Origin: Nitrososphaerota archaeon
GTDB taxonomy: Archaea > Thermoproteota > Nitrososphaeria > Nitrososphaerales > UBA57
Assembly (NCBI GenBank): GCA_013378375.1
Contig: JACAFT010000003.1
Coordinates: 1-55,068, forward strand
Reading direction: 5' to 3'
Length of the DNA: 55,068 bases
This document shows, piece by piece, positions 1 to 55,068 of this stretch. Both the position numbers and the translations under genes were made by a program. A model generated the notes under the pieces. The model was not told where the DNA came from, ran no database searches, and worked only from the letters and a program-made list of their open reading frames with translations. Numbering within the stretch: the stretch's first letter is position 1; every line of letters starts with the position of its first letter.

Positions 1-477
1 ATCGTATGGTAACTTTTCATATTCTACCATATATTCTACACATGGCACGAGTAGTTGATCCTTAATTTTTGGTAACATTACTCTTTGCAAACTTGTAGCA
101 TCAATCACTAAATCATATTCGTCTGACGGGAAAGTATTTGGAGTAATTCTTTCACCATATTTGGCATTCAAACCCTTTGTCAAATCTAATTCTAATTGAT
201 GTTTGTCATAAGTGACAAGACCCTTACAACTCACTTTTCTTATTTTTCCTTTTAATTCTAAGTTGATATTATTACCATTGAAAAATACATAATCGTTGAA
301 ATCAATATTAATCCGAGCACAAATTCTTTCCATTTCACTTTTTGCTGCTCCCCAAGCACAAACAGAATCGAATTCTCCTTCTTTTTGCATCTCAAATCCA
401 ATGACTTCATGTTCAGAACTAAGTGTATGTAGTAAATACGAACCTGCTACCCCTAAACCAATTATTGCGATTTTCAA
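1..477 (-). CDS. FAD/NAD(P)-binding Rossmann-fold oxidoreductase, geranylgeranyl-reductase-like; 3' end runs off the window
   Basis: Absent from the ORF track because there is no stop in the window. My minus-strand translation from TTG at 475-477 reads (M)KIAIIGLGVAGSYLLHTLSSEHEVIGFEMQKEGEFDSVCAWGAAKSEM... It has an N-terminal GxGxxG dinucleotide-binding motif. An in-frame stop lies just upstream at 496-498. Confidence 0.55.
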   Translation of the reverse strand, partial: MKIAIIGLGVAGSYLLHTLSSEHEVIGFEMQKEGEFDSVCAWGAAKSEMERICARINIDFNDYVFFNGNNINLELKGKIRKVSCKGLVTYDKHQLELDLTKGLNAKYGERITPNTFPSDEYDLVIDATSLQRVMLPKIKDQLLVPCVEYMVEYEKLPYD

Positions 478-587
478 GAATAATTCAAAGTAATTTTATT
501 TCTTTATATGTTATGCTCTTTTTTTCAAGAATTTTAGTGATAACAACCTAAAGAAATAAAACCACATAAATATTACCTTATTATTGT

Positions 588-1922
588 TTGTCGAAAAAAA
601 CTAAAGAAGAAATGGAAAAAGACGCCCAAAAACCTGGAATAGATGCATTAAAATTACATCCATTTTATAAAGGTAAAATTGAAACTATGGTGAAATGTTC
701 TGTTCGATCTTTTGACGATTTTGCCGTTTGGTATTCTCCTGGTGTTGCTGCACCGTGTAAGGATATTAGTAATAATAAATCACAAGTTTTTGAACATACC
801 AACAAAGGAAATTCTATTGCAATTGTAAGTGATGGTTCACGTGTGTTGGGTTTGGGTAATATAGGACCTGAAGCTGGATTACCTGTTATGGAAGGAAAAG
901 CTCTTTTATTCAAATATCTTGGCGGTGTTGACGCCGTTCCAATAATGTTGGATACGAAAAATAAAGATGAAATAATTAGATTTTGCCAAGTTATTGCACC
1001 TACATTTGGCGGACTTAATCTTGAGGATATTGAAAGTCCAAAATGTTTTGAAATTCTATCTGAACTTCAGAAAACATTACCAATCCCTGTTTGGCATGAT
1101 GATCAACAAGGAACTGCTCTTGTTGTTATTGCTGGTTTGATAAATGCCGCAAAGTTTGTTAATAAATCATTTTCTAAACTTAGACTCAGTCTAATAGGTA
1201 GTGGTGCTGCTAATGTAGCATTAGTGCGTTTGTTGGGTAAAGCTGGTGTAGATCTTAGTAATGTTGTTGTTGTGGATAGTAGAGGAATAATTAACTTGAG
1301 TCGTGATGAATTACGATCTAATGATATTAAATGGAATATTGCTCAGACAACAAACAAGAATCAAATCACAGGAGGTATAAAAGAATCTTTACAAGATGCA
1401 GATGCATGTATTGCACTCTCTAAACCTGGCCCGGGAATCATTCAAGAATCTTGGATTAAAGAGATGTCTGATAATCCTATTGTTTTTGCATGTGCTAATC
1501 CTGTTCCTGAAATATGGCCTTGGGAAGCTAAAAATGCAGGAGCCTCAGTTGTTGCTACTGGCCGTTCAGATTTTCCTAATCAGGTTAATAATTCTTTAGG
1601 TTTTCCAGGACTCTTTCGTGGAGCACTTGACGTTCGTGCTCTGAAACTTACTGATGGTATGTGTTTAGCAGCTGCTTATGAAATTGCTTCTTATGCTGAA
1701 GAAAAAGGATTATCGGAAACACAAATCGTTCCTACTATGGACGAACTTGAGGTTTTTGCACGTGAAGCTGCGGCAGTTGCAATGAAAGCAATCGATGAAG
1801 GTGTGGCACAATTAAAACTAGATAAATCTGAAGTTTACGAAAATGCTTTACGAGTAATTAAACGATCTCGGGATATAACTAAAAATCAAATGGAATCTGG
1901 ATTTATACAACCTATTCCATGA
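588..1922 (+). CDS. NAD(P)-dependent malic enzyme (short prokaryotic form)
   Basis: 444 aa. Contains LHPFYKGKIE, VWYSPGVAAPC, VSDGSRVLGLGNIGPEAGLPVMEGKALLFK and a GSGAANVA Rossmann motif, all typical of malic enzymes. TTG start. Confidence 0.9.
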   Translation: MSKKTKEEMEKDAQKPGIDALKLHPFYKGKIETMVKCSVRSFDDFAVWYSPGVAAPCKDISNNKSQVFEHTNKGNSIAIVSDGSRVLGLGNIGPEAGLPVMEGKALLFKYLGGVDAVPIMLDTKNKDEIIRFCQVIAPTFGGLNLEDIESPKCFEILSELQKTLPIPVWHDDQQGTALVVIAGLINAAKFVNKSFSKLRLSLIGSGAANVALVRLLGKAGVDLSNVVVVDSRGIINLSRDELRSNDIKWNIAQTTNKNQITGGIKESLQDADACIALSKPGPGIIQESWIKEMSDNPIVFACANPVPEIWPWEAKNAGASVVATGRSDFPNQVNNSLGFPGLFRGALDVRALKLTDGMCLAAAYEIASYAEEKGLSETQIVPTMDELEVFAREAAAVAMKAIDEGVAQLKLDKSEVYENALRVIKRSRDITKNQMESGFIQPIP

Positions 1923-2903
1923 TTATTCATTTAATTGTTTTGAAAACAATTTGATGAACTTATTTAGTTTGTCATCTGGAATTCTTGCACCACAAGCTTT
2001 GTTATGTCCTCCACCGCTTCCTCCTATTGATGATGTTATTTCTGATACTATCTTTCCTAATTTTGCTTTCGAATCATATCTTGCTCTAAACGACATTTCA
2101 TAATATCCATTTATACTATGTCTATATACAAATGCTACTGGAGTATTTAATTCCCCAATTATCATGTTTGCTACCAATCCTATTGTAGGACTGTCTGATT
2201 CCATACATCCAAAATTCTTATATGATCTTGCTTCTTTTGTTATCTTTTTCATCATCTGTTTCATTCTATCAGCTTGTTTATTTGCTAATTCTGGGACATT
2301 ATTTATTTCATGTGGAAATTTTAAATCTTGAAATGCACTAACAATTTTATTACCAAATTGCGGTTTAGCGCCATCATATGCAAGTGCGTACGCTAACATA
2401 GTTGACTCGAGTAAAAGTAATTGTCTGTCGTAATTACTAATCAAACTCTTTGCAATGGGTTTGTTATCTAGATAATCAGTTATTGCCGCATAACATGCAA
2501 GTATTGACGAACTCTTTGGTACTCTTTTCTTTAAATATTCATATGTTAGAACTCCTGCACACTCATTTTTTGAATGTACCAGAGTAATCTGCGATTCAAG
2601 TAGTTTTCTTTTAATATTTGGCTTTAGAATATGATGATCTATGTATGTAAATTTCCCATGTTTTGTGATTCTTTTACATTCATTGATAAATTCTTCTGCA
2701 ATCCCATCATTCATACCTAAATCGCATACATATACTTCTGAATTATCATCTATTTTTTCTAATGTTGTTAAAATTTTGTCATAATTTACCAGATAGATTT
2801 TTGCATTAGTTGCCATTTTTACTAATGATGCAGATGCTATTCCGTCTACATCCTTTCCATGTGAAATGCAAAATGTTTTTCTTTTTCCTGTCATTCTTTC
2901 CAA
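1923..2903 (-). CDS. DHH/DHHA1-family phosphoesterase (NrnA/RecJ-like)
   Basis: 326 aa. Motifs HGKDVDGIASA, VCDLG, IDHH and a C-terminal GGSGGGHNKACGA (DHHA1 GGGH). Its start overlaps the stop of the upstream helicase gene by 13 nt. Confidence 0.8.
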   Translation of the reverse strand: MERMTGKRKTFCISHGKDVDGIASASLVKMATNAKIYLVNYDKILTTLEKIDDNSEVYVCDLGMNDGIAEEFINECKRITKHGKFTYIDHHILKPNIKRKLLESQITLVHSKNECAGVLTYEYLKKRVPKSSSILACYAAITDYLDNKPIAKSLISNYDRQLLLLESTMLAYALAYDGAKPQFGNKIVSAFQDLKFPHEINNVPELANKQADRMKQMMKKITKEARSYKNFGCMESDSPTIGLVANMIIGELNTPVAFVYRHSINGYYEMSFRARYDSKAKLGKIVSEITSSIGGSGGGHNKACGARIPDDKLNKFIKLFSKQLNE

Positions 2904-5635
2904 AAACCTCTCGTTGTTACATAAACTTTTTCTGCTAAATATATTCTTCTAAATAAATCCTCGTCGTCTATTCTATTCCTTAATACTCGTGCCGCTGTGT
3001 CTGGACCTATTCCATATGCTGATAGTGTAATTATTGCTTCTATTCCAAAATTTTGTATCAAAGATGATACTTTCCATAGTTTTTTGAAATATTTATCTTC
3101 TTCTTGTGTTAATTTTTTTCTTTTTTTCTTTTTATTTATTATTTTGATGATATTGGTATCTGTGACGTAAGTTCTTGTTATTATTCTCGATCTACATCTG
3201 GGACATTTTATGTTGTTATTTTTTAAATCTTTTGGTTTAGTTACCGTTTCCCAAATTCCACAACTCAAACATATTAATTTATTATTTGTTTCATTCAATC
3301 TTTTTTTTACTAATTTTATTATACTGTTTTCAATTGTTAGTGGTAATGCTGCAAATGTATTAGCATATTCTAGTATTGGCTTAGCAAGTGGTGAATACTC
3401 TCCATTATATGTTTTATATTCTATTTTTATTTTATTGTTTTTTATATTATTAATTATTTCGAGAGAATTTTTTAAATCATATTTTTCTAGAATTAATTCT
3501 CTCATTATTTCTTTATCAAGGGGTGTGTCTTTGAACCTCTTTCTAATTAATCTTGCTGCACGTTTATCATATTTGGAATCTTTGTTTATTACTCCAAATC
3601 TCTTTGCAACATGCCATGTTTTCCAATTCAAAGGATGTGTTCCTATTACTGCTACTTTTAGTATTTCTTTAATGTCAATATCTTGCTGTAATGATTCTTC
3701 AATATCCATTTTTGATATTACACCTCTAGAAGATAATGCTATTCTGTATGGATCTGATCTTGAATCTACTAGCGCTCCATTTCTTGACGAAATTAAAGTT
3801 GAGAGTAATGTGGCAATTGTTTGATTTACTCTAGTACCAAAACATGAATGTATTACTATTGTTCCATTTTTTATTGGTTGTTCTATTACGATGTTTTGAT
3901 TATGAGGAATTACTCCGAGTAATTTCTTTGTTTCCTTAATGAGTATTTTTTGATTTACACTCACTCTATTTTCTTTTCCGTTTATGATGTCTTTTCTTAA
4001 CACACCTACTTTTTGTGCAGTTTTGTATTCCACAGGAATTAGTTCTCCAATCCAATGAGGAATTTCTGATATATCCGAAAACATTGGTTCTACATATACT
4101 GTCTTTTTATCATCATCAATTGAAATAACTCGCCAAGAATTTCCTTTTAATATAAATTGTTTTCCTGGTTCTGCATGTTCTCCGACAAATAATTGATCTA
4201 ATTTTCCTACTCTCTTTTTTTTTGAAACGTCCATTACATCAAATTGAACTGAATCAGGTATTGTTGATAAATTCTGATAATAATATTCAAAAATTTTATA
4301 CCCTCTTTTTATATTTGTCCCATCAAATCTTAGTATGTTTTGACCGGTTAACAAATTTATTGATTCAATTATTTCTTCTTCCGACGTATTTCTAAAGGGA
4401 TATGATCTATTCACGATATTTAATACATCTTTTAGACTAACATTCACGTTTGCCATTACCATTCCTGTAATTTGATGTGCGAGAACGTCAAGGGAATTTT
4501 CGTGGATATTTATGTGTTCTAGATCCTTTCTTTCTACCCTGTCAATTAATGCTAATGATTCTAATTCATCATCAATTCGATTTGTTAAAATTAATCCTAT
4601 GGATGTTTGTCCTGTTTTATGTTTACTTCTACCAACTCGTTGCATTAGTTTAATTGCTTGACGAGGTGAACCAAATTGCATTACTCTTTCTATATTACCG
4701 ATGTCTATTCCAAGTTCAAGCGAAGACGTACATACAACTAATACTGGTTGATCACCTCTTAGTTTGATTTCTGCATCTTCTCTTGCCTCTCTTGCTAATG
4801 AACCATGATGAATCTCAACTGGAAAATCAGGGTTTTCTGCTTTTAATATTGATCCTATTGCTTCAGCTTCAACTCTTGTGTTTGTAAATAATAAAGTTGA
4901 TTTACTGCTTGAACTAACTTCTTTTAGAATAATTTTTGCAACATCAAACAAAGTTCCATTGATATATTCTGTTTTTATATCATATTCTTTTTTTGTATGA
5001 TCAAATATTGCAGTTGATTTTTTACTCTCTCCTGATAATAAACGCATTCCTGTACTTACGTCACCCAATGTCGCTGATAATCCAATTCTAACAATTTTGA
5101 ATTTAGTTAATTTTTGTAATCTTTCTAACGACAATGACAAGTGTGTACCTCTTTCATTACCAATTAGTTCATGAAATTCATCAATTATTACATATTTTAT
5201 TTCAGTTAGTATTTCTCTTGACGATTTATTTGTTAATAATATTCCCAATGTTTCAGGTGTTGTTATCAAAAGTTCTGGTGGTTCTTCAATCATTTTTCTC
5301 CTTTGCGTTCTAGATGTATCTCCATGTCTTATTTCAACTCGCAGATTTTCTGATTCTGCATATCTGATAATTCTTCTAAATATGTCACGATTTAATGATT
5401 TTAATGGTGTGATGTATAAAACCTGTATTTTCTTTTTTTGTGAATTTTTTGTTATGTCTAATATTGTTGGAATAATTGCCGCTTCTGTTTTACCTGATCC
5501 AGTAGGAGCAATTAGTAAAACATTTTCTCCTTTAGCTATTTTTGTATATGATTTTTTTTGAATTTCTGTTAAATTATTGAACCCCATGTTTGTGTATTTT
5601 TTTATAACACTTTTTTCGAAGTCTTGATTATGCAT
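2891..5635 (-). CDS. lhr: Lhr-family superfamily-2 ATP-dependent helicase (DEXH) with C-terminal zinc ribbon
   Basis: 914 aa. Walker A APTGSGKTEAA, DEFH box, SATL, TSSLELGIDIG and QRVGRSKH motifs. C-terminal CLSCG...CPRCRS. Confidence 0.85.
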   Translation of the reverse strand: MHNQDFEKSVIKKYTNMGFNNLTEIQKKSYTKIAKGENVLLIAPTGSGKTEAAIIPTILDITKNSQKKKIQVLYITPLKSLNRDIFRRIIRYAESENLRVEIRHGDTSRTQRRKMIEEPPELLITTPETLGILLTNKSSREILTEIKYVIIDEFHELIGNERGTHLSLSLERLQKLTKFKIVRIGLSATLGDVSTGMRLLSGESKKSTAIFDHTKKEYDIKTEYINGTLFDVAKIILKEVSSSSKSTLLFTNTRVEAEAIGSILKAENPDFPVEIHHGSLAREAREDAEIKLRGDQPVLVVCTSSLELGIDIGNIERVMQFGSPRQAIKLMQRVGRSKHKTGQTSIGLILTNRIDDELESLALIDRVERKDLEHINIHENSLDVLAHQITGMVMANVNVSLKDVLNIVNRSYPFRNTSEEEIIESINLLTGQNILRFDGTNIKRGYKIFEYYYQNLSTIPDSVQFDVMDVSKKKRVGKLDQLFVGEHAEPGKQFILKGNSWRVISIDDDKKTVYVEPMFSDISEIPHWIGELIPVEYKTAQKVGVLRKDIINGKENRVSVNQKILIKETKKLLGVIPHNQNIVIEQPIKNGTIVIHSCFGTRVNQTIATLLSTLISSRNGALVDSRSDPYRIALSSRGVISKMDIEESLQQDIDIKEILKVAVIGTHPLNWKTWHVAKRFGVINKDSKYDKRAARLIRKRFKDTPLDKEIMRELILEKYDLKNSLEIINNIKNNKIKIEYKTYNGEYSPLAKPILEYANTFAALPLTIENSIIKLVKKRLNETNNKLICLSCGIWETVTKPKDLKNNNIKCPRCRSRIITRTYVTDTNIIKIINKKKKRKKLTQEEDKYFKKLWKVSSLIQNFGIEAIITLSAYGIGPDTAARVLRNRIDDEDLFRRIYLAEKVYVTTRGFWKE

Positions 5636-5641
5636 GTTGGT

Positions 5642-5755
5642 TTATTTCTTTATCTTATTTGCCTGATATTCATAGACAAAAATCATAATTATTGCCAATA
5701 TGAAAAGTACTGCTAATATTGTATCCATAAATCCAAAGAATTCATTAATTGACAT
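5642..5755 (-). CDS. Hypothetical 37-aa single-TM peptide
   Basis: My translation is MSINEFFGFMDTILAVLFILAIIMIFVYEYQANKIKK. It has a hydrophobic core and a basic tail, and lies in the intergenic gap between lhr and aconitase. There is no homology support. Confidence 0.25.
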   Translation of the reverse strand: MSINEFFGFMDTILAVLFILAIIMIFVYEYQANKIKK

Positions 5756-5854
5756 ATAGGTTGATATCAGATTATAGTCATTTAACTTTTACGAGTACCC
5801 GTAAAAGGATAATTATTTTTAAATAGAAAATTCTACCCCTCATTAGTTAGAATT

Positions 5855-8119
5855 ATGACCGTTTACACAGATGTTGCTCTGATCTCTAGTTTATATGCGA
5901 AAATGGAAGAAAATATTACTAATTTTCGTTCTACTAATGACAGATTTTTAACACTTTCTGAAAAACTTATGATTGGACATTTATCTAATAACTCATTTTC
6001 ATCTGTTGTCCCTGGTCGAGATTATATCTTGTTAAAGCCTGATCATGTTGCATTGCAAGATGTTACTGGTCAAATGGTTTTATTACAATTCATGCAATCT
6101 GGTCTAGAAGAAGTTTCTATTTCAACAACAGTTCATTGTGATCATCTTATTCAGGCTCAAGTTTCTGCTACTGAAGATATTAAGAAATCTTTATTTGAAA
6201 ATAATGAAGTTTATAAGTTTCTAGAATCTGCTTGTTGTAAATTTGGAATTGGTTTTTGGAAACCTGGTGCAGGAATAATTCATCAAGTTCTTCTCGAAAA
6301 TTATGCTTTCCCGGGCGGTCTGATGATTGGTACTGATTCTCACACTCCCAATGCAGGTGGTTTGGGTATGCTAGCTATTGGTGTTGGTGGTATAGATGCT
6401 TCGGAAGTTATGGCTGGCCTTGATTGGGAAATTCTATTACCAAAAAAAATTGGCGTCTATCTTACGGGAGAACTTAATGGATGGTGTTCTCCTAAAGATG
6501 TAATTCTTTATTTAGCTTCAATTTTAACAGTTTCTGGCGGAACTAATTCTATTATTGAATACTTTGGTCCAGGTGCGAATTCAATTAGTTGTACCGGAAA
6601 GGCAACAATTACTAATATGGGTGCAGAATTAGGTGCTACTGCATCTATATTCCCATTTGATACTTATATGTCAACATATCTAAGACTTACAAATCGTAGT
6701 CTTGTTGCTAATGAAGCTGAAAAATATTCTCATCTTCTAAGAGCAGATGACGATGTAGAAAAAAATCCTGAAAAATATTTCGATAAAGTCATTAAAATTA
6801 ATCTTTCTTTATTACAACCCTTTGTTGTTGGTCCACATACTCCTGATCTTGCACGTCCAATTTCTAAATTAGCTGAAGATGTAAAGAATCACGATTACAT
6901 TGATGATATTTCTGTTGCTCTAATAGGAAGCTGTACGAATTCTTCATATGAAGATATGTCTCGTGTTTCAGATATTGCATTACAAGCTAAATCGAAAGGA
7001 ATTGTTGCTAATATTCCTCTTATGATAACTCCCGGTTCTGAACAAATTCGTGCTACTATTGAGAGAGATGGACAACTGGAGAATCTTGAGTCTATTGGCG
7101 CTACTGTTTTTGCTAATGCTTGCGGGCCTTGTATTGGTCAATGGAATAGACCTGAACTTACAAACCTCAATAATACAATTCTGACTTCTTACAATCGAAA
7201 TTTTCCTGGTAGGAATGATGGCAGTCGCGAAACTATGAATTTTATCGCAAGTCCTGAAATTGTCGTTGCATTATCATTAAGTGGTAGTCTATCCTTTAAT
7301 CCTCTTGAAGATTTTTTAATTGATTCTAATGGCGATAAATTCAAATTAAAACCTCCAAAAAAAGTTTCTGATGTTCCACCACGTGGTTTTATTTCTTCTG
7401 ACGATCTTTTTGTTCCACCATCTTCTGATTCTAATATCAAAGTCATTATTGATTCTAATAGTGTAAGATTACAAGCTTTGCAACCATTTCATCAGTGGGA
7501 TGAAAGTAATTATTCCAATATTGTTATTCTTGCCAAAGTTTCTGGTAAATGTACTACTGATCATATATCGCCTGCAGGTAAGTGGCTGAGATATCGTGGA
7601 CATATAGATAAGATTAGTGATAACTTGTTAAATGGTGCAACTAATTCTTTTAACAAAGACATAGGCAAAGGAAATAATTATCTTACTAATACTGTTGATA
7701 GTTTTTCTTCAATTGCTCGATCATATAAAAAACAAAATATTCCTTGGTTGATAATTGGCGATGATAATTATGGGGAAGGCAGTAGCAGAGAACATGCTGC
7801 TATGTCACCTAGATATTTAGGCTGTGTTGCGGTTATTGCAAAAAGCTTTGCACGAATTCATGAAACTAATCTAAAAAAACAAGGTGTTTTAGCTTTAACT
7901 TTCTCTAATCCAGATGATTATAATAAATTACTTGAATCTGATAAAATTACTATTCTTGGTCTATCAAATTTTTCTGAAAAGCAAAGTTTGTCTGCAATTA
8001 TTAAACATGAGAATCATTCTGATGAAGAAATTACATTTCTGCATTCTTATAATAAGTCACAAATTGAATGGTTTAAGAAAGGATCTGCCTTGAATGTTTT
8101 ACGTTCAAAAATTTTATAA
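5855..8119 (+). CDS. acnA: Aconitate hydratase (about 750 aa, mitochondrial-type)
   Basis: 754 aa. Contains DHVALQDVTG, GTDSHTPNAGGLG, IGSCTNSSYEDM, NACGPCIGQW and YGEGSSREHAA, which are Fe-S cluster ligand and substrate motifs. Confidence 0.92.
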   Translation: MTVYTDVALISSLYAKMEENITNFRSTNDRFLTLSEKLMIGHLSNNSFSSVVPGRDYILLKPDHVALQDVTGQMVLLQFMQSGLEEVSISTTVHCDHLIQAQVSATEDIKKSLFENNEVYKFLESACCKFGIGFWKPGAGIIHQVLLENYAFPGGLMIGTDSHTPNAGGLGMLAIGVGGIDASEVMAGLDWEILLPKKIGVYLTGELNGWCSPKDVILYLASILTVSGGTNSIIEYFGPGANSISCTGKATITNMGAELGATASIFPFDTYMSTYLRLTNRSLVANEAEKYSHLLRADDDVEKNPEKYFDKVIKINLSLLQPFVVGPHTPDLARPISKLAEDVKNHDYIDDISVALIGSCTNSSYEDMSRVSDIALQAKSKGIVANIPLMITPGSEQIRATIERDGQLENLESIGATVFANACGPCIGQWNRPELTNLNNTILTSYNRNFPGRNDGSRETMNFIASPEIVVALSLSGSLSFNPLEDFLIDSNGDKFKLKPPKKVSDVPPRGFISSDDLFVPPSSDSNIKVIIDSNSVRLQALQPFHQWDESNYSNIVILAKVSGKCTTDHISPAGKWLRYRGHIDKISDNLLNGATNSFNKDIGKGNNYLTNTVDSFSSIARSYKKQNIPWLIIGDDNYGEGSSREHAAMSPRYLGCVAVIAKSFARIHETNLKKQGVLALTFSNPDDYNKLLESDKITILGLSNFSEKQSLSAIIKHENHSDEEITFLHSYNKSQIEWFKKGSALNVLRSKIL

Positions 8120-8371
8120 TTCTTCTTGTTCTAGATTTAAAAATTCCTTCATTTTCTTAAACATGAAATCTCTATGTTCTTTGTTGGATAAATCTACTTT
8201 AAACTCATTCATTACTTTCATTTGCATATCATTTTCCCATTCTAAAAAACACTCGTTACACACTGATTTTTCCATTTCTTTGGAGAATTCTCCTTTAAAT
8301 ATGGTTGATTCTATTGGATCCTTGCTCATTTTACATTTTACGCAGTTTATCATGTATTTTACTAATCTCAA
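8114..8371 (-). CDS. yggX: YggX-family Fe(2+)-trafficking / oxidative-damage protection protein
   Basis: 85 aa. INCVKC...FKGEFSKEMEKSVCNECFLEW...MNEFKVDLSNKEHRDFMFKKMKEFL aligns by eye with E. coli YggX (IFCTF...[21 protein letters not shown]...[25 protein letters not shown]). Confidence 0.7.
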   Translation of the reverse strand: MRLVKYMINCVKCKMSKDPIESTIFKGEFSKEMEKSVCNECFLEWENDMQMKVMNEFKVDLSNKEHRDFMFKKMKEFLNLEQEEL

Positions 8372-8430
8372 TAATCATCAAAAAAGCTTCTTATATATAA
8401 TATATATGCAGTTTTTTCGAATAATCCTTA

Positions 8431-8904
8431 ATGACAATTGATATTAAAAAATTTAAAAAAGTTCTTGGTTCTTTTGCAACCGGTGTTACTGTTGTAACTA
8501 CTTCCCTTGATGGCAGAAATCATGGATTGACTGTTAATGCATTTTCTTCCTTATCATTAAAACCTCCATTAGTATTGATATGTATTGATAAGAAAACCGA
8601 ATCATCTAAAATTCTTAAAAAAAGTAAAATATTTGCTGTAAATATTCTTCAACGTAATCAAGAACACCTTAGTAAGATTTTTTCCGACCCACAGAATAAA
8701 AATCGATTTCGCGGTGTGAAAACAATAAAAAAAATATCCGGTTCTCCAATTATTGTAAATTCATTAGCTTATATTGATTGTCGAGTTGAAAAAATATTTT
8801 CTATTGGCGATCATAATATTTTTATTGGGAAAGTAATAACTTTAAATTATAAAAATTTGAATCCTTTGCTTTATTACAGGGGTGAGTACATTGACACTGA
8901 ATAG
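8431..8904 (+). CDS. Flavin reductase-like FMN-binding domain protein
   Basis: 157 aa. FATGVTVVTT...HGLTVNAFSSLSLKPPLVLICI...GDHNIFIGKV is the typical HpaC/flavin reductase pattern. Confidence 0.8.
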   Translation: MTIDIKKFKKVLGSFATGVTVVTTSLDGRNHGLTVNAFSSLSLKPPLVLICIDKKTESSKILKKSKIFAVNILQRNQEHLSKIFSDPQNKNRFRGVKTIKKISGSPIIVNSLAYIDCRVEKIFSIGDHNIFIGKVITLNYKNLNPLLYYRGEYIDTE

Positions 8905-9397
8905 TAATTTTAAAAAAATTGCTGTTTGTGGAAGTAATTCATCAAGTTCTTTAGATACTCTTGGCATTGCTGAGAATATTGGTTCTGAAATTGCTAAACA
9001 CAATGGAGTGTTGTTGTGTGGAGGTATGGGTGGTGTTATGGAAGCTGCTTCTCGAGGAGCAAAAATGTTTAATGGTGTAACTGTTGGTATTCTTCCTGGC
9101 GATACTGAATCTGAATCAAATAAATATATTGATATTCATATTCCTACTTCTCTTGGAAAACTTAGGAATTTTTTTGTTGTAAGTCTTGCAGATGTTGTGA
9201 TTGGCATTGCAGGTGGATGGGGTACCTTATCTGAACTGTCTTTGGCTATGAATCTTAACAAACCTGTGATATTAATTCGCAATACTGGAGGTGTAGTGGA
9301 TTGGTTATATTCAAATCAAAACTCGTTTTTAGGCTCCACTTTTCATGTTGCAGATAATGCTAAAGACGCAATAATTCTTGCATTTTCCAATGATTAA
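8882..9397 (+). CDS. TIGR00725 / LOG-like (SLOG superfamily) Rossmann protein
   Basis: 171 aa. KIAVCGS...GVLLCGGMGGVMEAASRGA...GIAGGWGTLSELSLA. It overlaps the flavin reductase gene by 23 nt; an alternative TTG start lies at 8891. Confidence 0.7.
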   Translation: MSTLTLNSNFKKIAVCGSNSSSSLDTLGIAENIGSEIAKHNGVLLCGGMGGVMEAASRGAKMFNGVTVGILPGDTESESNKYIDIHIPTSLGKLRNFFVVSLADVVIGIAGGWGTLSELSLAMNLNKPVILIRNTGGVVDWLYSNQNSFLGSTFHVADNAKDAIILAFSND

Positions 9398-9433
9398 TTG
9401 GTTCACTGGTTCATTTTTGCAGTGATTTTAGTT

Positions 9434-9446
9434 AAAATATATATTT
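9434..9446 (+). promoter_or_regulatory. Candidate archaeal TATA box for the 9467 cluster, implying a near-leaderless transcript
   Basis: aaaatatatattt is centred about 27 nt upstream of the ATG at 9467. This is position and composition only, in an AT-rich background. Confidence 0.3.
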
Positions 9447-9466
9447 GAATAAAAAATATATTAGAC

Positions 9467-10396
9467 ATGCATTTAGTGAAAATTAATTATTCATTTTGGT
9501 TGATATTATCTTTACTTTTATTTGTAACATTAGTTCCACACTCTTTTTCTCAAGCACCTGCTGTAATTAGTTCATTTCAAGTTTTAGATCCTAATGGTAA
9601 TGATGTTACAGGTGAATCTCTTGTGGCAGGAGGCAGTTATACTGTAAAATTTACTATCGAAATTGGTGCAACATTGACTGATAAAATATTATTATCTACT
9701 AATATGGAAAAATCTGGTAATGAATTTTGGACTTTAGAAAATAACTATCAGGGAATAGATACTTCAACTTGGACGCCTGGTTCACAATCAATTACATTTC
9801 AAGCTGTTGAAGGTGTGGCAGAATTTACTCTTGAAGGTAAAATATCTGAATCAATTACCGAGCGTGAGTTAACAGAAGTTCAAAAAACTGTTCATGCATT
9901 AGCGGAGGAGCGTATTCTAATTCTCCAGCTTGATTCTATGGACATTCTTGACCAACGTAGTTACGTAATTACCGACCAGATAATTATATCATATGATCAA
10001 ATACTTGCTTCAAAGAAAAATAATATTGATTCAACTTCTATGGAAGAAAAATATAAATTATTAGCTTCTGAAATAATTTCTGAAGCTGAATATCTAACTA
10101 CTTTTGGATTTTATGACGATGCAATAAAACTACTTGATACTATACCTGATTCGGATTATCCTGATCCACCTGTTGCAGCAACTCTGTATCTGGTCGCCGC
10201 TATCGTTTTTGTAATCACGTCTATTCTTTTTGGAATTCTATTTATTCGATCTAGATCTACTCGTTCTTACATTCTTGGTAGTGTTAATGAAAAAGCAGAC
10301 AAACTGGATTTATTATTAATAAAAGCTTCAAGACTCGATCAAAATCTGTCTAATGAAATTGAAACTATTAAAAAGGAGCTTAAGGAATTAGAGTAG
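9467..10396 (+). CDS. Type-I membrane protein: signal peptide, extracellular domain, one TM, cytoplasmic coiled-coil tail
   Basis: 309 aa. N-terminal hydrophobic FWLILSLLLFVTLVPHSFSQA. TM segment AATLYLVAAIVFVITSILFGILFI followed by RSRSTR and a heptad-like tail ending ...EIETIKKELKELE. It ends 8 nt before the next gene. Confidence 0.7.
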   Translation: MHLVKINYSFWLILSLLLFVTLVPHSFSQAPAVISSFQVLDPNGNDVTGESLVAGGSYTVKFTIEIGATLTDKILLSTNMEKSGNEFWTLENNYQGIDTSTWTPGSQSITFQAVEGVAEFTLEGKISESITERELTEVQKTVHALAEERILILQLDSMDILDQRSYVITDQIIISYDQILASKKNNIDSTSMEEKYKLLASEIISEAEYLTTFGFYDDAIKLLDTIPDSDYPDPPVAATLYLVAAIVFVITSILFGILFIRSRSTRSYILGSVNEKADKLDLLLIKASRLDQNLSNEIETIKKELKELE

Positions 10397-10404
10397 TGAT
10401 ATAG

Positions 10405-13092
10405 TTGTCTGATTATACTAGTTCAATACAAATAGTAGGTCTAGGTGGAACTGGAGCAAATGTTATCGAGGCGTTTATCCAAAATCGTGAAGATTTAGTT
10501 CCTTTACTTAAAAATGAAGGAATAAAAGTATCTCTTCTTGCACTCGATGTAGCTGATCATGATATACGAAGTCTTGATATGACATACAAAAACTTGACTG
10601 ATGATTTGAAAACACATAATATCCCATCAGATAAGATTAATCTTGTTAGTAAAACAATGAAGTTTCCTACTCCTGAATCTATGTTTGATTTTATTCAAAA
10701 TTATCCGGAATTTTTAAAACGCGAAGGTGCAACAGTACCTGATGATTTTAAACCTTGGTTATCTTCATCAATGGAAATTCCTCCTCTTGCCGGCGGTGTA
10801 GGAAGAAAACGCGCACTATCTAAAGCTATTTACGGATTAAATTATCATCATCTCAAACTTGTTGATGGTTATATGGACAAGTTTAAGGAACATGTCTTCA
10901 CGTCAACCATTCAACCAATTATCTTTCTTGTTTATGGGCTTGGCGGTGGTTCTGGAAGTGGAACTGCACTAGATTTTGCTAGACATTTACGTAAAAAAAT
11001 AGGAAGCGGTATACCAATTATTGGACTTGGAATTCTTCCTTGTGGTGGTGATGATCCTCCTGCTAAAGGTTCTTCTTGTTATGCATCATTACTTGAACAT
11101 GAATATGCTATTGATCGTACATTAAATCATGAAATTGTGAGTACTTATGGAGAAAGTTATCAAAATCCATTTACTGCTTTCCTTATGATGTCTTTAGGAC
11201 CTGCATACAGTAGAACTGGTAGTGTAATAGATGCTAGAAAACTTGTTGACGAAGCAATTGTTGATATTCTGATGAAATCATTGAATTTTGATCTTGCTGA
11301 TTTATTTAGTAATATTGGATCGAATGTTGATTTAGGCGGAAAGTGGGTTAATGTAATATCAACATTAAAAGTTTCATATCCTGTTGCTGAATTTATTGAT
11401 CTAACAAAAATTTATCTTGACAAACTCGATAAATTAAGAGAATTAAGAAGAGAAAAATTAGATATTTACAGTGGACATGACCAATATTCTGGCTTGGAAA
11501 CAATTATGACTGCCTCTTTTGACGAATTAAAATCTATATACAAACGTCTGAGTATTGAAAAGAATACATATGAAGAATCTCGATTTGAAGAAAATGTTCA
11601 AAGTTTTCTTGAAGAAGGAACTTCGATGGAAGCAGATTTAATCATGCATATAAGAGGAGTTGAAGATTCTACTCGTGTTTTGATTGACGATCTATCAAGA
11701 TCTGTCTTATCAATTGGTCTTGACGCAGCCGATGGAACTGTAGAGGCTCGTATAAGATCTCTTTCTGAAGAATTAATCTCCCTTAGTACCAATCTTTCAC
11801 AGAACTACCAAAAACTTCAGTCCAAGGTTAATCAATTGACAGAAGATTTACGTAGTACTTTACCTAGTGCTCAGTCTCTTACACCAAGACAAAATCAAAT
11901 TATTACTGACACTATTAATCTAGTTGATTTAATTAATCGTTATCTTACAGGTCTGCAATTATATCTTAAAATTTCCAATTTAGCTAATAATCTTCTTAAA
12001 ACTCTTGAAAAGAGTGAAACAACTCAATTACATACAAGAATGAAAGAAGCCGTACAGAGAATACTTAATCCAGAACTTGTAATTAATTTTGCTCTTCTTT
12101 CTTCTTTATTGTCTTCTATTAATACAGAAGTAAAAACATTGGATGCAAGATTAAGTGATTGTCAAGTCATGAAAAGATTAACCAGTGAACGATTAGACGA
12201 ATTAAAATCTGAAGAAGAATTACTTAACATTAAAAAACGCGGTCGCGAACAAGAAAAAAATCGAGTTGGTGGGAAAGCTAGAAGTATTAGATTTGGTTTT
12301 CTTGGACCAAAGAAAAAATCTATGCAAAATAAAGCAGGAGATTTGGGTCATGAAGTAAAAATACTTGAATCACAATTACATTCTATTACTGAAGAGCGAA
12401 AAATTGTAGAAGATAAATTAAGCGCTTTTCAAAATATAGAAAGAAAATTTGAAGTTGCATCTACATATAGAAAACTACTCACTGAAGCAACTTCATTAGA
12501 AAATTCTTACTATGAAAAATTAAATACAACAATGAAAGACAAAGGCTATTATGATCGTGTTGCTGAGCTAACTGAAAATGAACAACTTAAGATCATGCAA
12601 AAAATACTTCTTGAAGATGAAGCTTCTCTTACTCAAGAAAATATGTTAAATGAAATTATTGATAGGAAACATCTTAAAGAATATCTTTCAGGTGCTCTGG
12701 GTATATTTAGAATTCCTGCTACAATGGGATTAAATGCAGATTATAGAACAGATTATTTATGGTTCACTGTGGTTAGTCCACGTGGTCTATGGGATTCCGA
12801 TCTTGATTCCGAGGCTAAAACAATGTTATCTGGATATGTTTCTCAAGATGCTTCAAAAAGTATTTACATTCGGGAAGTTGATTCATCTGATCCTTGGACG
12901 ATGAGATTTCTTATTATTGCTGCCAAAGCATCTACTACTAATCTAGAGACATTCAAAGAAATGGATATTCTTTATAATTCAACAACTCAAGGCGAAAAAT
13001 TACTTTCACATTCTTATTTGTTAGAACAAGGCGTTCATGTCTCTCCTGGTCATCAATTATCTAAAACAGAAAAAGTCGAGGATAGAAACTAA
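10405..13092 (+). CDS. Divergent FtsZ/tubulin-superfamily GTPase with a very long coiled-coil region (895 aa)
   Basis: IQIVGLGGTGANVIEAF (nt 10438-10461) resembles the FtsZ G-box. YGLGGGSGSGTALDFA (nt 10936-10965) resembles the tubulin/FtsZ signature GGGTG[ST]G. NFDLADL (nt 11284-11301) resembles the FtsZ T7 NxDFAD. About aa 340-750 is heptad-rich and charged, followed by a globular C-terminus. TTG start. Confidence 0.8.
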   Translation: MSDYTSSIQIVGLGGTGANVIEAFIQNREDLVPLLKNEGIKVSLLALDVADHDIRSLDMTYKNLTDDLKTHNIPSDKINLVSKTMKFPTPESMFDFIQNYPEFLKREGATVPDDFKPWLSSSMEIPPLAGGVGRKRALSKAIYGLNYHHLKLVDGYMDKFKEHVFTSTIQPIIFLVYGLGGGSGSGTALDFARHLRKKIGSGIPIIGLGILPCGGDDPPAKGSSCYASLLEHEYAIDRTLNHEIVSTYGESYQNPFTAFLMMSLGPAYSRTGSVIDARKLVDEAIVDILMKSLNFDLADLFSNIGSNVDLGGKWVNVISTLKVSYPVAEFIDLTKIYLDKLDKLRELRREKLDIYSGHDQYSGLETIMTASFDELKSIYKRLSIEKNTYEESRFEENVQSFLEEGTSMEADLIMHIRGVEDSTRVLIDDLSRSVLSIGLDAADGTVEARIRSLSEELISLSTNLSQNYQKLQSKVNQLTEDLRSTLPSAQSLTPRQNQIITDTINLVDLINRYLTGLQLYLKISNLANNLLKTLEKSETTQLHTRMKEAVQRILNPELVINFALLSSLLSSINTEVKTLDARLSDCQVMKRLTSERLDELKSEEELLNIKKRGREQEKNRVGGKARSIRFGFLGPKKKSMQNKAGDLGHEVKILESQLHSITEERKIVEDKLSAFQNIERKFEVASTYRKLLTEATSLENSYYEKLNTTMKDKGYYDRVAELTENEQLKIMQKILLEDEASLTQENMLNEIIDRKHLKEYLSGALGIFRIPATMGLNADYRTDYLWFTVVSPRGLWDSDLDSEAKTMLSGYVSQDASKSIYIREVDSSDPWTMRFLIIAAKASTTNLETFKEMDILYNSTTQGEKLLSHSYLLEQGVHVSPGHQLSKTEKVEDRN

Positions 13093-13117
13093 TTTTCTTT
13101 GACTAAAGTGATAGACA

Positions 13118-15490
13118 TTGTCTAAATTAATCAATTCTTCTGTAATTGATAAAGTTGGATTTCGACCGTCAACCGATATAGATGATGCTGTTGAACGTGA
13201 AATAGAATATAGAAAGAATTTAAAAAAAATTTTTCTTGCTAGTACTATATTCTTACTTAGTGTATCTCTTCTTTATCTTGTACCATTATATCCTGTTCCT
13301 ATTGTTTTCCTATTCTCTATTGTTTCTGCCGTTATTGGTTTTCGTTCAGTCTTAACAGGTTTCTTATTTTCTTTGTTCCTATTCATTCCTGCTTATTTAT
13401 ATCAAACATCGGTTCCTTTTTGGTGGCTTTTGATTAATTTATTTATTATTGGAGTTGTATTAGCAAAATCTACACAAGATTCAAGTCATATACTTGCTCT
13501 TGTCTTTGGTATTATTTCAGGTCTACTATTTTTAACTCCATATTATTTTGTTTCTATACCTCTAATGTTGTTATATGGAATTGTTCGAAAAGATTCTGAA
13601 TTCTTTAGAAATACTGGATTATTATTTGGTTTCTTATTTATTTTTATTCCTTTTAATGCTCTTGCATTTTCTAAACATCTTCTGCTAGATGTTAGTACAA
13701 TGACTCAACAAACAATTTATAATAAAATGATTGACAGTTCATTGCCTTTATTTACGCAAATTATTTATGACCAAAAATCTCGATTGGTGTCTTTTGATAT
13801 ACCTGTTATTGTTGATTCTTTTTCTGGTCTTTTAACTATACAAAATAATTTATTTAATCCATTTTTGTATATACTTATCGATAAACTCGTATTATTATTT
13901 ATTCCAATTTTACTTGTTCTTTCATTTTCTATTATGGGAGTTCTTGAGAGAATATGGCCTTGGATGGAATCACGTGAAGTTGAATTAAGTATACTTCCTC
14001 GTTATTCTTCAATTATATCACTTATCTTGGGCACTGCGTTTTTCATTATTCCTCTACAAACTATGCAAATACCATTTGACTACCATACTAGTTTTGATTC
14101 ACTTAATTCTATCAAATCCCTTTCCATTGCAGGGGCCCTTGGTCTTGTTCTTTCATTAAGTTCGATTAATTTATCCAATCGCTATGAAGGTGCTGAACTT
14201 ACTGAATCTGTAAAAGCTAACTGCATTAAATCTCTGGACATTGTAGATGAATCTAACAATCAACTCAATGAAATACTATCTGTATGTCCTGGTATTGATA
14301 TAAATGCAGAATTTGCTCAGATGAATGAATACAAAGAAGAACTTAGTATTACTTTGGATGTTCTTGATACGCTTTCTTATAAAGGACTTAAGGAGAAATC
14401 TAAAAAACTCTTTCATCTGTCTGATGGACAATCTTCTCGTGCAGATTCAATTAGTTTTAAAGTACTGAATTATCATAATGATCAATTAGATCAATGCCAA
14501 AAAATGCTTAAAATATTAGATGGTTTAGGTATTAATAATCTTCCTTCAATTGATTCTGCGCATTTATCTTATAACACTGAAACAAGTTTCACTGATGTTC
14601 TTGATAATCAAAGAGATCTAAATGATTTTCTCATCGAGATTTCTCAGAACACTATCAAAGTTACAGAAAGCTTAGTTGGAGTTGTCCAAAAAGAATTTGA
14701 CACTACTCTTGAACCAACCTCTATATCTATTAGTGATAATTTTATTCACCAAGGAAAAGGACAACAAGCTTTAGAGTCACTTATAGTAACAATTCAGTCT
14801 CTCCATAAAAGATATCATCGCACGATGGAAAAAACAATCGGTAGTCTTAAACGCTTAATCCAGCGTTCAATCAAAATACATGAGTCTCATGTTCTTCCAT
14901 TGAACGAATCTCTTGGACAAAATCCTTATGACGAGCAAACCGGTTCTATTGCGAAAGAGATTAATCTTCACTTTGACGAACTTCGAGGTTTTCAAGGTAT
15001 TCTTTACTTACCTGATGTTATGTATAGGTTGGAATTTCTAGAATCCGGTACTCATACAGTTATTAGTGAATTACTGAGATTATTGCGAGAATTTGAAAAA
15101 CGAAATGATTCACGAGTACCAATGGATTTTCATTGGGGCAAAGATACTCAATTAATTTCTGAAATTGAATCCTCATTACGCCGTTTAGACGACCAATCTA
15201 AAACTGATCTATCTGATCGGTTGTCAAATATTGAATACGGGATTAAAATTATTGAAAATGAAGCAAATACACTGAAGAAATATCTTATTATGAATGAATT
15301 TATTCTAAATTACGTTAATATGGAGCCTCTTATTTCTTCTTTAATTAGTATTGAAGGAAAAGTTCTTCCCAAACAACTTCCTGTGAAATCAAAGTATGCT
15401 ATACAATATCTGCAACTTTTTGCATTTGGTAAATCTAAAATTACTTTCAATGCAAAAACTGATACATTGACAAAAATTACTAAAAACTAA
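13118..15490 (+). CDS. Polytopic membrane protein (N-terminal about 350 aa, multiple TM segments) with a large helical cytoplasmic C-terminal domain
   Basis: 790 aa. The N-terminal half has repeated hydrophobic stretches (IFLASTIFLLSVSLLYLV, VIGFRSVLTGFLFSLFLFIPAYL, LLFIPILLVLSFSIMGV and others). The C-terminal roughly 430 aa are hydrophilic and helical. No recognisable family. TTG start 25 nt after the preceding gene. Confidence 0.65.
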   Translation: MSKLINSSVIDKVGFRPSTDIDDAVEREIEYRKNLKKIFLASTIFLLSVSLLYLVPLYPVPIVFLFSIVSAVIGFRSVLTGFLFSLFLFIPAYLYQTSVPFWWLLINLFIIGVVLAKSTQDSSHILALVFGIISGLLFLTPYYFVSIPLMLLYGIVRKDSEFFRNTGLLFGFLFIFIPFNALAFSKHLLLDVSTMTQQTIYNKMIDSSLPLFTQIIYDQKSRLVSFDIPVIVDSFSGLLTIQNNLFNPFLYILIDKLVLLFIPILLVLSFSIMGVLERIWPWMESREVELSILPRYSSIISLILGTAFFIIPLQTMQIPFDYHTSFDSLNSIKSLSIAGALGLVLSLSSINLSNRYEGAELTESVKANCIKSLDIVDESNNQLNEILSVCPGIDINAEFAQMNEYKEELSITLDVLDTLSYKGLKEKSKKLFHLSDGQSSRADSISFKVLNYHNDQLDQCQKMLKILDGLGINNLPSIDSAHLSYNTETSFTDVLDNQRDLNDFLIEISQNTIKVTESLVGVVQKEFDTTLEPTSISISDNFIHQGKGQQALESLIVTIQSLHKRYHRTMEKTIGSLKRLIQRSIKIHESHVLPLNESLGQNPYDEQTGSIAKEINLHFDELRGFQGILYLPDVMYRLEFLESGTHTVISELLRLLREFEKRNDSRVPMDFHWGKDTQLISEIESSLRRLDDQSKTDLSDRLSNIEYGIKIIENEANTLKKYLIMNEFILNYVNMEPLISSLISIEGKVLPKQLPVKSKYAIQYLQLFAFGKSKITFNAKTDTLTKITKN

Positions 15491-16473
15491 ACTAGCAAAC
15501 TAACTTGCTTTAATGAATCTTTTAATAGTTTTTCTATTTTTTCCTCAGTTTCGGATATTAATTGCTTAATTGTATTTTCTGTTTCTCTAAATGTTTTTGT
15601 TGAATATTTAGAATTGTCAAACAAATTATCGGAGAAATGATTGTTTATTATTGGAATGTATTTTAGTACATTGGCTTGCGCTCTATCTCTTTCTTCTTTC
15701 TTTCCTAGCTTATCAAAATAATCTGCTTGAAATATAGCTACTGTGAATAGATAAAAGAATTGTAAATTTTGCCAAACTGGTTTTACTGTAGGTGTAAATT
15801 CTTTCCATTCCTTGTAAGGAATTTGCCCATATAGAACTTCACCTAATGAATCCATTGTTGATTTGATCGAATTAATTATTGTAATAGAATCTCTACTTTT
15901 TATTGCCGTTTTAATTTTTTTTGTGTCATCCTGTAAATTTATTTTATTATTGTTTAATGTCGAAGATAATTCATCAAATTCATTCATCATTTCATCTACT
16001 CTGTCCCAATTATACTTCATTGTCTCATTGATTAGGTTGAATAATAGCGAAACAAATGTCCATGTCTTAAAAATTGTGTCATAAATATAAGTTGAATAGT
16101 TTATTTGGTTCATTCTTTCATCAATTTCACTTTGCTTTTTGTCTACGTAACGTTTTTTGTTTTCATTTACAAGTGTATTGATATTTTCTATTATTTCGTT
16201 TGTTTCAACAGGTGTATCGATTGTTAATGTTACGACTTGATTATCCTCCTTTTGAGTTATTAATATATCAAAATATCCTTCTTTTTTAATTATACTTATT
16301 GATTCTATTTTTATAAAAAATTCCGGTTCAAATTTTTTAGATAATATTCCTATTTTTCTTTCAAATGAAATTCCATCTTTTGTTATGAATAGCCTGCCCT
16401 TTATTTTCTTTTTTTCAAGATTTAATATTACTGATTTGTATTCTCCTATAACCTTGGAATTGTTTTTTATCAT
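15487..16473 (-). CDS. PH/GRAM-like N-terminal domain protein with a helical C-terminal domain
   Basis: 328 aa. KKIKGRLFITKDGISFERK...FFIKIESISIIKKEGYFDILITQKED resembles bacterial PH/GRAM-like domains; the rest looks predominantly helical. Its stop codon overlaps the stop of 13118-15490. Confidence 0.55.
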   Translation of the reverse strand: MIKNNSKVIGEYKSVILNLEKKKIKGRLFITKDGISFERKIGILSKKFEPEFFIKIESISIIKKEGYFDILITQKEDNQVVTLTIDTPVETNEIIENINTLVNENKKRYVDKKQSEIDERMNQINYSTYIYDTIFKTWTFVSLLFNLINETMKYNWDRVDEMMNEFDELSSTLNNNKINLQDDTKKIKTAIKSRDSITIINSIKSTMDSLGEVLYGQIPYKEWKEFTPTVKPVWQNLQFFYLFTVAIFQADYFDKLGKKEERDRAQANVLKYIPIINNHFSDNLFDNSKYSTKTFRETENTIKQLISETEEKIEKLLKDSLKQVSLLV

Positions 16474-16558
16474 ATTCTATATTATTTAGTAATCAAATAT
16501 AGCAATTACGTATTTTTTAACCAATTATTTTTATTATCCTACTGTCTGATATATTATT

Positions 16559-17884
16559 ATGAGTGGCACAAATAATCGTAAATTTTACACTTATGATTCA
16601 TTTATTTTTTGTCCTGTAGGTCATAAAAATGTAAGTGGATTGGATGAATGCGCTTCTTGTAACATGCCTCTTATAAATTTTAGAAAAGAACTTTCTACTT
16701 TGATATCCAATCTTGAAAGTATTAATGGTGAAAAACATAATAAAATAATTAATTTTGGACTTGGAACTTTTGGATCACAAATATTATCATCATTAAAAAA
16801 TGATTTTGGTTCTGAACAGCTTTTTAATTATCTTATGATTGATTACGAAGGCTCCAATGTTGATTCACTTATTCCTGACAACGATGATAGTTTGGAACAT
16901 AATTCCTATTCTGTTGCTAATGATTATGATTCAAAAACTAATATATGGAGTAATTTTGAAAATAATTTTTCTCAATTCGATCAACTTGAAGATAAGATTC
17001 GTCGAATTGGACTTAATAATAATATTGACGAACAAACTGCAATACTCACCGGTTCTATGGGTGAAACTCTGGTTTCAGGTATGACTCCTCCATTACTAAA
17101 AAAAATTAAACAAATAAACCCTAAAACTTCTCGATTAGTTTTAACTTCTTTACCTGCTACTAGTGATACTGATCAAGTACATTTTAATGCTTTTTGCGGT
17201 GTGTCTAGATTTATTCGTAATCAAAAAACTTCTGGAGATATGTTGGTAGTTTTACAAGGTGATGCGTTGGAAAAAATGATTGGTATAGATAGATCTGGAA
17301 AAAAATTAGGTTCTGATTTTTTGATTCCGCGTATGGTAAATCTGTTAACTAATAATAGTCCTGCAATTAATAGTCTAAGTAAAATTGCAAAGTCTCTTAA
17401 AGTTCTTGCATTTGCACCAGTATATGTCTATGGAAGAAGTTATGAAATCTACGATAATCTAAAAAATATTCTCGACGATGCTGCATATTTTCCATTATCA
17501 CCTTTCCAATATGAATCTGTTATTCTTAATGTTATAATAGTTCGAGCACCTGAAAATGTACTTAATGTTGTTTCCAAAAAACGTATTGAAGCTGATTGTA
17601 ATTTGTGGAACCGCAAGAGGTTTCCTTCATTAAAAGAATCTCTTGTTTATGTCTTACCTGTTAAAGATACTTCAGATCGATTGGATGTTTTATTGCTTCT
17701 TGGCGGTGCAAAATTACAGAATATTATCCAGTCTGTACAACCGGGTTATGAACGTTTTAAAGAATATATTCGAGAACGTGATTTATGGGATGAATTTCAA
17801 ATTAATGAGGACGATCTTAAAAAATTCGAAAATACAATTACCAGTTATGATAAAAATCTTGCTAAATTGTTAAAACCAAATTGA
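16559..17884 (+). CDS. Zinc-ribbon plus degenerate FtsZ/tubulin-like domain protein (441 aa)
   Basis: N-terminal CPVGH...CASC. IINFGLGTFGSQILSSL (nt 16754-16780) is G-box-like. YLMIDYEGSN resembles FtsZ INTDAQAL. AILTGSMGETLVSGMTPPLL (nt 17048-17080) sits at the signature-loop position but is degraded. LVLTSLP and DMLVVLQGDAL follow in FtsZ-like order. Confidence 0.5.
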   Translation: MSGTNNRKFYTYDSFIFCPVGHKNVSGLDECASCNMPLINFRKELSTLISNLESINGEKHNKIINFGLGTFGSQILSSLKNDFGSEQLFNYLMIDYEGSNVDSLIPDNDDSLEHNSYSVANDYDSKTNIWSNFENNFSQFDQLEDKIRRIGLNNNIDEQTAILTGSMGETLVSGMTPPLLKKIKQINPKTSRLVLTSLPATSDTDQVHFNAFCGVSRFIRNQKTSGDMLVVLQGDALEKMIGIDRSGKKLGSDFLIPRMVNLLTNNSPAINSLSKIAKSLKVLAFAPVYVYGRSYEIYDNLKNILDDAAYFPLSPFQYESVILNVIIVRAPENVLNVVSKKRIEADCNLWNRKRFPSLKESLVYVLPVKDTSDRLDVLLLLGGAKLQNIIQSVQPGYERFKEYIRERDLWDEFQINEDDLKKFENTITSYDKNLAKLLKPN

Positions 17885-17891
17885 TTTTTTG

Positions 17892-20800
17892 TTAAGATAA
17901 ATCCCTCTTGTTATTGTTATAATTGGGAAGTATTCTTTCCATTGCTTTATTTATAATAAATGAAAGAATAATAATTATTGTAAATATTCCTGCGGTGATA
18001 AAAGTAATCATAGAATCTGATCTATACATGTTTACTTGGAGTTCCACATCGCCATTGGTAATTCTTTTTGTAATTTCTTCTTGTTCTCCTCTATATTCAA
18101 TAAAAAACTTGTAATTGCCTGGTGTAAGCTTATCAAAAACTGATTCTTCACTCGTTAGTGTCTTGTTTTGCACTTCACCAATCATTGTAATATCTGCATT
18201 ATTGATAATTCGATTGAATGGATCTCTTAATTCTACTGTTACTTTATAGGATTTTAGATATATTGTTATTTTATTTTCTGGTAAATTATCTTCTAGACTA
18301 TTAATTATTATTGTTATTATTAATCCTTCATCAATAATTTCTACTGGTATTGTCTTGTCGTTCATTGTTACTATTATTCTTGACGAATCTGATTCCATTT
18401 CAGAAAATAATGAGTTGGGAATTTTTATAATTGACATTAAATTATAATTCTCATTTTTTGCTATTGTTAATTGTATTGCATCGATTCTTTTTTGTTCTAT
18501 ATGACTAATTAACGACGACGTAGAAAGTATTTCAATTTTTGTGTCATCGAATTTTAATTCAGAAAATTCTGTTATCATGAAATCACTTTCTTTCGTTGTT
18601 ATTCTGAATTCTAACGATGATTTTGAAATAAGTGATGATTTTAATGTCCGTGTTTGTGGTTCAAAATCAATTATTTTCATTCCATATAGTTCAAAATTAG
18701 TTCCTAATTCTCCATTGATTATAATTGATATATATTCTAAATCTACTCCTTCTGAAAGCAAAATCATACTTACTGGATTTTGTGTTTTTACCATTCTGTC
18801 ATTATTTGACCATTGATAATTGCTTTTTGAACCGTTTGCAATGAAATTCTTGTTTGAATCTTGTACCTCTATGTTTACTATTCCATCTACCAGTATTATT
18901 GATCCAATACTAATCAAAGAATCTGAAAATCTATATTCATTGGTTATATCAACATTACAAATAGTTATACAATCGTAAATCAACGCTGATAAAACTCCAC
19001 CATGTTCTGGAATTGCAGCATACGCTAAACGAAAATTCAACTTTTCTTTTATGTTTATTGGCATTTCTATATCACTTGATATTATCATCGTAGAAGGTTC
19101 AATGACTAACCATTGATCATCTATGTTTGCCTCGACCCATGTTTTCATTAATGCACTAGGAACTTTATTGTCTGCAGATGAGCTCATTGTACCTATTACT
19201 GGTCTGACTTCTATTTCTAAAGATCTTAATAAACTTCCGAATAATATCTGCGACGTTCTGGAATCTCCTTCAATTTTATTTCCATTATTTATACAACCAC
19301 TTATTCCAAACTCTTCAACAATGTCGGATGCTTTTCTCATATTGACATCTTGTGCATTCTCAATTTTGTCTCCTACAAATTGCAAAATTACTTTTACTTT
19401 ATCTATTTCTAGTGCATTTTCATTTACTCTTGATTGTTCTAAAATTTCAGACGCACAAATTTTAACTTTCTCATCCGGTATCATTAGTTCATTCATTGTT
19501 GGCAGGTATTTTGCACCTAATACCTTTCCTATGTTGGCTATTTGTCTTTTATCATTCATCGAGAAAATTTTTAGTTCTTTATTAGCTTCTTTGTTATTGC
19601 TTCCAGTTTTTTCAAGAATTATGTTTATTGAACCTTCTCCTGTTCTAGTATAATTTACTGAAAATGCATAACTTGTTTCAGAATTTGGTTCCAAGTATAT
19701 CTCTTTTTCAGTTGGCCAGATGATCAATCCATTAATGTTCGTAGAAGTTTTAATTACTACATATCCTCCTCGAAGCTCTGTATTTGAAAGAGTCACCCAA
19801 ATTTGAGAACTTTCACCTTCAAATCCAGTATTTGACATTCTTATTGATTCTATCATGACCATTGGGAGTAAATCATATTGAATTTTTATGGTTAGGGGTT
19901 TGGTCACGATTAGATTTGTGGGGTTTGCTGTTCTCTGTTCTGATCCATCTGCCGATTCTATAACCCATTGCATGAACCCATATTCATCTACTTTTTTCGT
20001 TGCTTCTAGCTGTAATTCATATCCATCGTCTACCCATTCTTCATCAAAAGTCGTTACTAAATTAATTAAAAATGGAGGTTCTACTATTTTTGTTAATTTG
20101 TATTGTTTAATGTATTCTGCATAAATTGTTTTTGGACCATCTATCATTAAATCCAAATTAAATTGATCTGCTGTTATTGCTCCTGTCCATTTATTGAATC
20201 TATATCTTTCTCCCTCTGATATGTCAAGTATTTCTATTGTACTGAGAGTTATTATTGAATTTTCTTTATGCCATCCTGCTCCTTTGGCGTCAATTAAACC
20301 TAAAAATTCTCCAACTGGGGAAGTTCTTATGTTCAATAAAAATTCCCTGTCAAATTCTGCCGTGAATATCATTGATCCTTCAATTTCTAAAACTTTTTCA
20401 AGATTTACATCATCATCACTCCATGAATTAAATTTATATCTAGTTGAATCGTCTTCTGGTATTATTTCTTTGTCTAGTCGTATAGTCCAACTTGAACCTT
20501 GTTTAACTAGTTTTGTAAATGGGAGTTGTTCTGGTTGCTTTGTACAAACGTTTTCACATTCTCCTCCTGCTGTAGATCCGCATTTGACTGTTGTTGTTTC
20601 ATTACAGGTTAAAATAATTGTGGCAATATTGTCTCCATTTTCTTTGCTTGTTGAACCTATTGTTAACTCAAATAACTTTAGTATATCCAACCACACCGTA
20701 GCCGTTGTATCTGATTTTAGTGATGTTGCAGTTATAATGAGTGGAGTGGGTTCTGCTGGAGTTTCTGTTGTAGTTTTAATAAAAAGCTCAACTTCTTTTG

Positions 20801-22376
20801 TTTGTGACTGGTCTAATGGAACAGTTCTGTCTGAGAATGTAATTACTATGTCTTCTCTATTATCTAGGTTTGTTCTTAATTCAATTGTATCACTAAATCC
20901 TCCAACTGGTATTAGTACTAGTTTTATTCTTTCTGTGTCACCTTGCCACATTTGTAACTCAGCTTTACTAAGGCTTAATGTAAATTCTGCTATTGGAACT
21001 TCGACTGAAAAAGACGCACTGCTTGTTAGATCACCTGATTTTCCTTTGATTTGTACACTGTGAGTTCCTGGTTCTACGTTACTATCAATAAATACTGTTA
21101 CTGTTGTAGTTGTTGCCCCGTTAGCTTCAGGTGTTAGTTTATTTTCAAGAAAGGATAAAGTGATTCCAATTTCCATATTTTCATGACTTAATTCAACTTG
21201 TGAACTAAATCCGTCAGTTGATTGTATCGTTAAGGTTAGACTTTTTGAATCTCCTGCATTGATTTGATTTGCATCAGGCGTAATCGAGAGAAGAAATCCT
21301 CCTTTTACTGTAAGGACTAGGTTGTTTTCATCTTTCGCATAATTAGGTTTATCTGCATCTCCTCTTATTGTTATTGTTTCTGAAGTTTTGGCTGTAAATG
21401 TCCCACTAAATTTTCCATTTGCATCTGTTGTGCCTGTTACGTATGTTGCTAAATTTACAAATGTTCCATTTCCTCCTATTCTTTGTAATGTTACTGAAGC
21501 ATCACTTACAGGATTGCCTGATGAATCCGTTACTGTTGCTGTTATAGTTGTTGGTTGGAAAATTGTTAATGATGGTGAATCTGTTGAAAGAGTAATTGAT
21601 AAAGGATTTGATAAGATTTTTACTCTGAGACTTATAGTATGTTCAAGAGTACCAACTTTCCCTTTAAGATTTAATAATACACCGTCGCCATTTGCTTCAG
21701 CGTTACTGTTTGCGATTACTCTTACCGTTATTGTATCTTCTCCTCCTTCCGGCACATTTATATCTCCTATGTAAGTTATTGTGGCCCCTGTCATAGACAC
21801 TGATTCTAATTCAACTGGCCCTGAAAATCTTGTATCGACGTTGTTTGTATCCTTAGCTGATCTAATTGTTAGTGTTACGTCTTCTTGTTGACCAGGCCTT
21901 AATGATATCGTACTCTTGTCTGCCGTTATTTCAAAATCTGAAATATACAAAGTTATAGTTTTTTGCGCGTAATCTGTAGAATCTCCACTATTTACTGCTT
22001 TAATCGTTATTTGATAATTACCAGTTTGAGCTGAAAGTTGTGGTGTTAAAATTAATGTAGAATTTTTTGTTGTACTACCAAGAAGAAAATATTCAAAAGA
22101 TTGTTGTGACACAGAAGTGCTTAATCCTGTTGGCACTCCACTGATTTCAATACTTACTGTTCCATTGAACGATGAGGAAACTTCTCTTGATAATTCTATT
22201 CTTATTGATTTACTGCCTCCCTTTGTAACTGCAATTTCTGAAATTGTACTTGTTTGATCTAGTGTTTCAATATTTATATCAAAATTATTACTGCTGTCTA
22301 TATCTGCTGCAAATGCTGATGGAATCATAAATATAATTAAGGCGACCGATAAGCAACAAAGTAAGATATTTCTCAT
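17892..22376 (-). CDS. Giant secreted, C-terminally anchored multi-domain surface protein (Ig-like/Big, InlB-B-like repeats, CarboxypepD_reg-like module)
   Basis: 1494 aa. Signal peptide MRNILLCCLSVALIIFMIPSAFA. Ig-like segment TITATVTDSSGNPVSDASVTLQ. Repeats with YKFNSWSDD, YRFNKWTG and GFMQWV. The C-terminal VELRDPFNRIINNADI...LTPGNYKF is followed by a TM segment MITFITAGIFTIIIILSFII. Confidence 0.7.
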   Translation of the reverse strand: MRNILLCCLSVALIIFMIPSAFAADIDSSNNFDINIETLDQTSTISEIAVTKGGSKSIRIELSREVSSSFNGTVSIEISGVPTGLSTSVSQQSFEYFLLGSTTKNSTLILTPQLSAQTGNYQITIKAVNSGDSTDYAQKTITLYISDFEITADKSTISLRPGQQEDVTLTIRSAKDTNNVDTRFSGPVELESVSMTGATITYIGDINVPEGGEDTITVRVIANSNAEANGDGVLLNLKGKVGTLEHTISLRVKILSNPLSITLSTDSPSLTIFQPTTITATVTDSSGNPVSDASVTLQRIGGNGTFVNLATYVTGTTDANGKFSGTFTAKTSETITIRGDADKPNYAKDENNLVLTVKGGFLLSITPDANQINAGDSKSLTLTIQSTDGFSSQVELSHENMEIGITLSFLENKLTPEANGATTTTVTVFIDSNVEPGTHSVQIKGKSGDLTSSASFSVEVPIAEFTLSLSKAELQMWQGDTERIKLVLIPVGGFSDTIELRTNLDNREDIVITFSDRTVPLDQSQTKEVELFIKTTTETPAEPTPLIITATSLKSDTTATVWLDILKLFELTIGSTSKENGDNIATIILTCNETTTVKCGSTAGGECENVCTKQPEQLPFTKLVKQGSSWTIRLDKEIIPEDDSTRYKFNSWSDDDVNLEKVLEIEGSMIFTAEFDREFLLNIRTSPVGEFLGLIDAKGAGWHKENSIITLSTIEILDISEGERYRFNKWTGAITADQFNLDLMIDGPKTIYAEYIKQYKLTKIVEPPFLINLVTTFDEEWVDDGYELQLEATKKVDEYGFMQWVIESADGSEQRTANPTNLIVTKPLTIKIQYDLLPMVMIESIRMSNTGFEGESSQIWVTLSNTELRGGYVVIKTSTNINGLIIWPTEKEIYLEPNSETSYAFSVNYTRTGEGSINIILEKTGSNNKEANKELKIFSMNDKRQIANIGKVLGAKYLPTMNELMIPDEKVKICASEILEQSRVNENALEIDKVKVILQFVGDKIENAQDVNMRKASDIVEEFGISGCINNGNKIEGDSRTSQILFGSLLRSLEIEVRPVIGTMSSSADNKVPSALMKTWVEANIDDQWLVIEPSTMIISSDIEMPINIKEKLNFRLAYAAIPEHGGVLSALIYDCITICNVDITNEYRFSDSLISIGSIILVDGIVNIEVQDSNKNFIANGSKSNYQWSNNDRMVKTQNPVSMILLSEGVDLEYISIIINGELGTNFELYGMKIIDFEPQTRTLKSSLISKSSLEFRITTKESDFMITEFSELKFDDTKIEILSTSSLISHIEQKRIDAIQLTIAKNENYNLMSIIKIPNSLFSEMESDSSRIIVTMNDKTIPVEIIDEGLIITIIINSLEDNLPENKITIYLKSYKVTVELRDPFNRIINNADITMIGEVQNKTLTSEESVFDKLTPGNYKFFIEYRGEQEEITKRITNGDVELQVNMYRSDSMITFITAGIFTIIIILSFIINKAMERILPNYNNNKRDLS

Positions 22377-22395
22377 TGATATATTTCTACACTAA

Positions 22396-23778
22396 TTATA
22401 TTAATTCTTTAATGAAATTAATCAAGCTTTCTTTCTTAACGAGTTCCTCTTTTCCAGTTTTTAGGTCCTTTACTCTATATTTCCCGTCAACTAGTTCTTT
22501 TTTCCCCGCTATTATTACTATTGTTGCATTGTTTGCTTCCGCAAATTTAACATGTTTCCTGAAATCGTTCGCTACGAGAAAAGTTGTTGGTACATTGTTA
22601 TTTCGTAATTTTTTAATTAATGCCTGTGCATTATCATTTGTATGTTCTCCTTCAATCTCTTCATCATCTATTACTACCACTAATTTTTCTTTTTCATCAT
22701 GCTTACTTATTGATTCCATCATTCTTTCAACTCCTCCTGCTATTCCAATTGCGGATAAATTTGGTGGACCTGAAAAACTCTCGAGTAAACGACTATATTC
22801 TCCTCCTCCTGCTATTGAACCGATATCTTTATTGTTTAAATCAACTATCTCAAACACAAAACCATCGTAGTAATCCATACCCCTTACTAATCCCAAGTCA
22901 TATTCAAGATTTTCTATATCTTTTGTTAAATTAAATTTTCCTTTTCCCAATCTAGATGATATAAAATTCTCCAAAAAACTTTCCATATTTTGTTCTTTAT
23001 TTTTTTCGTCTACCATTATTCCTGATTCTTTGAATATTATTTTGACTTCTTGTTTGATTTTTTCTATATCATTTGATTTAATATTTCCAAATCTAATTAA
23101 TATTTCAGCTTTTTCTTTTTTTAATCCAATTTCAATTGCTTCGTCAATTATTTGTTTTTCTGATTTTTTCCCAATCTTATCTAATAATCTTAGTGTAGAT
23201 GTTACTTGTTGGAGTTTATTTTCTGATGATCTAAATGAATCAACATTTTGTCCGTATAACAATCTACTCACAAACTCTTCTGCTATCTCTATGTTTCCTA
23301 ATTTTATTTTAAAATTATTTATTCCAATTTTGTTGAGTAAAGATGTTGTAAAATTAAGCAACTCAATAACCCATTCTTCTGATTCTCCGCTTGTATGATA
23401 AATTTCTGCGTTCCATTGATGAAACCATCTGTATCTACCTTTTTGCGGTTCGTCATAGCGGAACATGTCTCCAAACGTTCCTACTCTGAAAGGTCTTCGT
23501 AAATCCTTTTTACCGGCTATATGACGTGTTGTTCCAACTGTTAGATCAAATCTTAGTCCAAGATTCCTTTCCTTTTTGTCCTTGAAATGGTATATTTCAT
23601 CCTTTATCCCGGAACCACTCTTTACCTCTAAAGTCTCAAGCATTTCTATCGGAGATGGCATGAACATCTTGAAACCAAATAACTTGCACGTTTCATTGAA
23701 CGCACTTCTTATCTTCTCAATTTTGATATATTCTTTATCTTCTATGTCTCTCATTCCTCTTGGTAATCTAAAACTCAA
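22396..23778 (-). CDS. hisS: Histidine--tRNA ligase
   Basis: 460 aa. LPRGMRD, FRYDEPQKGRYRWFHQWNAEI, GGGEYSRL and the C-terminal anticodon-binding domain pattern. Confidence 0.9.
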   Translation of the reverse strand: MSFRLPRGMRDIEDKEYIKIEKIRSAFNETCKLFGFKMFMPSPIEMLETLEVKSGSGIKDEIYHFKDKKERNLGLRFDLTVGTTRHIAGKKDLRRPFRVGTFGDMFRYDEPQKGRYRWFHQWNAEIYHTSGESEEWVIELLNFTTSLLNKIGINNFKIKLGNIEIAEEFVSRLLYGQNVDSFRSSENKLQQVTSTLRLLDKIGKKSEKQIIDEAIEIGLKKEKAEILIRFGNIKSNDIEKIKQEVKIIFKESGIMVDEKNKEQNMESFLENFISSRLGKGKFNLTKDIENLEYDLGLVRGMDYYDGFVFEIVDLNNKDIGSIAGGGEYSRLLESFSGPPNLSAIGIAGGVERMMESISKHDEKEKLVVVIDDEEIEGEHTNDNAQALIKKLRNNNVPTTFLVANDFRKHVKFAEANNATIVIIAGKKELVDGKYRVKDLKTGKEELVKKESLINFIKELI

Positions 23779-23885
23779 ACATCAACACTTTCCTACCATA
23801 ACAATCTGATTTACCAGTTAATTGTACTTGTATGATATATATTGAACTGAATAACTATTTATTAATGAATGTCTAAAATTTAGTT

Positions 23886-24137
23886 ATGTCTGAAGAAGAT
23901 ATTCCTGATAAACCAAATCGAGTTATTGATATGCAAGGACTTTTGTGTCCAGAACCTGTTTTTCGAACACGGCAAAATATTCAGGATATGAAAGAAGGAG
24001 AAATCTTAGAAGTACTTGCTGACGATCCTGTTGCAGAAGAGGATATTACATCTTGGGTAAAGAAATCAGGAAATGAATTACTTTTCTTTAATAAACGTGA
24101 AAAATTACTTAAATTTTTAATTCGTAAAGTTAAATAG
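23886..24137 (+). CDS. tusA: TusA/SirA-family sulfur-carrier protein
   Basis: 83 aa. DMQGLLCPEPVFRTRQNI...GEILEVLADDPVAEEDI carries the CPxP active-site motif. Confidence 0.8.
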   Translation: MSEEDIPDKPNRVIDMQGLLCPEPVFRTRQNIQDMKEGEILEVLADDPVAEEDITSWVKKSGNELLFFNKREKLLKFLIRKVK

Positions 24138-24168
24138 TGTTTTTTTAATTCGTAAGGTTAAATAGTGT
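24117..24168. repeat. Direct duplication of the 3' end of the tusA-like gene (24 nt, 1 mismatch, 28-nt period)
   Basis: ttaattcgtaaagttaaatagtgt (24117-24140) and ttaattcgtaaggttaaatagtgt (24145-24168) are separated by tttt. The first copy contains the stop codon. Confidence 0.85.
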
Positions 24169-24173
24169 AACTT

Positions 24174-25925
24174 TTGCAATTATTCCTACTGATGGCTAGG
24201 GAAGAAGTTATTTTACGAGTTGGAGGAGCTGCTGGGGATGGTATTGCATCCACTGGTGAGTCGTTTGCAAAAATTTGTTCTCGCAGTGGTTTACATCTTC
24301 TTGCGTACAATAGCTATCAATCAGTAATAAGAGGTGGATTTATTTATCTACAACTTCGGGCAGGACGTAATAAAATACTTTCTCATGGTAATAAGGTGGA
24401 TTTTCTTATTGCATTAAATCCAGTTGAATTTCAACGAAATATTGTTGATGTTGGAGCTGGCGGTGCTGTCTTATATAACGCTGATAAAATAAAACCTGAT
24501 GAAGAAACAATTCCCAAGGATGTAATTCTTTGTCCATTACCTGTAAATGAAATATTGAAAGATATTGGCAAAAACCCTATACTCCAAAATACAGTAGCAT
24601 TGAGTGCAGTTGTACAATTACTTAATCTTGATCTAGATGTTATGAAAGGAGTTATTAGTGACTATTTTGGGAAAAAGAAACAATCTGTTATGGAAATTAA
24701 TCTTCAGGTTTGTGAAGCAGGTTATAATTATTCTCAATCTAACCTTCCAAAATTTGATTTTAATCTTAATCCGAATTATGATCTAAGAAGACCTGTTCTT
24801 ACCGGTAATCAAGCACTTGCCTTTGGTTCTGTTTTAGCTGGTTGTAAATTCTATGCTGCATATCCAATGACTCCTGCATCTTCAATTTTACATTGGTTAA
24901 CTGCACATTCTAAAGAAACCGGTATGGTTGTTAAACAAGCTGAAGATGAGATTTCAGTTATTAATATGGCAATTGGTTCTTCATTTGCTGGTGCACGTTC
25001 TATGGTTGGAACATCAGGAGGAGGCTTTGCTTTAATGTCTGAAGCTATTGGATTAGCTGGTCAGACCGAAACACCTTTAGTAATAATTAATTCTATGCGC
25101 GGTGGTCCATCAACAGGTCTTCCAACAAAAACAGAGCAAGGCGATCTTTTTCAAGCAATTGGTGCGTCGCAAGGAGATTTTCCTAAAGTCATAGTTGCAC
25201 CATCAACAGTTGAAGATTGTTATTATTCTGTAATTGAAGCTTTTAATTTAGCCGATCAATTTCAAATTCCTGTTATTATTCTTTCTGATTTGTTTTTATC
25301 TGAGCATATGGAATCTATAGAAGATTTAGATTTTAATAGTAAAATTAATCGCGGGGACATTATTACTTCAGATACTTCCAACGGTGATTATAAAAGATTC
25401 AAATATACTGACAATGGCGTATCTCCTCGTGCATTTCCTGGTACCGCTGGTACTATATTTCAGGCTAGTAGCGATGAACATGACGATTATGGGAATATAA
25501 TTAGTGATGTATTTACTGATCCTGAGATTCGTACGAAGATTATGCTTAAACGTATGAGAAAAATGAAATTTATTCAAGAAACCCTTTCAGCTCCTAAATT
25601 GGAAGGTCCTGATAATGCCGATCTTACAGTTGTAAGTTGGGGTTCTACCTATAATGTTGTTCATGAAGCAATTGAAATACTTCGCACTAAGAACAAAAAT
25701 GTTAATCACCTTCATATAAAATATTTAATCCCTTTACATAAAGAAATTGGCGAAATACTTTCTCGTAGTAAAAATACTCTTGTAGTAGAAGTAAATTATA
25801 GTGGACAACTCTCTAAACTCATTTCAATGGAAACTGGTTTTCAAATCAACCATACTCTTTTTAAATATGACGGGGAGCCTTTTTATCCAGAACAGATAAT
25901 AGATAAAGTAGAGGATTTGATTTAG
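24174..25925 (+). CDS. 2-oxoacid:ferredoxin oxidoreductase, fused gamma-alpha subunit
   Basis: 583 aa. ILRVGGAAGDGIASTGE (gamma-like N-terminus), then AAYPMTPASSI and GTSGGGFALMSEA (alpha). The likely true start is the ATG at 24192 (MAREEV...). Confidence 0.88.
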   Translation: MQLFLLMAREEVILRVGGAAGDGIASTGESFAKICSRSGLHLLAYNSYQSVIRGGFIYLQLRAGRNKILSHGNKVDFLIALNPVEFQRNIVDVGAGGAVLYNADKIKPDEETIPKDVILCPLPVNEILKDIGKNPILQNTVALSAVVQLLNLDLDVMKGVISDYFGKKKQSVMEINLQVCEAGYNYSQSNLPKFDFNLNPNYDLRRPVLTGNQALAFGSVLAGCKFYAAYPMTPASSILHWLTAHSKETGMVVKQAEDEISVINMAIGSSFAGARSMVGTSGGGFALMSEAIGLAGQTETPLVIINSMRGGPSTGLPTKTEQGDLFQAIGASQGDFPKVIVAPSTVEDCYYSVIEAFNLADQFQIPVIILSDLFLSEHMESIEDLDFNSKINRGDIITSDTSNGDYKRFKYTDNGVSPRAFPGTAGTIFQASSDEHDDYGNIISDVFTDPEIRTKIMLKRMRKMKFIQETLSAPKLEGPDNADLTVVSWGSTYNVVHEAIEILRTKNKNVNHLHIKYLIPLHKEIGEILSRSKNTLVVEVNYSGQLSKLISMETGFQINHTLFKYDGEPFYPEQIIDKVEDLI

Positions 25926-26801
25926 TTGGTATTAGAACCCATTAAAATTGAAGACTATAAATCAGATATAACACCTGATTGGTGCCCTGGTTGTGGTGAT
26001 TTTGCAGTTTTACGTGGTGTTCATACTGCACTAGCTCGGCTGAAAATTAAATCCGAAAATGTTGTTATAACTTCTGGAATTGGTTGTTCATCAAACTTGC
26101 CTGGTTATGTAAATGCTTATGGATTTCATGGAATTCATGGTAGATCTCTTCCTGTAGCTACTGGAATTAAACTTGCTAATACTGATCTCACTGTTATTGC
26201 GGCCGGCGGAGATGGAGATGGATATGGAATTGGTTTGGGGCATTTTATTCACTCAATGAGACGTAATATTAATATTACATATATTGTCATGAATAATCAG
26301 ATTTACGGATTGACAACTGGTCAAGCATCACCAACTAGTGAGAGAGGAATGCTTACAAAATCCACGCCCTCTGGCTTATTAGAAGTTCCAGTTAATCCTA
26401 TTGCGCTGGGTTTGATTTCCGGTGCTACATATATATCAAGAGGTTTTTCTGGTACTGCCGAACAACTCTCTACTATAATTCAAAATGCTATTGCACACAA
26501 TGGTTTTTCTTTAGTTGATGTTCTTAGTCCGTGTGTCACTTATAATAAAATCCAAACTTATCAATGGTTTAGAGATCGTGTTTACAAATTAGAAGATGAA
26601 GATCACGATGTTACTAATCTTGAACAAGCACTAAAAAAATCTCATGAGTGGGATGTAAAAATTCCAACTGGTGTATTCTATCAGGTTGAAAAACCTACTT
26701 ATGATTCTGACGAACCTGTATTGAAAAATGGACCCTTGGTTAAACAGCCATTCGACGAAGGTCAACATATTGCTAAGGAATTATTAGACGAATTCACCTG
26801 A
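25926..26801 (+). CDS. 2-oxoacid:ferredoxin oxidoreductase, beta (TPP-binding) subunit
   Basis: 291 aa. WCPGCGDF, GIGCSS, GGDGDGYGIG and NNQIYGLTTGQ. It starts immediately after the alpha-subunit stop. Confidence 0.9.
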   Translation: MVLEPIKIEDYKSDITPDWCPGCGDFAVLRGVHTALARLKIKSENVVITSGIGCSSNLPGYVNAYGFHGIHGRSLPVATGIKLANTDLTVIAAGGDGDGYGIGLGHFIHSMRRNINITYIVMNNQIYGLTTGQASPTSERGMLTKSTPSGLLEVPVNPIALGLISGATYISRGFSGTAEQLSTIIQNAIAHNGFSLVDVLSPCVTYNKIQTYQWFRDRVYKLEDEDHDVTNLEQALKKSHEWDVKIPTGVFYQVEKPTYDSDEPVLKNGPLVKQPFDEGQHIAKELLDEFT

Positions 26802-26822
26802 TTATGATATATTATTTTTTTA

Positions 26823-27452
26823 TTAATTCTTTATGACTTCATTATATTGAAAAATTTCTGAAAAATTTTTTATCACGCTTGATTTTATCTCCTTTGAAGA
26901 TATTGTTTTATTGTTATTGAGTTTTATTGAAGTCATAATCTGACCGTCAAATCCACAAGGTCTAATCATATTGAATTTATCCAAGTCAGTGTTGATATTC
27001 AAACTAAATCCGTGGTATGTTATCCAGTTTTTTACCGATAATCCAATTGAAGCAATCTTTTTTTGATCAATCCATATTCCTGGACTTTCTTTTCGTTCTG
27101 CAGGAATATTAAATTCTCTTAAGGTTGTGATTAATATTTCATGAATCTTTGTAATAAGCACAGGAATTGTTATTCCTTTTTTCTTTAAATCCATTATGAT
27201 ATATCCAATTAATTGACCTGGTCCATGGTATGTTGCACGACCTCCCCTGTCTATTTTTACAATTGGTATTGACTGTTCAATTACATCTTTGTCCTTTGTT
27301 TGTTTTCCTAATGTTATTACATCCGGATGCTCAAGTAGTAATAATGTATCTGGAATGGAATTATTCATTCTTTCTTTTACTAATTTTTTTTGCAATTTGA
27401 GTGCATATTGATATTTTACTAATCCCAATTCCAAAATATTTAGATTGTTCAT
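26823..27452 (-). CDS. lipB: Octanoyl/lipoyl transferase
   Basis: 209 aa. LLLEHPDVITLG, RGGRATYHGPGQL, SIGLSV and HGFSLN. Confidence 0.85.
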   Translation of the reverse strand: MNNLNILELGLVKYQYALKLQKKLVKERMNNSIPDTLLLLEHPDVITLGKQTKDKDVIEQSIPIVKIDRGGRATYHGPGQLIGYIIMDLKKKGITIPVLITKIHEILITTLREFNIPAERKESPGIWIDQKKIASIGLSVKNWITYHGFSLNINTDLDKFNMIRPCGFDGQIMTSIKLNNNKTISSKEIKSSVIKNFSEIFQYNEVIKN

Positions 27453-28612
27453 TCTTTAATAAGACTCTCTGGTTCTTCCAAATATTTTCTGATAGAATTC
27501 AAAAATCGTGCTACATCTGCACCATCTAATACTCTATGATCAAATGATAATGACAAGTATACTCTATCTCTTACAACAATTTTATCTTCCCATGAAACTA
27601 CTTTTTTCATTATTTTATTTATTGCTAATATTGCTACTTCTGGATAGTTTACAATTGGAATAGAAGATATTCCTCCAATTGCACCGATATTTGTAATTGT
27701 AAATGTTCCGCCTTTTGTATCTTCTATTTCTAATTTTCCTGATTTTGCCTCCTTTGATAGTTTTTCTATTTCTTTAGCTATTTCTGAAATGCTTTTATTT
27801 TGAGCCTTTTTAATTACTGGTACTATTAGTCCTTGTTCTGTATCGGTCGCAATACCTATGTTATAATCTTTTTTTATTACAATGTCTTCTGTTTCTTCAT
27901 CTAATGAAGCGTTAATTCTTTTATTGGATTCTAATGATTTTATTACTGCTTTCACAAAGAATGGCATATATGTTAATTTAATATCATTTGAATTTGATTC
28001 TTTTAATTTATTCTTCAATTCTGTTACTTTTGTCATATCGATTTCTTCCATAATCCATGCTTGTACCACTCTATCAGAAGCTTTTGATAATCTTTCAGCT
28101 ATTGTTTTTCGTGTTCCTCTAAAAGCAATCCTTTCTTCATTGCTTTGTACGTTTAATTTAGAATGTAATTTTACATCTTTTTCTGTTATTCTTCCGTCTT
28201 CTTCTGTCCCTTTAACTTGATTAATATCTATTCCCATTTCCTTTGCTAATCTTTTCACAGCGGGAGTGGCGATAATTCTTCTAATTTGTTGTTTTTCTTT
28301 TAATTTAACTAACTTGTCTTTTTGCTTTTCTTCTGTTTGTTGTGTTTCTTCTATAATTTCATTATTTTCTTCTTTTCCGTCATCTATTATTACTACTGTT
28401 TCTCCTACTTTGACAATCATTCCCACATCAGGTCCAATTTTTGTTATTACTCCCTTTGCAGGTGATGGTAATTCTACAGTTACTTTTTCAGTTATAATCT
28501 CTACAAGTGGTTGATTTTCTTTTACTATATCTCCAACTTTTACATGCCATTTACTTACTTCTCCTTCAACTATTCCCTCGCCGATATCTGCAAGTTTAAA
28601 ATTGTATACCAT
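27449..28612 (-). CDS. Dihydrolipoamide acyltransferase (E2) of a 2-oxoacid dehydrogenase complex
   Basis: 387 aa. N-terminal lipoyl domain (GEGIVEGEVSKWHVKVGD...ITEKVTVELPSP), a subunit-binding domain (ATPAVKRLAKEMGIDI) and the catalytic SFDHRVLDGA motif. Confidence 0.88.
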   Translation of the reverse strand: MVYNFKLADIGEGIVEGEVSKWHVKVGDIVKENQPLVEIITEKVTVELPSPAKGVITKIGPDVGMIVKVGETVVIIDDGKEENNEIIEETQQTEEKQKDKLVKLKEKQQIRRIIATPAVKRLAKEMGIDINQVKGTEEDGRITEKDVKLHSKLNVQSNEERIAFRGTRKTIAERLSKASDRVVQAWIMEEIDMTKVTELKNKLKESNSNDIKLTYMPFFVKAVIKSLESNKRINASLDEETEDIVIKKDYNIGIATDTEQGLIVPVIKKAQNKSISEIAKEIEKLSKEAKSGKLEIEDTKGGTFTITNIGAIGGISSIPIVNYPEVAILAINKIMKKVVSWEDKIVVRDRVYLSLSFDHRVLDGADVARFLNSIRKYLEEPESLIKE

Positions 28613-28620
28613 TCAGATCA

Positions 28621-29595
28621 CTATGAATATTCTACTGTGCGTTTTATCTTATTATAGATAACTTTCGCATCAGGTAGGTACTCTTTTTCCAATGAATATG
28701 GAAATGGAGTGTCTAAACCTGCTACTCTTTGTACTGGTGCTTCTAAATACTCTAAACAATTCTCTGCAATTAGTGCGGATATTTCTGCACTCATTCCTAA
28801 AGTTTTTGGTGCTTCATGTACAATAACTAAACGTCCAGTTTTCTTTACTGATTTAATTATTGTTTCTGAATCAAGTGGAGAAAGTGTTCTTAAATCTATA
28901 AATTCTGCAGTAATTCCGTCTTTCTTTATCATCTCTAATGACTCATTTACTGTTTGTATCATGGCGCCATAACTGATTATAGTCACATCATTTCCTTCTT
29001 CTAATATATTTGCTTCACCAATAGGAATTGTATAAGCTTCTTCTGGGACTTCTTCTTTTAATGCTCTGTAGAATCTTTTTGGCTCAAAGAATATTACTGG
29101 ATCTTCGTCTCTAATCGCTGAAATTAATAATCCTTTTGTTTCGTACGGTGTTGATGGTACAATAACTTTTAATCCTGCTGTGTGGACAAAATATGTTTCT
29201 CCACTCTGTGAATGATAAGAAGCACCTTTTATACCTCCTCCATATGGCGCTCTTATTACCATTGGACATGCATAAGCACCTCCTGTTCTATATCTAAATT
29301 TAGCAAGATCAGAAACAATTTGATCAAATGCTGGAAATATAAAATCCATGAATTGTATTTCTACAATCGGTTTTAAACCATATAGTGACATGCCTATTGC
29401 AGTTCCTATAATTCCTGATTCATTCAGAGGCGTATCAATTACTCGTTTTGGACCAAATTTATCATAAAGTCCTTCGGTAGTTCTGAAAACACCGCCATTT
29501 TTTCCAATATCTTCTCCCAAAAGTACTATTTTGTCATTTTTTTCCATTTCATTGTCTAATGCACTTTTAACCGCTTGATTTAATGTCATTAACAT
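28621..29595 (-). CDS. 2-oxoacid dehydrogenase E1 component, beta subunit
   Basis: 324 aa. LLGEDIGKNGGVFRTTEGL, RVIDTPLNESGIIGTAIGM and QFMDFIFPAFDQIV. Confidence 0.88.
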   Translation of the reverse strand: MLMTLNQAVKSALDNEMEKNDKIVLLGEDIGKNGGVFRTTEGLYDKFGPKRVIDTPLNESGIIGTAIGMSLYGLKPIVEIQFMDFIFPAFDQIVSDLAKFRYRTGGAYACPMVIRAPYGGGIKGASYHSQSGETYFVHTAGLKVIVPSTPYETKGLLISAIRDEDPVIFFEPKRFYRALKEEVPEEAYTIPIGEANILEEGNDVTIISYGAMIQTVNESLEMIKKDGITAEFIDLRTLSPLDSETIIKSVKKTGRLVIVHEAPKTLGMSAEISALIAENCLEYLEAPVQRVAGLDTPFPYSLEKEYLPDAKVIYNKIKRTVEYS

Positions 29596-29599
29596 TGTT

Positions 29600-30505
29600 T
29601 TATTTCACCATGTTTTTTACGAAATATTCTCCTGCTTTGTATGAACTTCTTACTAGAGGACCTGATACAACATATTTAAAACCCATATCTTCAGCTACCT
29701 GTTTTAGTTTAAGAAATTTTTCTGGTCGAACAAATTGTTTAACACTAATATGAAAGTCTGATGGTTGCAGGTATTGTCCAATTGTTAAAATATCTACATT
29801 TGCATTTCTTAAATCTTTTATAGTATTTATTACCTCTGAATCTTTTTCCCCAAATCCCAACATTATTGATGATTTTGTAAAAATTGTTGGCTCTAATTTC
29901 TTTATATTCATTAATACATTCAATGATCTTTGGTATGAAGCTCTCCTATCTCTTACAAAGTGTGTTAAATTTTTTGTTGTTTCAATGTTATGTGCAATAA
30001 CTGTTGGTTTAGCTTTAATTACAATTGATAATGCATCTAAGCTTTCAGAGAAATCAGGTATTAAAACCTCAATTAATGTATTGTTGTTAATTTTGTGTAT
30101 ATATTTAATTGTATCTGCAAAATGAGATGCACCTCCATCGTTCAAGTCATCACGATCAACTGAAGTTAAAACGACATACTCTAACTGTAATTCTTTTACT
30201 GCATTTGCTATATTTTCTGGTTCAAATATATCAATCATGCCTTTTGGATTTCCCGATTTCACATGACAAAATTTACATCCTCTTGTACAAATATCTCCTA
30301 ATAACATAAACGTTGCAGTTCCTCCATTCCAACATTCGTATATATTTGGACAATTTGCTTCTTGACAAACAGTATTAAGATTCAAGGTTTTTGCTGATTT
30401 TTTGACCTTTTCATAATTGCTTCCTTGTGTGAGATTAACTTTAAGCCAATCCGGTTTCTGCAATTTTTGTCCTATCTGTTTGTTATTTATTGTTCTTCTG
30501 GGCAA
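29600..30505 (-). CDS. lipA: Lipoyl synthase (radical SAM)
   Basis: 301 aa. CQEANCPNIYECW and CTRGCKFCHV cluster motifs. Confidence 0.9.
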   Translation of the reverse strand: MPRRTINNKQIGQKLQKPDWLKVNLTQGSNYEKVKKSAKTLNLNTVCQEANCPNIYECWNGGTATFMLLGDICTRGCKFCHVKSGNPKGMIDIFEPENIANAVKELQLEYVVLTSVDRDDLNDGGASHFADTIKYIHKINNNTLIEVLIPDFSESLDALSIVIKAKPTVIAHNIETTKNLTHFVRDRRASYQRSLNVLMNIKKLEPTIFTKSSIMLGFGEKDSEVINTIKDLRNANVDILTIGQYLQPSDFHISVKQFVRPEKFLKLKQVAEDMGFKYVVSGPLVRSSYKAGEYFVKNMVK

Positions 30506-30589
30506 TCTTAAAATTTTTTATTCGCATTCGAATAAATCATTTACGTTTTTTCCATAAAACTTAGGCATTTTGCTAATTTATTTTACTTA

Positions 30590-32296
30590 TTAGGCAATTA
30601 CCATGTCTTTTAGTGCTGTATTTGGCACTACAAATGGAAATACATCTTCATCAGGATTAATTGGCACATCTATTATGGTTGTCACGTCGCTGCTTAATGC
30701 ATTTTTTAAGGCTTTATCAAATTCATTCATTGATTGGGCCCTTATTCCTTGAGCTCCATACGCTTCGGCTATTTTAACATAATCTGGAATTCCTTTGAGT
30801 TCTACTCCGATGTATTTTCTATCATAAAATAATCTTTGCCATTGTGCTACCATTCCTAACATACCATTGTTGAAGATAATTGTTATAACCGGTAAATCTT
30901 CTGTTACTGCAGTTGCAAGTGCTGATTCAGTCATTTGTACGCTTCCATCTCCTGCTATATCTATAACTGGTAGGTCTGGTCTTGCAAATTTTGCTCCAAC
31001 TGCTGCAGGTAATCCCCATCCCATTGTTCCTAATCCTGTTGAAGTATAAAACGTTCCAGGTTCTGCAACATCGAAGTGTAATGAAGCCCACATTTGATGT
31101 TGTCCGACTTCTGTTGTTACCAAACATTTATTCGGTAATATTTCTCTCATCTTCTTCATTAATCTTGGACCTGTTATTTCTCTAGGTGCTGGGAGAGGTT
31201 TGCTTCTCCAAATATCTTTAATTTCGTCGACTCTTTTTATCCATGCATATTCTGAACTTCTTTTTTTTGCTTTGTTTTCCATTGCAGATAAAAGTAGAGC
31301 TAATGTATTTTTTATATCTCCAATTAATCCAATGTCTGCTTTTTTGTTCTTTCCAATTTCTGATGGATCTATATCTGCATGAATTATTTTCATTTCATTA
31401 CCAAATTCATCCCATTTACCTACTGATCTATCTGAAAATCTTGCTCCTGTTGCAAGTAAAACATCTGCTTCAATTACTAATTTATTTGCCTCAATATGTC
31501 CATGCATTCCGATTGGACCTAAGGATAGATAATGTGTTTCTGAAAAACCTCCTTTTCCTTTAAAAGTTGAAACTACTGGAGATACTAAAAATTCTGCCAC
31601 GGCCTGAAGTTCTTTAAATGCTCCAGATATTATTACTCCACCGCCTGTCATTATCATTGGTCTTTCTGCTTTTAATAGAAGATCTGCCGCTCTATTAATT
31701 AATTCAAGATCTGCAGTTGGTACTTGATTTAACTTTCGAATATTTGGTTTTGTAGGAAAATTTACTTCCATTTTTTCTACTTGTGCATTTTTTGGTATAT
31801 CAATAAGAACTGGTCCTGGTCTTCCTGAAGTTGCAATATAAAAAGAATTTTTTACTGCTTGTGGTACTTCTGCAGATGTAAGTGGCTGATAAGTATATTT
31901 AGTAACTGGTGTTGCAATGCCTATTGTATCACATTCTTGAAACGCATCCTTTCCTATCATATCTGAAGCAACTTGTCCGGTAATTGCAATTATCGGTGAT
32001 GAATCTGCAAAAGCAGTTGCAATACCTGTGATTAGATTTGTTGCACCTGGTCCTGAAGTTGCAAAACAAACTCCTGGTTTTCTTGACGCACGTGCGTAAC
32101 CGTCTGCCATATGCGCTGCATTTTGTTCATGTCTTGCTAAAATATGACGAATATCGCTGTCATATAACGAATCATAAATTGGTAAATTTGCTCCACCTGG
32201 AAGTCCAAATATTCCCTTAACTCCTTCATTGTCTAATGCTTTAATTAATGCATCTGCACCTGTTGTTTCTATTAAATTTTTTAACATAAAATTCAC
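30590..32296 (-). CDS. ilvB: Acetolactate synthase large subunit-type TPP enzyme
   Basis: 568 aa. GADALIKAL...GLPGG, HEQNAAHMADGYARA, SGPGATNL and the GDGSVQM TPP motif. No small-subunit gene is adjacent. Confidence 0.8.
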   Translation of the reverse strand: MNFMLKNLIETTGADALIKALDNEGVKGIFGLPGGANLPIYDSLYDSDIRHILARHEQNAAHMADGYARASRKPGVCFATSGPGATNLITGIATAFADSSPIIAITGQVASDMIGKDAFQECDTIGIATPVTKYTYQPLTSAEVPQAVKNSFYIATSGRPGPVLIDIPKNAQVEKMEVNFPTKPNIRKLNQVPTADLELINRAADLLLKAERPMIMTGGGVIISGAFKELQAVAEFLVSPVVSTFKGKGGFSETHYLSLGPIGMHGHIEANKLVIEADVLLATGARFSDRSVGKWDEFGNEMKIIHADIDPSEIGKNKKADIGLIGDIKNTLALLLSAMENKAKKRSSEYAWIKRVDEIKDIWRSKPLPAPREITGPRLMKKMREILPNKCLVTTEVGQHQMWASLHFDVAEPGTFYTSTGLGTMGWGLPAAVGAKFARPDLPVIDIAGDGSVQMTESALATAVTEDLPVITIIFNNGMLGMVAQWQRLFYDRKYIGVELKGIPDYVKIAEAYGAQGIRAQSMNEFDKALKNALSSDVTTIIDVPINPDEDVFPFVVPNTALKDMVIA

Positions 32297-32460
32297 TTTT
32301 AGATAGTAATAACTACTTATACTACGACTGAGATAGCAATAATCTGGTAATGTATTTTCATATTTTTATCCCTTCACTTATTGTACACGACAAATATTAT
32401 GATATAAATATATCGGGAAATACATTATACTTTGAGAAAATTTCTATTTTGTGAATTAGT

Positions 32461-32877
32461 ATGGTAAATTGTATCTTCTGTGAAATCATTCAGGGCGAAA
32501 GAACTTCAGTTAATGTATTTGAAACTAAGAACATTTTATCCTTCATGGATAAATATCCAATTAATCGTGGGCATCTTTTAGTAATTCCAAAGCAACATTA
32601 TGATTTCTTAACAGATATGTCCGATGACGAAGTATCAGAATTATTTAAGATTGTTAATTTACTTTCCAAATCTCTCTGGAAATCAGTTGCTGCTGATGGA
32701 ATAAGTATTGGACAATCAAATGGAAAAGCTGCCAGTCAAGATATATTTCACGTACATGTACATATTATTCCTCGTTTTGTTAATGATAGTGTTGACGGTT
32801 CTTGGCCAACACGAAAAATATTTACTGAAAAAGAACTTCAAGATACTGCTACTCTTATAAAAACACATCTTCCTTGA
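32461..32877 (+). CDS. HIT-family (histidine triad) protein
   Basis: 138 aa. CIFCEII...PINRGHLLVIPKQH...HVHVHIIPR. Confidence 0.88.
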   Translation: MVNCIFCEIIQGERTSVNVFETKNILSFMDKYPINRGHLLVIPKQHYDFLTDMSDDEVSELFKIVNLLSKSLWKSVAADGISIGQSNGKAASQDIFHVHVHIIPRFVNDSVDGSWPTRKIFTEKELQDTATLIKTHLP

Positions 32878-32958
32878 CTAGCAATTTGCAAATATCCCAA
32901 AACTCTTAAGCATCTTTTTTTTTATTATAGTTGGACAGGTTGTTCTATTCTTTACGAC

Positions 32959-33049
32959 GGGCTGGTATGTAATAATTGCTAATCGTCTAGTTTGGTAGGA
33001 TACCCCCTTGGCATGGGGGAGGTCGAGGGTTCAAATCCCTCCCAGTCCA
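32959..33049 (+). tRNA. tRNA-Ala(GGC) with a non-canonical intron of about 17 nt near positions 8-10
   Basis: Parse: GGGCTGG TA [tgtaataattgctaatc] GTCT AGTTTGGTA GGAT A CCCCC TTGGCAT GGGGG AGGTC GAGGG TTCAAAT CCCTC CCAGTCC A. The G3:U70 Ala identity pair is present. It is a GC-rich island in AT-rich DNA. No CCA is encoded. Confidence 0.8.
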
Positions 33050-33131
33050 TTTATCTTTCTAATGCCTAACTAATTTAATATATTGAAAATCATATATTGA
33101 ACTTATTAAGAATTGACAACGTGGTATAATT

Positions 33132-35879
33132 ATGCAAAATATTGAAAGACTGAAAATATTGTTTGTACTAGTTGTTTTAGTTTCTAGTTCCTTGTTAATT
33201 TTATCTCCTGCCGCACATGGTCAAGGCAGCTCTTCGTTAGCTTCATCCGTTGAATTAAAATCTGGAAAATTAAGTGGTGTCTGGACCAGTGGTTCTGAAT
33301 ATTATAAAATTAATATATTGTCAGGACAAACTGTATCAATTAATTTAGATTTAATTTTTGGAACTGATGTTGATATCTATCTCTATGATCCTGATAGTAC
33401 AGACGATGAAAAATTTGAAGTCGCTTCTTCAACGATAATTGGTAACGGAGACGACGAAAATATTAAATTTACAGCTTCAAAATCTGGTTTTCACTATCTT
33501 AAACTCACTGGTCAAAAATATTCAGGTTCTGGAGCATATGACTTGACAGTTTTTGTTACTCAATTTGATGTATTATTCTCAGATTGGGGTACTCAGATTA
33601 ATCCTTTGGAAGTTGCTCCTGGAGATTTGGGTACAAATCTACAAATTGTCTTGCGAAATAGCGGTCCCTTTGATATCAGCGATTTATCTATTGACTTGTC
33701 ATTACCTGATACCTTAAGTAATCGTACCGGAGGAAATTCATTATATGCTATTTCTACTACCAATCTAATTTCGGGTTCCACTAATACATTTAATTTTCTA
33801 GTTAATGTTAATGAACAGACAGATATTGAAACAATTTACTTACCTATGATTATAAATTATCAAGCTCCTGATAATATCAAAGGAATTGAAATTGAATCAA
33901 CCATTTCAGTTCATATAACTGGAAGAAGTTTCATTAACTTTGAATCAAGTATTCAAGTTCTTTCACCAAAAGTTTCCAATGATGTTGACTTGACAATAAA
34001 AAATGAAGGAACTGCTAGTACTGGTTCGATAGATCTATCTTTGACCATTCCTTCTCCACTCAATCTCTTGGGTTCAGATAATAAATGGAAATTAACATCT
34101 TTACAACCTGGTGAGGAGATATCTATTACAACTTCTATTTTTGCGCCAAAAAGTTCTGCAGGCCAGTATTATCAAATTATTGGAAACTTTGTCTATGATA
34201 ATACGTTTGGCCAAACTATTTCCGAAACTCGTACCATTTCTCTTCGTGTTGATGATGAGCCAGCTCAACAATGTGATATAGAAGCGAATGAAATTTGGAA
34301 TTCTGAAAAACAACAATGTGAGACAGTAAGTAGTGGAATAATTGTAGTAGAGACTTTCTGGGGTAGTCCGACAGAAAAAATTTCCGTCGAACCTGGAGAT
34401 AATAGAGTAAAACTTAACGTTGTTATACAAAATCGAGATGATGGTGCTATTAGTGGAATTCAAGGAAATCTTATTCTTCGCGATCCCTTTGCTTCTTCTA
34501 ATGGAGATGACTCTCTCTCAAGTTTCTTCGGTTCAACTGTATCTAGTGGAAGTACTTCTTCAGCAGATTTCCTTCTCAATATAGATAAAACTACTCATGT
34601 GGGAACATATGATCTAACTATTGAATTTTCTTATCTCGACAAGGATTCAATATTGAGATTTGAGACATTATTGTTTTCTGTTGACATCGATGGAAAAAGT
34701 AATCTAGAAACAACTATTTCTAACAATATTTTTACTAGTGGTACAAAAAATGAATTATCTTTTGCAATTGAAAATCTAGGAACTGCTCCTGTTTATTCTG
34801 TTACTGTTTCTATTTCTTATGGTTCATCTTCTGGAATATTTTCTACATCTAACCAAGACAATAGTCGAAAAATATCTCAGTTATTACCTAATGATCGAAT
34901 GTTGTTATCTTTTCCTACATATGTTTCACCAACTGCTTCACAAGGATTATATCCAATTTCTTTCATTGTAGAATATCGTGATATTAATGGAATACAGAAA
35001 ACTGAATCACAAGAATTCGGTATCCTTGTTAAAGATTGGTTATCACCCTTTTCTATAACTGTCCCTGATAACATTCTTTTAGCTGGTCGTGTTACTTCTC
35101 CTTCTATTGATATTAAAAATACTGGAGATAATTCTATTCATGATATGAAAATAGAACTTCAATTCCCTACACTTCAATCTGCTTTTCCTATATTTCTAAA
35201 TTCTGGTAATGCTATATGGGAATATTCAAGGTTGAATTCTGGAGAATCACTTCTTCTTGATCCAGAAATTTTTTCCGCATTAAGTTCATCAGATACATCA
35301 TTTGTTGTACAAATCCAAATATCGTATCTTGACGAACATGGATTCCCTCATACAGAAGTTAGATCTGTCGGTTTTACCGTTCGTGGAATGATTGACTTGA
35401 CATATAATTCTATAGAATTCAGTTTACCGGTTATTCCAGCAGGAGCAAATGCAACTATAGTTGGTAATTTGTTAAATCAAGGAAATGACGATGCTAAGTT
35501 TCTTACTATCTCTATAATGAACAGTGATGATGTAATTGTAAATTCAGAAAGCTCGCAATATATTGCTGAAATCGATGAAGATGGGTTGATACCTTTTAGT
35601 TTAAAATTTGCAGTTGACGATTCATCGAACGACGGATTTACATCTATTACTCTTGTTATTAATTATGAAGATACTTATGGTAACAAATATTCTACACTTC
35701 AAACTTTTACTTTTGAAATTGGCGGAAATCTTGATGATTTACAACCAATTATTCTTGAAGAACCTTCAGGACCTGCTGATCTCTTAACTTCTCCCTATGC
35801 AATAGTTGGTGTTGGAACGTTTGTTATATTGTTAACAATTATTTTCCTCCGACGTCGTGGAAATGACAAACCATTTTAG
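33132..35879 (+). CDS. Secreted, C-terminally anchored surface protein: PPC (pre-peptidase C-terminal)-like domain followed by multiple CARDB/COG1361-like beta-sandwich repeats
   Basis: 915 aa. It has a signal peptide. YYKINILSGQTVSINLDL..DVDIYLYDPD...GFHYLKLTGQ...GAYDLTVFV is PPC-like. Repeated V.PGD/V.PGE...L.I.N.G modules follow. C-terminal TM IVGVGTFVILLTIIFLRRRG. Confidence 0.65.
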   Translation: MQNIERLKILFVLVVLVSSSLLILSPAAHGQGSSSLASSVELKSGKLSGVWTSGSEYYKINILSGQTVSINLDLIFGTDVDIYLYDPDSTDDEKFEVASSTIIGNGDDENIKFTASKSGFHYLKLTGQKYSGSGAYDLTVFVTQFDVLFSDWGTQINPLEVAPGDLGTNLQIVLRNSGPFDISDLSIDLSLPDTLSNRTGGNSLYAISTTNLISGSTNTFNFLVNVNEQTDIETIYLPMIINYQAPDNIKGIEIESTISVHITGRSFINFESSIQVLSPKVSNDVDLTIKNEGTASTGSIDLSLTIPSPLNLLGSDNKWKLTSLQPGEEISITTSIFAPKSSAGQYYQIIGNFVYDNTFGQTISETRTISLRVDDEPAQQCDIEANEIWNSEKQQCETVSSGIIVVETFWGSPTEKISVEPGDNRVKLNVVIQNRDDGAISGIQGNLILRDPFASSNGDDSLSSFFGSTVSSGSTSSADFLLNIDKTTHVGTYDLTIEFSYLDKDSILRFETLLFSVDIDGKSNLETTISNNIFTSGTKNELSFAIENLGTAPVYSVTVSISYGSSSGIFSTSNQDNSRKISQLLPNDRMLLSFPTYVSPTASQGLYPISFIVEYRDINGIQKTESQEFGILVKDWLSPFSITVPDNILLAGRVTSPSIDIKNTGDNSIHDMKIELQFPTLQSAFPIFLNSGNAIWEYSRLNSGESLLLDPEIFSALSSSDTSFVVQIQISYLDEHGFPHTEVRSVGFTVRGMIDLTYNSIEFSLPVIPAGANATIVGNLLNQGNDDAKFLTISIMNSDDVIVNSESSQYIAEIDEDGLIPFSLKFAVDDSSNDGFTSITLVINYEDTYGNKYSTLQTFTFEIGGNLDDLQPIILEEPSGPADLLTSPYAIVGVGTFVILLTIIFLRRRGNDKPF

Positions 35880-35888
35880 GTAGATATC

Positions 35889-36599
35889 TTGACTTCGCAT
35901 ATATTATACACTGAATTACTTAGCAAAATCTATCGCGGTGATGGTCTTGATACTATTGCACTGGACGCAGTTGACATTAAAATTGATAAAGGAGAATTTA
36001 TTGCAATTATGGGGCCTTCTGGAAGTGGGAAATCCACTCTGCTAAATTTAATTGGCGCATTAGATTCACCTACTTCGGGTAAAATTTTTCTTGATGGAAT
36101 AGAAACTACTGCTCTTAATTCTGCAGGTCTTGCTTTATTACGCAATAAAAAAATTGGGTTTATTTTTCAATCATTTAATTTAATTTCACGTTTTACTGCA
36201 CTCGTTAATGTTGAATTACCTTTATCTATTCTTGGAATCTCGGCTAAGGCAAGAAAAAAACGCGCATATGAAATGCTTAAGCTTGTTGGTTTAGACGATC
36301 GATGGAACCATACTCCAAATCAACTTAGTGGTGGTCAGCAACAACGTGTGGCCATTGCTCGTGCATTATCTGTTGATCCACCTATTATCCTTGGAGATGA
36401 ACCTACAGGTAATCTTGATTCTACAACTTCTGGTATTATTATTAACTTATTATCAGAGTTGAACCAAAAAACTGGGAAGACTATAATATTGATTACTCAT
36501 GATCCTGACGTTGCTATGAAGGCATCGAGAGTTATTACAGTAAAAGATGGTAAAATAGAAGACGATAATTACGATATAAAAACGAAAAAAACTATATAA
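35889..36599 (+). CDS. ABC transporter ATP-binding protein (MacB/LolD-like)
   Basis: 236 aa. [35 protein letters not shown] and ITHD. It starts 9 nt after the preceding gene. Confidence 0.88.
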
Positions 36600-36659
36600 T
36601 TACTTTAAATAATAAATAATTAAATATTCATATAGGTTTTCTTATTTAGATAGCATAAT

Positions 36660-37922
36660 TTGTCCACTTTTAATCCTATTACAACAATTCTTGCAATTAG
36701 CTTACTGATTGTCTCTGCAAAAATTTTTTCTTTAATTTTTAGACGTTTGAAACTTCCTGAAGTAATTGGAGAAATTATTGCTGGCATAATTTTTGGACCA
36801 TTTGCAATAGGAGGTCTAATTTTCTTGGCGGGAGAACCTCTATTTAATGGGCCTGTTAGTGAAAATCCTGTCCTTGAAACGTTTTTTGAAATTGGAGGTA
36901 TGATTATTTTATTTAGCGCAGGACTTGAATTTACATTTAAACAATTTCGAAAAGCTGGACTTCCTGCATTTGTAATTGGTACTGCAGGAGTTGTCGTGCC
37001 TTTTGTTCTTGGATACTATGGTAGTTTATATGTTGGTTTTGAATTTATTGAATCTATTGTTATTGGTGCTGCTTTAACTGCTACAAGTATTGCAATTACT
37101 ATAAGAACTCTTGAGGAACTTGGTCAATTAAAAAATGTTGAATCTGAAATTATGGTTTACGCTGCTGTAGTTGATGATGTTTTAGGTCTTACTGTTCTTG
37201 GTGTTGTTCTTGCAATTGGAAATACTGGAATAATTCCCGATATATCTACCATAGCTACAACTACTCTGTTGACTCTTTCATTATGGATTGCTTTGTTACT
37301 TTGTTCTGTTTATTTCTTGCCGAAATTTTTGGATATAGTTGGTTCCCGTGTTCATCCGCTTAAATTAACTGACGATTCAGAAAAACACCCTAACGTGCCT
37401 TCAACATTGGAGACTCTATCGATATTCATTATTCTTGTTTGGGGTGCACTTGCATATTATATGGGTTTGTCACCAATTGTTGGAACATTTGCTGCAGGTA
37501 TGGCAATTGCTGGTTCACGGTTTAAACATCAGATTGAAATATTTACTAATCACATTAGAATTATTTTTGCCCCAATCTTCTTCGCTTTTATTGGTGCTCA
37601 GATTAATCTTGCAGAAATATTTCGTATCGAAGTTTTTGCTTTGACATTAATTCTTGTGCTAGCTTTACTTAGTAAATTTATTGGTTGTGGACTTCCTGCA
37701 TTTGTATTCCTCCGTAATAGGGTACAAGCACAAAGAATAGGTATTGGTATGGCATCACGTGGTGAAGTTGGAGTGGTTGTTGCAGGAATTGGTTATTCTG
37801 CCGGACTGATTGATAGTTATGCTTATGTTGTTTTGATGACAGTAATTATGATTAGCACTATTATTAGTCCTATTCTCTTGAGATTTTCTTATAACGACCG
37901 GAAAATCAAAAGCACTTTATAA
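36660..37922 (+). CDS. Cation:proton antiporter (CPA2, Kef/NapA-like)
   Basis: 420 aa polytopic protein. LPEVIGEIIAGIIFGP and FSAGLEF motifs. TTG start. Confidence 0.8.
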   Translation: MSTFNPITTILAISLLIVSAKIFSLIFRRLKLPEVIGEIIAGIIFGPFAIGGLIFLAGEPLFNGPVSENPVLETFFEIGGMIILFSAGLEFTFKQFRKAGLPAFVIGTAGVVVPFVLGYYGSLYVGFEFIESIVIGAALTATSIAITIRTLEELGQLKNVESEIMVYAAVVDDVLGLTVLGVVLAIGNTGIIPDISTIATTTLLTLSLWIALLLCSVYFLPKFLDIVGSRVHPLKLTDDSEKHPNVPSTLETLSIFIILVWGALAYYMGLSPIVGTFAAGMAIAGSRFKHQIEIFTNHIRIIFAPIFFAFIGAQINLAEIFRIEVFALTLILVLALLSKFIGCGLPAFVFLRNRVQAQRIGIGMASRGEVGVVVAGIGYSAGLIDSYAYVVLMTVIMISTIISPILLRFSYNDRKIKSTL

Positions 37923-38019
37923 TAACTGATTTTTATTATTTTCCACTCTGGATTTATAATACACTTACGTGTTGTTAATTTTTAAAATTCTTATATTGTC
38001 GCTATGAATCTAATTATTA

Positions 38020-39147
38020 ATGAATAGTTCTATGGGATCTGACGCAGTACTTCTATTAGAAGATGGTTCTAAGTATTTTGGTCGGGGTTTTGGCAAACCT
38101 TCTACTGTTGTTGGCGAAGTAGTCTTTAATACTGGAATGGTTGGATATACTGAATCCTTAACTGATCCATCTTATGGAGGGCAATTATTGTCTTTCACTT
38201 ATCCGTTGATTGGTAATTACGGAGTTCCTGATTATTCTAATCTCGATGAGTTCTCTCTTCCTGCTCATTTTGAATCCACAAAAATTCAAACTAATGGTGT
38301 TATTATAAATGAACTCTGTGAATCTCCTAATCATTGGAGTTCTACACGAACATTTGACGAATGGCTAAAATCAGAAGACATAACAGGAATTTGCAATATT
38401 GATACTAGAAGCCTTACTATCAAAATAAGAGAATCCGGCGTTATGATGGGTGTTATTAGTTATGAACAAAATGCTGTCGATCCTGATTCTATTCTGAGTA
38501 AAGCCAAATCTTATGAAACATTTGAATTTTTCAAGTATGTTAGTACTAAATCACCTAAAGTCTATGGTAATCATAAAGAGAATGTCGTAATATTAGATTT
38601 TGGGGTAAAGAACGGAATTATTAGGAATGTATTGAAACGAAATTATTCAACTATAGTGGTTCCATATAATTACAGCTTTGAACAAATCATGGAATACAAC
38701 CCTAAAGGAATAATTGTTAGTAATGGCCCCGGAGATCCACAACGTTGCACCGAATATCTTGATACCATCAATAAAATTTGTAATTCATCCATTCCAACTT
38801 TGGGGATATGTTTAGGTCATCAATTAATTTCACTAGCACTTGGTGCATCAACTTATAAATTACAATATGGACATCGCGGTCAAAATAAATCTTGTCGCGA
38901 TCTAATTAGTGGAAGAAGTTATGTTACTAGTCAAAATCACGGATATGCTGTCGATTCAACTTCTTTATCAAATACAGAATTACAACCTTGGTTTGTTAAT
39001 CTTGACGATAATTCTCTAGAAGGTGTTAAACATAAAAATAATTCTTGCATTGCAGTACAATTTCATCCAGAAGCACACCCTGGTCCTTATGACACTTCTT
39101 ATGTCTTTGATGTTTTCTTTGATATGATTGACGGTGATTTAACTTGA
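38020..39147 (+). CDS. carA: Carbamoyl-phosphate synthase small (glutaminase) subunit
   Basis: 375 aa. GMVGYTESLTDPSY, GICLGHQL and QFHPEA (Cys-His triad). Confidence 0.92.
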   Translation: MNSSMGSDAVLLLEDGSKYFGRGFGKPSTVVGEVVFNTGMVGYTESLTDPSYGGQLLSFTYPLIGNYGVPDYSNLDEFSLPAHFESTKIQTNGVIINELCESPNHWSSTRTFDEWLKSEDITGICNIDTRSLTIKIRESGVMMGVISYEQNAVDPDSILSKAKSYETFEFFKYVSTKSPKVYGNHKENVVILDFGVKNGIIRNVLKRNYSTIVVPYNYSFEQIMEYNPKGIIVSNGPGDPQRCTEYLDTINKICNSSIPTLGICLGHQLISLALGASTYKLQYGHRGQNKSCRDLISGRSYVTSQNHGYAVDSTSLSNTELQPWFVNLDDNSLEGVKHKNNSCIAVQFHPEAHPGPYDTSYVFDVFFDMIDGDLT

Positions 39148-42100
39148 CTGATAAAATTAAAAAAATATTAGTTCTTGGTAGTGGTGCAATAAAAATTGGC
39201 GAAGCAGGTGAATTTGATTATTCAGGAAGCCAATGTATCAAAGCCCTTAAAGAAGAAGGCATTGAAACTATACTGATTAATCCAAATATTGCTACAATTC
39301 AAACTGATTCACGTATCTGTCCTAACGTGTATTCTATTCCCGTTATTCCCGAATTTGTTACTCAAGTAATTGCTAAGGAACGTCCAGATGCTATTTTACT
39401 AAGTTTTGGAGGTCAAACTGCTTTAAACTGCGGCATTCAACTTGACAAACAAGGAATATTGTCTAAATATAATGTCAAGGTCTTGGGTACTAAAATTCGT
39501 GGAATTGAGATTACTGAAGATAGAGATCTTTTCAAACAAAAGATGACTGAATCAGGTATTGCTACACCCAAAAGTCGAGCAGTTTATTCTCTCGAAGAAG
39601 CCAAAGAATTGGTTAAAGAACTTGGCTATCCAGTTATGATTCGTGCAGCTTATACGTTAGGTGGTAAAGGAGGTGGAGTAGCTCATAATGAATATGAACT
39701 TGACGAGATTGTTATCAAAGGAACTGCTAATAGTTTGACAAAACAAGTATTAATTGAAGAATATCTTGGAGATTGGAAACAAATTGAATACGAAATAATG
39801 CGTGATTCTGACGGAAATTGTGTAACTGTTTGTAATATGGAAAATGTTCTTGGAATGAAAGTCCATACTGGCGACAATATTGTTGTAGCTCCATCACAAA
39901 CAATTACTAATCGTGAATATCATAAATTACGCGAAATCGCGATTAAAGCAGCAACTGCCTGTGACATTATTGGTGAATGTAATGTGCAATTCTCTTTAGA
40001 TCCTAATTCTGAAGATTATAATGTAATTGAAATTAATGCAAGGTTATCCCGTTCTTCTGCACTCGCATCAAAAGCAACTGGATATCCATTAGCTTATCTA
40101 GCTGCTAAAGTTATATTAGGTAAAACTCTTCCTGAACTTTTTAATCAAGTTACTGGTGTCACTACTGCTTGTTTTGAACCATCTCTTGATTACATTGTGG
40201 TTAAAATGCCTCGATGGGATCTTAAAAAGTTTGAAAATGTATCAAGAAAAATTGGAACACAAATGAAATCAGTTGGAGAAATTATGTCTGTTGGAAGTTC
40301 TTTCGAAGAGGCTCTTCAAAAAGCCATTCGTATGGTTGATATAGATAAATTAGGATTATGCCAACCTGATTTCCATACTGATTCTAATCTTGAAACTCTT
40401 GAAGATAACCTAGTTCACTTTACTGATGAAATTCTCTTTCATATCGTTGAATCCCTACGTTCAAATATGACTCCTGAAGAAGTATCAAGAATATCTACTG
40501 TGGACAAATGGTTTGTTGATAAGATCAATAACGTTGTTAATGTTGAACGTAAACTATTGAAAAATCCCGATTCAAGTGATAAATTACTCATTCTTGAGGC
40601 AAAGAAGAAAGGATTTTCTGACAAACAGCTGTCTCTTTATTTTGATAAAGATGAATCTGAACTCCGCAAAATACGAATAAATCATGGTATTTTACCCAGA
40701 ACTAAACAAATTGATACACTTGCAGCTGAATGGCCTGCACAAACAAATTATCTGTATATAACTTATGATGGTTCTCTTGACGACGTTACATATTCTAATA
40801 ATAAAAAACTTATCGTTCTCGGTGCTGGTACATATCGAATTGGTAGCTCTGTTGAATTCGATTGGTCTACAATGAATATGGTGTGGGCATTAAAGGAACA
40901 CGGTTATGATATTATAGTTGTAAATTGTAATCCTGAAACTGTTTCTACTGATTACGACATGAGTGATAGTTTATATTTCGAAGAAATTACACTTGAAAGA
41001 ATTCTTGATATCTACGATAAAGAAAAACCAGATGGTCTTGTTGCATGTGTTGGCGGACAAGTAGCAAATAATCTTGTTAATCAATTACAAAATTATGATG
41101 TTAAATTGCTTGGAACTTCTAGTTCTAATATTGATAGAGCAGAAAATCGTGAAAAATTTAGTGCCTTATTAGATGAAATTGGTATCTCTCAACCATCATG
41201 GCAAACATTCACTTCTCTAGATAGCGCATATCAATTTGCTACTGAGCAAAAATATCCTCTTCTCGTAAGACCTTCTTATGTCCTGAGTGGTGCAGCAATG
41301 AGAGTAATCTGGACTGATGAAAATCTTAAAACATTTCTTGAAAATGCTGCAAAAGTTAATACTGATTATCCGGTAGTTGTTAGTAAATTCATTGAGGATG
41401 CACGAGAAATAGAGTTAGACGCGGTATCTGATGGTAATAATGTGTTTATCGGAGCAATTCTTGAACATATAGAAAAAGCCGGTGTACATTCTGGAGATGC
41501 AATAATGACTATTCCACCAAGAAATCTTGATCCTAGTGAAGAAGCACTTATTATTGACTATACAAACAAAATTGCAAAACAACTTCAAATTAAAGGTCCC
41601 TTTAATGCTCAATTCATTGTTAAAAATGGATCAGTTTCAGTTATCGAATGTAACCTAAGAGCTTCTAGATCTATACCATTTGTGTCGAAATATATCGGTG
41701 TTAATCTTATGCAAATGTCTGCTAATGCATTATTAGGAAAAGATATTTCTTCAGATTTCCATAATTATAGAAATATTCCATATGTCGGTGTAAAGGTTCC
41801 TCAGTTCTCTTTTATGCAATTAGAAGGGGCCGATCCTAATCTTGGAGTCGAAATGCAATCGACTGGCGAAGTAGCATGTTTTGGTAAAAATTTTTACGAC
41901 GCTTTTCTTAAATCACTGATTTCTGCTGGTTATCATATACCGCGTAAAAATGGTAGTATACTTGTAAGTATTGGAGGTGCCGAAAATAAACAAAAACTCT
42001 TACCAGTAATCAAAAAATTCTCTGAACTTGGTTTTAAGACATTTGCTACTGAACACACTGCTGATTTTCTTGATTCTAATAATATTGATTCTATTGCACT

Positions 42101-42365
42101 CTATAAAATTGGTGAATATGAAAGGAAACCCAATTTAGAAGATTATTTAATTAAACGTGAATTCGATTTAATCATCAACATTCCTATGATTAAATCTTCT
42201 AATCATGCAGATTCTATAATAGAAGACGAATATCTTATCCGCAGAAAAGCAGTCGAATTAGGAATTCCTGTAATAACTACTCCTGAATTAGCTGAGGTTT
42301 TTATCGAAGGTCTTTATTGGTTGAAGGAAAATAAACTTAGTATAGCTGCAACTACCAAGCAATGA
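39144..42365 (+). CDS. carB: Carbamoyl-phosphate synthase large subunit
   Basis: 1073 aa. Duplicated ATP-grasp halves with GSGAIKIGEAGEFDYSG and GAGTYRIGSSVEFDW. It overlaps carA by 4 nt. Confidence 0.95.
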   Translation: MTDKIKKILVLGSGAIKIGEAGEFDYSGSQCIKALKEEGIETILINPNIATIQTDSRICPNVYSIPVIPEFVTQVIAKERPDAILLSFGGQTALNCGIQLDKQGILSKYNVKVLGTKIRGIEITEDRDLFKQKMTESGIATPKSRAVYSLEEAKELVKELGYPVMIRAAYTLGGKGGGVAHNEYELDEIVIKGTANSLTKQVLIEEYLGDWKQIEYEIMRDSDGNCVTVCNMENVLGMKVHTGDNIVVAPSQTITNREYHKLREIAIKAATACDIIGECNVQFSLDPNSEDYNVIEINARLSRSSALASKATGYPLAYLAAKVILGKTLPELFNQVTGVTTACFEPSLDYIVVKMPRWDLKKFENVSRKIGTQMKSVGEIMSVGSSFEEALQKAIRMVDIDKLGLCQPDFHTDSNLETLEDNLVHFTDEILFHIVESLRSNMTPEEVSRISTVDKWFVDKINNVVNVERKLLKNPDSSDKLLILEAKKKGFSDKQLSLYFDKDESELRKIRINHGILPRTKQIDTLAAEWPAQTNYLYITYDGSLDDVTYSNNKKLIVLGAGTYRIGSSVEFDWSTMNMVWALKEHGYDIIVVNCNPETVSTDYDMSDSLYFEEITLERILDIYDKEKPDGLVACVGGQVANNLVNQLQNYDVKLLGTSSSNIDRAENREKFSALLDEIGISQPSWQTFTSLDSAYQFATEQKYPLLVRPSYVLSGAAMRVIWTDENLKTFLENAAKVNTDYPVVVSKFIEDAREIELDAVSDGNNVFIGAILEHIEKAGVHSGDAIMTIPPRNLDPSEEALIIDYTNKIAKQLQIKGPFNAQFIVKNGSVSVIECNLRASRSIPFVSKYIGVNLMQMSANALLGKDISSDFHNYRNIPYVGVKVPQFSFMQLEGADPNLGVEMQSTGEVACFGKNFYDAFLKSLISAGYHIPRKNGSILVSIGGAENKQKLLPVIKKFSELGFKTFATEHTADFLDSNNIDSIALYKIGEYERKPNLEDYLIKREFDLIINIPMIKSSNHADSIIEDEYLIRRKAVELGIPVITTPELAEVFIEGLYWLKENKLSIAATTKQ

Positions 42366-42371
42366 TGTTGT

Positions 42372-43001
42372 CTATTCTAATCCGAATTTTTCTTTAATTA
42401 TTGGAATAATACTTCTTAGATCTTTCTCCGAAACAATAGCATCTGATTTTTCATTTATCATTTTTATTCCATTGAAAGATATTTTTAATCCTGATATTTC
42501 TAATAACGCCAAGTCGTTTGCTCCATCAACAGTTGTTACTGTGTTCTCTTTTGTTTCATTTATTTCCTTTAATATCGATTCTATTGAACTTACTTTATTT
42601 GAGCCTACTTTTAAATCAACTCCATCTAATTTTTCATCAACAAAAATTAATGGATTTGAAACTGCATAATCAATATTTAATTCATTTTTAACTCTATTTA
42701 CTAGTATGTCTGGACCTCCTGATACTGTTAATGTTGTAAATCCTAATCTACGTAATTCATCAAACGTTTCTCTTGCTCCTTGCATAATCGGTAAATTATT
42801 TGCCATTTGAATACATTCATTGTACGGAATTCCCTTCAATCGATTGATCCTTTCAATCAATCCTTGTTCCCAGTTTATTTCTCCATTTATTCCTTTATTC
42901 GTAATTTCTAAAATTTCATCTTCTTTCCCGATTACTTTTGCTAGTTCTGGTAAAAATTCACCATCAATTAAAACTCCTTCTGTATCAAATATTGCTAACA
43001 A
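42372..43001 (-). CDS. serB: Phosphoserine phosphatase-like HAD hydrolase
   Basis: 209 aa. AIFDTEGVLI (DxD-type variant), TVSGG and VDGANDL. Confidence 0.7.
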   Translation of the reverse strand: MLAIFDTEGVLIDGEFLPELAKVIGKEDEILEITNKGINGEINWEQGLIERINRLKGIPYNECIQMANNLPIMQGARETFDELRRLGFTTLTVSGGPDILVNRVKNELNIDYAVSNPLIFVDEKLDGVDLKVGSNKVSSIESILKEINETKENTVTTVDGANDLALLEISGLKISFNGIKMINEKSDAIVSEKDLRSIIPIIKEKFGLE

Positions 43002-43059
43002 TAACTATTCCCCATATTCTGTCATCTTTCATATTATTGTAATTAAATATTTTCTAATA

Positions 43060-43515
43060 TTATACGTATCTTGATAGTGCAGAATTGTTTTTCGCTAATT
43101 CTTTTAATACAGTTGCACTAGTTTTGTCAATTAAACTCATTCCTTTCCCTGTTACTACTCTTCCATCTGTTTTTTTCTTTTCAATATATCCGGCAGTTTC
43201 TAATTGCTGTAATGGTTTTCTAATTGCTGATTGTCCTGCATCTCTTTGATGATTTTTTGAAAATTTTATTTTCTTTTTTCCTCCGTACATCTTTTGGAGA
43301 TCCGCTAAACCTACTGGACCATGAACATAAACTTTACGTAAGATTGATGCACATCTTTCATACCACCATTCATCGTTTTGTGGAGGTCTTTCTACATGTG
43401 ATCCTGTTTTTACATAGTTTGACCATTCTGGTGGGTTTATTACATCTTCATTTTTTAACGTTTCTGCTAATGTTTGAATTAATACATCTGCAGGTACTTC
43501 ATTCACATTTGTCAA
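43060..43515 (-). CDS. rps19e: 30S ribosomal protein S19e
   Basis: 151 aa. VPADVLIQTLAETLK...PPEWSNYVKTG...WWYERCASILRKVY. Confidence 0.9.
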   Translation of the reverse strand: MTNVNEVPADVLIQTLAETLKNEDVINPPEWSNYVKTGSHVERPPQNDEWWYERCASILRKVYVHGPVGLADLQKMYGGKKKIKFSKNHQRDAGQSAIRKPLQQLETAGYIEKKKTDGRVVTGKGMSLIDKTSATVLKELAKNNSALSRYV

Positions 43516-43543
43516 TTCAGTTTCACAATAATCTATATGATAT

Positions 43544-43858
43544 TTAGGTTTGACTATTGTAGATCATTTTCCTATATGTAAATCCACAAAATAAACATGT
43601 TATATTCATTGATTTTCTTATTTTTGAAAGTCGTATGCGCGAATTAAACCCGGGAACTATGAATCTTTTACAATTATGACAAAATAATATCCGATCTGAG
43701 AATCTTAATTTTATATTGAATTTTTTAGCAAAATCTCTGGCCCTGTTTGCTTGAATATTTGCAAATCTATAGTCGTCTTTAGCTGAATTTAGCGAATTTC
43801 TTAATAAACCACTAATTCTTCTCTCTGCTAGTTGACGCTTGTATTTCTTTAGATTCAT
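43544..43858 (-). CDS. rnp4: RNase P protein component 4 (Rpp21/Rpr2 family)
   Basis: 104 aa. An N-terminal helical region, then the zinc ribbon CHNCKRFIVPG...CLFCG. Confidence 0.75.
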   Translation of the reverse strand: MNLKKYKRQLAERRISGLLRNSLNSAKDDYRFANIQANRARDFAKKFNIKLRFSDRILFCHNCKRFIVPGFNSRIRLSKIRKSMNITCLFCGFTYRKMIYNSQT

Positions 43859-43902
43859 GTATAATTAGTAACGCATTTAAAATAAAAATTTTTAATTATA
43901 TT

Positions 43903-44574
43903 ATGAACTCTTTGACAATAATATTGGCGGAATCTGCTCTTGAACCAATACCTGATGAATTATTGAATAATTATCCTTCAACACGTCTTGATAAAAAAAA
44001 CAAAAAGACCCTGCTGGATAAAAGTTTTCATTCTCATCTCATGGGAGATTTAGTTGATCGTGAGAAACGCGGAAGACCTGATATTGTACACATGAGTGTT
44101 ATGTCGATTACTTCTACTCCATTATATCTGGAAAAAAAAATTAAATTATATATTCATACATCTTCTGATTGTGTATTTGATATAGGATTGGGTGTTCGTT
44201 TACCTAAATCATATCATAGATTTACTGGTTTGTTTGAACAACTATTTTCTCATTCTTCTCAAAATAAAAATTTAAGTTCTCTTATAACATTAAATGATTC
44301 TTCTTTTTCAGAGCTTGTAAGCTCTGTTAATTCTAATTATGTAGTTGCATTTTCCAGACATGGAACTAACATTACTTCAAAAGATATTACTGATAAATTA
44401 ATTCATTCAAAAAATCCAGTGTTGGTTATAGGTGGTTTTTCTCATGGTACAATGTCTAAGCAAGTTCTTGATTCAGTTGACGCTACATATTCTCTTGGTA
44501 ATTATAAATTAGAATCGCATACTGTTTGTTCAAGAATGATCTATGAACTTGAAAAAGTACCTGGAATCTTGTAA
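43903..44574 (+). CDS. nep1: rRNA small-subunit pseudouridine methyltransferase Nep1/Emg1
   Basis: 223 aa. IILAESALEPIP...RGRPDIVHMSVMSITSTPL...VIGGFSHG. Confidence 0.8.
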   Translation: MNSLTIILAESALEPIPDELLNNYPSTRLDKKNKKTLLDKSFHSHLMGDLVDREKRGRPDIVHMSVMSITSTPLYLEKKIKLYIHTSSDCVFDIGLGVRLPKSYHRFTGLFEQLFSHSSQNKNLSSLITLNDSSFSELVSSVNSNYVVAFSRHGTNITSKDITDKLIHSKNPVLVIGGFSHGTMSKQVLDSVDATYSLGNYKLESHTVCSRMIYELEKVPGIL

Positions 44575-44609
44575 ATATTTTTTATCTACTAGTTGTTTCA
44601 TACAGTTGT

Positions 44610-44703
44610 GCGGTTGTCGTCCAGTCCTTTTATTAGGGGACAGTCTGGTCTAGGACACGGGGTTTCCAACCCCGGAACACGGGTTCAAATCCCGTCGACC
44701 GCA
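44610..44703 (+). tRNA. tRNA-Gly(UCC) with a non-canonical intron of about 19 nt in the D-loop
   Basis: Parse: GCGGTTG TC GTCC AGTC[cttttattaggggacagtc]TGGTCTA GGAC A CGGGG TTTCCAA CCCCG GAAC ACGGG TTCAAAT CCCGT CGACCGC A. The exact intron borders are ambiguous because AGTC flanks both ends. Confidence 0.8.
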
Positions 44704-44770
44704 TTTCTATATATAATGACCTATATGAATTGGAAACATTATATTCTATGATAATTGAACTTTATTCACT

Positions 44771-44859
44771 GCCGAGGTAGCTCAGCCTGGGAGAGATTGT
44801 AAAACTCCAGCACTCCGCTGAAGCCGGAGCTGTCGCCGGTTCAAATCCGGCTCTCGGCA
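44771..44859 (+). tRNA. tRNA-Phe(GAA) with a non-canonical intron of about 15 nt in the 3' half of the D-stem
   Basis: Parse: GCCGAGG TA GCTC AGCCTGGGA GAG[attgtaaaactccag]C A CTCCG CTGAAGC CGGAG CTGTC GCCGG TTCAAAT CCGGC TCTCGGC A. Confidence 0.8.
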
Positions 44860-44898
44860 TTTACAATTCGTTATATAGAAAGTTCTTAATTCTATCCT

Positions 44899-45636
44899 AT
44901 GAATAAAGAGATTTTTACTTGTAAAATTGAACTTTTAGTTCTTGATCTTGATGGAACTGTTTTTGGATCTTCTAGACTTTTAATTGAGGAAATCGAAAAA
45001 ATACGTCAACTAACTGATACTGGAGTTCGAATAATTATTTCTAGTGGTCGTACGTTGCATTATGTTTTAGGTATTGTCCGCTGTTTGGGCATTAATGATA
45101 TAGTCATTTGTGAGGAAGGTACAATAATTTATGACTGTAGGAATGATAACTTGTTGGTCAATGGGAATTCTGAAAATATTTTAATTCTTAAAGAAAATTT
45201 ATCTTCTTGGCTTCCTTTTTGTATTATTCCTCGTGAAGCTCACCATGATAAGAATATAATACTTGCACTTGATCGTAATCCCAGGATTGATGTTGATGAT
45301 TTTGTTAATGAAGTTTCAGATGTTCTATCTGAAAAAAATCTTAAATTAAATATAACTCGATCAGACGAAATGATAAATATTCTTCCTTTGGAAATTGATA
45401 AAGGAATTGCACTTACTAATATTTTAAAATCTGAAAACATAAATCCTGAAACTGTTGTTGCTATTGGTGATTCTCTCAATGATTTATCTACCTTTGATTC
45501 TGTTGCCTATCCTATTGCAGTTTCCAATGCTCATGAATTGGTCAAAAAGAAATCTGTTTATATATCTCCACAAAAAAACGGTCTTGGTGTATGTGATATT
45601 ATTGATATGATTCTTTCAAACAATGAAAAATATTAA
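44899..45636 (+). CDS. HAD-superfamily hydrolase, subfamily IIB (Cof-like sugar phosphatase)
   Basis: 245 aa. LVLDLDGTV, SSGRT and GDSLNDLSTF. Confidence 0.75.
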   Translation: MNKEIFTCKIELLVLDLDGTVFGSSRLLIEEIEKIRQLTDTGVRIIISSGRTLHYVLGIVRCLGINDIVICEEGTIIYDCRNDNLLVNGNSENILILKENLSSWLPFCIIPREAHHDKNIILALDRNPRIDVDDFVNEVSDVLSEKNLKLNITRSDEMINILPLEIDKGIALTNILKSENINPETVVAIGDSLNDLSTFDSVAYPIAVSNAHELVKKKSVYISPQKNGLGVCDIIDMILSNNEKY

Positions 45637-45660
45637 ACTCATGATGTTGTTATTATAAAT

Positions 45661-45966
45661 ATGAACGTCGAGTCATGGAACCCTGATTGGGGTGAATTGA
45701 ACGAATTGAATATGCGTCAGAAACTTGAACAAGAAGGGTTTAGTGTTGTTTGCTATACTTACAGTCCTGGTACGTATTTTCCCGAACATTCACATTCAGT
45801 AGATAAAAAAGATTCTGTATTATCTGGTAAATTTTTAATGACTGCATTGGGAAATGAATTCATTTTAGGCCCTGGCGACATGTTATTAGTTCCTGCAGGT
45901 ACTGTTCATACTGCTAAAGTTATTGGACAAGATCCAGTTATTAGTTTGGACGCCACCAAATCATGA
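45661..45966 (+). CDS. Cupin-domain protein
   Basis: 101 aa. GTYFPEHSHSVDKKDSVLSG...GDMLLVPAGTVHTAKV. Confidence 0.75.
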   Translation: MNVESWNPDWGELNELNMRQKLEQEGFSVVCYTYSPGTYFPEHSHSVDKKDSVLSGKFLMTALGNEFILGPGDMLLVPAGTVHTAKVIGQDPVISLDATKS

Positions 45967-45971
45967 GTATT

Positions 45972-46277
45972 TTACAATTTTTTTATTCCAATTATAAAAC
46001 CTAATAAAAAGCCAACTGAAAGTGGAATGTTTACTATAACTGTAGTTAATATTGAAGACGATAATAGCCCTGTTTGTTCAATTATATACTCTGACACAAT
46101 ATTATAATTTACACCAAACAATTCAGTATATCCCAAGTAATTCACTGCAAATATCAGTAAAGCAATTAATACAACAATTAGTTTTGCAATTCGTTTAAAT
46201 GCATATCCTGCTACTAAACCTCCCAATGCTCCATAAATAATTATTGATATTATTGGTAGTGCTTCTCCTAATACCAT
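45972..46277 (-). CDS. Small multi-TM membrane protein (possibly FUN14-like)
   Basis: 101 aa and almost entirely hydrophobic. GGLVAGYAFKRIAKLIVVLIALLIFAVNYLGY resembles the FUN14 pattern. The family call is tentative. Confidence 0.5.
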   Translation of the reverse strand: MVLGEALPIISIIIYGALGGLVAGYAFKRIAKLIVVLIALLIFAVNYLGYTELFGVNYNIVSEYIIEQTGLLSSSILTTVIVNIPLSVGFLLGFIIGIKKL

Positions 46278-46324
46278 GTTTTATATTATCATTTTATACA
46301 GATAAATTTTTTTTATCGTTGTGA

Positions 46325-46418
46325 CGCCGTGAGTGGGATTTGAACCCACGATTCCTTGCGGAGACAGGATATTTGCAGAATAGCAATCCTGCGCCTTACC
46401 AGGCTAGGCAACCACGGC
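46325..46418 (-). tRNA. Class II tRNA, most likely tRNA-Ser(GCU), with a very short (about 10 nt) insertion in the anticodon loop
   Basis: Minus-strand parse: GCCGTGG TT GCC TAGCCTGGTAA GGC G CAGGA TTGCTA[ttctgcaaat]A TCCTG TCTCCGCAAGGAATC GTGGG TTCAAAT CCCAC TCACGGC G. The long variable arm, 3-bp D-stem and G73 discriminator fit Ser. Confidence 0.7.
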
Positions 46419-46482
46419 ATAAGAAATGTCGTTATTGCCATTATTAACGTTTAAAAAAAACTGAAACAAATATACGAATTAA

Positions 46483-47166
46483 CTAGACTTTTCCTGTTTT
46501 CAAAACTCTCAGTCCAGCTATTCCTACCCATAATCCAAGAATAACTGCTTCTATAAATTCAGGAATTGCTACTCCTTCAGGATATATTGTACTTATTGGC
46601 GATCCCAATATTGAAAGAACTGCTCCTATGATTACTGCTAATGCAATTATTCCTGATACAATTGAAAATATTGCAAAATTTCTATCTCTAGAGAATCTTT
46701 CTGCTCCAATTATCATTAAACCGATTGGAGTAAAAATAAAGTAAATTAATGCTACATTTCTATGAATTGATGCAGAAATATCATATGGAAATACACCTAC
46801 TAATGCAAGATTAATTCCTCCTATGAATAATATAGAATAAGCTATCTTGCTCATCAAATTATTTGGAATTGTTTTTCTAGTAAAAAAAACGAATACGGCA
46901 ATTAATACTCCAGCTATAATCATTCCTCCATTGAATACCCATATTGCAATTTGTGTCCCACCTTGTTGTTCTACTCCTAAATCACTAAGTGCATGTACTG
47001 GCCAATCAAACCATGGTGAAAAAGAAACAGAAACCAATACCAGTAAAAGTCCAATTATTGGACTAGCGATCCCTGCTATTCCAAATTGTTTTATCTTATT
47101 ACTTTCAGACATCGTTATAATATTAGTTAACATAAATGCCTTTAAGAATATTGGCAACAGCACCAA
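46483..47166 (-). CDS. Polytopic membrane protein (DUF998-like)
   Basis: 227 aa, about 6 TM segments, with WFDWPVHALSDLG. A more likely start is the ATG at 47112 (MSESNKIKQFG...). Confidence 0.6.
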   Translation of the reverse strand: MVLLPIFLKAFMLTNIITMSESNKIKQFGIAGIASPIIGLLLVLVSVSFSPWFDWPVHALSDLGVEQQGGTQIAIWVFNGGMIIAGVLIAVFVFFTRKTIPNNLMSKIAYSILFIGGINLALVGVFPYDISASIHRNVALIYFIFTPIGLMIIGAERFSRDRNFAIFSIVSGIIALAVIIGAVLSILGSPISTIYPEGVAIPEFIEAVILGLWVGIAGLRVLKTGKV

Positions 47167-47221
47167 AGGGATTCATATATCAAACAGGCCCTTTTCCAAT
47201 CTTACAAAGTCATTCACGTAG

Positions 47222-47466
47222 ACGTGAAAGCGCAACCACAACACTATACGGATGCTCCCTCCCGGGCCTGTCCGATTTCAGTAATTGAGGAATCACTATT
47301 TCCTTCGAGATAGCTATCCCTTATGACCACCAATCACGGCGTGATTTCATTCAAGCAAGAAGGTAGGTACTTGCAAATTATATTTTAACCAATGGTTACT
47401 GGCGCTGCATATAGCCGGTTTCAGCACGGGGGACGGCTATCACCCCAACCCTACCTGTTGCCAGTA
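47222..47466 (-). ncRNA. ffs: Signal recognition particle RNA (archaeal 7S); ends are approximate
   Basis: A GC-rich non-coding island. The minus strand carries GGACAGGCCCGGGAGGGAGCAUCC (47250-47273), matching the universal helix-8 SRP54-binding motif (compare E. coli GUCAGGUCCGGAAGGAAGCAGCC) with a GGGA tetraloop. The 5' AGGUAGG pairs with the internal CCUACCU, enclosing an Alu-like domain. Confidence 0.8.
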
Positions 47467-47482
47467 TAATAATTAACTTAAT

Positions 47483-47491
47483 GATATATAG
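47483..47491 (-). promoter_or_regulatory. Candidate TATA box for the SRP RNA gene
   Basis: The minus strand reads ctatatatc about 22-26 nt upstream of the proposed RNA 5' end. This is positional evidence only. Confidence 0.3.
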
Positions 47492-47503
47492 ATGGCTTGT
47501 TCT

Positions 47504-49228
47504 TCATTTCCTTGTTGTGTTTTTATATTGCACATAAATAACGAAGACGACGCTCAATAATACTAAAACATATGTCCATAATGTACGTTGTTCTGATGCC
47601 GAATAATTAGATTCTATTTCAGATACAAAAAATACATTATCTGGTATGTCATCAATTCTTGTATTCCTTTTAATAACATCTGATAACTTGGTGTTTGAAA
47701 TATCTTCTCTTAAATATTCCAAGTCTGGGTCGTTCAAATAGAATAAACTATCTCCATCTCTTATTCTTTCAAATTGTTCTTTTATTATATAATATCCAGT
47801 TTCCCCAAGTGTGGAATCTTCTAAATGTTCTTCTGCTAATATCCCAATAATTGGATCCAATTCATTAACATTTCTATAAGTCTGACTCAATCGTCTAATT
47901 ACTTCTTGATCTGAATTTATCTCATCAAATTCCATTACAGGTAGTAACCCAATTTCTTCTCGTATTGAATTATAATCTGGTATTCCATGGTCTCTTGCTC
48001 TTATGATATCTAATGCACATAAATCTAAACCTCCCCTTTGAGGTTCACCAAATAAAAAGTTCCTTATACTATTATGGTAGTATATATCATTCGCTTGTTG
48101 CTTTGTTACAACCACTCCTTTTATTATTGAATCAATTCCATGTTTCTGAATAATTGACGGATTGAAAAACCCATCTTCCATTGCAACCATTTGATTTATA
48201 CCTGTTTCATTGACTAGAACGAATTGTTCTCCTATTTGACTATGTCCAATTCTAAATGCTACAACAGAAAATAAATGCGAAATTTGTGGATTCACAGATT
48301 TATCATATGTATTATATGGCTCTAGTTCAATCCCTAGCGATGGTATAAATTCGTTATATGTTATTGATTGGATTATTGCTGTGTTTATCTTTCTTGCCAT
48401 TTGAAATATCTCTTCATCACTTAATTCTGGATTGTAGTTCAATATTTCTTCAGCAATACGATTATGTTCTCTTACAAACAACGTATTGACTGCTGTAAGT
48501 GCAATATTCTCATTTGCTCTAATATCGCCCGAAAAGAAAGCCAAACCCCTTACTCGTTGTACTTCTATTGAATTTGCAGGTGCTAACCGCAATAAATCTC
48601 CATTTTTATGTTCTGTTGTAATTAATTTACCTCCTTCAAATGTTCTTAATTCGTTTGCACGTTGTTCTGAAGTTCCATATATTACACTGCCATCTAACCA
48701 AGGCGTAACTGTGTTTATCTGCTCACGATTATTCTCTCTCGAAAATCCTGTTCTTACGTCATATAGGCTCCGAAATACTGACATCATTGTTTGGTTTTCT
48801 CGATAATGTGGATCATTTTCTGGCGCATTAATTTGAATTCTTTCTAAACTTTGTAATTTTGTATCAAAAATTGCTGTAGGTGTGAAATCTATATCATGGG
48901 AGATGAATTGACCCCATACCCAATTCATATCTGATAAATTCCTTTCATCCATGATATTCAAGTCTGGTTGTTGATCACATACTGTGTTGCTTATAGTTCT
49001 AGCATTAGGACTGCCTTTATTGGACAATTCTGATATTCCATCTGAATAAGCTTGACTAGCTAATCTTCGAAGAGTTAAATTTGCCTCGCCCCAATTTAAA
49101 TTTTCTTTGTTGTTATTTGAACCATTAAAACTATACGAGTCCGACACAATAATTTCTTGATACTGGCCTAGTGCAAATGATGGAAGTAATATTAACAAAC
49201 TAAATGTTAATATTACTACTCTATTCAT
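47504..49228 (-). CDS. Animal-type haem peroxidase (peroxidase-cyclooxygenase superfamily), secreted with a C-terminal membrane anchor
   Basis: 574 aa. WGQFISHDIDFT (distal His), FFSGDIRANEN (distal Arg), AFRIGHSQI (proximal His) and RARDHGIPDYN. Signal peptide MNRVVILTFSLLILLPSFALG. C-terminal TM LWTYVLVLLSVVFVIYV. Confidence 0.85.
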   Translation of the reverse strand: MNRVVILTFSLLILLPSFALGQYQEIIVSDSYSFNGSNNNKENLNWGEANLTLRRLASQAYSDGISELSNKGSPNARTISNTVCDQQPDLNIMDERNLSDMNWVWGQFISHDIDFTPTAIFDTKLQSLERIQINAPENDPHYRENQTMMSVFRSLYDVRTGFSRENNREQINTVTPWLDGSVIYGTSEQRANELRTFEGGKLITTEHKNGDLLRLAPANSIEVQRVRGLAFFSGDIRANENIALTAVNTLFVREHNRIAEEILNYNPELSDEEIFQMARKINTAIIQSITYNEFIPSLGIELEPYNTYDKSVNPQISHLFSVVAFRIGHSQIGEQFVLVNETGINQMVAMEDGFFNPSIIQKHGIDSIIKGVVVTKQQANDIYYHNSIRNFLFGEPQRGGLDLCALDIIRARDHGIPDYNSIREEIGLLPVMEFDEINSDQEVIRRLSQTYRNVNELDPIIGILAEEHLEDSTLGETGYYIIKEQFERIRDGDSLFYLNDPDLEYLREDISNTKLSDVIKRNTRIDDIPDNVFFVSEIESNYSASEQRTLWTYVLVLLSVVFVIYVQYKNTTRK

Positions 49229-49230
49229 TT

Positions 49231-49956
49231 CTATGATGATTTCGGTAATGATTTAGCTAGTTGTTCGAGTTTCTTTACAGTTACTGAACCAGTGGATAAT
49301 TCTCCAGTAAAAGTAAATTTTGGACCGAATATTGCATAATTGACTGGTGCTTCATTTTCATCAAAGAATGCAGTATATGAAAATGCTTTTCTATCTACTG
49401 CAACAATCTCTGATTTGAATGGTTCTGGTTTTATTCTAGATCCGTATATATTTCCTCCAGCAGAAGCTTCAGTAAAACAATCTCCTGTATCGCTTTCTAA
49501 GATACACGTTGAGTTTTCAGATTCTTCAATTGATTTTACATGTAGATTCGACGTAGACATTAACATAAAGAAAGTATTTTCTTCAATTGGTACTTCTCCC
49601 ATTAGATATGTTGGCATTATAAATGCTTCAGGATTGTTATCTACCCGGCAAATTGCATTTTTCTGGTCAAAATAGAATGTCTCATCCATTCTTATTGTTG
49701 GTTGTTTATCGACTGTATTTGGCATCTTCTTAATATTACTTCCTCCACCAAATATTGCCCATCTTTGAAGATCTCCTAATTGATCATTCAAAGAATCAAT
49801 ATCAGTTTGTAATCTTGAATTTACTTCTTTTTCTGCAGACAGGTTGTTATTGGAATTTATAAATCCTAATCCCCCTATTCCTAATCCGACAGCAGCTCCT
49901 CCAACATACTTTATGAAATCTCTTCTATTCTGTTTGTCAGGTAGAATGTTTGTCAT
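49231..49956 (-). CDS. Tat-signal (twin-arginine) exported protein of unknown function
   Basis: I take the start as the ATG at 49956 (MTNILPDKQNRRDFIKYVGGAAVGLGIGG...), which gives a canonical RRxFxK Tat motif plus an h-region. The track start at 50031 would overlap argF. The stop lies 2 nt before the peroxidase start. Confidence 0.65.
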   Translation of the reverse strand: MTNILPDKQNRRDFIKYVGGAAVGLGIGGLGFINSNNNLSAEKEVNSRLQTDIDSLNDQLGDLQRWAIFGGGSNIKKMPNTVDKQPTIRMDETFYFDQKNAICRVDNNPEAFIMPTYLMGEVPIEENTFFMLMSTSNLHVKSIEESENSTCILESDTGDCFTEASAGGNIYGSRIKPEPFKSEIVAVDRKAFSYTAFFDENEAPVNYAIFGPKFTFTGELSTGSVTVKKLEQLAKSLPKSS

Positions 49957-50012
49957 AATATAATTCACAATCAGCTTATTTATATATATAACGGCATTAT
50001 AAACAAAAATTT

Positions 50013-50927
50013 CTATTTTAATAAAGACCATATTAAGGCCTTATGCATATGCAATTTATTTTCAACTTGTTGCCAAATCACTGAATTATTTCCATCAATT
50101 ACTTTTTCTGATACTTCTTCTCCACGAACTGCAGGTAAACAGTGCATGAATATTGCATTATCTTTCGCTTTAGACATAAGTGATTGTGTTATTTTATATT
50201 TTGGAAGAAATTGTTTTCTTTTTTCTTTTATATTTTTATCTCCCATTGATATTATTTTGTCTGTTGATATTACATCTGCATCTTTTGCAGCTTTAATTGG
50301 ATCTGTAGTTATGAGTAATTTACTTCCATTATTATCTGCTATTTCTTTAGCAAGTTTTAATATCCTCTTATTTGGAAAATATCTTTTTGGGCAAGAAACT
50401 GAAAAATTTGCCCCAAGTTTTAATGATGCTATCATAAAGTCATTAAATACATTATTACTGTCTCCAATCCAAGATATGTTTAGATTTTGAATATTCTTTT
50501 TGTTTTCTATAATTGTCTGAATATCTGATAATGCTTGGCATGGGTGATTTGTATTTGATAAAGCATTTATTACTGGTATTGAAGAATTTTCTGCAAATTC
50601 GAGAATATCTGAATTGTTAAATGTACGAATAACCACAATGTCGACATATTGAGATAATGTTTTAGCTGTGTCTTTAATTAATTCGCCCCTAGATAATTGT
50701 AAATCTGCATAACTCAAAAAAATAGAATTTCCGCCTAGTTCTCTCATTGCAACTTCAAAACTTAATCTAGTTCTAGTTGATGGTTTTTGAAAAATTAATG
50801 CTAGTGTTTTATTTCTAATTGTTTTTGTCGATATTTTGTTGTTTGTTTTGAATTTTTTTGCAAGATTTACTAATTTTTTAATTTCCCTTGCATCTAATTC
50901 TTCTATTGAAACGAGTTTTTTGTTCAA
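50013..50927 (-). CDS. argF: Ornithine carbamoyltransferase
   Basis: 304 aa. KPSTRTRLSFE, HPCQALSD, a DKIISMG-type SMG motif and HCLPAVRGEEV, where HCLP is diagnostic for OTC rather than ATCase. Confidence 0.85.
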   Translation of the reverse strand: MNKKLVSIEELDAREIKKLVNLAKKFKTNNKISTKTIRNKTLALIFQKPSTRTRLSFEVAMRELGGNSIFLSYADLQLSRGELIKDTAKTLSQYVDIVVIRTFNNSDILEFAENSSIPVINALSNTNHPCQALSDIQTIIENKKNIQNLNISWIGDSNNVFNDFMIASLKLGANFSVSCPKRYFPNKRILKLAKEIADNNGSKLLITTDPIKAAKDADVISTDKIISMGDKNIKEKRKQFLPKYKITQSLMSKAKDNAIFMHCLPAVRGEEVSEKVIDGNNSVIWQQVENKLHMHKALIWSLLK

Positions 50928-50930
50928 TTT

Positions 50931-51857
50931 TTATCTTCCTTGTTCCTTGAATAAATTTGATAGAAATCTATCTTTGTTAAACTTCTCAAGGTCTTTATAC
51001 TCTTGTCCAGTCCCTATATATATTATTGGTTTTGACGTTTCACTCAATACTGCTAATAACGCTCCTCCCTTGACATCCGCGTCTACTTTTGTCAGAATTG
51101 ACCCATTAAACTCTGTAAATTTGTAGAATTCCTGAGCTTGTGATACCAAATCATTGCCAGTTAGTGAATCACCTACGAATATTGTAAAATTTGGATTTAT
51201 TACATTTCTAATTTTTGATATTTCTTGCATGAGATTATTACTTGTTTGAACACGTCCAGATGTATCAATTAACACAACATCGATATTATGAAGTTTTGAA
51301 TACTCAACACCATCTCTTGATACTGCTGCTGGATCTGACCCATATTTTTGTGCGATTATCTTGATATCTAATCTGTTTGCATGTTCTTTGATTTGTTCAA
51401 TTGCTCCTGCTCTAAATGTATCTGCTGCGACCAGGACTACGCTAAGGTTATTTGTTTTTAATAAATTTCCTATTTTTGCTATTGTTGTAGTTTTTCCTGA
51501 TCCATTTATTCCAACAATTAATATCTTGAATGGTTTTTCACTTGATTTGATTAATTCTATTAAATCAATTTCTTCTATTTGATCAAATATGTTGTTTATT
51601 GATAAGGTAAATCTATCTTTAATTATTTTATTAAATTCTGTATTTCTTGAAAATGTATTATTGATTAATTCATTTCTTAAATCTTGAGATAATTTCTCAA
51701 CTAAATTGAAGGGTAGTTCACATTCCAATAAATTTATTTCAAATTCTTCCAATGTTCTATTTAATTCTTCTTCTGAAATTTTTTTTTCTACAGCAATTTT
51801 TGAAATATTTGAAACTGTATTTCTAATTTTGTCGAACATTTTGTTGGCCCTGTACAA
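50931..51857 (-). CDS. ftsY: Signal recognition particle receptor FtsY
   Basis: 308 aa. GINGSGKTTTIAKIG, DTFRAGAIEQ, DTSGR, TKVDA and GTGQ. The likely start is M7 (51839). Confidence 0.9.
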   Translation of the reverse strand: MYRANKMFDKIRNTVSNISKIAVEKKISEEELNRTLEEFEINLLECELPFNLVEKLSQDLRNELINNTFSRNTEFNKIIKDRFTLSINNIFDQIEEIDLIELIKSSEKPFKILIVGINGSGKTTTIAKIGNLLKTNNLSVVLVAADTFRAGAIEQIKEHANRLDIKIIAQKYGSDPAAVSRDGVEYSKLHNIDVVLIDTSGRVQTSNNLMQEISKIRNVINPNFTIFVGDSLTGNDLVSQAQEFYKFTEFNGSILTKVDADVKGGALLAVLSETSKPIIYIGTGQEYKDLEKFNKDRFLSNLFKEQGR

Positions 51858-52245
51858 TTGTGTTCAAAGCTGTTCTAATACTATTGTATTGTTGTGCCAT
51901 TTCATTTTTTTGTACTGTTAATGTTTTCATTGCTTCTTCTATATCTTTTATTCTTGTATCGAGGAATTCTTTCACTTCTTCTGCATTTTTTTCTATTGTT
52001 ATTCCTGCTCCTATATTTACTAGAAATGTGGGTGTTTTTCCCAATTTTATTAATAACCCTGATCCTATTGGAAATAATATATCTTCAAAATTAGCTTTTT
52101 CTAGATTTTCAGTAGCTTTGCTCGCTGCTTTGCTTTCTATTATTGCCTTGATTGAAATATTTTCTCTATTGTTAATTTCTTCTAGGTAAGATTCTAGCAT
52201 TCTCATTTGTTGAATCATTGCTTGTGCTTGTTGTTCTGCGCTCAA
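51823..52245 (-). CDS. pfdA: Prefoldin alpha subunit
   Basis: 140 aa. Coiled coil, beta-hairpin (ILFPIGSGLLIKL...VNIGAGITIE), coiled coil. It sits in the conserved aIF6-pfdA-ftsY archaeal neighbourhood. Confidence 0.8.
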   Translation of the reverse strand: MSAEQQAQAMIQQMRMLESYLEEINNRENISIKAIIESKAASKATENLEKANFEDILFPIGSGLLIKLGKTPTFLVNIGAGITIEKNAEEVKEFLDTRIKDIEEAMKTLTVQKNEMAQQYNSIRTALNTIVQGQQNVRQN

Positions 52246-52301
52246 TTTAGTTCTGATTTGTTTTGGATATTTAAAACACTATTGCTAAAAATATATCTGT
52301 T

Positions 52302-52988
52302 CTAAATTCCAAATGCTCTACTAAGCATTACTAATTCAGGACCGCTAGTTTGACTTCCAACAAGTATGTTTTTTGAATTTGAAATAATTCCTGAGGAAAC
52401 ATATGGCACTCCGCTGTTGACTGTTGCATTTTCTACTTCTACTTGAAGTATTTCACTTATAATTTTCATTTCATCTTTGTTTATAATGGGGTGTGCAATT
52501 GCACCTTTGTTAGTCGTATTGATCATGGCGCCTATTAGATATATTGGTGAAAAACCTGTTTGTTTATTGGATATTTCCATTCTTTTTACGGGTACTTTTA
52601 GACTTTTTGAAATTTCTTTTGCTTGTTCTTCACTTACTAGACTAGATACTATTCCTCCATAATCGTTTGCTGTAATTAAGTTTCCAACTGCAGTGAATCT
52701 TGAATTCAATTTTTGTATGTTTAGTCCTGTTTCCTTTGATATAATATTTATTTCAAAATTTTCTATTAACTTTGATACAATTATTCCATTGTTATTCATT
52801 ATAGATAATGCCCCTAGCAAATTCGAACCTCCTATTGATGTTGTAATATTTGATACTTTCAAATGTGTTTTCATTTGTTGTATTTTATTGGCAGAGATAC
52901 CCGGAGGACTTAATACTGAATTATCATTCGAACGAATGAAAACTCCTATGTTTGGGTTCCTATATATATTGAAGTGAACAATATTCAA
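52302..52988 (-). CDS. eif6: Translation initiation factor 6 (aIF6)
   Basis: 228 aa. NIYRNPNIGVFIRSND, with repeated pentein-like segments ending in ...GS/GN motifs. Confidence 0.88.
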   Translation of the reverse strand: MNIVHFNIYRNPNIGVFIRSNDNSVLSPPGISANKIQQMKTHLKVSNITTSIGGSNLLGALSIMNNNGIIVSKLIENFEINIISKETGLNIQKLNSRFTAVGNLITANDYGGIVSSLVSEEQAKEISKSLKVPVKRMEISNKQTGFSPIYLIGAMINTTNKGAIAHPIINKDEMKIISEILQVEVENATVNSGVPYVSSGIISNSKNILVGSQTSGPELVMLSRAFGI

Positions 52989-53050
52989 TTATGTTTACAC
53001 ATTGATAATTTTCAAAGATTACTTATAGAGATTACGTTAATTATTTATTA

Positions 53051-53416
53051 TTGAACGATTTTAATATTCCTTTTCAAATCAAGAAATTGAGTAAATCAAA
53101 ATTTCGTAGCAAATTTCACTTGTCTGATTCTGACTGTCACTACATTCAAAAACATGGACTTGATGAAATTAGACTTCACGCTACCCAGTTTATTATTACT
53201 AGATTATCTCCTGCATTTCCTAAAAATGACGGAAGACAAACTCCATTTAAAAATCACCCTGTTTTTGTGGCGCAGCATGCTACTGCAACTTGTTGTCGTA
53301 AATGTATGAATAAATGGTATAATGTGCCTAAAGGTATGATTCTTAATCAATTTCAAATAGATTTTGCTGTAGAACTCATCATTTACTGGATTAAGCTTCA
53401 ACTTAATGATTCTTAA
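53051..53416 (+). CDS. DUF4186-family protein
   Basis: 121 aa. NDGRQTPFKNHPVFVAQHATATCCRKCMNKW matches my memory of the DUF4186 signature. TTG start. Confidence 0.6.
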   Translation: MNDFNIPFQIKKLSKSKFRSKFHLSDSDCHYIQKHGLDEIRLHATQFIITRLSPAFPKNDGRQTPFKNHPVFVAQHATATCCRKCMNKWYNVPKGMILNQFQIDFAVELIIYWIKLQLNDS

Positions 53417-53468
53417 TTTACCCCACAAAGTTAAATAGATATTAAAGTCAATTCGTTTTTAAACTCTG

Positions 53469-54530
53469 TTGAATTCTATTAAAAAAGGCCACTTGATGGA
53501 ATTACCCGGCCGTGTATTAATTGGTACTGATATTATTCAGGAATTTGGTAATTTTCTTACTGATCTTAGTATTACTAGTAATATATTATTTGTTAGTGGT
53601 CCAAAAGTTCACACTGTACTGAAAGATAAACTGGAAACTTCATTAAATTCATCTAATCTAACCTTTGATTGGAAAATTGTTGAACATGCAACCAATCAGG
53701 TCATTGATGAAGTTTCATTACTTTGTCAGAATAATAATTATGAAATAATCGTAGGTGTTGGTGGAGGAAAATCAGTTGATGTTGCTAAGTTGACTTCATA
53801 CAAGGAAAATATTCCATTTATTAGTGTTCCTACTAGCGCATCTCATGATGGAATATCTAGTCCATTTGCTTCGATTAAAGGATTGGAAAGGCCGTATTCT
53901 TTTGTAGCAAGTCCCCCAATTGGAATATTTGCTGATATTGAAATAATTTCCCAAGCTCCAGATAGATTGTTGTCTAGTGGATGTGGTGATCTAATTGCAA
54001 AAATAACTGCTGTGAAAGATTGGGAATTGGCACATATTGAATCTGGCGAAAGATTTGGTAATTACGCCGCGAGTTTAGCTTATATGAGTTCACAGATTTT
54101 ATTTGATCAATCTTTGAACTTTGCTCAAAATAGAATTGATAGCGTTAGAAATATTGTCGAAGCTCTGATAAGTACTGGTGTAGCTGCAGGTATTGCTGGT
54201 AGCAGCCGTCCTTGTAGTGGTTCTGAACATCTTATTAGTCATGCTCTTGACGTAATTTCTCCAGGTAACGGTTTACACGGAGAAAAATGTGGAATTTCTA
54301 CTATACTTATGTCAAAGCTACATGGTTTAGATTGGCAAAATATACGTGATACTCTTGTACGAATGAATTGTCCTACTAAGATTGATGAGATCGGTATAAC
54401 TCCTGATGAAATGATTGAAGCTATTAATATTGCTCCAACAATCCGCCCTGATCGTTATACTATATTGAATAAAATTGAACTCGATAGAGAAAATATCAAG
54501 ACGTTACTGTCTGAAACTAAATGTATATAG
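53469..54530 (+). CDS. egsA: NAD(P)-dependent glycerol-1-phosphate dehydrogenase (archaeal lipid backbone)
   Basis: 353 aa. LPGRVLIG, GVGGGKSVDVAK, PTSASHDGISSPFAS and GSEHLISHALD. Confidence 0.88.
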   Translation: MNSIKKGHLMELPGRVLIGTDIIQEFGNFLTDLSITSNILFVSGPKVHTVLKDKLETSLNSSNLTFDWKIVEHATNQVIDEVSLLCQNNNYEIIVGVGGGKSVDVAKLTSYKENIPFISVPTSASHDGISSPFASIKGLERPYSFVASPPIGIFADIEIISQAPDRLLSSGCGDLIAKITAVKDWELAHIESGERFGNYAASLAYMSSQILFDQSLNFAQNRIDSVRNIVEALISTGVAAGIAGSSRPCSGSEHLISHALDVISPGNGLHGEKCGISTILMSKLHGLDWQNIRDTLVRMNCPTKIDEIGITPDEMIEAINIAPTIRPDRYTILNKIELDRENIKTLLSETKCI

Positions 54531-54773
54531 TTATTCTGTATTCTCGCTGCTGTTGTTTTCTTTACCCAAGTCATTTTGTTCTCTTGTAATACCGTTTGGC
54601 TTTAGTTTTCTATAAAACCGTGGTAAAATAAACATAATTAACAAAATTGTAAAAATTACACCTGATGCTATCTGCACATCGCTTTTAGTCATTCCCTCAG
54701 GTACTGCAAATCGTGAGCGTATTATGAATGGAATTGGATTCTTAATGATATAAAACAAAAGTGCAATGCTCAT
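54531..54773 (-). CDS. Small membrane protein (80 aa)
   Basis: Two hydrophobic segments. The second is followed by LPRFYRKLKP, shared with the next small ORF. Confidence 0.5.
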   Translation of the reverse strand: MSIALLFYIIKNPIPFIIRSRFAVPEGMTKSDVQIASGVIFTILLIMFILPRFYRKLKPNGITREQNDLGKENNSSENTE

Positions 54774-54790
54774 AATTCATTTCATGTGTG

Positions 54791-54913
54791 TTATCTATTT
54801 CTAATTTTGACTGGCCTTAGTTTTCTGTAAACCCGTGGTACCAAACTCACAATTACCACAATTATAAAAATTAAAACAAAATATTTTGGATCTACTAAGT
54901 TACCTGCACTCAT
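54791..54913 (-). CDS. 40-aa single-TM peptide, paralogous to the C-terminal half of 54531-54773
   Basis: My translation is MSAGNLVDPKYFVLIFIIVVIVSLVPRVYRKLRPVKIRNR. VPRVYRKLRP matches LPRFYRKLKP in the neighbour. The DNA is also similar (ggccttagttttctgtaaacccgtggta vs ggctttagttttctataaaaccgtggta). Its ATG overlaps the upstream stop (ATGA). Confidence 0.5.
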   Translation of the reverse strand: MSAGNLVDPKYFVLIFIIVVIVSLVPRVYRKLRPVKIRNR

Positions 54914-55068
54914 GATTCATTAACACCTGTATCCTTTACTTCCTCAATTACTTCACTTTGTTCATTGTTTGTATCCTTTACTTCCTCAATTACTTCACTT
55001 TGTTCATTGTTTGTATCCTTTACTTCCTCAATTACTTCACTTTGTTCATTGTTTGTATCCTTTACTTC
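54910..55068 (-). CDS. Acidic tandem-repeat protein, C-terminal fragment (5' end outside the window)
   Basis: The minus-strand frame is open to the window edge: ...(EVKDTNNEQSEVIE)x3+ EVKDTGVNES*. The stop TGA is at 54910-54912. Confidence 0.55.
   Translation of the reverse strand, partial: EVKDTNNEQSEVIEEVKDTNNEQSEVIEEVKDTNNEQSEVIEEVKDTGVNES
54930..55068. repeat. Perfect 42-nt tandem repeat, at least 3.3 copies, continuing past the window edge
   Basis: The unit tatcctttacttcctcaattacttcactttgttcattgtttg starts at 54930, 54972, 55014 and 55056 with no mismatches. Confidence 0.95.

Follow-up and report, generated by a model that had tools for sequence, protein, structure and literature searches.

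The question raised by this locus is what five neighbouring genes, encoding two distinct proteins of the tubulin/FtsZ type and three partners linked to the membrane, might do together in a deep-sea heterotrophic thaumarchaeon. The genes lie in a stretch of 55,068 nucleotides (the window), and the original prediction, made from the sequence, described them as a candidate uncharacterised archaeal module pairing an active with a degenerate tubulin fold. We hold with moderate confidence that they form a self-contained, horizontally mobile module that would build an assembly, tethered to the membrane, of two dissimilar members of the tubulin superfamily; gene content suggests a cytoskeletal or membrane-remodelling function. 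The features of the locus, with a sixth gene that adjoins it, are as follows.

9434-9452, forward strand: TATA-like element AAAATATATATTTGAATAA, about 27 nt 5' of the g1 start codon, read from the sequence
9467-10396, forward strand: g1, 309 aa, type-I membrane protein (ORF, hydropathy and family alignment)
10405-13092, forward strand: g2, 895 aa, TTG start, FtsZl1-type (Pfam Tubulin_2) tubulin/FtsZ-fold protein
13118-15490, forward strand: g3, 790 aa, TTG start, polytopic membrane protein (ORF, hydropathy and motif scan)
15487-16473, reverse strand: g4, 328 aa, soluble protein with a probable PH/GRAM-like N-terminal domain and a helical C-terminal domain
16474-16558: g4/g5 divergent spacer, 85 nt, AT-rich, read from the sequence
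16521-16535: element CCAATTATTTTTATT, about 30 nt 5' of g5, inside the g4/g5 spacer
16559-17884, forward strand: g5, 441 aa, predicted zinc ribbon and two-domain tubulin/FtsZ fold
17892-22376, reverse strand: g6, 1494 aa, secreted Ig-like/transglutaminase-core protein with a C-terminal TM segment

The five reading frames had been predicted with coordinates and strands that all match the ORF calls, and the gaps given for them (8 nt between g1 and g2, 25 nt between g2 and g3, and the 85-nt divergent spacer that separates g4 from g5) agree with the sequence, where g3 and g4 run toward each other and overlap by 4 nt. The element AAAATATATATTTGAATAA recurs in near-identical form and at equal distance in thaumarchaeal loci L081, L091 and L093, with a similar element, ATATATATTG, in L096/L100, and is likely the promoter of g1-g2-g3. 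Within the spacer, CCAATTATTTTTATT is conserved in L081, L083 and L091 and may be a promoter as well.

Do the five genes belong together? Relatives of g2 were found in 175 of 185,579 GTDB species, in a patchy distribution. Co-occurrence was counted in 79 loci kept from GTDB species representatives of the Thaumarchaeota, the Dehalococcoidia/Chloroflexota and the Bathyarchaeia, where g2 is present in 78, g1 in 76 (immediately 5' of g2 in 76 of the 79), g3 in 71, g5 in 70 (69-78 overall for g1, g2, g3 and g5) and g4 in 41. All five families occur together in 40 loci, and most of the shortfalls are contig ends. A reverse search from g5 recovered g1-g5 on each of the 22 metagenome contigs that extended far enough upstream. 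In Dehalococcoidia the order is g1-g2-g3-g4-g5 on one strand, with stops and starts overlapping or abutting, and the operon-like linkage proposed for these genes is strongly supported by such conservation. Mere adjacency of genes that do not work together, as local synteny, might be suspected from the opposite strand of g4 in the window and from many Bathyarchaeia loci in which no g4 was detected within 10 kb. This explanation is barely credible, being contradicted by recurrence in three phyla with unrelated flanks, by searches in both directions and by gene order that is rearranged between lineages while adjacency is kept. No other flanking gene family is common across lineages in the 79 neighbourhoods. 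The gene set is thus co-localised in related genomes rather than scattered, and its recurrence in three phyla is more than chance.

The module is not specifically archaeal as first supposed, since it is shared with Chloroflexota. Thaumarchaeal g2 is 53-54% identical to the g2 of one Chloroflexota group and 35% identical to that of Bathyarchaeia, so that, judged from these sequences, the module appears to have been exchanged between archaea and Chloroflexota by inter-domain transfer. Between Thaumarchaeota and Chloroflexota, g3, g5 and g1 are 21-35% identical; the roughly twofold greater conservation of g2 fits a polymer-forming or many-contact core subunit.

The next question is what kind of protein g2 is. 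The family profile PF13809 (Tubulin_2) matches it at 43.4 bits (cut-off 27, E = 3.5e-11, profile positions 2-206 of 356), above the gathering score, and PF13809 is precomputed on nearly all of the matches listed from its 553 full-length homologues. Pfam Tubulin_2 corresponds to the FtsZ-like family of Makarova and Koonin (PMC9871819), and g2 is a member of this already named family, FtsZl1/Pfam Tubulin_2 (PF13809). The following features were placed in g2 and in its partners.

10190-10246, forward strand: single TM helix of g1, residues 242-260 (hydropathy)
10247-10393, forward strand: cytoplasmic tail of g1, 49 aa, helix-like, conserved (hydropathy and family alignment)
10438-10455, forward strand: T1-like loop GLGGTG of g2 (from translation)
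10942-10962, forward strand: tubulin signature (T4) GGGSGSG of g2 (from translation)
11284-11301, forward strand: T7-like NFDLAD of g2, residues 294-299 (from translation)
16159-16446, reverse strand: putative N-terminal PH/GRAM-like beta domain of g4, about 100 aa (profile matches)
16610-16660, forward strand: zinc knuckle CPVGH...CASC of g5 (from translation)
17051-17080, forward strand: degenerate GTP signature GSMGETLVSG of g5 (from translation)

An AlphaFold model of g2 (pLDDT 89.5, pTM 0.76) has a tubulin/FtsZ GTPase domain at residues ~1-325, an all-helical region at 327-710 and a C-terminal alpha/beta domain at 717-887. The best Foldseek match is CetZ1 (2.7e-7), followed by tubulins, TubZ and FtsZ; the probability is 1.00 to CetZ1/2, tubulins, TubZ and FtsZ over ~330-370 aligned columns, at 15-19% identity to CetZ. 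The FtsZ/tubulin character first read from the sequence is therefore borne out by Pfam PF13809, AlphaFold and Foldseek, and the G-box, GGGSGSG and NFDLAD motifs named at that time are all present by translation and conserved in the family. In an alignment of 70 sequences, which has tens of invariant residues across phyla, G12, G14 and G17 are invariant, GGGSGSG (aligned to the GGGTGSG loop of CetZ) is invariant or nearly so, and in NFDLAD F295 and D296 are invariant and D299 nearly invariant. This last motif sits between predicted helices 274-292 and 297-304, after a long H7-like helix, which would place acidic residues (NxDxxD) after helix H7 as in a T7 loop, with a putative catalytic role.

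In the model of g2 the tubulin fold can be followed as far as S7/H9, beyond which about 430 helical residues interrupt it; after H8 there is only one strand and one helix before the helical region. The order of elements in the C-terminal domain, E785-H798-E820-E832, is compatible with the S8-H10-S9-S10 part of a canonical C-terminal (activation) domain, which it may complete, and the hhalign comparison of this domain with the C-domain of g5 is non-significant (E = 0.14). The long coiled coil described at first corresponds in the model to this helical region, within which there is one helical hairpin of ~55 residues.

For the second tubulin-like protein, g5, the PF00091 profile gives 26 bits across its whole length, below the cut-off of 33, and the g5 family profile matches AtubB2 (4.5e-11), FtsZ (3.5e-10) and CetZ (7.5e-10) in the PDB. 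The AlphaFold model (pLDDT 72, pTM 0.70) has S1-S10 topology, in the order S1-S6/H1-H7 and then S7-H9-S8-H10-S9-S10. Its full-length Foldseek alignments are led by TubZ (4e-14), with beta-tubulin and CetZ (TM-score 0.70) among the others. Thus g5 is predicted to consist of a zinc ribbon joined to a tubulin/FtsZ fold complete with both domains, and the degradation suspected in its FtsZ-like domain is seen in the GTP motifs. The signature in the window is GETLVSG rather than an intact GGGTGS/TG. It is the canonical GGGTGSG in all 22 Chloroflexota orthologues examined, is intact also in loci L021, L024 and L044 and canonical in some archaea, and is degenerate in Bathyarchaeia (W[DE]G[VI]GS[AG]), where the zinc ribbon is missing. 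As to an acidic T7, the H7-H8 linker is of variable length, and no D/E within it is conserved in any of the lineages. The pairing of an active with a degenerate tubulin accordingly describes the window lineage but is no general rule, given the intact loop of the Chloroflexota proteins. Alignment between g2 and g5 is confined to the surroundings of the T4 loop (probability 71-76%).

The remaining genes point to the membrane. As expected for a type-I membrane protein with a cytoplasmic tail, g1 has an N-terminal hydrophobic signal-like segment, an ectodomain of ~210 aa conserved in the family alignment, and by hydropathy one TM helix and the 49-aa tail; profile searches, including its orthologues, found no Pfam or PDB relative. 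The multi-TM half claimed for g3 is seen in its hydropathy as about 8-10 hydrophobic or TM segments at residues 51-350; the 440-aa soluble cytoplasmic tail that follows is probably helical, as had been proposed, its PDB matches being weak and to helical or coiled-coil chains only. Pfam and a motif scan gave no family and no P-loop for g3. The PH/GRAM-like assignment of g4 is probable: the best PDB match of the family profile is the PH domain 6f8e at a borderline E = 0.0014, and single members have sub-threshold Pfam matches to PH_trem, bPH_3 and CheF-arch. Its positional analogues in Bathyarchaeia are homologous to it (hhalign probability 98.6%, E = 1.3e-15). Pfam matches of g6 are to Big_1, CarboxypepD_reg and Transglut_core, some of them sub-threshold. 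It adjoins g5 in 10 thaumarchaeal loci at identities down to 26%, was not found in the Chloroflexota and Bathyarchaeia loci, and is possibly a thaumarchaeon-specific accessory outside the conserved core.

How does the module compare with known systems? The FtsZl1 family was defined by Makarova and Koonin (2010, Biol Direct 5:33; PMC2875224) and shares with g2 a tripartite layout, in which an FtsZ-like GTPase domain stands at the N-terminus, a long stretch of helices or coiled coil follows and a globular domain ends the chain. Its operons, like this one, are rich in membrane proteins, and the ~300-aa membrane protein directly 5' of g2 occupies the position that 'A2' has in the archaeal ones; membrane remodelling was proposed for FtsZl1 operons (PMC2875224). 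The published operons have vWA, divergent P-loop GTPase, OmpA-like or Ser/Thr kinase partners, whereas Pfam found none of these domains in g1, g3, g4 and g5 nor in 16-18 orthologues of g1, g3 and g4, and there is no P-loop motif. Conversely, the FtsZl1 reports are without a second tubulin gene, the g3 and g4 families, or carriers in the Thaumarchaeota or Dehalococcoidia, as far as g1, g3 and g5 can be compared with A1, A2 and the GTPase by description. Their authors identified no T6-H7 elements and predicted a mostly alpha-helical C-domain (PMC2875224), while g2 has the conserved NFDLAD after a predicted H7-like helix and is modeled with a mixed alpha/beta domain. The family of g2 already has a name; the partner set in this cluster differs from the published operons, and we found no published description of that set (a second tubulin, type-I and polytopic membrane proteins, and a PH-like protein). 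To our knowledge, FtsZl1 proteins are experimentally uncharacterised and polymerisation has been shown for no member.

CetZ (PDB 4b46, 4b45, 3zid) heads the matches of g2 in both sequence and structure, ranks among the closest for g5, and is likewise a non-division, membrane-associated cytoskeleton of the tubulin superfamily. It is, however, a single-gene Euryarchaeota system of ~390 aa with a canonical C-terminal domain and tail, and is without the 430-residue helical insert, dedicated membrane partners or a paired paralogue. Alpha/beta-tubulin, BtubA/B and Asgard AtubA/B resemble the module in having two linked tubulin-fold genes with asymmetric T7 and nucleotide-site competence, and AtubB2 is the best PDB match of the g5 family profile. 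A g2-g5 heterodimer may be formed, but the known heterodimeric tubulins are close paralogues of equal size, whereas g2 and g5 are barely alignable and differ twofold in length.

A machine for cell division (an FtsZ-like ring) or for DNA segregation (a type III partition system of the TubZ kind) would agree with TubZ being the top Foldseek match of g5 and high-ranking for g2, with FtsZ and CetZ as the closest sequence relatives, and with a zinc ribbon on g5 that could bind nucleic acid. That ribbon is absent in Bathyarchaeia. In comparison with TubZ/TubR/tubC, the neighbourhoods contain no TubR-like DNA-binding gene, no repeat arrays or iterated centromere-like repeats were found in 9000-18000, the context is chromosomal and housekeeping, and no relative was found among 2.9 million viral contigs. 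The module is also far too rare for the general division system of a lineage, and the heterotrophic marine Thaumarchaeota, with genomes of ~1 Mb, separately encode an FtsZ homologue and CdvABC (PMC7300363). Its retention in such genomes points to an added function and not to division machinery, and we regard a division or segregation role as very improbable.

The separate ftsZ gene that these organisms carry in addition to the module bears also on Nmar_1262-type FtsZ-like proteins, which like g5 are thaumarchaeal and have a degenerate GTP signature and T7 loop (PMC3684127). Compared by motif, the Nmar_1262 signature is AGKAGSA against GETLVSG in g5, and no zinc ribbon is reported for it; AGKAGSA was not found among the 125 other g5-family representatives listed from a search of 1.84 billion representatives. 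On these grounds g5 is probably no orthologue of Nmar_1262. The FtsZ-like protein of N. maritimus, which has degenerate motifs too, does not polymerise (PMC3684127), so degenerate tubulin homologues need not be cytoskeletal.

Patchy distribution and inter-domain transfer, which count against a cytoskeletal reading, are also typical of accessory and conflict systems. Could the module be an NTP-dependent conflict system, defensive or abortive-infection-like, in which a tubulin-like multimer is triggered and the membrane proteins act as sensor or effector? In the GAP1-N2 GTPase-centric conflict systems of Firmicutes and Actinobacteria (Kaur, Burroughs, Iyer and Aravind 2020, eLife 9:e52696; PMC7159879), related tubulin-coiled-coil genes were reinterpreted as conflict-system parts, and neighbourhoods with two of them were described; in them, membrane proteins accompany one or two proteins whose tubulin domain continues into a C-terminal coiled-coil or alpha-helical region. 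In the Aylward and Santoro data set the five orthologous groups of the module are limited to 4-5 heterotrophic marine Thaumarchaeota genomes and apparently listed as gained on the heterotrophic marine branch, as such a system might be. The GAP1-N2 TRAFAC GTPase, vWA and FNIII-repeat proteins of those systems are, however, found in none of the five proteins or conserved flanks here, nor does the module contain HSP70 or effector enzymes; PADLOC defence models gave no match in it, and its second tubulin has a zinc ribbon and no coiled coil. A SLOG-family gene directly 5' of the module in the window lineage would suit a conflict role but is unlinked outside the thaumarchaeal clade. The strong conservation of g2 is unlike that of fast-evolving defence genes, and in the thaumarchaeal clade the module occupies a stable chromosomal site among housekeeping genes and is retained in streamlined genomes. 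We therefore consider a conflict system, the foremost rival explanation, unlikely.

About equally unlikely is an envelope-biogenesis or surface-structure platform (S-layer patterning or insertion, vesicle, appendage), on which the tubulin-like pair would mainly position a g1/g3 complex without generating force. The conserved ectodomain of g1 and the persistence of the secreted g6 next to the module over deep thaumarchaeal divergence are consistent with it. Carriers of the module may tend toward S-layer envelopes, as in Thaumarchaeota, Bathyarchaeia and cultured Dehalococcoides, which are without peptidoglycan. Across lineages, the genes conserved with the module include no secretion ATPase, glycosyltransferase, pilin or S-layer gene, and this explanation overlaps with the membrane-tethered assembly, differing in output alone.

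In the membrane-tethered assembly that we favor, g2 would bind and hydrolyse GTP, and its NFDLAD loop would take part in a longitudinal contact of the tubulin type, made either to a further g2 or to g5. Co-occurrence suggests that g2 and g5 touch, and g5 would be an obligate partner of a different type, serving as co-polymer subunit, cap or nucleator; it could not itself activate hydrolysis and, in the window organism, would have turned into a structural subunit that works without nucleotide. The assembly may be anchored to the membrane by two cytoplasmic parts, the conserved tail of g1 and the large domain of g3, with g4 as a PH-like adaptor, and the g1 ectodomain may couple it to the cell envelope. 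The output would be local remodelling or shaping of membrane or envelope, not cytokinesis. More speculatively, and with considerably less confidence than we place in the module itself, this could be a third kind of prokaryotic tubulin machine, besides CetZ and FtsZ rings. A GTP-hydrolysing FtsZl1-type protein and a T7-less partner would together make up a heterotypic filament or oligomer, clamped to the membrane by the module's single-pass and polytopic proteins and by a PH-like adaptor; it might deliver force or positional cues to the envelope of S-layer-type cells that have no wall. The machine would be a cassette exchanged between archaea and Chloroflexota, whose partner subunit has lost the ability to bind nucleotide on more than one occasion.

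Since 2010 no branch of the tubulin superfamily has been less well understood than FtsZl1. The module presents it in a small and well-conserved version that lends itself to study, with only five genes, none of them a vWA, kinase or GTPase accessory, and with a structure of g2 that is predicted very confidently. The heterotrophic marine Thaumarchaeota are an abundant dark-ocean group of which we know no cultured member, and retention of the module beside Cdv and an FtsZ homologue in genomes of ~1 Mb means that it probably serves a distinct cell-biological function. Its transfer between archaea and Dehalococcoidia suggests a machine independent of domain-specific membrane chemistry. With a GTP loop that some lineages keep intact and that has decayed elsewhere, g5 provides a natural experiment on the division of labour between catalytic and non-catalytic tubulins, the same question that is posed by alpha/beta-tubulin.

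The module occupies 9467-17884 of the window and consists of five neighbouring genes, designated g1 to g5, whose coordinates agree exactly with those originally predicted:

9467-10396, + strand: g1, ORF of 309 aa, membrane protein
10405-13092, + strand: g2, ORF of 895 aa, FtsZl1-type tubulin/FtsZ-like protein
13118-15490, + strand: g3, ORF of 790 aa, membrane protein
15487-16473, - strand: g4, ORF of 328 aa, PH-like candidate
16559-17884, + strand: g5, ORF of 441 aa, second tubulin/FtsZ-like protein

The intergenic gaps are 8 nt between g1 and g2 and 25 nt between g2 and g3; g3 and g4 are convergent and overlap by 4 nt, and the divergent g4 and g5 are separated by an AT-rich spacer of 85 nt. 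GC content is uniform across the module and its flanks (27-34%), and therefore leaves no mark of a recent island. The g1 start codon is preceded at ~27 nt by an AAAATATATATTTGAATAA element, which related thaumarchaeal contigs have at an equal distance, and an CCAATTATTTTTATT element is present upstream of g5; by sequence, both are putative archaeal TATA-type promoters of near-leaderless transcripts. The g1 upstream region and the g4/g5 spacer (9433-9465 and 16476-16536) have common 26-nt segments, AT-rich, TATA-like and 77% complementary, which may represent a promoter or operator motif used by both or may have arisen by chance.

The g2 protein scores above the curated Pfam threshold for Tubulin_2 (PF13809, 43.4 bits versus 27) and also has a sub-threshold Pfam Tubulin match. 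Its only solved sequence relatives are Haloferax CetZ proteins, with the match centred on the signature loop. In an alignment of 70 sequences, GLGGTG (T1), GGGSGSG (T4) and the T7-like NFDLAD are invariant or nearly so. AlphaFold modelled the protein with very high confidence (pLDDT 89.5, pTM 0.76). The model begins with a tubulin-type S1-S6 GTPase domain; next come a long helix resembling H7 (274-292), the NFDLAD motif, an H8 that is short, and a single strand (315-324). Residues 327-710 are entirely helical, including a hairpin of ~55 residues, and the C-terminus (717-887) forms an alpha/beta domain. Foldseek matched the model to CetZ1 (2.7e-7), CetZ2, gamma- and beta-tubulin, TubZ, OdinTubulin and FtsZ, all with probability 1.00 over ~330-370 columns. 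The order of elements in the C-terminal domain is that expected of the second half of a tubulin C-domain (S8-H10-S9-S10), and its best hhalign alignment with the g5 C-domain, although located at S8-S10 of g5 as expected, is non-significant (E = 0.14).

The g5 sequence alone falls under the PF00091 cut-off (26 versus 33 bits), with a match that covers the whole profile. Its cross-phylum family profile matched solved structures of Asgard AtubB2 (4.5e-11), an FtsZ (3.5e-10), CetZ (7.5e-10), BtubB and TubZ. The AlphaFold model (pLDDT 72, pTM 0.70) contains both tubulin domains with the full S1-S10 topology; along its entire length it matches TubZ (4e-14), beta-/gamma-tubulin and CetZ (TM-score 0.70). 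It was predicted from a shallow alignment of 17 sequences because a protein search seeded with the cross-phylum g5 alignment gave essentially the same thaumarchaeal set again. A zinc knuckle, CPxGH...CxxC, precedes the tubulin fold. The degraded GTP signature that had been proposed for g5 is present in the window (GETLVSG) but not in the 22 Chloroflexota orthologues, all of which, together with three archaeal ones, keep the canonical GGG[TM]G[SCGA]G in the family alignment. Elsewhere the signature was lost in different ways, as GETLVSG in the marine thaumarchaeal clade, SEGIVAG in groundwater Thaumarchaeota and W[DE]G[VI]GS[AG] in Bathyarchaeia. The same alignment has no conserved acidic residue in the H7-H8 linker, the place of T7, in any lineage. 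By these motifs, g2 has a nucleotide site as well as a T7-like loop, and g5 a nucleotide site at most. The two proteins are marginally alignable, chiefly around T4 (probability 71-76%), and hhalign among all components found no hidden paralogy beyond this region.

The g5 family is small and closed: a profile scan of 1.84 billion representatives found 127 clusters when the cut-off was E <= 1e-3 and 96 when it was 1e-10. We rejected its identity with the known thaumarchaeal FtsZ-like protein, whose motif is AGKAGSA (PMC3684127) rather than GETLVSG; AGKAGSA occurs in none of the 125 other g5-family sequences listed by that scan, and a separate ftsZ is annotated in heterotrophic marine Thaumarchaeota (PMC7300363). 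A fused g4 domain was sought in the long Bathyarchaeia g5 ORFs (520-658 aa) and none was found; part of their extra length is probably ORF over-extension. In one Bathyarchaeia group (L054, L058, L065, L070-L072 and L077, numbered as loci fetched around g2 relatives) the g5 ORFs are 580-658 aa long, with an N-terminal extension of ~210-290 residues that has no similarity to g1, g3 or g4 and could reflect either a genuine additional domain or an over-extended ORF.

Of the remaining proteins, g1 has a signal-like N-terminus, an ectodomain of ~210 aa, one TM helix and a conserved, charged helical tail of ~50 aa. About 8-10 hydrophobic segments (residues 51-350) precede a soluble domain of 440 aa in g3, in which a motif scan found no P-loop. 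Database matches of g3 are all weak and to helical proteins, and profiles of g1 and g3 gave only noise or generic helical matches against Pfam and PDB. The N-terminal ~100 aa of g4 form a beta-rich domain with the pattern GxGxLxlTxxxIxFE; the best PDB match of the family profile is the PH domain 6f8e (E = 0.0014), and single family members have sub-threshold Pfam matches to PH_trem, bPH_3 and CheF-arch, so that a PH-like assignment is plausible. NCBIfam has no match for any of the five proteins.

A scan with the g2 alignment, in which each GTDB species was represented by a single genome, gave 175 relatives, and 79 loci were fetched. Their carriers among the Thaumarchaeota are MAGs, not one of them named as an ammonia oxidiser; the others are Chloroflexota (Dehalococcoidia and further groups), Bathyarchaeia and a small number of further Thermoproteota. 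By tblastn and HMM, g1 is present in 76/79 loci, g2 in 78/79, g3 in 71/79, g5 in 70/79 and g4 in 41/79; all five genes occur in 40/79 and four in 27/79, and most of the remaining loci reach a contig edge. The order is g1-g2-g3-(g4 reversed)-g5 in Thaumarchaeota and g1-g2-g3-g4-g5 in Chloroflexota, where all the genes share a strand and successive stop and start codons overlap or abut. Bathyarchaeia have g1-g2-(g5 reversed)-g3; in at least nine of their loci a g4 homologue (hhalign probability 98.6%, E = 1.3e-15 versus g4) lies 3' of g3 or 5' of g1. A reverse search of metagenomes, seeded with a narrower g5 alignment, gave 38 loci, and g1-g5 were present in 22/22 of those with enough upstream DNA. 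The predicted co-localisation is thus borne out.

Archaeal loci L021, L024 and L044 have a third gene order, g3-g5-(x)-g1-g2; both the GGG[TM]G signature and the zinc ribbon are intact in their g5, and g4 was not detected there. A solitary g2 paralogue (L034:2138-4906, + strand; 41% identity, Tubulin_2 30 bits) lies between aIF5A and ribosomal L3/L4/L2 genes with no g1, g3, g4 or g5 nearby, in a Nitrosopumilales MAG that also has the full module on a separate contig (L024). The same 22-kb stretch, with the module in it, is found on two contigs of MAG CAZKFJ01 (L001 and L002); redundancy in assembly or binning is the probable cause, rather than duplication.

Two genes adjoin the module in the window. 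The gene at 17892-22376 (- strand) encodes a secreted protein of 1494 aa that combines Ig-like domains with a transglutaminase-like core and has a TM helix at its C-terminus; it adjoins g5 in 10 thaumarchaeal loci, at identities as low as 26%, and is not in Chloroflexota or Bathyarchaeia loci. Its role may be that of a sixth partner specific to the lineage, or of a cell-surface protein. A SLOG cluster-4 gene (PF18306; 8882-9397, + strand) lies 70 nt 5' of g1 and has 23 nt in common with the flavin-reductase-like gene before it (8431-8904); we place it outside the conserved module because it is syntenic in Nitrosopumilales-type loci only.

The closest syntenic loci to the window are those of ASW8_bin1 and SAT139, published MAGs of heterotrophic marine Thaumarchaeota (PMC7300363, PMC13374868), and the window belongs to this non-ammonia-oxidising lineage. 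The flanking genes encode malic enzyme, Lhr helicase, aconitase, 2-oxoacid:ferredoxin oxidoreductase, lipoate ligase and 2-oxoacid dehydrogenase E2; the central-carbon enzymes among them fit such an organism. In Data Set S3 of PMC7300363, the counterparts of the five genes are clusters 2348, 2340, 1600, 1558 and 1565, consecutive genes that form unannotated orthologous groups of 307, 898 (Tubulin_2), 788, 327 and 456 (Tubulin) aa. Each occurs in 4-5 genomes only, all heterotrophic marine Thaumarchaeota, and apparently under the 'gained in HMT' sheet; the text of that paper does not comment on them. Sequence conservation is much higher for g2 than for its partners. The identity of thaumarchaeal g2 to that of one Chloroflexota group is 53-54%, versus 47% between the two Chloroflexota groups and 35% between Thaumarchaeota and Bathyarchaeia. 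Because thaumarchaeal g2 is nearer to one Chloroflexota group than the Chloroflexota groups are to each other, or than it is to Bathyarchaeia, these identities indicate that the cassette has crossed domains.

Tubulin_2 is the FtsZl1 family of Makarova and Koonin (PMC2875224; equivalence in PMC9871819), described as an FtsZ-like domain with a coiled coil and a C-terminal domain. Its reported operon partners are vWA proteins, a divergent P-loop GTPase, OmpA-like proteins, kinases and lineage-specific membrane proteins, and its authors proposed a role in membrane remodelling (PMC2875224). The archaeal operons described there, A2 (small membrane protein)-FtsZl1-membrane GTPase-A1, are similar in layout to g1-g2-g3; however, g3 is without a P-loop. 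Full-text literature searches found no published description of the five-gene set or of the g5 family.

Related tubulin-coiled-coil neighbourhoods, some with two tubulin genes, were recast by Kaur et al. (PMC7159879) as GAP1-N2 GTPase conflict systems. That the present module is a conflict system is the main rival explanation, and its rarity and horizontal transfer would suit one. However, every hallmark component that defines those systems is absent, PADLOC defence models gave no match, and the module is strongly conserved, sits in a stable housekeeping context and is kept in streamlined genomes. A partition or division machine is unlikely: no g2 relatives were found in a viral contig scan, a search for centromere-like iterons gave AT-rich chance matches only, and clustering of all flanking ORFs gave no other family common to several lineages. 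In addition, the ~1-Mb genomes of the host lineage carry CdvABC and an FtsZ homologue (PMC7300363).

We favour instead a membrane-tethered, heterotypic tubulin-like assembly. In such an assembly g2 would be the GTP-hydrolysing core and g5 its obligate partner without T7, nucleotide-independent in the window lineage; the g1 tail and the g3 cytoplasmic domain would serve as anchors, g4 as adaptor and the g1 ectodomain as the link to the envelope. The original observation of a two-FtsZ/tubulin membrane module is confirmed, and its interpretation is supported in part: the analysis demonstrates folds, motifs, membrane topology and linkage, whereas GTP hydrolysis, assembly, every contact between the proteins and the output in the cell are inferred. 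The FtsZl1 family of g2 was already known and is still uncharacterised; its second tubulin partner was previously undescribed, and the module is worth experimental follow-up.

Follow-up and report, generated by a model that had tools for sequence, protein, structure and literature searches.

The product of gene E (positions 16559 to 17884, forward strand) in the 55,068-nucleotide window, i.e. the whole stretch of DNA analysed, is a zinc-ribbon protein with a predicted tubulin fold, in which most GTPase motifs of the tubulin/FtsZ superfamily are altered or absent. It is proposed to act as a non-catalytic structural partner of FtsZl1, the GTPase encoded by the nearby gene B, with a rough probability of 0.55. 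Since 2010, FtsZl1 has been proposed for membrane remodelling on computational grounds alone, without a known partner from its own superfamily. E has a predicted tubulin fold, is linked to FtsZl1 and appears to shed its GTPase motifs repeatedly while selection persists. The occurrence of E with FtsZl1 and membrane-protein genes in archaea and Chloroflexota points to an undescribed two-tubulin membrane-associated system. No description of the E family or of the B-E pairing was found in an incomplete coverage of the literature on Nmar_1262, FtsZL1, PF13809 and Nitrososphaeria tubulin-superfamily paralogues.

Domain structure of E

Gene E was delimited from its ORF, its orthologues, an AF2 model and fold searches. 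The frame is open from ATG to TGA and gives a product of 441 amino acids. A putative zinc-ribbon occupies residues 15-37 (16601..16669, forward strand), with C18, H22, C31 and C34 as ligands (C18-P-V-G-H22 ... C31-A-S-C34). None of the four varies among 14 orthologues or among 17 relatives whose identity falls as low as 21%. Short beta hairpins were modelled at residues 15-17 and 23-25 (pLDDT 65-79), and Pfam Zn_Ribbon_1 matched only 2 of the 59 relatives (E 0.0025). The ribbon is also the densest invariant stretch of the orthologue alignment (16 invariant positions in residues 15-45). Judged by ligand conservation and the modelled hairpins, the N-terminus is a CHCC zinc-ribbon, and the ribbon fusion announced in the initial annotation is borne out. 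The other sequence elements named there were all located: T1 in IINFGLGTFGSQ (residues 63-74), YLMIDYEGSN (91-100), TGSMGETLVSG (164-174), LVLTSLP (193-199) and DMLVVLQGDAL (227-237).

The N-terminal nucleotide-binding-type (Rossmann-like) domain spans residues 60-250 (16736..17308, forward strand). It was assigned from the PF00091 alignment, in which profile positions 1-189 cover residues 62-241 at full length (E 1.3e-5), and from a family profile. The score of the single E sequence (26 bits) falls below the PF00091 cut-off of 33 bits; 43 of the 59 family members were matched by PF00091. The profile built from these 59 members matched solved FtsZ and CetZ structures with E-values of 6e-20 to 7e-19. 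H7, the second (activation-type) domain and the C-terminal helices make up residues 252-441 (17312..17881, forward strand), as placed by the AF2 model and by a tubulin alignment reaching residues 439-441. YGRSYEIYD, FPLSPF, WNRKRFP and SDRLDVLLLLGG are strongly conserved in this part.

A first AF2 model on a 14-sequence alignment was discarded (pLDDT 42.7); the usable model needed an alignment of 91 sequences (pLDDT 84.8, pTM 0.82). Foldseek matched it to tubulin-fold structures with an E-value of 6e-15 and TM scores of 0.62-0.66. VIA-align gave a Z of 33 to tubulins over 350-360 residues, with an rmsd of 3.2 A. The individual Z scores were 32.9 for BtubA, 32.8 for beta-tubulin, 30.4 for gamma-tubulin, 29.0 and 27.2 for CetZ, 24.7 for TubZ and 24.5 for FtsZ; the best unrelated fold reached about 10. 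FtsZ aligned to the predicted model up to residue 384 only (285 aa), whereas tubulins aligned up to residue 441. Residues 60-441 are thus predicted to form a full tubulin fold, and E is predicted to be a soluble protein made of the zinc-ribbon, a short helix and both domains of the tubulin fold in full, C-terminal helices included. By predicted fold and by sequence profile, E belongs to the tubulin/FtsZ superfamily. The tubulin/FtsZ similarity initially read from the letters was therefore recovered both by profile search and by structure prediction, at a level far above chance. The term FtsZ-like holds for superfamily membership, but the predicted fold is nearer to tubulin and CetZ, with their C-terminal helices, than to FtsZ.

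Within the superfamily, E is not FtsZ proper, as it has no match to the FtsZ equivalog TIGR00065 (NCBIfam, E<=1). It is not FtsZl1 either: PF13809 does not match E (8 of the 59 relatives are matched weakly), and the 441-aa model has no coiled-coil insertion. The FtsZl1 member of the locus is gene B. The best structural matches over residues 60-441, C-terminal helices included, are the tubulins (Z 31-33), with their prokaryotic kin BtubA/B, OdinTubulin and Asgard AtubA/B, and CetZ (Z 27-29). E is unlike them in being only 11-15% identical in sequence, in lacking GGGTGSG, the T3 GAGN and the T7 acidic residues, and in bearing an N-terminal zinc-ribbon. In comparison with CetZ in particular, the predicted fold is similar, but the intact GTP site is lacking.

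Altered nucleotide site and proposed partnership with FtsZl1

In the alignments, the T4 signature GGGTG[ST]G and the T7 acidic signature NxDxxD/E are both absent from E. The T4 position (17048..17080, forward strand) reads TGSMGETLVSG in place of GGGTGSG, with G168, E169 and S173 invariant in the clade; the clade mostly has G-E-x-x-x-S-[GA], with GETLVSG in the window gene and LSEGIVAG in genus g72. The loss of the phosphate-binding signature, suspected initially, is therefore confirmed, and it extends further. GAGN is gone from T3. At T6 (LQGDAL, 17252..17269, forward strand), relatives carry an asparagine that contacts guanine (DNxxL); the clade has the invariant Q233-G234 there, QG in place of DN. 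The T7/H8 region (NSPAINSLSKIAKSL, 17351..17395, forward strand) is 6-7 residues shorter in the clade and reads AINSLSK, without any conserved acidic residue, in comparison with I-N/D-x-x-D-L in the relatives of the G285 group. T1 (GxGxxGS) and T5 (DTDQxxFNA, including N210 of FNA) stay invariant; in the window gene the T1 loop is GLGTFGSQ (16757..16780, forward strand), with G67, G69, G72 and S73 invariant among orthologues. The nearest outside relatives are found in Dehalococcoidia/Chloroflexota bacteria and in one other thaumarchaeal family (G285); they retain the ribbon, and their T4 is intact (GGGTGSG in the former and GGGMGSG in the latter).

According to the proposed mechanism, E of the amoA-less thaumarchaeal family descends from a GTP-binding ancestor, and this ancestral state survives in Chloroflexota and G285. 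E has lost four elements of the site: the T3 (gamma-phosphate) and T4 (phosphate) loops in their canonical form, the T6 asparagine that contacts guanine, and the acidic residues of T7. Canonical GTP binding with hydrolysis is most likely gone from E, as is the ability to activate hydrolysis in an adjoining subunit. It would associate with the intact GTPase B, and possibly also contact the cytoplasmic parts of A and C and the soluble protein D. The outcome would be a membrane-associated assembly in which B alone cycles nucleotide. We infer the loss of GTP binding, the physical contact between B and E, and any role as cap, nucleator or adaptor. Since the T1 and T5 residues are invariant, the site may have been remodelled into another ligand pocket, even one for a nucleotide.

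Alpha/beta-tubulin and BtubA/B are paralogue pairs with unequal catalytic roles, and the B-E proposal follows this logic. E and B thereby offer a natural comparison for the origin of catalytic asymmetry in tubulin pairs. Unlike in these pairs, the partner of E is from a very different subfamily and carries a large helical insertion, and the B-E heterodimer is only proposed here. Gamma-tubulin, a minus-end nucleator and cap, is also a tubulin-fold, non-polymerising partner of a polymerising tubulin, but it retains an intact GTP site; for the function of E this analogy is speculation only.

E could instead still bind nucleotide in an unusual pocket and assemble into filaments by itself, in the manner of CetZ or tubulin; it would then serve the same pathway without being a hetero-partner of FtsZl1. 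This reading is possible but unlikely. The invariance of T1 and T5, N210 included, would fit it, as would the whole tubulin body and C-terminal helices kept in the predicted model and the full GGGTGSG of the bacterial relatives. However, four elements of nucleotide binding and catalysis (T3, T4, T6 and T7) are altered together, and Glu, Thr, Leu and Val stand where T4 should have glycines, a change that should clash with phosphate binding. In other lineages, even T1-T3 of the partner are truncated. Furthermore, Nmar_1262, a thaumarchaeal FtsZ-like protein with a comparably degenerate signature (AGKAGSA), formed no polymers in yeast and is considered unlikely to drive division (Ng et al. 2013, PMC3684127).

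The FtsZl1 module

Gene A (9467..10396, forward strand) encodes a type-I membrane protein with a signal peptide, an ectodomain of about 215 aa, one TM segment (242-260) and a cytoplasmic coiled-coil tail. Gene B (10405..13092, forward strand) encodes an 895-aa FtsZl1 (Tubulin_2, PF13809) GTPase with a long helical/coiled-coil region. Its motifs are T1 GLGGTGAN, T4 GLGGGSGSG and T7 NFDLAD. T1, T4 and the FDLADL T7 are conserved in every alignment row in which the region is present; three rows are without T1 owing to the ORF start chosen. The intact paralogue claimed 6 kb upstream of E thus exists, with T1, T4 and T7 in place, but it belongs to FtsZl1/Tubulin_2 and not to FtsZ. Gene C (13118..15490, forward strand) encodes about 9 predicted TM helices (residues 50-350) and, in addition, a helical domain of some 400 aa that is presumably cytoplasmic. 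Gene D (15487..16473, reverse strand) encodes a soluble 328-aa protein. D and E diverge from an AT-rich intergenic region of 85 bp (16474..16558), delimited by direct reading of the sequence. Some 22-31 nt ahead of the start codon of E (ATG), a TATA-like TTTTTATTAT can be read; at a genomic G+C of 31% this is weak evidence. In the family of the window, E is outside the A-B-C transcription unit and has its own putative divergent promoter region, common to D, which counts against the proposed partnership. Gene F (17892..22376, reverse strand), convergent with E, encodes a 1494-aa surface protein with Ig-like and transglutaminase-like domains and a C-terminal anchor. It adjoins the module in every locus examined of the family; in G285 only a weak match was obtained.

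Pfam gave no match for A or C, orthologues included, and NCBIfam none for E, A, C or D. D is common only to Chloroflexota operons (hhalign 99.8%, E 1.6e-28); in the protein atlas it gave only PH/GRAM-like leads for its N-terminus, at chance level (0.78-0.82), and the cytoplasmic half of C gave no usable match.

E was found in 14 of the 15 genomes of the thaumarchaeal family of the window, in all 5 genera. amoA is present in none of these 15 genomes, versus all four examined from the ammonia-oxidising family. Searches of 180 genomes of the latter family gave no E, and searches of 56 of them no B. G305, of the same genus as the window genome, is without both B and E. The order A-B-C-D-E(-F) is kept in the 4 genera, out of 5, whose loci were examined. 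A-B-E-C occurs in two other families of the phylum (4 of 5 loci examined, the fifth contig ending before A), and A-B-C-E' in two further families. In 9 of the 10 fully flanked Dehalococcoidia/Chloroflexota loci, B, C, D and E all point the same way, and A is present in the one locus whose A region was listed. In the phylum sample, each of the nine genomes with a strong E match also has B. One Dehalococcoidia locus (L070) has D, E and only a fragment of C, with no B within 10 kb. In genome G339, B has no E nearby and lies next to a 410-aa gene; this candidate partner was rejected, being Cdc6/Orc1. Both of these cases count against the proposed partnership. The B and E trees are congruent in subclade structure, E evolving about 3 times faster than B. 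The functional link initially suggested between E and the upstream GTPase is thus supported by congruent trees and by neighbourhood in every module variant across two domains of life. The operon common to Dehalococcoidia and thaumarchaea suggests that a cytoskeletal module was transferred as a whole between domains.

Operons centred on FtsZl1 were predicted to act in membrane remodelling (Makarova & Koonin 2010, Biol Direct 5:33; PF13809). The module resembles them in gene B, with its N-terminal tubulin-like GTPase followed by a long coiled-coil/helical region, and in membrane proteins without recognisable domains, as published for lineage-specific components (Biol Direct 5:33). It differs from the published operons, which carry vWA proteins, protein kinases, P-loop GTPases and OmpA proteins, the Chloroflexus operon being vWA-FtsZl1-COG0576 and not A-B-C-D-E (Biol Direct 5:33). 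No mention of a second tubulin-superfamily gene was found in the text and supplementary files searched (Biol Direct 5:33).

The membrane proteins raise the question of whether E is mainly an adaptor for them (the cytoplasmic domain of C, the tail of A, or D), without contact with FtsZl1, the tubulin fold being an inert scaffold and the ribbon a docking element. The dense invariance of the ribbon would favour this, together with the promoter region common to D and E and the co-occurrence of D and ribbon in the family of the window and in Chloroflexota; the D-less variants (f27, f48, f24 and f63) are also without the ribbon. Yet E of G285 has the ribbon although D was not found there, and the constant neighbour of E across module variants is B. 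We regard such an adaptor as quite improbable.

A TubZ-like role in DNA segregation, with the ribbon binding DNA, is very improbable. Zinc-ribbons can bind nucleic acids, and the best PDB matches of the single E sequence are phage and plasmid TubZ, but these matches are not significant (E 0.03). TubZ and PhuZ are distant tubulin-fold relatives of E with a Z of only 21-25, and TubZ ranks below tubulin and CetZ. Moreover, the locus is chromosomal, syntenic across genera and rich in membrane-protein genes, with no centromere and no TubR-like, plasmid or phage genes adjoining E.

Selection on E and other tubulin-superfamily genes

The dN/dS of E is 0.05-0.13 at a dS of 0.14-0.6. Orthologues as distant as 42% identity share more than 130 invariant positions, none of the 14 genomes carrying E has an interrupted frame, and the altered T4 signature is retained in all five genera of the amoA-less family. 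Because the outside relatives keep an intact signature and the altered one is retained family-wide under purifying selection, the loss is, as far as alignments and substitution rates tell, derived and selected and not decay. The notion that E is a decaying relic of a former GTPase, to which the lost canonical motifs and the faster evolution relative to B would fit, is already contradicted by these selection data and keeps hardly any probability. The initial annotation had considered that orthologues with GGGTGSG would make this copy merely a mutated lineage-specific variant. Distant homologues (Chloroflexota, G285) do keep GGGTGSG and the loss is lineage-specific, but the lineage is a whole five-genus family in which the degraded signature is conserved.

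In other lineages, the E-like partner is degenerate in other ways: one has WDG(I/V)GSA and no ribbon, and in another, truncation has left about 325 aa. The partner gene has probably degenerated at least twice independently, but this is not proven on these trees, because a single clade of all degenerate forms was not rejected by the AU test on the E tree (p 0.22) and its rejection on the B tree (p 0.014) concerned a group defined after the tree had been seen. More tentatively than the partnership itself, B and E might form an obligate hetero-assembly of two dissimilar tubulin-fold subunits, so that the alpha/beta-tubulin principle would have arisen independently in prokaryotes. B alone would cycle GTP, and E would have become nucleotide-free or permanently locked, probably at least twice independently. 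The ribbon would tether the assembly to the membrane components, and this five-gene machine would have moved between Bacteria (Dehalococcoidia) and Archaea. The pairing of B and E gives a concrete testable architecture, with one catalytic tubulin, one non-catalytic tubulin and defined membrane anchors.

E is also distinct from the FtsZ-like proteins of ammonia oxidisers. With Nmar_1262 (Pelve 2011; Busiek & Margolin 2011) it has in common a thaumarchaeal origin, membership of the tubulin superfamily and a degenerate signature. Unlike that type, it is 100 aa longer, bears a zinc-ribbon and was not found in the ammonia-oxidiser genomes searched, whose ORFs of about 330 aa match it only at an E-value of about 1e-6. 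A separate 338-aa FtsZ-like paralogue (T4 PGENLSS) lies on contig C43 of the same genome as E and is present in 14 of the 15 family genomes. It falls into one length class with the FtsZ-like ORFs of ammonia oxidisers and, judged without direct comparison to Nmar_1262, is likely its counterpart. hhalign of the E clade against this third tubulin-like gene was not significant (E 0.07). E was therefore rejected as an Nmar_1262-type protein, a role that the C43 gene appears to fill. Genomes of the family of E thus contain three tubulin-superfamily genes, none of which is a canonical FtsZ, and the complete GTPase motif set is confined to FtsZl1; this corrects the reading of cytoskeletal genes in non-ammonia-oxidising marine thaumarchaea.

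The gene E product and its predicted fold

Gene E (16559-17884, + strand) is an open frame encoding 441 amino acids. All the motifs listed in the initial annotation were found, in the order given: the zinc-ribbon ligands C18-P-V-G-H22 ... C31-A-S-C34, IINFGLGTFGSQ (residues 63-74), YLMIDYEGSN (91-100), TGSMGETLVSG (164-174), LVLTSLP (193-199) and DMLVVLQGDAL (227-237). The ribbon occupies residues 15-37, and the claimed CxxxH...CxxC pattern was borne out, C18, H22, C31 and C34 being invariant in orthologues and in relatives with as little as 21% identity.

The Pfam Tubulin/FtsZ GTPase model spans residues 62-241 over its full length (profile 1-189), with a score (E 1.3e-5, 26 bits) under the curated cut-off of 33 bits. 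An NCBIfam search with E gave no match, and the top matches of a PDB search with the single sequence were phage TubZ, below significance (E 0.03). Judged from this one sequence, membership of the superfamily was suggestive only. A word-indexed search returned 58 relatives from marine Thaumarchaeota/Nitrososphaerales MAGs, every one unnamed or 'hypothetical'. The family is rare: among 1.84 billion representatives, a profile search yielded only 102 proteins at E <= 1e-3.

The fold proposed in the initial annotation was checked by profile search and structure prediction, and both agreed with it. A 59-member family profile matched solved structures of FtsZ (6e-20) and CetZ (~4e-19), and also TubZ, BtubB and the Asgard and Odin tubulins, every match being confined to the N-terminal domain; PF00091 was matched by 43 of the 59 members. 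The AF2 model obtained with 14 sequences had a pLDDT of 42.7, and 91 sequences were needed for a usable one (pLDDT 84.8, pTM 0.82). Using VIA-align, this model was superposed on BtubA (Z 32.9, 350 residues, rmsd 3.2 Å), beta-tubulin (32.8), Asgard AtubB (31.8), OdinTubulin (30.9), gamma-tubulin (30.4), CetZ (29.0 and 27.2, ~308 residues), TubZ (24.7), FtsZ (24.5, 285 residues, reaching residue 384 only) and PhuZ (21), against ~10 for unrelated Rossmann folds. From these scores and extents, residues 60-441 are predicted to fold into a complete body of the tubulin type, C-terminal helices included. As a label, 'Tubulin/CetZ-like' describes it more accurately than 'FtsZ-like'.

The nucleotide site and its conservation

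The state of the T loops (tubulin/FtsZ loop motifs) was read from alignments of the window's clade, a five-genus thaumarchaeal family. T1 (GxGxxGS), T5 and the FNA asparagine are retained. The GAGN of T3 is gone, leaving only the Trp. Most members have G-E-(T/P/N/A)-(L/I)-x-S-(G/A) at T4, and G168 and E169 do not vary in the orthologue alignment; one genus (g72, LSEGIVAG) is an exception. T6 has an invariant Q-G in place of the 'DNxxL' asparagine. The T7 loop, shorter by 6-7 residues, has no acidic residue that is conserved. Four of the elements on which phosphate binding, base contact and trans-activation depend are therefore changed at once. Read against what is known of these loops in tubulin and FtsZ, the changes would abolish both GTP binding and hydrolysis.

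An unbroken E is carried by 14 of the 15 family genomes, spread over all five genera; dN/dS is 0.05-0.13 (Nei-Gojobori, pairs at dS 0.14-0.6). These genomes are marine, ~0.8-1.9 Mb in size, and amoA was found in none of the 15 versus 4/4 of the neighbouring ammonia-oxidising family; a search of 180 genomes of the latter found no E. These traits fit the heterotrophic marine thaumarchaea of PMC7300363, where an 'FtsZ-based system' is mentioned and nothing more.

The initial annotation had raised the possibility that orthologues keep GGGTGSG. This is the case outside the family but not inside it, because distant homologues retain both the ribbon and an intact signature: GGGMGSG in G285 (a genome of another thaumarchaeal family likewise without amoA), and LGGGTGSG in the sequences inspected among 27 Dehalococcoidia/Chloroflexota MAG loci (>=31% identity, GGGTGSG-subfamily profile search). 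Within the family, the altered signature is fixed, selected and derived, as the proposal of selection rather than decay had it. Degenerate forms differ in kind from lineage to lineage. Uniting them was rejected by the AU test on the B tree (p 0.014, group chosen post hoc) and not on the E tree (p 0.22); at least two independent degenerations are probable.

The FtsZl1 module and the place of E in it

E lies in a module with A (9467-10396, a type-I membrane protein with a cytoplasmic coiled-coil tail), B (10405-13092, FtsZl1; PF13809, E 3.5e-11), C (13118-15490, ~9 TM helices and a helical domain of ~400 aa), D (15487-16473, minus strand, soluble) and F (17892-22376, minus strand, an anchored surface protein). 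The order A-B-C-D-E-F was kept at each family locus examined, even at 22-30% identity. At 15487-15490, C (+) and D (-) overlap by their stop codons, and the two transcripts must therefore run towards each other with no terminator between the genes. The 1494-aa F has Big_1 and carboxypeptidase-regulatory-like Ig domains, a C-terminal anchor and a weak transglutaminase-core match; it is syntenic with the module across the family, and in G285 only a weak match was found. In G305 (same genus, 92% complete) neither E nor B was found. In G311 the E locus occurs twice (contigs C1 and C4, identical scores), which is likely assembly redundancy.

B was present in 16 genomes of a 401-genome phylum sample. 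A strong E match was accompanied by B in 9/9 other genomes of this sample, adjacent in eight and on consecutive contigs in the remaining one. Five more B-bearing genomes belong to families with E', a partner variant of ~325 aa without T1-T3, which adjoins B in all three examined; two such families have A-B-C-E'. In two further families the order is A-B-E-C; their E is encoded on the opposite strand, lacks the ribbon and is of the 'WDG(I/V)GSA' type. The core module is rearranged in G285. In G339, B lies beside Cdc6/Orc1, and E was not found. Wherever the region was present, B conserved T1 GLGGTGxN, T4 GGG[ST]GSG and T7 FD[LPI]xD[LM].

The FtsZl1/membrane protein/D/ribbon-tubulin operon was also found in many Dehalococcoidia MAGs (L053-L077, Dehalococcoidia/Chloroflexota contigs). 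There B, C, D and E share one orientation, with A present where its region was covered. D is a homologue of the D in the window (hhalign 99.8%, E 1.6e-28) and lies between C and E on the same strand, unlike the minus-strand D of the window. Locus L070, on a closed MAG chromosome, keeps D and E but has only a 122-aa fragment of C, and B is missing from the 10 kb around it. Chloroflexota form the sister group of the window's family in the B tree (SH-aLRT 96). The E tree contains the same subclades, with path lengths ~3 times those of B. The shared operon and the sister position of the archaeal FtsZl1 suggest transfer of the whole module between domains.

Makarova and Koonin (2010), in their account of FtsZl1 and its operons, reported vWA proteins, kinases, P-loop GTPases, OmpA and lineage-specific membrane proteins as partners. 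No second tubulin-fold partner was found in that text and the supplements searched. Tubulin_2 proteins served as an outgroup in Santana-Molina et al. (2023). A literature search, incomplete in coverage, found no description of the E family. E is a real feature. Within the tubulin/FtsZ superfamily it is a new variant at family level, and in FtsZl1 systems a component that had not been described before, its contact with B being putative.

E is thus a soluble ribbon protein of predicted tubulin fold that lacks canonical GTPase elements and is under purifying selection, and its gene is firmly linked to those for an intact tubulin-family GTPase and membrane proteins. We infer that it serves as the non-catalytic subunit in a membrane-located FtsZl1 assembly, with capping, nucleation, co-polymerization or bridging to C, D or A as candidate roles. 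The T7 face of B could dock on the nucleotide-face loops of E, of which T1, T5 and 'IDRSG' (residues 243-247) are invariant. The ribbon, the most conserved segment, co-occurs with gene D (G285 excepted), and a tethering function would fit both observations. The retained T1 and T5 leave a minor chance, set against the four altered elements, that E still binds nucleotide and self-assembles. Slightly less probable is a membrane adaptor making no contact with B; its partners would be A, C or D, and the constant pairing with B speaks against this reading. A TubZ-like segregation protein is very unlikely: the TubZ matches of the single-sequence PDB search were below significance, and tubulins and CetZ score higher in the fold comparison. 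Decay to a relic, to which the lost signature might point, is hardly credible at the dN/dS observed.

Other tubulin-like genes and a tRNA

A third tubulin-superfamily gene of the source genome (338 aa, PF00091 38 bits) lies on contig C43 at 13203-14216 (L001:973-1989, minus strand). It is probably of the type of Nmar_1262, the known 'dead', non-polymerizing thaumarchaeal FtsZ with an AGKAGSA signature, which appears to match this separate gene and not E. Its T4 is likewise degenerate and varies in the family (PGENLSS, PGEKICA, ADGDLGS). The resemblance of ADGDLGS to 'WDGVGSALLP' of the ribbon-less E variant hints that the two families may be related.

In the MAG 'archaeon isolate S141' (L081:9989-14132), a stretch of four genes includes three that encode E-like tubulins (380, 337 and 388 aa; 1e-15 to 1e-24 with the E profile); a 262-aa ORF separates the third from the second. 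Haloarchaeal matches (L084, L086, L091) have LGGGTGNGS-type signatures. These genes may correspond to the 'Halo.Tub' quasi-tandem paralogues of PMC9871819. Elsewhere in the window, ARAGORN reported a 97-nt tRNA of undetermined anticodon at 46323-46419 (minus strand), probably an intron-containing archaeal tRNA.
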